This document shows, in pieces, positions 1 through 33,135 of a stretch of DNA of 33,135 bases. The position numbers were made by a program, and so were the translations under genes. A model generated the notes under the pieces. That model searched no databases. It was not told where the DNA came from and was given only the letters and a program-made list of their open reading frames with translations. How positions within the stretch are numbered: position 1 is the first letter of the stretch; each line of letters begins with the position of its first letter. This stretch comes from a bacterium (GTDB taxonomy: Bacteria > Patescibacteriota > Gracilibacteria > BD1-5 > UBA2023): positions 1 through 33,135 of the forward strand of contig JAYWGH010000016.1 of the NCBI GenBank assembly GCA_043778375.1. Reading direction: 5' to 3'.

Positions 1-2
1 TA

Positions 3-239
3 GACGCTGAATTTCCAGGTGATAGGGCGAGCACGTGTGGCGGACTCATGCAGGCGATCGATCTCACCCAAAAAAAGCATAAGTGACTTGTGATCCTCCA
101 TCACTGTAGTAAGTGTGGTAAAGAGATCACTAATATCCCCGCTCCAGATGATGAGATCGCGGAGTTTATGATGCGACTCCCGGATATACGATTGCAGAGG
201 CAAAAGGGGCGAAAAGCGGTAGATATTTACTCAATTTAG
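3..239 (+). CDS. RNHCP-domain protein, C-terminal part (truncated by window edge)
   Basis: Reads DAEFPGDRASTCGGLMQAID...G(TGA 84-86)LVILHHCSKCG...APDD to TAG 237-239, matching the PGDRAxxCGGLM / HxCxxCG pattern. Confidence 0.8.
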
Positions 240-241
240 GT

Positions 242-799
242 ATGCGAAATTGAGCACAAAACCTCTGGGATGTAGCAGGACTCCAAAAACCTGCCACTCC
301 AGTAGTCAGAACGTCACCTCCAACTCAAGTTAGTCGGGTACTTGAGCGTACTCTCGAGCTTGCAGACAGAGCAGAACGAGTAAGACTCCAAATGATCGAA
401 ATAGCTAAAAGAGAGGTAAACACTGCACTTGATATACAAAGGCGGAGTACTATTGAGAGAATAGTACAAGAAGCAGTAGAAGGGCTTCGAGATAAGATGA
501 GTACGCGATTTACTCGGAGTATTGGGAGGCGTAACTCTGTTGCTGAGTATGTAAATGATTTGAGTTTTTCACTCATGTGAGACTGTACGCTTGGTCACTA
601 TAAAATCTCCTTCCGTCTTGTGAAGGAAATATCTGATACCACAGGTCGCTATGATACTCTCTATATTACTGATGGGTACTCGCAAGAGTCTATAAAAGAA
701 AGTCTCAGGAATAAGACACATAGCGGTGTATATGTCCTAACATGAACTATTGTTTCCCTCATTATTTTCCGAGCTATTAAAGATAGTTTCTACAGATAA
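242..799 (+). CDS. hypothetical protein (185 aa, code 25)
   Basis: ATG 242 to TAA 797-799 is open when 3 TGA are read as Gly; includes ORF-track fragment 392-580. Confidence 0.6.
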
Positions 800-834
800 G
801 TAATCCCAAATTTGAGTCCATAGGCTCCTCAAGT

Positions 835-1776
835 ATGACACAACACATGTACGACCAAGTTATCGAGCACATCAAATCTCTCACCTCCCCAATCGTCATC
901 GGAGTATCAGGCGGGATTGATAGTATGGTGCTTCTGGCACTCGCTCTGCGTGCTAAGTCTGCGAGCGATATCATAGTGGTGCACATCGATCATGCTATAC
1001 GCCCAGAGAGTCATCTCGATGCGGAGTTCCTGAGAGCATCCTGCAAAGGGCTCGGTGTTGAGTGTGAAGTCATACGAGTGGATGTCCCTAATCTCGCTAC
1101 GAGTAAAAAGATCTCCCTCGAGGCCGCAGGCCGAGAGGCACGATACGCCTGCTTTGAGCGAGTGCGCGCGTGTCACTGAGCCTTGTCTATTCTCACAGGG
1201 CATCACGCGGGGGATCAGGCAGAGACAGTGCTCCTCAATCTTATCCGTGGAAGTCGACTGCGTGGTCTCTCGGGTATGCAGAGCACTCAATGAGTCCTCG
1301 TGCGTCCAATGCTCACTCTTTCAAAGTCAGATATCACTGCGTATGCAACTGCAGAGACAATCCCTTTTGTAAAAGATGCTACGAATACCGATACTGCTTA
1401 TCTACGCAATCGCATCAGACAGAATATCCTCCCGGAGATGGCACTCATCAATCCTCGCATAGAGGCGACTCTGTGTGAGCTCGCGGAGTATGCTCGAGAG
1501 CTCGATCAGGCTCTCGAGGGTCTCATCGGAGTGTATCTCACAGGTGAGAGCATCAGTGAAAAGGAGTTCGCTAGTCTCTCCCCTCTCCTCCAACGAACCC
1601 TCATAGAACGGCTCTACGCTCGAGCTCATAATGAGAGTACGATCGGTCTCTCGAGAGGCAATATTGATGAACTTTGTCGATACATCTCTGAGGCTACTGG
1701 TGGCACGAGCAAGGATCTGGGAAAACTCAAGCTCACAAAAAAAACACGAAAGGTGTACTGGAATTATTGACAATAG
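835..1776 (+). CDS. tilS: tRNA(Ile)-lysidine synthetase, short form
   Basis: VSGGIDS PP-loop, [34 protein letters not shown]...YLRNRIR; fragments joined through TGA; true stop TAG 1774-1776. Confidence 0.95.
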
Positions 1777-1793
1777 AGTATTGCAAGTATAGT
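1767..1793 (+). promoter_or_regulatory. sigma70-like promoter TTGACA-N15-TATAGT
   Basis: TTGACA 1767-1772, TATAGT 1788-1793, ATGs at 1798 and 1801 (leaderless geometry). Confidence 0.55.
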
Positions 1794-1797
1794 AGTA

Positions 1798-2172
1798 ATG
1801 ATGAAAACATTTCTCCCCTATATTTTTGCAGGCAGCCTGAGTCTTGGAGGATGTACAAATGATAAGGGTCCCCCTCCCCAACTAGAGTATGCAGAGAATT
1901 GAGTAATCGCTATACTTGTAGAGAAAGTACGACTCAAAGTAGGGAACTGTAGTAATGAAGCAACAGTCCTAGAGCTGGCACAAGAAGGTATTGATATACA
2001 CGAAGATGAGCACTGACTTACTGCTTCAAAAGTACAAAAAATATGTCTGACTCAAGAGATAGAGCCTTACGAGGGTGTAATATTTATAACTGACCGTGGT
2101 CACTATTTCAGTGTAAGTGGGGCAAATAACTCCAAGTATAATAAACTCCACTTCGCTCCGAGTCTTATCTAA
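1798..2172 (+). CDS. putative lipoprotein, hypothetical
   Basis: MMKTFLPYIFAGSLSLGGC signal with lipobox-like LGGC; 2 in-frame TGA; TAA 2170-2172; absent from the ORF track. Confidence 0.65.
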
Positions 2173-2753
2173 ATATCACTCCCTTGAGCCCCTCTATCTC
2201 AGGAATTCGTAGATGCCCTCCGCTCTCGATAGTGTGGAGCTCAGCCGTAGGGATCTTCTCTCGGATATAGAGAGCATCAGCGTACGGCACGACCTCATCA
2301 TCGAGTGCGTGCCAAATATGAATATTCTCGGTCCTCCCTGCTATTGCCTCCCAGTCCGCAGGTTCAGTAAATGAGCCCTCATTATAACATGCCGCCATGA
2401 GATGGAGTTGCCGTGCTTTGAGGTTTCTTTCAGTCAGGTACTTGATGAGGGAGTTCCCCCCGAGTGAGTGACCTATCAAAGTGATCTCCACATTGACTGG
2501 CAGGAGCTTTACCAGACGATCCATGTAGAGTCTCCACTCAGTATAGTGTGCATTTATACCACTCGGAAACTCTGGACTATAGACTGTATAGCCACAACTC
2601 AGTGCCTCTTTTTTAATTTTACTTTTCCAGCTTTCGGGGCTGACCTCTTGAGTATATTGTTCTATCCTGTAGTCCTCGGCGATATAGCTATATGTACTCA
2701 TTGTGGGTCTTCCAAGAGTGTCCCCCATGCACGCAAATGAGTACCTTTTTCAT
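2165..2753 (-). pseudogene. alpha/beta hydrolase (RBBP9/YdeN family), frameshifted near 2690 (pseudogene or sequence error)
   Basis: N-terminal MKKVLICVHGG... from ATG 2753 hits TAG 2688-2690; body with GHSLGG, WHALDDEVVP, GGH is in another frame. Confidence 0.75.
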
Positions 2754-2754
2754 A

Positions 2755-4002
2755 TTATCCCTCGATGACTGTTTTGGATTTCTTTGCAGACTTCTTGGCT
2801 ACAGGTACGACGAGCTCTCACGTTACTCCCCCATTCGGGAGATGCTTATCAGCGATCTGATTGGCGATTTGCTGTTGTGCGAGCATAAAGAGTGTCCCGA
2901 TAAACCAATACATTCCAACTCCATACGGAAAGTAAATAGTCGATATTCCGATCATCAAAGGCATCCCATAGAGCATGAATTTATTCATAAGATTTGGGTC
3001 TGGCATCATAGAGTTTGGATCTCGAGTGGAAGTATCTATCGCGGGCTTGCCACGCTGAGAGAGCCAGATCTGTGCAAATTGTGTAAACCCAACTATGAGC
3101 GCAAGACCCACTCCGATCACTCCTCCCATCTTGAGGAGATCAACTCCAAAGAAAATGTGCTCGATACGAGTGATATCAAAGTCTTTGAACAAAGTATAAA
3201 AATAGTACACATTACTGTGATCCTGGATCGAGATGAGCACCCAATAGAGAACAATGAGTATGGGAGTCTGGATGAGGAGTGGGAGACACGAGCCGAGTGG
3301 ATTTACCTTTTCTCGCTTGTAGAGCTCCATGAGCTCCATCCCCATTTTTGCCTGGTCTCACTTGAACTTTGCTTGGAGAGCTGCAATCTTTGGCTGTATT
3401 GCCTGCATTTTTCGAGCAGATACGAGCATCTGATGCTGAGGTACGAGGAGAATAATCCGTACTATGATCGTGATCGCGATAATCGCGAGTCCGAGCGAGT
3501 GACCTGGGAGATACTCTATAAGTCCGATGAATAGATTGAGAACTGGAGCATAGAAGAGTGTGGCGAGAAGTGATCGAAAGAATCCTCGTTCCTGTACTTC
3601 TACCGTAGAAGTAAGTGGCTCAGAAATCCCTGGGAGTGCCAGCTTAAACCCTATATTCCCAGGCTTGGTGAATATCGCCGTGAGTGCCGTAAGATCGATA
3701 TCGCCGCTGGATTTTGCTCCTACTTTGATATCTCTACAAAACGCTCCGTCACTCTCGGTAGTGGCAACTGTACGGAGATCCGCGAGAACTGTGAGATCCC
3801 GACAAGTATTAAAAGCGAGCTCTGTATCAGAGGGATTTTGTACCGTAACTTTTGGATAGTTTGGGACTACCGTACTCGTCTTTGAGAGCACAAGATGAGG
3901 AGCAGTCGGAGCCTGCTTGGTCTCTGGCTTTGGGAGAAAAATATTGAGGAGTAGTAGACCAATAAAGGTAACTATGAGTATATTGAGGAGACGATCTTTC
4001 AT
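2755..4002 (-). CDS. yidC: membrane protein insertase YidC
   Basis: GLAIIAITIIVRIILL, KMQAIQPKI, KFK-G(TGA 3358-3360)-DQAKM, VNPLGSCLPLLIQTPIL, GMYW; stop TAA 2755-2757; downstream of rnpA. Confidence 0.95.
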
Positions 4003-4010
4003 GGGAAGTT

Positions 4011-4415
4011 TTAGAGTTTTGGAGACTTGATAGGAGTGCGGTGCACGATGCGTACTGGAGGGACAGTCGAGGCTCCAGCAAATACTTTGCGCAGGAGATG
4101 ATCTATATCAGCCTCAAACTGGGCAACCATCGCAGAGTCCTTACGGTTACAGATAATTCACTTTTTGACGACTATCGCGACATCAAGTCCAGGGTTTGTG
4201 AGGTATTGCCTCGTCAAATCATAGAAGTTGCGACGATAGAAGTTGCGATCTACACTCGTTTTTGCGACCTTCCCCGAAAGGATAAGACCAAAGCGCGAAA
4301 TCTCAAGTGAGTTTCGGATCACATTCGCGATCGCGAAATTTGAAAAGAAAGGTTTTTTATATTTTAAAACCTTTCCTATTTGATTCTCGGTAAGACGAAA
4401 CGCCTTTTTGATCAT
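4011..4415 (-). CDS. rnpA: ribonuclease P protein component
   Basis: RFGLILSGKVAKTSVDRNFYRR (RNR motif); reads through TGA 4158-4160 to TAA 4011-4013; between rpmH and yidC. Confidence 0.9.
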
Positions 4416-4420
4416 ACAGA

Positions 4421-4696
4421 CTACTCAGCTACTGCCTTCTTTGCGGTAGTTCCTTTTGAAGGTCTAAATTTCTGGCTAGAGCCTGGGTATCGCACCACTC
4501 GCGCTGTACCTCCAGCGACAATGTGCATTTTGGATTTACCATTCGTCATCTTAAATCGGTTTGGATAACTCACCGCAAGAACATGTCGACCCTTTCGGCG
4601 TCGAGCTGCAATTACCTGAGATCCACCCTTTGTAGTCATACGAGCAAGAAATCCGTGGATTCGGAGTCGTTTTCTTTTTTTGAACTTACCAATCAT
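4421..4696 (-). CDS. rpmH: 50S ribosomal protein L34 with long C-terminal extension
   Basis: [34 protein letters not shown] motif; upstream of rnpA. Confidence 0.95.
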
Positions 4697-4716
4697 ATTT
4701 AAAAATTTATGCGCGA

Positions 4717-4744
4717 ATAATAGAGAAAAGTACGCTCAAGTCAA
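4717..4744 (-). promoter_or_regulatory. predicted rpmH promoter TTGACT-N16-TATTAT
   Basis: Hexamers at 4739-4744 and 4717-4722 on the minus strand. Confidence 0.55.
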
Positions 4745-4830
4745 AAGGAATTGCTCTGAGAGTGTAATTTTGCTCACGAGATTTTGGAGAACGACAAGTT
4801 TGACTATTCTACAGATAATTTTACTCCCCT

Positions 4831-5580
4831 ATGCTAACTCTCCCCGTCGCTATCGCCCTTTGATTTACTCTGCTTGCATCGTTTTCTGGGTATATATTTG
4901 CCAGACGCCACCTCAGTAGTACTTTTCTCGGACTCCTCATCGGAGTTGGCGCTGGAGCGATGACGAGTATCTCACTCACACATATCCTCCCCGAGGCAGC
5001 TCTGAGCTCGCAGTATGCGGGAATAGCATTTTTTATAGGGTTTTGTCTCGTGTTTCTCCTGGATTACTTTCACTGTACGCATCCGCACGCTGGTCATGAG
5101 GAGGCTCATGACCACAAGGAGCATGAGCACTCACATGCTCGGCCTCGATCGGTCATGAGCTTTATAGGACTATTTGTGCATACCGCATTTGACGGAGTTG
5201 CAATCATGAGTGCTTTTGGAGTCTCGGTAGTCACAGGATCTATCGTCACATTTGCGGTCATCATCCATCAAATACCCGTTTCTCTCGCACTTGCGGGGAT
5301 AGCGGTATCATCAAAGTATACCACGAGGCAAGTACTCGCACTCTTTGGAGCTTTTGGTGGATCGGTGATACTCGGAGCACTCATCCTCGGACTTCTCCCA
5401 CTGGGGGCATATGAGCCACTCATCCTCGCAGTTGCAGGAGGAAGTCTCCTCTATATCGGAGCCTCTGATCTCCTCCCAGAGCTCCGTGGACACTCGAGTG
5501 CGGGGGTACGTGTGATACTGAGCTTTCTCCTCGGAGGAGCTATCCCGATCATTGCGCATCTCGCCCTCCACATGCACTAG
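4831..5580 (+). CDS. ZIP family metal (Zn) transporter
   Basis: GVGAGAM, HILPEA, His-rich loop, HTAFDG, IIHQIP, AGGSLLYIGASDLLPEL; start ATG 4831 via TGA 4861-4863. Confidence 0.9.
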
Positions 5581-5586
5581 AATCTT

Positions 5587-6315
5587 CTACTTTGACCACT
5601 CTGCCTGACGAGTGAGTGCATTTTCAGCGGCGACGGATTCTGCCTTTTTCTTACTGGTACCTGCACCCTCCCCGATCAATCGCTCTCCATAGTACACCCC
5701 TATGCGGTAGATTTTATTGTGATCAGCCCCTATCTCCTCAAGGACACGGTAAGTTGGAGTTGTCATATCCCAAGACTGGATAATCTCCTGGAGGTGGGAC
5801 TTTGGGTCTACATGGAGCGAGCTCGCGAGGATGGATGGGAGAGTTGAGATCACATGGGTATGTATAAGATCGCGAGCAGCATCAAACCCAGCATCGAGAT
5901 AGGTACATCCGATAAGCGCCTCGAGCACATTTGCGAGGATATAGGGGTTTGTAGCTCCTCCAGCCTGCGCCTCGCCGCGAGAGAGGAGAATGAGACTCCC
6001 AAGGTCAAGTTTTGAGGATATATCAGCAAGGTTGCGCCCCCGCACGAGCGCTGAGCGAATATCAGTGAGCTTCCCTTCTGCGGCATCTGGGTAAGCACGA
6101 TATAAATAGTCGGTCGTAATCAGCTCGAGGACTGCGTCACCAAGGTACTCCACTCGCTCGTTACTCTCTGCGAGCATATACTCGTTGAGTGCTGAGCGGT
6201 GGTAAAACGCGAGGCAATACGCAGCACTCTGTCGGTACGGAATTTCGAGAGAAATGAGAAGTTTTTCTATTTTCTCTTCAAATGCCGACTCTTCAAACTT
6301 ATTGGATCGTCGCAT
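5587..6315 (-). CDS. rnc: ribonuclease III
   Basis: NERVEYLGDAVLEL signature, EALIG, and a dsRBD (DPKSHLQE...SKKKAE). Confidence 0.97.
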   Translation of the reverse strand: MRRSNKFEESAFEEKIEKLLISLEIPYRQSAAYCLAFYHRSALNEYMLAESNERVEYLGDAVLELITTDYLYRAYPDAAEGKLTDIRSALVRGRNLADISSKLDLGSLILLSRGEAQAGGATNPYILANVLEALIGCTYLDAGFDAARDLIHTHVISTLPSILASSLHVDPKSHLQEIIQSWDMTTPTYRVLEEIGADHNKIYRIGVYYGERLIGEGAGTSKKKAESVAAENALTRQAEWSK

Positions 6316-6318
6316 ACA

Positions 6319-6801
6319 CTATGGGGTTACTGTGGATCAAAAAAATAATGGCGCTCGTGGAATAATCGTACTCACGATGGTAGATTTATCATCTCGAACT
6401 TTGCCAAGGACTCCATTTACAAGCTCTCGAGACGCATCATCAGAAAATCTCTTTGCGAGCTCGATCGCCTCATTGATCGAGACTTTTTCTGGGACTTGCT
6501 CACTCTGGAGGTAGAGCATCTCATAGGTCGCGATCACGATCGGGAGGAGGTTGATGAGTGGCATGATCGCTACATCAAACTTTGGGGCATAGTGGGCAAA
6601 TATCGCGAGAAGTGCCCCCTCGTGGCGAATAATACCATCAAACATCTCGATAAAGTAGGGGTCTTCATACGCTTGTCCCACAGGCATCGTGTAGTAGCTC
6701 ACTGCAAAGTCCTCACGACTAAAAGTATCGCCGAGAACTGACCGCGCGTAGAGGGATTGGAGGAGGAATTCTCGAGTCTCACGACGGGTCAGTTTGCGCA
6801 T
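6319..6801 (-). CDS. nusB: transcription antitermination factor NusB
   Basis: RRETREFLLQSLY, VSINEAIELAKRF, VNGVLG; reads through TGA 6337-6339 to TAG 6319-6321. Confidence 0.93.
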
Positions 6802-6827
6802 GTTCAAGGTCAAAATAATACGCAACT

Positions 6828-6854
6828 ATTATAGCGAAAACGGTGAGAGAGCAA
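6828..6854 (-). promoter_or_regulatory. predicted nusB promoter TTGCTC-N15-TATAAT
   Basis: Perfect -10 at 6828-6833, -35 at 6849-6854. Confidence 0.55.
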
Positions 6855-6869
6855 GGGGATTACTTATTT

Positions 6870-7739
6870 CTAGGGCTTGAGTGGGATTTGTATTTTATAC
6901 CCCCCTGAAGCTCAGAGCTCTTTTGCAGTATTATTTATAAATAACTGAACCATACTTATCCCCATCTCAAGAAACTCGGGTATTCCCTTCGGATTATAAA
7001 TAACAAAATTTCATATTTCTGGCAAGAGTGGTCCACTACGAATTTCTGCTTTTGGGAAATGAGCTATGATAGTTCGAGCCATTTCTTCATAAAAATCTGC
7101 GGTTTCAAGAGCAAGTGGCACTCTATTTTTATCTGGTTTACTTGTAAGTAAAGCAGCTAATTGTATTTGTACTGTCATGTTAATATATGCAGCATCTCAG
7201 GAGTAAAGAGTAAAATTAATATTTGGAATAAGTTGAAAAATAGTGTCTTTCACTTTCATAACCACTCTCTGGAAATGAATTCCAATAGATCTTGTTTTGC
7301 CACCATAAAATTTCTGGTAGTCATTTGGAGTTTCAAGATGTTCTCATCTGCGAATATCTTTCCAAAACTTGGAATGCATTCAAAACTCTTGAGTCACATA
7401 CTTACCCCATGATATAACATTTGTGAAATCTATTTCCGCATAGGTGTTAAAAGAAGTCTTATTTTGTAAGAGTGCATCTATACTTGGATCTCGGGCAGTT
7501 TTTCTCACCTCTATTTTAGGCTTAAAAAGTACAGGTATCTGCTGAGTATTACGATCAGGTATCATCGGAAAATCAGATGGTAGAAGTGCAGCAGTTTTAC
7601 CAGCAATAGCTGCAGTAATGGTTTCATACCTGAACTGATAACTTAGAGTTCCCGATACTGGATAACCAGCAAAAGTGTTGGATGAAACTTTTACCTGAAA
7701 TACTGATGGCCTTCATGTACTATCATCCATTCAATTCAT
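6870..7739 (-). CDS. hypothetical protein (289 aa, AT-rich, many TGA-Gly codons)
   Basis: ATG 7739 to TAG 6870-6872 is open only in code 25; contains track fragment 7380-7565. Confidence 0.7.
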
Positions 7740-7838
7740 ATCAATATACAAAAATATTACTAGTCAAACTATCCTATTCTCGACTTGCTTTTTTGCAACA
7801 AAAAAGAGGCTAAGGCCCCAACTTAATAACGAGTAAAA

Positions 7839-8072
7839 TTATGCTCGAACTTTTGTTACCTTTGGACCCTTTGCTCGAGGAGTGTAGACCTTACGACCTT
7901 TGTACTCACCTGTTATGGGAGATGCAAAGTGTGCGAGTCCGAGGACATTACCGAGCTTATCGTATTGGAGAACAATAGAGTTCTTGATCTTGCGAGCCTT
8001 TTCAAATAGCCACTTACCGTGACGTTGTCCTGTCTGGACTTTGGAGGCTTTTTTGGGAGGTGCGAAAGTCAT
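7839..8072 (-). CDS. rpmF: 50S ribosomal protein L32, cysteine-free variant
   Basis: APPKKASKVQTGQRH start, H...GEYKGRKV motif; upstream of nusB-rnc. Confidence 0.85.
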   Translation of the reverse strand: MTFAPPKKASKVQTGQRHGKWLFEKARKIKNSIVLQYDKLGNVLGLAHFASPITGEYKGRKVYTPRAKGPKVTKVRA

Positions 8073-8094
8073 AGGTCTGTTATTTAGTGCGCAG

Positions 8095-8122
8095 ATATTA
8101 GAGAATGTGGGTCTTTTGTCAA
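8095..8122 (-). promoter_or_regulatory. predicted rpmF promoter TTGACA-N16-TAATAT
   Basis: Hexamers at 8117-8122 and 8095-8100. Confidence 0.55.
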
Positions 8123-8160
8123 AAGAAATTTTGGGCGCTTGGTGAGTCTCTCGAGCATGT

Positions 8161-8190
8161 AAAAAGCCGCTCGATGTACGAGCGGCTTTT
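8161..8190. terminator. intrinsic terminator hairpin
   Basis: AAAAAGCCGCTCG-ATGTA-CGAGCGGCTTTT, a GC stem with A/T tails downstream of minus-strand ORF 8237-8611. Confidence 0.85.
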
Positions 8191-8236
8191 GGGTCAAAGC
8201 TCCTTGCGAAGATGACTTAGGGTAGGGTTAACACTC

Positions 8237-8611
8237 TTATCGAAGCTTAATTCGAAAACTTGTTACCCCTAACCTAACTGGCTTATCAGGCGGCATAAGC
8301 CTCCTGATCTGCTCTGTCAGTGCTTTGCTAGCAGCCAGCTTAGCCACTTCAGTCTTTTTTTCCACTAGCAGATCCTGAAGCGCTTTTTTTGTTTTGGCTT
8401 CTTTCGCTGCTGATTCAGTTTGCACGAGTATCTTTTTCACAGATACCGCAATACTCGGGTGATACATTTCTATAGCCACGATATTCGCTCTAAGAAATGA
8501 GGCTTCCGCTTCGCCTACGAAGCCGTTTTTACTAAAACACTCCGTCATGAATCTAGCCTTACTGCCGAGGTCTGGATCTACGACATGAATGGTGCGAGTA
8601 ATTTTTGCCAT
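8237..8611 (-). CDS. hypothetical protein
   Basis: MAKITRTIHVVD... preceded by SD-like GGGGTGATC; TAA stop followed by the terminator. Confidence 0.6.
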   Translation of the reverse strand: MAKITRTIHVVDPDLGSKARFMTECFSKNGFVGEAEASFLRANIVAIEMYHPSIAVSVKKILVQTESAAKEAKTKKALQDLLVEKKTEVAKLAASKALTEQIRRLMPPDKPVRLGVTSFRIKLR

Positions 8612-8868
8612 GATCACCCCCGCACTGGCTTCATAACAGTAACTGAAGTAATCCACTCAAGGAGTTCTCTTGGCGCACTTTTTAGTGCCTCAAAGTTTTC
8701 CTGTAGCCAGGCAATAGCTTCAGTACAAATAACTTTTCCATTCAGCATTGCTGCGTGGATTTTTTTGGCTGCAATCAAGGGATTTCCGAGCGCAGATTGC
8801 TCTGCAGAACGGAGGTCGCGGAGTGTGAAAACACCGTCTCCTCGCTGATAGTTTTTCTTCTGTGCCAT
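8578..8868 (-). CDS. hypothetical protein (ends at 8614 if TGA acts as stop)
   Basis: ATG 8868 preceded by AAGGA and TTGACA-N15-TAATAT (8926-8952); code-25 stop TAG 8578-8580. Confidence 0.55.
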
Positions 8869-8986
8869 ATCTCATTTCCTTCTTTTTTGTTTACACCTTC
8901 AGACGGAATGTCTTCCAGCAAAAACATATTATTCAGACAATTTTATTGTCAAGTGACAACGCTCTCAAAACAGGAGTAAACTCTCC

Positions 8987-9889
8987 CTAGGAGTTTTTTA
9001 TGAGTTTTGAGATATAAAATCCTTCATAGTTCGCATCTGGGAGTATCGCTACCCCATGCTCATCTGGGACACACTGTGCTCCGAGTACTGTGAGATCTGG
9101 CACTTCCAAACTAAACCCTCGGTGTGTACGAGCAACTGCTGATATAACATCGCGGTTTTCCTCGTGACCGAGAGTACAGGTAGAATATACGAGTACTCCG
9201 CCTGGAGCGAGAAGCTCGAGAGATCTCGCAAGGAGCTTTTTCTGGAGGTCCGACCTACGCAGGAGATTGGCAGGATCGATATATTTCCATGGCTCATCAC
9301 GATCGACAGAAAGTCGCCCCATACCCGAGCACGGTGCATCGAGGAGGATCGCACTAAAAGTCCCAGGCACCAGTCCTGCCATGTAACTCAGGCCCTCTTG
9401 CCTAACGATCACAGTATTGGTCACCCCTTGGAGGACAATATTATGTCTGAGTATATCTGCTCGCACTGGTGACTTCTCAAGTGCTATGATCTCGCCAGTA
9501 TTCGCCATCATCGCCGCCATCTGCGTAGTCTTAGAGCCAGGAGCTGCGCACACATCGAGCACCCGTGCCTGAGCACTCGGGGCGAGTACCTTAGCCGGGA
9601 TCATACTCGAGAGAGACTGGAGATAAACGAGTCCCTCTCGAAAAAGTCGTGACCCCTTAAACGCGTACTCATGCTCTCGTGCAAACTGATACGCTCCCAC
9701 AATACTCGGGACAGGAGTGACTTCAAAGCCCAGGAGTGCTATGGCAGCTGCGAGGTCTTTTTCGCTGATTTTGAGGGTATTTCGACGAAAACTCGATGGA
9801 CGAACCCCCTTAAATCCATGCAATATTTGCGTAGCGATCGCAGGAGAGTAAGATCGGGCGAGAAGTGATTGTACAAAAGAACGAGACAT
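8987..9889 (-). CDS. RsmB/RsmF (NOL1/NOP2/Sun) RNA m5C methyltransferase
   Basis: YLQSLSSM, LDVCAAPGSKT, LLDAPCSG, LVYSTCTL..EEN. Confidence 0.93.
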   Translation of the reverse strand: MSRSFVQSLLARSYSPAIATQILHGFKGVRPSSFRRNTLKISEKDLAAAIALLGFEVTPVPSIVGAYQFAREHEYAFKGSRLFREGLVYLQSLSSMIPAKVLAPSAQARVLDVCAAPGSKTTQMAAMMANTGEIIALEKSPVRADILRHNIVLQGVTNTVIVRQEGLSYMAGLVPGTFSAILLDAPCSGMGRLSVDRDEPWKYIDPANLLRRSDLQKKLLARSLELLAPGGVLVYSTCTLGHEENRDVISAVARTHRGFSLEVPDLTVLGAQCVPDEHGVAILPDANYEGFYISKLIKNS

Positions 9890-9917
9890 ACCCTCATTAC
9901 ACTCAAAAACCCCACAC

Positions 9918-10877
9918 TTGCAAACTATTGTCACCCTCGATTTTCTCGTCCCAATTATTGATAATTTTGGGGATCTCGGATTTGCGCTCGAGCTCGCTCT
10001 CGGACTCACGAGGTGTGACCCCAGTATCCGAGTACGCATTTGGAGCCAGAGTCATGAGCTTTTTGTGCAGATGCTCCCAAATTGCCCCCAGGACATAGAG
10101 TATCACGATCTAGGCGACTATAATCCCGAGATCGAGAGTCCTCTCGCATGTACATTTTTTGGGTACAAACTTGGGCAAGGAGTACACAGTCATAAACGCA
10201 TCCTCCAGTTTGACTACCTACAGTTTGCAGGAGCTCCAGACTCACCCTCGAGCAGGGCTATCACCTCTTTTCATGGGACTCAGTATAGCGATAGAGCGCT
10301 TGATATTACCCATCTCGTCCCAAGTATTGGGAGTGCGGGTGGAGGGATCGTGCCACGCACACTAGCACCCCTATCACCCACTACAGCCGCTGCGCTCACT
10401 AGGGAGAAACTCGCCACTGTATTTGTCTATCCGAGTACCTATACCGCTATAGAGCCCGTCCTGCGAGCGCATCCTGAGTGGCAATTTCTCATACTTGGAC
10501 AAAACACGACCACGAGTAGTATACAGGACGCAAATCTCTCGTTCCTCCCTTTTCTCCCGATTACTGAAGTGCCAGCGCTCTACGCAGAATGTCATCTCAA
10601 CATCGTACGAGGAGAAAATACTCTCGTCACCGCGCTCACGAGTGGTAGACCATTTCTCTGGGATATTTACCAGGAGAGTAATGGCGTACATAGCGCAAAA
10701 ATGCAGGACTTTGTGGACTACTTACCGGGTGACTGCCAGTATCTCGAGGAGTTTATGCGATCACCAGCTCTGACGCTCGAGAGATTGCTTTCTGGAGGTA
10801 CCCCAGGTAGTATACTCGTCCCCCCACTCCCCGACCTCGTCGCTCTCGTCCAATCCTGGATCACCGACTCAAAATAA
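9918..10877 (+). CDS. earP: EarP-like elongation factor P arginine rhamnosyltransferase
   Basis: N-terminal IIDNFGDLG (EarP VxDNyGDiG), C-terminal NIVRGENT...[11 protein letters not shown]...H..K (EarP NFVRGEDS...PFxWHIYPQ...HxxK). Confidence 0.8.
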
Positions 10878-10881
10878 CTCT

Positions 10882-11094
10882 ATGAAAAATCCTAAAATAC
10901 TCGATCGTGGCCAGATGAAAGAAGCAAAAATCTGCCCAGTTTGTGGACGACCTTTTACTATACGCAAAAAATGGAAAGACTGCTTTGATCAGGTCATCTA
11001 CTGCTCAGACAAATGTCGTATGCACAAAAAGTCACCCTCAAAAGTATCCCCAAATCTCCTCCCATGCCCCGTATTAAAGTCGAAGAAGTCATAA
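10882..11094 (+). CDS. DUF2256 domain protein
   Basis: [16 protein letters not shown]...VIYCSDKCR. Confidence 0.88.
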
Positions 11095-11306
11095 ATATCA
11101 CTCGCTCCAAAGCCTCACCTCACAAGATCGGATCGCGAGGAATCCCTCACCGACTCACGCAAAAAGAGCGCATTATCTTTGAGCGAGCCTGTCGAGAAGG
11201 CGTTTTGCGCGTCCCACTCACAGGCACACGAGAAAATCTCAAAAATGCGTATTGGCTCTACTGCCAAACACAGGGCAAGGAGTATATCGAGGACTCGACT
11301 CCCTAG
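11064..11306 (+). CDS. small basic hypothetical protein
   Basis: [12 protein letters not shown]... (80 aa) overlapping the DUF2256 end; host-like codon usage. Confidence 0.6.
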
Positions 11307-12439
11307 ATCTGACGCCAGTTGATGGCTGCAAAGTATCCAAAAAATCTTGGGAAGTACTTAACTCCAAATTTTGGGCTCACACTCGGATAAGGGAGTACGC
11401 AGACGCTTGCTCGACTGTCTGAACCATCGATCGCTTCTCGATATACGGGATTATAGGTCGTCTGGATAGAGAGCTCTCCTCCACTAAATCCACGAATGAG
11501 ACTCGCGAGATCCCCACGCACTACTTGCGCTCAGAGCTGTCGAGCGTACCCGACGATCCACTCTATCCGCGCTGGACTCATCGGATGTCTCGCAAAAAAT
11601 CCCTCATCGAGGACAAGGTACCTGTTCTCGGGCTTTATATCGCGGACGAGCGACTCGGATAGGCTCCATGGAGTGAGTACAACCACCTCCTGACCTGAGA
11701 GGGACTCAAGTCTTGGGTACGCGAGGAGTGAGGTCGCCTCAAGGGATACACTCGCCTCATCAGCAAAAGGGCTCACGCGAGCAGGATCGGTGATACGCGC
11801 CCAGACATCCTCATATGATCCTATGAGCTCTGGGGCTGCAACTCGAGCATATTTCTCGATATTATCACTCGTAAAATAGTACGGCTTTGAGGAAAAAGTC
11901 GAGCTCACCCACTGCCAGGACAGGTGATTGACCCCGAGATCCCCATCGAGAAAGTGGTAGTAGCTCCAGTCAGCGAGCCGCCGCCAATGCAGCTTGCCGA
12001 AGTGGACGAGATAGGCGGCGAGCCACATACGCTCATGGTTGTGGAGGTATCCAGTCTTTTGCATTTTTTGTATGATCGTGTCGAGCCAAACTCGCCCAGT
12101 ATTCCCGAGTGCTACGCTCTCGGGGAGTATGTGCGTCCGAGAAATCCCCGTCTTGTCGTCTTCAAGGTCACTCAAAATATGATCTCCTTGAAACACGAGT
12201 ACTTGGGTAAAATACTCCTTCCAGGTGAGTTCCTTGAGGAGGCTATCTGCCTCGTAGGGAGTATGCCTCGCAAGGAGACTCGCTATAAGCTCAGGAGTGG
12301 TGATAACCCCATGAGTGATGTAGGGCGAGAGACGAGTGACCGCTCAGGAGATAAAATTCCGCGAGTTTGCATACTTGGCGGGTGATACTCACTCAAACTG
12401 AGTGATAAGTTCGTCGTGGGTAAGGTGAGGGAATTGCAT
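11303..12439 (-). CDS. DNA photolyase/cryptochrome FAD-binding-domain protein
   Basis: YANSRNFISG(TGA)AVTRLSPYITHGVI, ELTWKEYF, GYLHNHERMWLA, FLDGDLGVNHLSWQWV; three track ORFs joined by TGA. Confidence 0.9.
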
Positions 12440-12445
12440 GCAAAG

Positions 12446-12472
12446 AGTATATCTATAAATTTCTCGGGTCAA
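12446..12472 (-). promoter_or_regulatory. predicted leaderless promoter TTGACC-N15-TATACT-N6-ATG
   Basis: Hexamers at 12467-12472 and 12446-12451; ATG at 12439. Confidence 0.6.
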
Positions 12473-13217
12473 TTTTTGGGAATCCACCAAAGTCAAAGCA
12501 GGCCTCCCCCAGAAAATCTCTCGAAATCTCTGAGCTTGGGAAAAAATCAGGTACTTCTCCAATTGTGTATATTTCTGAGTCACCATTTCTTTTTACAAGA
12601 TATCCCATTTGCAGAGCTCACTTAAGAATACTATTTATACGAACAGTTATATATGATCATCTTGAGCTATCTCCATATGGGTAGGATTTCCACTGAGAAG
12701 ATATACAAGCAACTACTTTTGTTGAGACTATTACTATACGCCTTAATCGAAAGGAGTTTGCCATGGCTCCATGTCCGCCTCTTTTTTTTAGTGCCTGTCT
12801 TATCCCCTGTATATTATGTTCAGTGAAAGCATAAAAGCAGTCCTCCATTTCTGCAAATCTCTCGAGTTGATTGTACTTAATCACGAGTTGATTTTCAAGT
12901 GCGGTGGTCTTTACCTCAACCATATAGCCATTTGGTCCATGATTCAACAAAATATCAGGCACTGAGCCCTGAAACTTATCCACTATTGTAACTTCACTAT
13001 TCATCTCGTTTCTCCGAAAAAGCTCAGCCAAGTGATCTTCTGCGAGACTTCCGGTAAAATAGGTCGCACTTTTTGTTGCTAAGACTTTTCTGACTCTGTT
13101 TCCAAACTCATCAACTGTAAAAATGGCTCAACTATCCAGCTTGTATCGTATCTCCCCTGTCTTAGGATCCGTGAGTATGGAGAGGCCACCTGATGGACAA
13201 GAGTTTCTCACGAACAT
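12453..13217 (-). CDS. putative PD-(D/E)XK nuclease-fold protein (254 aa)
   Basis: GSLAEDHL...VPDILL...YMVEVKTT (E, PD, ExK spacing); open from ATG 13217 to TAG 12453-12455 in code 25. Confidence 0.6.
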
Positions 13218-13239
13218 AAGTAAAGAATTTATCTTATAC

Positions 13240-14070
13240 TTAAAAAAATACTTTTCTCAAGTATAACAGCGCCCGCTCCTCGTCGATAAAAAATGGGCTC
13301 GTAGCGATCGTTATGTACGCCGCACGCGCAGCGTACCCTCGGATCACCTCACACTTGAGCTCAAAGTCTATGTCGTCCAAGTCGGGTGCAAAGATATCGA
13401 GGTCGAGATTGAGAATGAGATTTGCTGGTTTTAGATCGTTTGCGCTCGCCCTCAGTGCATCACGAGCAAGTTCAAGCTCGCTCTCCCCTTCTATTCGTAT
13501 CATCTCGCCGATGAGTCCAGCCTGGACCGCGGGCACGATGTAGTTGCCAACATTACAGGCGAGATTGGTAAAACTCGCCATATACGAGAGATCTCGGAGT
13601 TTTGTAGGATCGATAGTATACTCATTGGGCCAAAGGTCCGAGTGCATATCAATATGCACGAGAGTTACACCTTCACTCACGAACCCTTGCTCGAGAGCTT
13701 TCGCCCAAAAAAATAAAGCGTGATTATGATTATCAAAAATAGCGGTAGGGATGCTTCTCTTCCAAGGACTAATATCACCGGTCACGAGATTGTTACGAAA
13801 TACGAGCCCAATAGTATCATCATGGGTGACAGATAGCTCTGTCTCTACAAAATACTCAAGTCCCTTCCCTGATACTACTCGCTCACCATCAAATGCGATA
13901 AATGCATTGCGACCCGAGAGTACCACGTCCGAGAGAGTCCCGCGCATACGAGGAGCAACAGTAATACTCGCGTCTATTGGTATTAGGGCTCAATTCCCTG
14001 TATCCACGCTTGTGAGCGTCTCAGGCTTTTGATACCAAGATCTCGTATCAGTTGTCTGCCAATACCCCAT
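13240..14070 (-). CDS. UPF0489 family protein
   Basis: FDNHNHALFFW, VHIDMHSDL, LDLDIF, ITIATSPFF; extended to ATG 14070 through one TGA. Confidence 0.8.
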
Positions 14071-14071
14071 A

Positions 14072-14683
14072 CTAGTATCCAAGAAACTTTTTGCGCGCTA
14101 TAAAGTATGTCTCTGGAGCAGGCAGTGGTGAATAAGGTCCAGCAGAAGCCCACGTATCTATAGCAGTAATTGCTTCAGAAAGTACCTCCTGACTCGAGAG
14201 ATTATCTGTATCGATCACGAGATCATACTGACCGAGATCATACAGATCAACTCAGTAATACTGTTGATACCGCTGGCTATCAATATATCTCCGTTTGTGA
14301 ATAGCTTCACACGCCTCTGAGATACTAGTAAATTTTTCGTGTGTACGGTTCTCAGAAAATATTCTCTGGGCAGATACCTCCAAGGAAGCGTTGAGAAAAA
14401 TAGAAAAACCATGCGGAATAACGAGAAACGGGAGTCTTCCATCTATACAAAATGTGTCTTTTTCGAGCCCAAGTGTCCGAGCTCGTTCTTCTACTAAAAA
14501 ATCTACCTCCCCACCATCACTTTCTGCAAGTATTCAGAGTTGAGCAAGTGTCAATCCACGTTCTAGAGCAATTTGCCGAAAAAAATCTCAGCTAGAATAC
14601 TTCTCGAGCTGATAATGGTTCGCGATATTCCTCCCAAGGGTGCTCTTTCCTGCGCCATTATGCCCTGCTATTGTAATGATCAT
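14072..14683 (-). CDS. cmk: cytidylate kinase, archaeal-type
   Basis: MIITIAGHNGAGKST P-loop, SSG(TGA)DFFRQIA, IDGRL, RYQQYYG(TGA)VD..D...YDLVIDT; missed entirely by the ORF track. Confidence 0.88.
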
Positions 14684-14870
14684 ATCTATAAAAATATTTG
14701 GTCGAGAATAGAGAGAAGTGCCAAGTTTGCAAGGTGAGAGTGATCTCGCCACCTAGTTTGACATATATTCATACACCTATAAGCGTATGTCTCTTCAAAC
14801 TATAACCGTCTATAAACATATAAATACTTTGAATATATGACTTTTCACCCCCATTGACTACACTCGAGAT

Positions 14871-15902
14871 ATGCAGCAAGTTTTTGAATACGCAGCACTC
14901 CTCGAATGGCACAAGGCAAATGGGCGACATTCTCTCCCATGGAGAGCTTTTGCGCATTTGGACACTGCTGCGAGAGTATATAGGGTATGGCTCGCAGAGA
15001 TCCTCCTCCAACAAACTCAAGCAGAGCGCGTGGTCGAATACTATCAGCGCATGCTCGAGCGATACCCTACTCTTGAGTCTCTCGCAGATACGAGCTACGA
15101 AGAATTTTTTGTATACTATCAAGGGCTCGGTTACTACTCGCGCGCTCGCAACCTCCTCGCTTGCGCTCGTACGGTCGTGCGAGAGTATGGCGGAGTATTC
15201 CCGAGTGAGACCCGCGCGCTCGTGGGACTCCCGGGGATAGGACCGTATACCGCCGAGGCGATCAGAGCTTTTGGGTACGATATCCCCACTCTCTCGATCG
15301 ACACCAATCTCGAAAAGATCTTTCGTAGGTACTATCATGGATCTCGCTACACACCCCTCACCAAGGCTGAGCAAGCGAGCATCCTCGAGGACTATCTCAC
15401 GCTCGAGGGAGTGAGTGCACGAGAGGTTAATGCTGCACTCATGGACCTCGGCGCTCTCTGGAGCAAAAACTCCCTCTCGCAAATAGACTGGGACGCGAGC
15501 CCATTTACCTACTGCGAGTTCACTCGTACCCGAGGAGCGCAGGAGATTGCGCCAGTCAAAGTGCGCTCGTATTTTCCGGTACTTGATGCGCAGACTCTAG
15601 TGATCATCCACCGAGATCACCGAGAGTATTACTCGTCGGAGTCCTGAGTATTTGCCCCATTTATGCTCGCACCCATGAGCAGTCTCGCAGTCACACCCCT
15701 GGATACCAGACACTTTGTGCAGGAGTATTTTAGAGATCGCTACGGACTCGAGCTCTCCGTACGCCCTCCTCGCAAGCAGGGATACAGAGCAGGGGTACCA
15801 ACTCAGATCGTATTTGCACAAATCCAGTCAGGAGCACACGACTGGAGAGCATATAGCAAAGTGGATGCTCAAATACCTAAGCTTCTCGGACAGATAGATT
15901 AA
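14871..15902 (+). CDS. mutY: A/G-specific adenine glycosylase MutY-like
   Basis: RHSLPWR, YRVWLAEILLQQT, GLGYYSRARNL, LPGIGPYTA, DTN; TGA 15645-15647 read through. Confidence 0.9.
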
Positions 15903-15977
15903 GCGGAACTCACCCCCAATACTTAGACTCCCGGACACCCAAACACCCAGGCAACCAAACACTGGAATTAATAGGGG

Positions 15978-18401
15978 TTAATCCCTCCGTTTTCTCAGTA
16001 TTGGGAAAATGAGTGATATAAGCACATATGCTCCAAGTGCAGTAGCAAGCAATAGTACGAGGCTCCCACTCATCCCAAAGAGCTCATTACTCCAAGTGAG
16101 AAGTCTTGTTTTCGTGAGGACAAATAATAACCCTCCAGCACTGAGAACAAGTGCTACAAATACTGAAAACCCTACCACAAGAGCCAGTGGACTCAAGAGA
16201 CTCGCGCGCATGAGCGAGCGTTCCGCCCCGAGAAGCTCATACAGTCGAGCCTTGAGGCTATATATCGGCCGAAGTCCCTCAAAGAGAGTGAGAACAGTGA
16301 GAACCGCAAACACTGTTACAAACCCGAGAAAGAGTCAGAGAATACCGAGAATACGATCACTGATGGCGCGGACTTGCTCGAGTACTGCGCGCGTATCTAC
16401 ATAGACGACATGAGGACCTGAGAGGCTCGAGATCCGTTGTTTCTCACGATCTACATCGCTCGAGTTTACCCCGAGAAAGTAGGTTTTAGGAGCTGAGTCA
16501 AATGCTCCAGGGAGGACTTGAAAATAGAAAAATGGTTCAATACGCCCCTGAGCTCCCTCTCGCAAGTTTTGTATAACGAGCGGGAACTCTCTCCCCGCGA
16601 TCGAAAATACGATCGTATCTCCGCGCTTTACTTGTAGCCTCTCTGCAAAGTCCGCCATCACCGATACTCCGTCACTTGTGAGAGTGCTCCCTTCGAGTAT
16701 TTTTGCATTTTGTAGAGGGCTTGTGGTGATCGAGAATTCTCGAGTAAACTCTCCACTTGGTTTCCCGGACCCCAGATGCTTCGCGAGAGGAGTACTATTC
16801 ACATTGATGATTCGTCCGCGCAGGATCGAGTAAATATTTTCCTCAGAGTATTTGGTACGAATCTTTATTATATCCGACTCGAGGATATTTGTCGCAAAAA
16901 GGTTTACATCCGGAGAGCTCGAGACCTGGAGTCTCTCCCGAAATATCAAGGTCATCGTCAAAAATATACTCAGGAGTGCGAGCGAACATACGAGCGTGAC
17001 CGTGAGACTTGCGGCCGGCATACGAGGCCGTACAAGTGAGCGCACTCCGTCAAACATACCAAAGCTCTTAGCTCGCAGTGAGGTGCGTCCGAGGAACCAA
17101 AATACCCCACGATAGATGAGTCCAAATATTCACGAGAGGAGGGCGATGATGAGGACTCCCAGTCCGAGCGCCAGAAGAGAGTCAGTGAGATCTCAGAGGG
17201 TGTGCGCGAGAACCCCGAGGATACCAAGTGTATAGACTCCATACTGGATCGCAGGTCGGACATATGCTCCAAATGGAGGACGCAGTCCTCGCCCAAACTC
17301 TGGAGCAAAAACTCCGATGAGCTCTGGGAGAGTGACAGATACGAGGAGTATGATCATCACGATCGCAGTAGAGACTATCGGATCCACGAGGAGAGCGAAC
17401 TCACTCGTCTCAGGTATCTGCCTCAGGATTTCTATAATCCCCCACCCAAGTCATATCGCTCCTGCAAATCCCAGTATCGCGGTCACGAGTATTACGAACA
17501 CAATAGCCCCGAGTTGGCGAGACTTCCGCATACCGAGTATCTCGAGAGTTCGCAGCGTAGGGGTGAGTATGGTGAGATATTTTGACAGTGATGAGTAGAG
17601 GGTGATGGCTCCAAGAAATGCAGACACGAGGAGGATGAGGAGTGTATATTTACCAAGCTCACCGATGATCTCATTCGTACGACTCGCATTGGTGAGATAA
17701 GAGTCTACATCTATAGCTCTCCGCCCAAACTGTGCCTCGAGAGGTGTGAGTGCCTTGTAAAGTCTATCAGTTTGCTCGTCTCCTCCAGTACGGATGAGGA
17801 GCTGTCTCTCGAGCCTTGCCCCTCGAGTAAAAAGGGCTGTTTTATCCAGGAGCTCCCGCGATACTATGAGGAGAAATCCCTCATCTCCGAATCCTATACC
17901 CAGCTCACTCGTCTTATCTATTTGAGACTGCACGCGGATCTCTTGACCATCGATCTTGAGGATACGACCCAGACGAGTGATGAGATTGGGGGTAGCAGCC
18001 ACGATCGTGCCAGTACCAGATCCTCCCTCGAGTCGAGTGGTCTCATAGGTCGAGTACATTGGGTAACTCGCATCAACTGCCACTACCTTGACGAGGACAG
18101 CCTTGCCTGCAGAGTCAAACAGAGTAGTGTTGAGGGTGACCTTGTCCGCAAGTATGAGCTCCGTCTCAGCTCCAAGTCTCGGAGTGACGATCTCGCGCAA
18201 ACTTCCAGTAAATCCTGGTCCCGCCTTGACCGCTAGATCTGCTCCGAGAAACGGTCTTGCCTCTCGCGCAACGAGGACAGTGACGTTGGAGATGATATTT
18301 GAGATCGTGAGTACTCCTGTACTCGCAAAAAGTATGATCCCAAAGAGGATAAAAAGCGCTCGCGGCGAAGTACGCAGAAGTATACGAAAGAGAGAGATCA
18401 T
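15978..18401 (-). CDS. FtsX-like ABC transporter permease (YbbP type)
   Basis: Four in-frame track ORFs joined by TGA (807 aa); EARPFLGADL, LEILG, PDVNLF, TREFSIT, FFYF, LYELLGA. Confidence 0.88.
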
Positions 18402-18461
18402 GAGCGCTCGAGTAAGTGACAACAGAGTGTACACATCTCACCTGAGAAAACAAGGCTCTGA

Positions 18462-18494
18462 CTAGAGTTTTCGTGCCCTCGGAGCCTCGTGTAT
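18462..18494. repeat. 33-bp direct repeat, copy 1
   Basis: CTAGAGTTTTCGTGCCCTCGGAGCCTCGTGTAT; 31/33 identical to 19107-19139. Confidence 0.92.
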
Positions 18495-18496
18495 AG

Positions 18497-18856
18497 CTAA
18501 GCCTCCTTTCTCATGAGGTGCAAACTAACTTCTGCCTCCTCTTCGGTAACACCAATAGTTTTTACGTCATACCATTCCTTTTGATGAATAATCCGAGTCA
18601 CGAGAGTTAGGTCTCGATTTTCATAGTACTTATGGAGGATAAGATACCCACTTGCACCAAAATCCACAACTGATAGCCGAACATTAGGGCGATCTTCTAT
18701 TGGACTTCCATTTTTTGGATGTGTTGTGAGGTAGTCGAGATGCTGTAAAACAGCATCGATACCATCATTCGCTGTGCGTAAATCAAATTGAGCAAGAAAA
18801 TCGTACAGCCGTCAAAGATCACCTCTAGCTGCATCTGAAAGCTTTAGATGTGACAC
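18497..18856 (-). CDS. type II toxin, RelE/ParE family
   Basis: GTG start; LSDAARGDLG(TGA)RLYDFL...HPKNG...FGASGYLILH...RIIHQKE; overlaps the antitoxin stop. Confidence 0.85.
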
Positions 18857-19047
18857 GCTGGCAGTTGAGCGTTACGATCTGTCCTGAGCTCTTGAGCCCA
18901 AGTCTTCGCCTCATCTAAACTGATGTGTAGTCCTGTCGCCTCGTAGTGTACGATAGCATCGTCAACACTCTTTAGAATAACCTGATGAGCCGTGTCAGAC
19001 TTATTCATCAGAGTTTTCGCGTGGGGTTCTTCTAATGTACTTTGCAT
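18844..19047 (-). CDS. cognate antitoxin (short; no obvious N-terminal RHH domain)
   Basis: HYEATGLHISLDEAKTW...LPACH C-terminus typical of antitoxins paired with this ParE type; TATAAT 6 nt before ATG 19047. Confidence 0.75.
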   Translation of the reverse strand: MQSTLEEPHAKTLMNKSDTAHQVILKSVDDAIVHYEATGLHISLDEAKTWAQELRTDRNAQLPACHI

Positions 19048-19106
19048 AATGCAATTATAGTATGAAAACTCACTCAGAATCAAAATTTTTTACCACATTT
19101 CCGTAC

Positions 19107-19139
19107 CTAGAGTTTTTGTGCCCTCGGAGCCTCGTATAT
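19107..19139. repeat. 33-bp direct repeat, copy 2
   Basis: CTAGAGTTTTTGTGCCCTCGGAGCCTCGTATAT. Confidence 0.92.
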
Positions 19140-19268
19140 GGGGACAAGTCGCCCTCCGATCTTGTAGTACACATTGTAGAGTCCAAACACGGGGACTCGC
19201 TCTTCGCGACCGTATCCGAGTGACTTAAAGGTCTTTTGCTGCGTGACTTGAGAAGAAGTATTTTGCAT
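19107..19268 (-). CDS. small hypothetical protein (53 aa) whose last 11 codons (including stop) form the repeat
   Basis: MQNTSSQVTQQKTFKSLGYGREERVPVFGLYNVYYKIGGRLVPIYEAPRAQKL*; host-like CTC/GAG codons. Confidence 0.55.
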   Translation of the reverse strand: MQNTSSQVTQQKTFKSLGYGREERVPVFGLYNVYYKIGGRLVPIYEAPRAQKL

Positions 19269-19364
19269 AGAGAGGGATTAAGCAATCTCACATTATCCGA
19301 GGGGAAAAAAGAAAAAAAGAAAATGTTACGAAAAATTTTTTGGGTGGGGTAAATCGTATCTATT

Positions 19365-19430
19365 TTACCCGAAGACATCCGCGTGGGAGCCTGTTCGTTC
19401 AAATCTCCGTGATATCAATTTCCTGAGCAT
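19365..19430 (-). pseudogene. yafQ-like toxin remnant with internal deletion
   Basis: MLRKLISRRFERTGSHADVFG*: a YafQ-like start fused directly to the C-terminal RTGSHxDxF motif, 2 nt after the antitoxin stop. Confidence 0.75.
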
Positions 19431-19432
19431 AG

Positions 19433-19703
19433 CTATTTAGTGAGTGAGTCTAAATGCAAAAACATATCTTCCGAGTTAGCAAACTCTCGCACACCTTCTC
19501 CTTTCTCGCTCTCTACCATAGATTTTCGAGTTTCGAGATTAGGAATATTCAGAGAAAATGGGATTTCCCCAGCATTCGCTACTCGCTCAAGATAAATACG
19601 AATACCGTCTGTAAGAGTTAAGCCATACTTTTTAAAAACTTGGAATGATTGATCCTTTAGTTGTTGGGCTCAGTCGAAGTTGGAGGGTGGTGCTCGATGT
19701 CAT
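19433..19703 (-). pseudogene. RelB/DinJ antitoxin with 1-nt frameshift
   Basis: MTSSTTLQLRLS / QQLKDQSFQVFKKYGLTLTDGIRIYL...IPFSLNIPNLET; span 271 nt with an extra base in the run at 19666-19668. Confidence 0.8.
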
Positions 19704-19732
19704 GAGTATATTAAATGAGAGTTACACTCTCA

Positions 19733-19754
19733 TTGTATTACTTTGTCATTACAA
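19733..19754 (-). promoter_or_regulatory. putative RelB/DinJ operator
   Basis: Minus strand TTGTAATGACAAAGTAATACAA, two imperfect TGTA..TACA boxes upstream of the antitoxin, resembling the E. coli relO as I recall it. Confidence 0.55.
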
Positions 19755-19797
19755 ATCAATTTTGTACTTCATAATGTGTTCCGATTGCTTATGTAGT

Positions 19798-19829
19798 TTT
19801 ACACTGCAAAGATATAGCTATACTAGCTA
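19798..19829 (+). promoter_or_regulatory. phd-relE promoter/operator
   Basis: TTTACA-N15-TATACT with two TAGCTA palindromes (19815-19820, 19824-19829) overlapping the -10. Confidence 0.6.
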
Positions 19830-19842
19830 CTCACATAAACAT

Positions 19843-20079
19843 ATGTCACTTCTTACTATACCGTCCGTTCAAGCACAAAACAACTTTGGAACTCTCATTG
19901 ATACAGCACAAAGAGAGATAGTATCTATCACTCGTCGTGGTCGCTCTGCAGCACTCATCATGTCACCTCAAGTACTAGAAGACTATATTGAAGGGCGACT
20001 CGCAATGGCCGCAGAGGCTGAGGGGCTCATGAGTGAAGATGAAACAAGTATTCTCCTCTCTCGTATAAGAAATGCTTAA
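19843..20079 (+). CDS. Phd/YefM family antitoxin
   Basis: AQNNFGTLIDTAQREIVSITRRGRSAALIMS. Confidence 0.9.
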   Translation: MSLLTIPSVQAQNNFGTLIDTAQREIVSITRRGRSAALIMSPQVLEDYIEGRLAMAAEAEGLMSEDETSILLSRIRNA

Positions 20080-20372
20080 AATCATTTTCTCAAAACAAGC
20101 TGCTAAGTTTATTAGCAAGCTGAGTTCAAAACATGCTAAACAAATGGTTGTAAAAATAGATCAATTTGCAGCGAATCAAGCATCAGTATTGAGTGAGCAA
20201 TTGCAAGGATTTTCAGCGCTGTACCGCATAAATTCAGGCGAATATCGTATTATTTATCGCATTGAGGATAATCATTGTATACTAGTCATCCTATGGGTAG
20301 GTAAAAGAAATGATGATGAGGTGTATAAAAAATCTCAACTCAGTCATGTTAGTTCCTGCAAGCAAAAAATAA
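20072..20372 (+). CDS. RelE family toxin; 3' end uncertain (apparent +1 in an A6 run, otherwise runs to 20554)
   Basis: IIFSKQAAKF...LYRINSGEYRIIYRI...VGKRNDDEVYK; overlaps the Phd stop. Confidence 0.8.
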
Positions 20373-20388
20373 AAAGCCCCCTTCTCTC

Positions 20389-21276
20389 ATGCCCTACCAC
20401 ATTTACCTCCTCACTCCACCGAGTCAAAGCTCCACCTACCTCCCCCATCTCATTGAACACTGCGTACTTTGAGGAATACGAGATGGGAAAGAGTATTTTG
20501 AGGCACTCCAGTCAAGTGCAGAGAGCTACACATACTACACTTGCTTTACTCTAGATTGTGAGACTGCACAGGAGCTCGATAATTTTTGCGATCGCATCTG
20601 TAAAAATATACCCGATAATATCATCCGATACGAGGCAGCAGTACTCAAAAAAGAGATCGCGTATCCTCATTATTTCGGACTCCTCATCTCAAAAATTGGG
20701 AAGCACCTCTACGGACCTCAGTATAAGTATACCGAGACAGGTCGCCTCAGTCGTCAGGTACTGCGAGAGTATCACGCAAAATTCTACCAAAAGCAGAAGT
20801 TTATCGTACTCGAGCGAGACAATATTCTGCATGATATACCACTCGAGTGATACTGCTACCATGAATCATTTGAAGTAGTTATCAGATGAGCTCGAGAGCA
20901 TGTATTTGTCTGAGATTATAATCCTGAAGGGCTCCTCGTAAACGAGTTACTCCAAAATCTCTTTGATCACTACATAGAGTATGCGGCTCGATATACTACT
21001 GGTGAGTACTTCTCAAATGATACTCTCGCAGGAGAGTTTGAGGATCGAATATTTTTATCAGTAGATACAAAAAATAACCCCCTCCTGAGATCTATTCCTA
21101 CAGACTTTATAGCAGCGTTTGTGGCGAGTGAGCTTGCGAGATCCGATAACTCGCGTTATCGCGACATTGACGGACCACTGATGCTCAAGTACGGGTATAC
21201 CCTCTCTGAGAAGACTAAGAAGGAAATTATCGTGGGGATTGGAGGATATTATGAGGGGTGGCTAGATCAGATGTAA
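20389..21276 (+). CDS. M16 (insulinase)-like zinc peptidase, divergent
   Basis: HLIEH inverted zinc motif, YEAAVLKKE, LREYHAKFY; 4 in-frame TGA; invisible in the ORF track. Confidence 0.7.
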
Positions 21277-21358
21277 TAAATTCGAGTAAAGAAATATACG
21301 CTCATTTCTTGCCCAAAATTGACACATGCATATAATATGATCATCTAATATCTCCTAT

Positions 21359-22036
21359 ATGACCCCTATCATTCTCGACACTATACCCGAAAATACATTT
21401 GTCATTAGTTCACCTGAGCTCGGGTCTCAAAGTATAGGGAATAATCTCGGAGCTACTGAAATAGCTACTGAGAGAACTATTGCAGGACGAATCATCGAGA
21501 AGGCTCGTGGCGGAGTCGCAAGTGTTATTATTGCCAGTGCCTCAATAGTCGGAATATGAACTTCACCCCTAGAAGCTCAAGCTCAAGCCATGTGAGAAAC
21601 CACTGCACAGTGCCAAGCTCGTATCATTGCAACTTATGACACTAAGATAGCAGAACAAGTGAGCAAGTGAGAAGAATGAGAGAAACTCCGCCTCATCTTT
21701 GTAAAAGCAAAAGAGAAATTTATAGATGGATGTCTCGTAAATGATAAGATTGCAGCAGACAAGCAAACTATTGCAGCAGCAGATCAGAAAATTGCAGCAG
21801 ATAAACAAGCAATTGCAGCAGCAGATCAGAAAATTGCAGCAGCAGAAAGGAGTACTGAACTTATCAAAGAAGTAGGACTCATAGGAAATAAGATCGCTCT
21901 AGGAACTCATACGAGTGCAGATATTAAAAGAATGCAGATTATCCAAGCGGAGCTCAGAGCATTACCACAAACTCCAACTAGAATTGAGATAATAACTCGT
22001 ATATCGAGTATTCTCAGTCGACTCGGTATCGCATAA
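21359..22036 (+). CDS. hypothetical protein with hydrophobic segment and heptad coiled coil (225 aa)
   Basis: Open to TAA 22034-22036 with 4 TGA; upstream TTGCCC-N16-TATAAT (21309-21336). Confidence 0.75.
21746..21847 (+). repeat. 21-bp coding tandem repeat (~5 units)
   Basis: KIAADKQ TIAAADQ KIAADKQ AIAAADQ KIAAAE. Confidence 0.9.
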
Positions 22037-22076
22037 ATTTGCTATATGAGGATAAAATATAGTACACTAATAGTGT

Positions 22077-23798
22077 ATGACTTCTGAATCCCCAAAACTC
22101 AGTACTTCTCCAAATAGCTCGTGAAAAATTCATGAGCTACTGTCCGTTGCAAATGGGCAAGAGCTATCCACTTATCTATCAGGTTTAACTCCTATTGAAC
22201 AAGAAACTCAAAAAAGTAAGCTTGTACACGCTCTAAATACTGATAAAGAACTCCAAGATTATAAATTAACTGGGGATCAAAATTTGATCAACGATAAAGT
22301 GAATGAAATATTAAAAAATTTAGTGTCTCTACAAACAGGGCAAGAGAAGGTACAAACGTTGCAAGTAGTAGAACAGAAAGGGCAAGTAGTAGAACAAACA
22401 GGACAAATAAGAGTACAGAAAGGGCAAGTAGGAGAACAAACAGGACAAATAAGAGTACAGAAAGGGCAAGTAGTAGAACAGAAAGGGCAAGTAGATATTA
22501 AAGCTGGTATAGAAACAGCTGACTCCCTCAAATCAGCAGAACGAGCTCTCGATGCTAAGATTCTTGGTCTTACAGGTCGTTCAGGGAAAGATCTTATCCC
22601 AGACTACTCTACCAAAGTAGCTGCCGCAGAGCGAGAGCTCAGGAGCACAGGCAAAGACCCGACTCTCGCTACCGGTATGGTACTCCTCGCGAGCGAGACT
22701 GAGATCATACGCGCGATCCCTCCTGAGAAGCGGGCGGGTATCCCCGATCTCCAAAAGCAGTTTGCAGAGTTCCGCAAAAGCTCGGAGTCTCTCGGTCTTC
22801 CGAGCCGATCACCCGCATCGATAGCACTCGTAGAACCAAAGGTAACCCTCGAAGTTTACCAGAAAGTACGATCTGGTTTTGAGCCTCCCACTACCCCCGT
22901 ATATCTCCGTAATGGGGAGCTCCAGAGTCAATCGAGTCTCGGCCCAAACCGTACATTCATGAATCTTGAGACTGGAAAGCGTGATCGAGAACAGGGAGGA
23001 CTACGAATCCCGAGTAATGTCCCAGATCCAAGCCCTGATAGTCAGCAGACTCAAGCAAAGATAACCGACAAACAGTCCGAAAAAGCTCAACTCCTTTCCA
23101 GGGCCCCATCATACCTCAACGGAGTCGCTACTCTACTTGAGAGGGTTGATCCTACCGTACAGACTCCCCAGTTTTTAGCGCTTCGTCAGAGTCTCACCAC
23201 CCCAAATACTCAGGTCTCGAGTGCCCAGGCAGCTGGTCTCATCGAGCAGTACGCATGTAGTAGAGAATTTAGTACCCTACCAGAGGCAATTCGTAAGCAC
23301 TTTCTGGCAAGTGATGGACCGGTAGCAGGATACATAAAAACTCTCAAAACTGCAGAAGCTCGAGAGCAGGATATCGATAATCTGCGTAAAGAACTCCCAG
23401 ACAGGGAGGTAAAAGATCGTATCTGAGATCAAGACCAAGCAGTAGATGCCAATCTCGGCATGCTCGTGAGACTTGGGTTTAGTAAACTCGGACAAGGCAG
23501 TGATATACAGACAAACTACCAAAATATTCTTACAGAGTTAAACATTACGCGCAGAAATACCAATGCGAGTGGTAACATCATCGATACACAGAGATTTAGT
23601 GAAAATACTGGTACTGTTGAGCAGCTAAAAAGAGTTATTGGTGCCCTTCTCCCCGAGCAGTATCAAGCAGAGTACACTAGCTCAGGCTCACTCAGTCCGT
23701 CAGCTGCAGCATCTCTCCAACTCCGAGGAGTTATCAGCACAGATGAGATCAAAGCAGCGGCTAGCAAGGCGCTTTCGGGAGCTACTGAGACAAAGTAA
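22077..23798 (+). CDS. large hypothetical protein with heptad repeats (573 aa)
   Basis: ATG 22077, TGA read-through near the start and at 23424-23426, TAA 23796-23798. Confidence 0.78.
22332..22499 (+). repeat. 21-bp coding tandem repeat (~8 units)
   Basis: QTGQEKV QTLQVVE QKGQVVE QTGQIRV QKGQVGE QTGQIRV QKGQVVE QKGQVDI. Confidence 0.9.
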
Positions 23799-23807
23799 AA
23801 ACAATGT

Positions 23808-23981
23808 ATGACCGATAGTACTCTCGTTCTCACTTCATCTCAGCAAGATGACGAACCTTTGCAGACTCAGGCAGGGAGTAAACTCGAGCGGTACTTTACT
23901 CAGCGCACCGAGCTTGAATCAAGTCAACCCGTACTCAGTCTCGTAGATATAGACGCTCTCGTACATGAGTATCGCGTGTAA
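23808..23981 (+). CDS. small acidic hypothetical protein (57 aa)
   Basis: MTDSTLVLTSSQQDDEP...DIDALVHEYRV*; fills the gap between genes, host-like codons. Confidence 0.5.
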   Translation: MTDSTLVLTSSQQDDEPLQTQAGSKLERYFTQRTELESSQPVLSLVDIDALVHEYRV

Positions 23982-23982
23982 T

Positions 23983-24010
23983 TTGACACAAAAAGGTATA
24001 AAAATATACT
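23983..24010 (+). promoter_or_regulatory. predicted promoter TTGACA-N16-TATACT
   Basis: Near-consensus hexamers; ATG 24020 lies 9 nt downstream. Confidence 0.65.
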
Positions 24011-24019
24011 CTCTTGTGC

Positions 24020-24601
24020 ATGATATATACTATTTCCGATCTCCAAAGCACCTGGTGAGTCAATGGGAATACCCTTCGTAAGAGGATTATTTACCATATC
24101 CGCACCAAAAAACTCTTTCGACTCCGCAATTGACTCTACCGTACGACTGACTCAGACCCAGTATCCGAGAGAGAGCGACTCATAATAGCCAATAAGTCCC
24201 TCTCCCCATCATACCTGTCTTTTGAGACGGCGCTCATGTATCATGGGATCATATCCCAGCACACGAGCATAGTAACTCTCGCACACCATAGGGCTCGCCA
24301 TATACAGATAGACCTGATAGACCAGTCTCCCATCATCATCGAGTCTCGCCGACTCCCCCAGGAGATGCTCTACAATCCACTCGGTATAGAGTTTACCCCC
24401 GAGTTTACCATCGCAGGCCCTGAGAGAGCGATAGCAGATATGCTCCACCGATCTCCACATACATATTTTGACAATATAGAAGATCTCGACCCTCTCCTCC
24501 TGCAAAGGCTTGCAGACGAGTATCTCACTCGGTCCCCACGAGCTAGGGCAGAAATTCATACACTTCTCAATCATGCAAACGAATATACAAGCCTGGTCTA
24601 G
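24020..24601 (+). CDS. type IV TA AbiEi-like antitoxin, copy 1
   Basis: LFRLRNG(TGA)LY, ANK..PSYLSFETALMYHGII, IAGPERAIADML; 2 in-frame TGA. Confidence 0.85.
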
Positions 24602-25331
24602 TGCACACCGCGCTGCGATGTCACTCTTCCTCGTGACTCTCGGGAAGTCTGCATTTTCAAGTGTTTTCGGATTTAAAGGTGGGACGGTGCTCATGTTTTT
24701 TTATGGACTCGAGAGGTTTTCGGTGGATCTCGACTTTGACTATCTCAGTACAGAGGGGCACATGAGTGTCGCTCGTGATCTCACTGCATGGATAGGCAAA
24801 AATTTTCCAACTTGGGTGATAAAAAATAGCACAAAAGACAATATCCCCACCATCAAAATATTTTGCGACTATGGTCTGGACCGCAAGCTAAAAATAGAAA
24901 TATCCTGGCCTGTCTGCCCAAACCACTATGAGCTTCGAGAGCTCTATGGTGCACCACTCAAGGTTATGAGAGCGGATTGTATGTTTGCAAACAAGCTCAT
25001 TGCTGTCTACTCAAGATATACAAAACGAGAACGGATAGCCAACAGAGACCTTTATGATGTAGAGTTTTTTGCCCGCAAAAATATCCTCCCAAGCAGTACT
25101 GTCATACGCTGCCGTACTGCCCGCATGGAGATAGGTGCGATGAGCACACGAGAGTATTTGGTTTTTCTAAAGCAGTTTCTCGTGACAGAGCAAAGATCTA
25201 TTGAGCCAAATATCCTTGATGGTCTCGGAGATCTCATCGTATCAAGTGCCGAGAGACAGCGCCTCCAGAGTCATCTTTTTGGTGATGTGCAGGGCTCTCT
25301 CGCACGCCTGATCGACCTCAGTAGTGAGTAG
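24573..25331 (+). CDS. AbiEii/AbiGii nucleotidyltransferase toxin
   Basis: FKGGT, LERFSVDLDF, KIEIS, ANKLIA, RDLYD. Confidence 0.92.
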   Translation: MQTNIQAWSSAHRAAMSLFLVTLGKSAFSSVFGFKGGTVLMFFYGLERFSVDLDFDYLSTEGHMSVARDLTAWIGKNFPTWVIKNSTKDNIPTIKIFCDYGLDRKLKIEISWPVCPNHYELRELYGAPLKVMRADCMFANKLIAVYSRYTKRERIANRDLYDVEFFARKNILPSSTVIRCRTARMEIGAMSTREYLVFLKQFLVTEQRSIEPNILDGLGDLIVSSAERQRLQSHLFGDVQGSLARLIDLSSE

Positions 25332-25390
25332 TGCATACTTCCCCTTGAGTAATCCCTCCGAGACGATAAAATAATTGCTCTCAATCTCCC

Positions 25391-25984
25391 ATGATATTCT
25401 CCCTCTCAGACCTCAAGCTTCGATGGAGTCTCAAAGGTAAAAAGCTCCAGCATCGCATCCACTATCATATGGGGACGGGCGAGCTCGTGATGATAAAAAA
25501 GGATCTCTTCTCGACTATAAGCCTAGAAAAACTCGAGTACTTTGACTTTTGTGCACTCGCAAACAAAGTCGTCACCCCGTCGTATGTATCCTTTGAGAGC
25601 GCGCTCATCCACTACGGAGTTGTGTTCCCATTTAACGATCGTATCAGCGTGGCATACCCTCTCTCCAAAAGAGTAAAGCTCGATATACTCGGGCGCCCCT
25701 CACTCGTGATCCGAGCTGAGGCACTCCCTACAGAAGTCCTCGCCAATCCTCTCGGGATCACTCAGATAGATGGAATATTCATCGCCTCACGAGAGCGCGC
25801 TGTGGCAGATATCCTCCACCGATCACCCGAGTATTGGTTTGATAGTCCTGAGTCGATCGACCTGGAGCTCCTCGAGACGATGACCTGTGTATACACTCCA
25901 GTATCCGAGACCACTCCTGGAGTGATACGGGATTTTATTGCAAAGATGCAGATGCTACGCTCTGCTGCAGCTACTCAAAAATAA
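25391..25984 (+). CDS. type IV TA AbiEi-like antitoxin, copy 2
   Basis: ANKVVTPSYVSFESALIHYGVV, IASRERAVADIL; paralog of 24020-24601; own TTGAGT-N16-TAAAAT at 25345-25372. Confidence 0.85.
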   Translation: MIFSLSDLKLRWSLKGKKLQHRIHYHMGTGELVMIKKDLFSTISLEKLEYFDFCALANKVVTPSYVSFESALIHYGVVFPFNDRISVAYPLSKRVKLDILGRPSLVIRAEALPTEVLANPLGITQIDGIFIASRERAVADILHRSPEYWFDSPESIDLELLETMTCVYTPVSETTPGVIRDFIAKMQMLRSAAATQK

Positions 25985-25985
25985 T

Positions 25986-26099
25986 TGCAGACCCGTTTAG
26001 TCTGAGTTTTATCCAGGTAAATGCAAGTATAACCCGTAAGGATCATTAGTGAGTCAGTAGCAGAGTAAATTACCTCTGCAGACCCATTTAGTACGAGTT
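25986..26099. repeat. imperfect 23-bp direct repeat pair
   Basis: TGCAGACCCGTTTAGTCTGAGTT (25986-26008) vs TGCAGACCCATTTAGTACGAGTT (26077-26099), 20/23 identical. Confidence 0.75.
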
Positions 26100-26745
26100 A
26101 CCCCCCAAGCTTGATGGTACGACCAGCGCGAGCCGCCACCACTGGGTCATGTGTGATCATTAGGATCGTACTCCCTGTCTCGCTGTGGAGCTCCTCAAGG
26201 AGACTCATGATGCGATCCGCATTGATGCGATCGAGGTTACCAGTTGGCTCATCCGCATAGAGATATGGGAGTTTACCCACAAAGGCTCTCGCGATTGCGA
26301 CTCGCTGTCTCTCCCCTCCCGAGAGGCTATCTGGATACCGATTTGCCTTACCCGTGAGTCCGACTCGCGCGAGGATCTCCTCGAGATCATACGCCCGCTC
26401 TACTGATCGATTGATATCGAGAGGGAGCTCGATATTCTCCCGCACGGTGAGAGTTGGGATGAGCTCAAAAGTCTGGAATATATATGCAATATTCGCTCCT
26501 CGAAAGGCCGTAATCTCCTCACTCCCTCGGAGTCCCGTAAGAGAGCGTGACCCGATCATAATATCTCCCGCATCTGGAGCAATGAGCCCACTCGCAAGAC
26601 CGAGCAGGGTAGATTTACCAGAGCCCGATGGCCCCATAATGGCAACGAATTCTCCTGTCTTGATCTGAAAAGAAAAATCCTTAAATATCTCAGTAGTCTC
26701 GCCAGCTACGGTATAGGACTTATAAACATTTGAAAATTGTATCAT
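26098..26745 (-). CDS. ABC transporter ATP-binding protein (YbbA/LolD type)
   Basis: GPSGSGKST, LSGGERQRVAIARA, ADEPTGNLD. Confidence 0.95.
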   Translation of the reverse strand: MIQFSNVYKSYTVAGETTEIFKDFSFQIKTGEFVAIMGPSGSGKSTLLGLASGLIAPDAGDIMIGSRSLTGLRGSEEITAFRGANIAYIFQTFELIPTLTVRENIELPLDINRSVERAYDLEEILARVGLTGKANRYPDSLSGGERQRVAIARAFVGKLPYLYADEPTGNLDRINADRIMSLLEELHSETGSTILMITHDPVVAARAGRTIKLGG

Positions 26746-26748
26746 GAG

Positions 26749-27414
26749 TTATTTGGTAATGAGTGAGTTTTTAAGGAGTGAGTCGAAGACATTTTTGGCA
26801 ACTATTGCATACCCCTCACGAGTAGGGTGGATACCGTCCCCAAGATTGAGAGCAGGTACAGCCGCGACATCCTGGAGAAAGAACTCCATCAGTGGCACTT
26901 TGAACTCGTCAGCAAGTCGTGGGTAAATGCTCTCAAACTTTGCGCCATACGCTCGTCCGAGATTTGGAGGAGCTTTCATCCCCGTCAGGAGAGTAGGAAT
27001 ACGCAGATCCACGAGTTTTTTGAGAATTGACCGGATATTTGCCTCGGTCGTACTTGGATCAATGCCCTGAAAGGCATCATTTGCCCCGATCTCCACGATC
27101 GCAAGAGTCGGATGCTCTACAGGATCAGTCCCGATCGTCCAGTCGAGACGAGCAAGGAGCTGCGCAGTCGTATCTCCTGATATCCCTGCATTTCGTACGC
27201 TATGGGAGTATCCCTCTGCCCGCAACAGTGCCTCGAGTTGCACGGTATAACTCTCCTCAGGTGGGAGATTGTATCCTGCAGTGAGGGAGTCGCCAAGTGC
27301 GAGGATGATAGGGGTTTTGCCGTTCGTAGGCATTACAGGAGTTACTTTCTCAGGAGTACTCCCGCATCCAGTCAGGATCATAGTAGTGAAGAGTAGAGAT
27401 AAAAGCTTGATCAT
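26749..27414 (-). CDS. arylesterase / acyl-CoA thioesterase I (TesA-like SGNH lipoprotein)
   Basis: LTGC lipobox, GDSLTAGY, NAGISGDTT, GAND, DGIHP. Confidence 0.92.
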   Translation of the reverse strand: MIKLLSLLFTTMILTGCGSTPEKVTPVMPTNGKTPIILALGDSLTAGYNLPPEESYTVQLEALLRAEGYSHSVRNAGISGDTTAQLLARLDWTIGTDPVEHPTLAIVEIGANDAFQGIDPSTTEANIRSILKKLVDLRIPTLLTGMKAPPNLGRAYGAKFESIYPRLADEFKVPLMEFFLQDVAAVPALNLGDGIHPTREGYAIVAKNVFDSLLKNSLITK

Positions 27415-27422
27415 AAATGGTT

Positions 27423-28583
27423 TTATGCAAATACTCTGCGTCTGAGCATCACGAGAATACCAATCACTGCCCCAAAGTAAATACCACCCGCCACATAAAA
27501 TGGCAGCACATGCGCATGGGAGTACAGCACGCCCGCAAGAGTCGGTCCGATAATATTCCCTACACTCATCGCCGAGCTATTGAGTCCGAGGTACGCACCT
27601 ACTCGTCCCCCAGCGCGAGCCGATATGAGGGCTCCGATCGCGGGCATGATGCTCCCATTTCATATTGCTAAAAGTGGGGTCAAAAACCAGAGATACAAAC
27701 TTGCTGGTGAAAATGCAAAAAGTGGGAGGGCAATAGTGAGAATACCAAACCCCATAATGAGGAGTGGCACTTCTGTCATGTATCGCCGTACCCATCGCAT
27801 CGCAAGTCACTGATAGAGTATCGCTGAGATCCCCACTATGATGAGAACATACGATATCATCGTCGCACTAAAGGCAAAAGTATCCGTCAAATACTGTCCC
27901 GAGAGACTTTGGATCGGGGCAAATCCTACAGCCGAGAGAAATGTGAGCGAGAGGAGGAGTATAAATCTCGGACTAAACTCTATCTTTACCGCCTCTGCCT
28001 CTGGAGTCTTCACCCTCACCGGCTCTGGAAGGAGAAGATAGATGAGGATGAGGTTGAGTGAAGCCGCTACCACTCCCGCAAGTGCTACTATGTGGAGTCC
28101 AAAAGGCGCAAGAATCCCCCCAATTGCAGGTCCCACCAAAAACGCAATTCCAAACATCGCGCCAATGAGTCCAATATTTTTGGCGCGATCAGCAGGAGCT
28201 GATATATCACTCATGTACGCCTGGATGACGGCGATCCCCCCTCCGGCGAGTCCCGCGATAAACCTCCCAATGAGAAACAGTGGAAATCCACTCGCAAGCA
28301 GTAAAAACAAGAATCCTCATATATTCGCACTTGTCGTCATCATTATCGCAGCTCTGCGCCCGAGGGTATCAGACCATTTCCCAAAAAAGAATCCCCCGAT
28401 AAATGTCCCAAGCGCAAATACCGCCATACTATACCCAACCCACTCCCCTCCTACGCCAAACCCAGCAACAATCGCAGGAAATGACGGGATGAGTATCCCA
28501 AGTCCCACAATATCCAAAAATGCCGTGAGGAGTATGAGCGGGAATTGGAAGCGCTGGAAGCGCTTTGAGAGGGAGAGATTCAT
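27423..28583 (-). CDS. MFS transporter (TetA/DHA1-like)
   Basis: DIVGLGILIP, GKWSDTLGRR, GRFIAG, GPAIGG; three ORFs joined by TGA. Confidence 0.92.
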
Positions 28584-28701
28584 ATAAAAAGATGCTGGAT
28601 CATATTCAATGCGAGCCAAAAGTACAGGGACGAGATTTTAAAATGAGTTTGGTGGATCAGGATTTTATGGCTATACTCCCCAGTTATTTCTAAATCATCT
28701 T

Positions 28702-29226
28702 ATGACCCAATCCACCTACCAAGACGGTATCGCTCTCGCTCACCGCGTCCTCCTCCAAACTCGCCACCTTCTCACGCTCGCCCAAAAGCAAGTCGGTGAG
28801 ACAGATCTCACTGAAGGCACTGTCCTCGAGGCAAAACTCGCCCCAGATATGTTTGCCTTCGCCAAGCAGGTACAGCTCGTCTCTGACAACGCCAAGGGCC
28901 TCTACGGTCGAGTTACGGGTCAGGCAGTTCCGAGTATGCAGGATACTGAGGCAAGCATCGACGAGCTCCTCGCTCGCATCGATACTACCATTGCGTATGT
29001 CTCTGGTGGTCACGCGGTACTCAGCGACTCTGAGATCGAAAGTCTTGCTATCTCGTTTCCTTGGATGCCCGGCAAGCAGATCAGTGGCCACGACTATCTC
29101 GTAGATCTCGCGATCCCAAACCTGTATTTTCACTTTTCGATGGTGTACGCGATCCTCCGGGCTCAGGGCATATCAGTGGGCAAGATGGACTACCTCGGAG
29201 ATGTACGATTTGTAGACGCCGCCTAG
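28702..29226 (+). CDS. DUF1993 family protein
   Basis: LAPDMFAFAKQVQ, PNLYFHFSMVYAILRAQGISVGKMDYLG. Confidence 0.9.
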   Translation: MTQSTYQDGIALAHRVLLQTRHLLTLAQKQVGETDLTEGTVLEAKLAPDMFAFAKQVQLVSDNAKGLYGRVTGQAVPSMQDTEASIDELLARIDTTIAYVSGGHAVLSDSEIESLAISFPWMPGKQISGHDYLVDLAIPNLYFHFSMVYAILRAQGISVGKMDYLGDVRFVDAA

Positions 29227-29241
29227 TTACCACTCTCACTC

Positions 29242-30186
29242 ATGACCACTGCACCTGCACTGCGCATTCGCAATCTCAAAAAAGTATACGACAACGGATT
29301 TGAAGCCCTCAAAGGCATCTCTCTCGATATCCCAGTCGGAGGATTTTACGCGCTCCTCGGCCCAAACGGAGCCGGTAAATCTACCACCATCGGGATAGTC
29401 ACCGGGATCATAAATCCAACTGATGGAGATATCGAAGTATTTGGGGTCAATACCAAGGACGATCCAGTCTACTGCAAGAGTCAGATCGGGGTGGTGGCGC
29501 AGGAGTTTAATTTTGGGATATTTGATAGTGTACTCGATATTGTCATCACTCAGGCTGGATACTATGGTATTTCTCGAGCCAAGGCTCTCCCGATCGCCGA
29601 GCGCAGGCTCAAGGAGCTCCTCTTATGGGAAAAGCGAAACGATCAAGCTCGTACGCTCTCTGGAGGGATGAAGCGCCGTCTCATGATCGCACGCGCCCTC
29701 ATCCATGAGCCACGACTCCTCATCCTCGATGAGCCGACAGCGGGAGTGGATATAGAGCTCCGACATGGGATGTGGGAATTTTTACAAGAGCTATCCGCCT
29801 CTGGAGTGACAATCATCCTCACGACGCACTACCTCGAGGAGGCAGAGGCACTCTGCGATCGCTTGGCGATCATCGACCATGGGGAGATCATCCGCGAGGG
29901 GGCTATGCGAGAGCTCCTCTCTGGGGCCCAAAACGAGACTTTTATCATCGACACACCAACGGGAGCTGAGGAAGTGATCATCTCGAGCCCAGAGACGATA
30001 GGTGCGGTGGTTGCGCGGCGTGTGGCGAGTGGGGCTCAGGTGACAGGAGTTCGCAGTAAATCCAATCGCCTCGAGGCACTCTTTCTCGAGCTTACTAATC
30101 GTGGGAAAAGCGGACCAACTGCCAAAAAATCCTCACAATCGCCAGATAAAACTGTAGCCAAAAAGTCTCGTCCCCTCAATAAATAA
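29242..30186 (+). CDS. ABC transporter ATP-binding protein (YadG-like)
   Basis: GPNGAGKST, LSGGMKRRLMIARAL, LDEPTAGVD, NRLEALF. Confidence 0.95.
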   Translation: MTTAPALRIRNLKKVYDNGFEALKGISLDIPVGGFYALLGPNGAGKSTTIGIVTGIINPTDGDIEVFGVNTKDDPVYCKSQIGVVAQEFNFGIFDSVLDIVITQAGYYGISRAKALPIAERRLKELLLWEKRNDQARTLSGGMKRRLMIARALIHEPRLLILDEPTAGVDIELRHGMWEFLQELSASGVTIILTTHYLEEAEALCDRLAIIDHGEIIREGAMRELLSGAQNETFIIDTPTGAEEVIISSPETIGAVVARRVASGAQVTGVRSKSNRLEALFLELTNRGKSGPTAKKSSQSPDKTVAKKSRPLNK

Positions 30187-30196
30187 TTAGTTCACT

Positions 30197-30970
30197 ATGA
30201 CTACGAATGCTCTTTGGATTGCTTTTGCTACTATGGCTCGCCGAGAGGTGAGTCGTATTTTCCGTATCTGGACGCAGACAATTCTTCCACCAGTCATCAC
30301 TACTGCACTCTACTTCCTCGTTTTTGGAGGATTTCTCGGCTCTCGGATTGGGAGTATTGGCGGAGTGAGTTACTTTACCTTCATCGTACCTGGACTGATC
30401 ATGCTCGGAGTGATCACCAACGCGTTTAGTAATGTCTCCTCAAGCGCCTACATGGCAAAATTTCAACGCAACATCGAGGAAGTACTCGTAGCACCTGTTC
30501 CTGCCTGGATTATCGTGCTCGGGTACTCATCTGGCGGAGTGTTGCGTGGACTCATGATTGCGGGGATTATCACCGCAGTGACGAGCATATTTATGACGCT
30601 CCCCTTTGTGCATGTTGGGATCATCCTCGCGTCGATACTCCTCACCACGCTCATGTTCTCACTCATGGGACTCGTCGCAGGACTCTACTCAAAGAGCTTT
30701 GACCAGATGAACATTGTCCCAACATTTGTCCTCACTCCCCTCACCTACCTCGGTGGAGTATTTTACTCGGCAGGAAGTCTCTCAGGATGGGCGAGCACTC
30801 TCACCCACTGGAATCCGATCTATCATATCGTTGACCTCTTCCGTTACGGATTTACGGGAGTTGCGAGCGTGAACCCTCTGATCGGACTCTTAGTCCTCCT
30901 CGTCGGTACACTCGCATTTGGAGGGTGGAGCTACTGGATAGTGAGCTCGGGGAGAGGGTTGAAGGCGTAA
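30197..30970 (+). CDS. ABC-2 permease (YadH-like)
   Basis: RIWTQTILPPVIT, FIVPGLIM, LTPLTYLGGVFYS. Confidence 0.95.
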   Translation: MTTNALWIAFATMARREVSRIFRIWTQTILPPVITTALYFLVFGGFLGSRIGSIGGVSYFTFIVPGLIMLGVITNAFSNVSSSAYMAKFQRNIEEVLVAPVPAWIIVLGYSSGGVLRGLMIAGIITAVTSIFMTLPFVHVGIILASILLTTLMFSLMGLVAGLYSKSFDQMNIVPTFVLTPLTYLGGVFYSAGSLSGWASTLTHWNPIYHIVDLFRYGFTGVASVNPLIGLLVLLVGTLAFGGWSYWIVSSGRGLKA

Positions 30971-30998
30971 AAAACTTCGATGCTATAAGGTCTTAAAT

Positions 30999-31652
30999 TT
31001 ATTTTTCAAAAATAAACTGCACAATCTTCTTTGCCAATTCTAATTTCATTTTCAAAGTTGTTGGTTCTTGATAAAACTCAAAAAGTAGAACATAAAAATT
31101 AAAACTGACTTCTTTTATCTTTATGAGTCGTTGTTTTGGCGGAGGAATCCAAATTTGTTGAATATCAAAAAAGAGTTCTGTGAGGGAAAAGATTTTGTCA
31201 GTAAGTATAAGATTTGCGCTTGTTGGATCGATAATAAGAATTGTCTCAACATATTTTAAGGCATCATCAGAATCAAAACGAAATTGTTCAAATTGATATT
31301 CATCAATAGGTTTTTTACCAATATTCAAGACTTCCTTAATTTTTATCTTTAAACGATCGATTGTACCATCTCTATCAAATAAAATCTTTGCAACTGCCCA
31401 AAGTCCTGCTGCATCATCTTTATTACTTTCCCAATAATCAAAGGCTCCTTTCTCTGTAGAATAAATAATTTCAAAGGCTTGCCCACCTCGGTACTCAACG
31501 GCTCGACTGTACCCCTCAGTTAAAATCACAACTAAATCAACATCGCTATCAGAACGATTATTACCACGTGCTCAAGAGCCAAACATAATCACGCCCAAGA
31601 CATTAGTACGTTGTTTTAATTCTTTAAGAAATATTTTTGTTTGCTCGTTCAT
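30999..31652 (-). CDS. pol-beta-like nucleotidyltransferase domain protein (AT-rich)
   Basis: VLGVIMFGS(TGA)ARGNNRSDSDVDLVVI GS/DxD motif; ATG 31652. Confidence 0.8.
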
Positions 31653-31667
31653 AGCTGTTGAAATCTA

Positions 31668-31898
31668 TTACCTACACCTCCCATAATCAATACACGAATA
31701 ATTATTCATCCTCGAGTTATCTCGTTTTGTCCTATAGTAGGGAGCAACATACGTACCATTACTGCGAGTATAGCCTTTTACATATATATCATTGGGGCTT
31801 GATCTACTACTACGAGCCTCAACATATGGACTCGTGAGTACAGCTACTGAGCTCGATACAGAGAGAAATAACAAAAAAAGAGCAAGAATTTTCTTCAT
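31668..31898 (-). CDS. small secreted protein with VxGYxRxNGTYVxPxYR motif
   Basis: Signal peptide MKKILALFLLFLS; YVKGYTRSNGTYVAPYYRT. Confidence 0.75.
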   Translation of the reverse strand: MKKILALFLLFLSVSSSVAVLTSPYVEARSSRSSPNDIYVKGYTRSNGTYVAPYYRTKRDNSRMNNYSCIDYGRCR

Positions 31899-32008
31899 AA
31901 AATATGGCGCTAAAAAGAATTACTTATAGTGAGTATATCTAGCCAAGCTCAGTCCCGAAAAAGATCTCTAAAAAACTCCCCCTACTACAGGGAAGTCTAG
32001 AAATTATT

Positions 32009-32098
32009 TGGAGGAGGATAAGAGATTCGAACTCTTGGAACGATCACTCGCCCGCACCCTTTCCAAGGGTGTGCACTCGACCACTATGCGAATCCTCC
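32009..32098 (-). tRNA. tRNA-Ser(GGA)
   Basis: Acceptor stem GGAGGAT/ATCCTCC, anticodon arm CACCC-TTGGAAA-GGGTG, long variable arm, GTTCGAAT T-loop, encoded CCA. Confidence 0.96.
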
Positions 32099-32216
32099 GC
32101 ATACGAAAGTTATATGCAAAGTGAGCGTTCTTGCAAGCGAAAGTCTCACCAGAGAGACCTTCTCGGGCTTTAAATTTGGCAAATTTGCCTATAATACTGC
32201 CAACTATCTATAAATC

Positions 32217-33135
32217 GTGCGCATCTCCCATAAAATCATCCTCACTCTCCTCGCGCTCAGTGCAATCGGAGGATTTTATGTATTCGCCTGGTGAGTGACT
32301 ACCGGAGCTAATTATCAGGTACATACCCAGATACGCAGAACACTCGTAGATCACCCTGAGTTCATCCCGACAGCGAGTGCTGTGCGCCTCACGAGTGCTG
32401 GATATGACGCGCTCATCGCTGATATGTACTGGCTCGGAGCTGTGCAGTATATAGGAGCAAATGCGGTGAGTGCTGAGTACAAAAAATACCTCGGCGTCAT
32501 GCTCGGACTCATCACCGACCTATCGCCGCATTTTACCTACCCATATGAGATAGGACTCCTCCTCTTACCAGAGACCAACGATCGCTATGAGTCTCGTACT
32601 GTCATCGACAAGCAAAAAAGTATCAACGACGCTATCGCACTTGGGAAAAAGTGAATGCTCGCGAACTGTGACCCTGCAAAGCTCGAACGAATCAAGGATA
32701 GATATGATCTCACTGTCCTCTTTGCGGATGAGTCCCTCAAAAATCCATGCTCGAGCGCCATGCTCCCATACTATCTAGCGTACGCTTCGTACTGGTCCAA
32801 AAAAGATCCTCTCGAGGCGTCATACTACTATCGTATAGCAGGACTTCAAAGTGATGGACCCACTGGAGCGCGCATTATGAGCGCTATCATGCAAGGGAAG
32901 TCCGGTGATCGAGAAAAGGCTATTATCATGTTTTTATCTCTCGCCGAGACTATCGAAGGGGGCAAGCAGTCAGTCTGCCAGGATGTCACCAAACAATTGC
33001 GTGAACTCCTCGTGCCCGTTTTTGAGAAAAAACAACCACTCACTCCAGCATTTTTAAAAGAAGTCGAGCGAGTCCGCCAAGCGCTAAAATCAGAGCTCGG
33101 TGAAAAGCAGGAAGAAATAGAGAAGTGAAATATCT
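32217..33135 (+). CDS. membrane-anchored helical (TPR-like) protein, runs off the window
   Basis: GTG 32217, N-terminal TM segment, ADMYWLGAVQYIG...TDLSPHF..PY; TGA at 32292, 32652 and 33126 read through. Confidence 0.7.

What the first reader, a model, noticed from the sequence alone, without database searches (positions are those of the whole stretch)
24020..25984. AbiE triad: antitoxin-toxin-antitoxin, with the two antitoxins differing in UGA dependence
Seen: one AbiEii nucleotidyltransferase sits between two diverged AbiEi-like paralogs (shared MIxxxSDL...W, ANK..PSYxSFExAL, LxNPLGI, IAxxERAxADxLHRSP..FD). Each paralog has its own predicted promoter. Antitoxin 1 has two in-frame TGA codons (24056, 24131), while the toxin and antitoxin 2 have none. 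Known: AbiE type IV systems are normally two-gene, and related MenT toxins modify tRNA. Inference: this is a three-component system in which the second antitoxin has a separate role. Antitoxin 1 synthesis depends on UGA-Gly decoding, so the locus could respond to loss of UGA decoding (for example a phage release factor or tRNA damage) or behave differently after transfer to a standard-code cell. The codon asymmetry could also be chance.
Basis: partly seen in the sequence, partly recalled or inferred. Interest (0 to 1): 0.72.

Follow-up and report, generated by a model that had tools for sequence, protein, structure and literature searches.

The report
AbiE toxin pair plus spare antitoxin
A small inserted cassette in a bacterium that reads TGA as glycine carries an ordinary AbiE antitoxin-toxin pair followed by a second, intact antitoxin gene with no toxin of its own, and the uneven use of TGA codons among the three genes looks like chance.

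Summary
The anatomy is real. Antitoxin 1 (24020-24601, in-frame TGA at 24056 and 24131), an AbiEii nucleotidyltransferase toxin (24573-25331) and antitoxin 2 (25391-25984) lie head to tail in a 2.3-kb island that a same-genus genome lacks. The genome uses code 25.

The functional reading is not supported:
- **TGA asymmetry fits chance.** It is 2 of 6 Gly codons against 0 of 22 (post-hoc Fisher p 0.04). 54 of 601 adjacent gene triplets have at least two TGA-free genes. In 26 other TGA-using AbiE loci, 23 carry TGA in both genes.
- **Antitoxin 1 is the toxin's co-evolved partner.** The genes overlap by 29 nt, and the toxin's nearest kin appear to share contigs with antitoxin 1's nearest kin.
- **Antitoxin 2 is a diverged member of the same subfamily.** It is intact and folds confidently as AbiEi, with a 73%-identical full-length relative elsewhere.

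No other intact A-T-A was found in 203 surveyed locus records. Seven or eight tandem AbiE arrays exist, one with a broken second toxin. Antitoxin 2 is therefore most likely the survivor of a tandem second module that lost its toxin. Whether it still neutralises the toxin is untested.

The parts
23799..26097 (.). Inserted island relative to a same-genus genome
   Evidence: In G005 the homolog of the 573-aa gene (window 22077-23798) ends against the ABC ATPase homolog (window 26098-26745), with no AbiE genes between them.
23808..23981 (+). 57-aa ORF of unknown function inside the island, no TGA
   Evidence: ORF list. No Pfam family. No match to the AbiE proteins or to the G005 neighbour. May not be a gene.
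23983..24010 (+). Sigma-70-like promoter (TTGACA, 16 nt, TATACT; 11 of 12), ending 9 nt before the antitoxin 1 ATG
   Evidence: The number of sites in the region is not above shuffles. A 90-95% variant strain (X3) differs from the window immediately upstream of 23982.
24020..24601 (+). Antitoxin 1, AbiEi family, 193 aa, TGA (Gly) codons at 24056-24058 and 24131-24133
   Evidence: PADLOC AbiEi 1e-25. The 90%-identical P0115 has W at both TGA sites, i.e. TGA read by code 4. The Gly at 24131 is conserved in 87% of the family.
24573..25331 (+). AbiEii/DUF1814 nucleotidyltransferase toxin, 252 aa, overlapping antitoxin 1 by 29 nt
   Evidence: Pfam PF08843 2.1e-18. PADLOC 8e-35. Profile hits to 4o8s (1e-15) and 9hlo_B (4.7e-5). 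The GG, S50, D52xD54, E109 and R158-D159...D162 positions are invariant in the 6-sequence alignment.
25345..25372 (+). Weak promoter-like site (TTGAGT, 16 nt, TAAAAT; 9 of 12) in the 59-nt gap before antitoxin 2
   Evidence: No terminator-like site lies between the toxin and antitoxin 2, so co-transcription is equally possible.
25391..25984 (+). Antitoxin 2, AbiEi family, 197 aa, no TGA, no toxin downstream
   Evidence: PADLOC AbiEi 7.7e-22. AlphaFold2 model pLDDT 95.3, pTM 0.88. Best Foldseek PDB match is 6y8q_A AbiEi, E 1.1e-5. P0119 is 73% identical and 197 aa long.
25988..26004 (.). Terminator-like hairpin on both strands just after antitoxin 2
23855..23869 (+). Left copy of a short direct repeat (contains TGCAGACTC)
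   Evidence: Repeat D13. The 9-mer TGCAGACYC occurs 3 times in the 33-kb window, all at the island edges, against 0.57 expected; 1 of 100 shuffles reached 3.
25986..26099 (+). Two further copies of the repeat (25986-26008 and 26077-26099, 87% alike) bracketing the 113-nt spacer after antitoxin 2
   Evidence: Repeat D5. In runs X1 and X2 another contig carries an 86%-like copy of 25984-26095 preceded by unrelated sequence.

Best explanation
This is an AbiE (COG5340 antitoxin / DUF1814 nucleotidyltransferase toxin) cassette, inserted as a 2.3-kb island in a genome that reads TGA as glycine.

Antitoxin 1 and the toxin are the working pair. They have one promoter and overlapping genes, and the toxin keeps its catalytic motifs. 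By homology with Streptococcus agalactiae AbiE and the mycobacterial MenAT systems, the antitoxin binds the toxin and makes it phosphorylate its own active-site Ser50, which switches it off. When antitoxin supply fails, for example during phage infection, unmodified toxin blocks translation.

Antitoxin 2 is a second, intact AbiEi of the same subfamily but a different lineage. It is most likely what remains of a second AbiE module that once sat in tandem and lost its toxin. It is kept because an orphan antitoxin is harmless and can still protect against this toxin or related ones.

The two TGA codons in antitoxin 1, and their absence from the other two genes, are ordinary codon-usage scatter.

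Shown here: gene content, island status, family membership, the fold of antitoxin 2, the survey of gene orders, and the TGA statistics. Inferred: the neutralisation mechanism, the tandem-module origin, and any present activity of antitoxin 2.
For: Pair status of antitoxin 1 and the toxin
- The genes overlap by 29 nt, behind an 11/12 promoter-like site.
- The toxin's nearest relatives are P0002, P0003 and P0004 (43-49% identity; SH-aLRT 97).
- P0004 and the AbiEi P0127 each lie on a single Logan contig of 46,913 nt. P0003 and the AbiEi P0120 each lie on one of 3,346 nt.
- P0127 (41.5%) and P0120 (40%) are closer to antitoxin 1 than antitoxin 2 is (35%). Antitoxin 1 groups with P0127 at SH-aLRT 90.

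Toxin is intact
- It has Pfam and PADLOC matches.
- In the profile alignment to 9hlo_B, the residue equivalent to the T65 phosphoacceptor is the invariant S50 in RFSVDLDF.
- The mechanism comes from preprint 10.64898/2026.01.19.700257 (abstract and sections 5, 9, 10, 12 read) and PMC11375011 (passages read).

Antitoxin 2 is a real, maintained gene
- The model has pLDDT 95.3, and AbiEi 6y8q is the top fold match.
- It keeps 7 of 10 N-terminal and 13 of 18 C-terminal family-conserved residues.
- P0119 is a full-length relative at 73% identity.
- In the 95-99% variant of run X2, the 11 listed changes give 5 replacements, all in the tail (residues 166-191), and 25247-25599 is unchanged.

Tandem-module origin
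- Seven or eight of 203 other locus records are tandem AbiE arrays: L019, L067, L091, L140, L156, L162, L206 and perhaps L139.
- L019, from the same class, is A-T-A followed by a toxin broken into 69-aa and 51-aa ORFs with the middle missing.
- Gaps between modules in such arrays are about 110-230 nt, against 59 nt here.
- Orphan AbiEi copies are reported in mycoplasmas (PMC8562856, passages read).

TGA scatter
- TGA is 13.5% of Gly codons genome-wide.
- P(0 TGA) is 0.13 for the toxin and 0.31 for antitoxin 2.
- 61 of 294 genes of 150-300 aa are TGA-free.
- 54 of 601 adjacent triplets have at least two TGA-free genes.
- This genome's second AbiE pair, on contig C20, has 4 TGA in the toxin and 1 in the antitoxin.
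Against: - No trace of a second toxin remains. The 113 nt after antitoxin 2 gave no AbiEii match in the HMM scan, so the tandem origin rests on analogy.
- The 59-nt gap to antitoxin 2 is shorter than in the tandem arrays seen.
- Toxin-then-antitoxin order is itself a natural arrangement. 25 loci have it, and RlegTA/SanaTA are described that way in section 12 of the preprint. Toxin plus antitoxin 2 could therefore be a working pair.
- Trees with thinner sampling made the two antitoxins sisters (SH-aLRT 92 and 87.7). In the larger tree their relation is unresolved within a 6-row group (support 80), so an old duplication of the antitoxin alone is not excluded.
- Pairing of P0127 with P0004 and of P0120 with P0003 is inferred only from equal contig lengths. 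The contigs could not be read.
- All trees are quick searches with SH-aLRT support only.
- The Fisher test on Gly codons gives p 0.04, which is not nothing, although it is post hoc.
- No inverted-repeat operator of 8 nt or more was found before antitoxin 1, unlike the S. agalactiae system.
Confidence: 0.55

Rival explanations
1. This is a true three-gene system. Both antitoxins act on the single toxin, with divided labour. For example, antitoxin 1 would be the autoregulating partner made from the operon promoter, and antitoxin 2 a separately expressed back-up or threshold setter, combining the AbiE order (antitoxin first) with the SanaTA/RlegTA order (toxin first).
For: - Antitoxin 2 is intact, confidently folded and conserved.
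- It lies only 59 nt after the toxin with no terminator between, and has a weak promoter-like site of its own.
- All three genes are present in a second strain variant, X2.
- Toxin-first order is common in nature: 25 loci, and section 12 of the preprint.
- The loop of antitoxin 2 that would face the toxin (GVVFPFND) resembles that of P0120 (GVVFQFSD), the presumed partner of a close toxin relative.
Against: - No other intact A-T-A was found in 203 locus records.
- Antitoxin 2 does not fall in the toxin-first clade of AbiEi.
- No toxin relative sits on a contig of the length that holds P0119 (7,560 nt). This is weak, because split TGA-containing toxins would be missed.
- The promoter site is not above chance.
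Confidence: 0.25
2. This is a UGA-decoding sensor. Antitoxin 1 needs tRNA(UCA) while the toxin does not, so loss of UGA-to-Gly decoding (a phage release factor, or tRNA damage) would free the toxin.
For: - The two TGA codons are real, and both are kept in the 90% variant P0115.
- The first TGA site also reads W in the distant relative P0127.
- The genome has a single tRNA(UCA) gene.
- Fisher p is 0.04 for 2 of 6 against 0 of 22 Gly codons.
Against: - 638 of 761 crude genes need UGA decoding, so the signal is not specific to antitoxin 1.
- Antitoxin 2 has no TGA and would go on being made, which defeats the switch if it neutralises the toxin.
- In 26 other TGA-using AbiE loci, 23 have TGA in both genes, including 2-11 in full-length toxins.
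- The toxin's close relatives P0004 and P0005 show W at conserved Gly sites, i.e. TGA in the toxin.
- 9% of adjacent gene triplets show the same pattern.
- The test is post hoc.
Confidence: 0.04
3. Antitoxin 2 is a functionless leftover on its way to decay, or arose from a duplication of the antitoxin gene alone with no second toxin ever present.
For: - It has no partner toxin.
- It has lost the Gly of the family's RRGxY motif (D in antitoxin 2, R in P0119; Gly in 87% of the family).
- Its stem branch is the longest in the group (1.13).
- The public annotation starts it at Met27.
Against: - The reading frame is intact across 27% divergence (P0119, 197 aa).
- The model is high-confidence.
- Replacements in the X2 variant are confined to the C-terminal tail.
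- 13 of 18 conserved C-terminal residues are kept.
Confidence: 0.15

Closest known systems
AbiE (AbiEi/AbiEii) of Streptococcus agalactiae and Lactococcus lactis; structures 6Y8Q and 9HLO
   Same: - It has a DUF1814 nucleotidyltransferase toxin with the conserved motifs and a Ser at the T65-equivalent position.
- The antitoxin is a two-domain AbiEi, encoded upstream of and overlapping the toxin.
- The model of antitoxin 2 best matches 6y8q.
   Different: - There are three genes, not two.
- Sequence identity to the solved proteins is very low: the profile E-value to 6y8q/9hlo_A is only 0.39.
- No inverted-repeat operator was found.
- The host uses code 25.
MenAT3/MenAT4 of Mycobacterium tuberculosis (MenA3 is an AbiEi homolog; toxin auto-phosphorylation, tRNA acceptor-stem modification)
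   Same: It belongs to the same toxin superfamily and the same antitoxin family. The expected mode of neutralisation is antitoxin-induced auto-phosphorylation (PMC11375011, passages read). 1zel (Rv2827c) is among the fold matches of antitoxin 2.
   Different: The relation is distant. 6y56 matched the toxin profile only at E 0.02. The target and the phosphorylation are untested here.
SanaTA / RlegTA / SdenTA and the mycoplasma T160/A161 pair (toxin gene first, COG5340-like antitoxin second)
   Same: The order of the toxin and antitoxin 2 is the same as in these systems. 25 such toxin-first loci were seen.
   Different: Antitoxin 2 does not belong to the toxin-first clade of AbiEi in the tree. 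Here an upstream antitoxin is also present.
Tandem AbiE arrays and orphan AbiEi genes
   Same: - L019 is A-T-A plus a broken toxin.
- L140 has three pairs in a row.
- Orphan AbiEi copies are reported in Mycoplasma mycoides (PMC8562856, passages read).
   Different: Here the second toxin is entirely gone. In addition, the two antitoxins belong to one subfamily, whereas in L019, L067 and L091 they come from different clades.

Membership tests
AbiE / COG5340-DUF1814 toxin-antitoxin (abortive infection) systems | Toxin carries the DUF1814 (AbiEii) nucleotidyltransferase domain | tested here: met
   Pfam PF08843 at E 2.1e-18, 67.6 bits against a cut-off of 22.5. PADLOC AbiEii PDLC02324 at 8.2e-35.
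AbiE / COG5340-DUF1814 toxin-antitoxin (abortive infection) systems | Conserved catalytic motifs (GG, DxD, a central acidic residue, RDLxD) and a Ser/Thr at the phosphoacceptor position | tested here: met
   G36-G37, S50, D52, D54, E109 and R158-D159...D162 are invariant in 6 sequences. The profile alignment to 9hlo_B (E 4.7e-5) puts S50 opposite residue 65 of that chain. The motif names are recalled from Dy et al. 2014, which was not read here.
AbiE / COG5340-DUF1814 toxin-antitoxin (abortive infection) systems | Antitoxin of the AbiEi (COG5340) type, with a winged-helix N-terminal domain plus a C-terminal antitoxin domain | tested here: met
   PADLOC AbiEi for both antitoxins, 1e-25 and 7.7e-22, covering 165 and 158 of 186 profile positions. 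The antitoxin 2 model best matches 6y8q_A (E 1.1e-5, TM 0.46). Pfam gave no family for either. Antitoxin 1 was not folded.
AbiE / COG5340-DUF1814 toxin-antitoxin (abortive infection) systems | Two-gene operon, with the antitoxin upstream of and coupled to the toxin | tested here: inconclusive
   Met for antitoxin 1 and the toxin (29-nt overlap). The locus has a third gene, which the family definition does not include.
AbiE / COG5340-DUF1814 toxin-antitoxin (abortive infection) systems | Antitoxin autoregulates through inverted repeats in the promoter | tested here: not met
   No inverted repeat of 8 nt or more in 23900-24040 or 25320-25400. Only a 10-nt direct repeat was found, at 23939 and 23957. 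Operators differ between systems, so this is weak.
AbiE / COG5340-DUF1814 toxin-antitoxin (abortive infection) systems | Toxin arrests growth, the antitoxin relieves it, and the system aborts phage infection | not testable with these tools
   Needs expression and phage assays.
Toxin-first DUF1814 systems (SanaTA/RlegTA type) | Antitoxin encoded directly downstream of the toxin and belonging to the lineage that shows this order | tested here: not met
   The order is met for the toxin and antitoxin 2. However, the toxin-first AbiEi genes form their own 29-row clade (SH-aLRT 90), far from antitoxin 2.
Three-component toxin-antitoxin systems (e.g. with a second regulator or chaperone) | The third gene is conserved with the pair across relatives | tested here: not met
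   0 of 203 other locus records have an intact A-T-A. It is present only in near-identical strain variants from one study.

The most novel reading that the evidence does not exclude
The triad is a working three-part switch. The toxin would be held off by two antitoxins with different vulnerabilities: antitoxin 1 is autoregulated and UGA-dependent, while antitoxin 2 is separately expressed and UGA-independent. The cell would then respond differently to a general shut-off of host expression and to a specific attack on UGA decoding or on one antitoxin. Equivalently, antitoxin 2 could serve as immunity against related toxins brought in by phages or mobile elements.
Probability: 0.07. Interest if true: 0.7.

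Novelty: new member of a known kind. Interest (0 to 1): 0.3.

Why it matters
The main value is as a caution. In genomes that recode TGA, differences of a few TGA codons between neighbouring genes are expected by chance and should not be read as regulation.

The locus is also a clean example of how defence modules turn over in very small genomes. It is a discrete island bounded by short repeats and missing from a sister genome. It carries a canonical AbiE pair next to a stranded antitoxin, and an intermediate stage (a broken second toxin) is visible in a related genome.

If antitoxin 2 were shown to act on the toxin, it would be a natural test of how specific AbiEi-induced toxin auto-phosphorylation is between diverged partners.

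Tried and rejected
- **Complex prediction, toxin with antitoxin 2.** The verdict was 'no answer' (score 0.00, mark 0.32). This is no evidence either way. Twelve later hand-ins met a full queue.
- **Close relatives with context.** None closer than about 37% identity turned up in the GTDB species genomes or the JGI metagenomes.
- **RNA evidence.** No RNA holder was listed, so transcription units are unknown.
- **Run X3.** It gave no cover of antitoxin 2. A hole proves nothing.
- **Idea that antitoxin 2 has lost its DNA-binding charge: rejected.** Its N-terminal net charge (+4) is the family median. Antitoxin 1 is the unusual one, at +8, the 98th percentile.
- **Idea that the two antitoxins are strict sisters from a local duplication.** Thin trees suggested it. 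Adding representatives did not uphold it.
- **Idea that the 57-aa ORF is a toxin remnant or a displaced end of the neighbouring gene.** No similarity was found.
- **Idea that the spacer 25984-26100 is a genome-wide repeat.** No other copy exists in this assembly.
- **Phage homologs of antitoxin 2.** None in 50,697 phage records.
- **Sequence search of PDB with single proteins.** It gave nothing for the antitoxins. The profile search reached 6y8q/9hlo_A only at E 0.39.
- **Literature.** Three searches were run: AbiEi + AbiEii + tandem (41 papers, 15 listed), AbiEi + 'orphan antitoxin' (7 papers), and Gracilibacteria + toxin-antitoxin + UGA (3 papers). No listed title or abstract describes an AbiEi-AbiEii-AbiEi triad. 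This is not an exhaustive check.
Full report
**What is there**

Read with table 25, the stretch holds three same-strand genes.
- Antitoxin 1 runs 24020-24601 (193 aa).
- A toxin runs 24573-25331 (252 aa) and overlaps antitoxin 1 by 29 nt.
- After a 59-nt gap comes antitoxin 2, 25391-25984 (197 aa).

The toxin matches Pfam AbiEii (PF08843, E 2.1e-18) and PADLOC AbiEii (8e-35). Both flanking proteins match the same PADLOC AbiEi model best (1e-25 and 7.7e-22). Pfam named no family for either. The two are 35% identical without gaps. Antitoxin 1 has in-frame TGA at 24056 and 24131; the other two genes have none.

**The genetic code**

The assembly is 957,657 bases in 81 contigs.
- A crude gene set of 761 ORFs has TGA as 0.97% of codons and 13.5% of glycine codons.
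- 638 of the 761 carry at least one TGA.
- One tRNA with anticodon UCA is present.
- The TGA at 24131 falls on the Gly of the family's RRGxY motif, which is Gly in 87% of 124 other family members. TGA is therefore read as Gly, and antitoxin 1 is a normal full-length gene.

**Is the TGA asymmetry meaningful?**

The counts are 2 of 6 Gly codons in antitoxin 1, 0 of 14 in the toxin and 0 of 8 in antitoxin 2.
- Given the genome's usage, P(0) is 0.13 for the toxin and 0.31 for antitoxin 2.
- A post-hoc Fisher test of 2/6 against 0/22 gives 0.04.
- Empirically, 61 of 294 genes of 150-300 aa have no TGA, and 54 of 601 adjacent gene triplets have at least two TGA-free genes.
- Across 26 other AbiE loci from TGA-using genomes of the same class, 23 have TGA in both genes. 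Two have it only in the antitoxin (L007; and L016, whose toxin is a fragment). One has it only in the toxin (L008).
- This genome's own second AbiE pair, on contig C20, has 4 TGA in the toxin and 1 in the antitoxin.
- The toxin's close relatives P0004 and P0005 show W at conserved Gly positions, the mark of TGA read by code 4.

Some results lean the other way. The 90% variant P0115 keeps both TGA sites, and the distant P0127 reads W at the first site. Taken together, though, the asymmetry is what chance gives. Because 84% of genes need UGA decoding, antitoxin 1 would not be a specific sensor.

**The island**

A same-genus genome (G005) has the flanking genes in the same order. There, the homolog of the 573-aa gene ends against the ABC ATPase gene, with no AbiE genes between them. 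So 23799-26097 is an insertion here, or a deletion there.

Contigs from public runs of one study bear on this.
- Run X1, probably the source of this DNA, spans the whole stretch.
- Run X2 holds a 95-99% variant covering all three genes in pieces. Its sequence departs from the window after 25992.
- Run X3 holds a 90-95% variant of antitoxin 1 and of parts of the toxin. It departs upstream of 23982, and has no cover of antitoxin 2, which proves nothing.

The 9-mer TGCAGACYC occurs three times in the 33-kb window, at 23860, 25986 and 26077, that is, at the island's edges. The chance expectation is 0.57, and 1 of 100 shuffles reached 3.

**Which antitoxin belongs to the toxin?**

The toxin's nearest relatives are P0002, P0003 and P0004 (43-49% identity; they group with it at SH-aLRT 97).

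A search of 1.84 billion representatives with antitoxin 2 found only its own cluster below E 1e-30, followed by relatives at 37% identity or less. Adding these to the tree changed the picture. Antitoxin 1 (with P0115) now groups with P0127 (SH-aLRT 90). Antitoxin 2 (with P0119), P0120 and that pair form an unresolved six-row group (support 80), inside a 15-row subfamily (support 96).

Earlier trees with thinner sampling had made the two antitoxins sisters (SH-aLRT 92 and 87.7). That result did not survive denser sampling.

P0127 and P0004 each lie on a single Logan contig of 46,913 nt. P0120 and P0003 each lie on one of 3,346 nt. Most likely these are neighbours, although I could not read the contigs. 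If so, the toxin's kin pair with antitoxin 1's kin: 41.5% and 40% identity to antitoxin 1, against 33% and 36% to antitoxin 2. Together with the gene overlap and the strong promoter-like site at 23983-24010, this makes antitoxin 1 the co-evolved partner and antitoxin 2 the extra gene.

**Is antitoxin 2 a live gene?**

- Its AlphaFold2 model is confident (pLDDT 95.3, pTM 0.88).
- The model's best PDB match is AbiEi of S. agalactiae (6y8q_A: E 1.1e-5, TM 0.46).
- It keeps 7 of 10 N-terminal and 13 of 18 C-terminal positions that are conserved in at least 60% of the family, against 7/10 and 16/18 for antitoxin 1.
- It has lost the motif Gly: D here, R in P0119.
- P0119 is 73% identical and full-length.
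- In the X2 variant, 25247-25599 is unchanged, and the 11 listed differences give five replacements, all in residues 166-191.
- Rough counts suggest a replacement-to-silent ratio near 0.2 for antitoxin 2 and near 0.25 for antitoxin 1. These are estimates from pieces, not a proper test.
- The public protein for this gene starts at Met27 (P0271). The conserved first 26 residues argue for the 25391 start.

**How unusual is the order?**

I built HMMs of both families from the fetched loci and scanned two sets.
- *Set 1.* 123 locus records around AbiEi genes, from class-level genome searches and GTDB genomes; a few overlap one another. Counts: 82 antitoxin-toxin, 25 toxin-antitoxin, 10 antitoxin alone (several at contig ends), 3 tandem double pairs (L019, L067, L091), 1 convergent double pair, 1 T-A-T and 1 with a split toxin.
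- *Set 2.* 80 records around toxin relatives in metagenomes. Counts: 73 antitoxin-toxin, 3 double pairs, 1 triple pair (L140), 1 T...A-T, 1 pair followed 1.7 kb later by an AbiEi C-terminal fragment (L147), and 1 toxin at a locus edge.

No other intact A-T-A was seen in either set.

L019, from a genome of the same class, is A-T-A followed by a toxin broken into a 69-aa ORF that still carries the GG and DLDFD motifs and a 51-aa ORF with the C-terminus; the middle is gone. That is the expected intermediate if a tandem second module loses its toxin. In L019, L067 and L091 the two antitoxins come from different clades, so tandem arrays arise by juxtaposition as well as by duplication.

The toxin-first loci form their own AbiEi clade (29 rows, SH-aLRT 90), away from antitoxin 2.

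**Mechanism**

A 2026 preprint (10.64898/2026.01.19.700257; abstract and sections 5, 9, 10 and 12 read) makes the following points.
- S. agalactiae AbiEi binds AbiEii and induces auto-phosphorylation at T65, which abolishes nucleotidyltransferase activity.
- A loop of the antitoxin (D85/E86/I87) is needed for this.
- The system is reclassified as type VII.

PMC11375011 (passages read) reports the same logic for MenAT1 and MenAT3.

The toxin profile aligns to 9hlo_B (E 4.7e-5) with the invariant Ser50 of RFSVDLDF opposite residue 65 of that chain. I therefore infer the same control here.

The equivalent antitoxin loop differs between the two paralogs: HGIISQHTS in antitoxin 1 and YGVVFPFND in antitoxin 2, which the model shows as loop residues 75-83. 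Both types occur in the subfamily: P0127 has GINSQYSN and P0120 has GVVFQFSD. The loop therefore does not tell whether antitoxin 2 can act on this toxin. The alignment to the solved antitoxin is weak (E 0.39).

**Verdict**

The locus is a canonical AbiE pair plus a stranded but maintained AbiEi, in a small mobile-looking island. The antitoxin-toxin-antitoxin order is rare. Its most economical origin is decay of a tandem array. The TGA asymmetry is chance. A working three-part system is not excluded and would need bench tests.

Noticed in passing
G000 contig C20, about 27288-28263, minus strand (loci L002, L005): A second, canonical AbiEi-AbiEii pair in the same genome. It is 28% (antitoxin) and 42% (toxin) identical to the window's genes, with 1 TGA in the antitoxin and 4 in the toxin.
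   Followed up: partly
window 23860, 25986, 26077: The 9-mer TGCAGACYC occurs only three times in the 33-kb window, all on the + strand at the edges of the AbiE island, inside longer imperfect direct repeats (15-23 nt). These could be insertion-site or recombination scars.
   Followed up: partly
L053, L056, L059, L065, L069 and 20 more loci: A monophyletic group of AbiEi-like genes lies directly downstream of its DUF1814 toxin (toxin-first order). It is spread over Chloroflexota, Actinomycetota, Patescibacteria and others. Their toxins match only the first two thirds of the toxin HMM.
   Followed up: partly
L019 (G175:C15), 1438-2369: In a tandem AbiE array, the second toxin is split into 69-aa and 51-aa ORFs with the middle deleted, while its antitoxin is intact.
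   Followed up: yes
L140 (metagenome contig), 195-4196: Three AbiEi-AbiEii pairs lie head to tail within 4 kb.
   Followed up: no
window 25391-25468: The public protein for antitoxin 2 starts at Met27 (171 aa, P0271). The upstream 26 codons are conserved in P0119 and in antitoxin 1, so the annotated start is probably too far downstream.
   Followed up: yes
window 24020-24601: No exact entry for antitoxin 1 came back from the protein collection; the best hit was the 90% variant P0115, read with W at the TGA sites. Under table 11 the gene shrinks to a 121-aa ORF (24236-24601). Standard-code gene calls therefore hide this antitoxin.
   Followed up: partly
window 22330-22520 (inside the 573-aa ORF 22077-23798): The neighbouring large protein, with no Pfam family, contains a run of short peptide repeats (VEQKGQV / EQTGQIRVQKGQV). 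Its G005 homolog is only 33% identical.
   Followed up: no
window 24005-24020: The -10 element of the strong promoter-like site ends 9 nt before the antitoxin 1 ATG, so the operon mRNA would be leaderless or nearly so.
   Followed up: no
G000 contig C7, 946-1024: This is the only tRNA with anticodon UCA in the assembly (37 tRNAs found). Only two tRNAs were labelled Gly: UCA and UCC.
   Followed up: no
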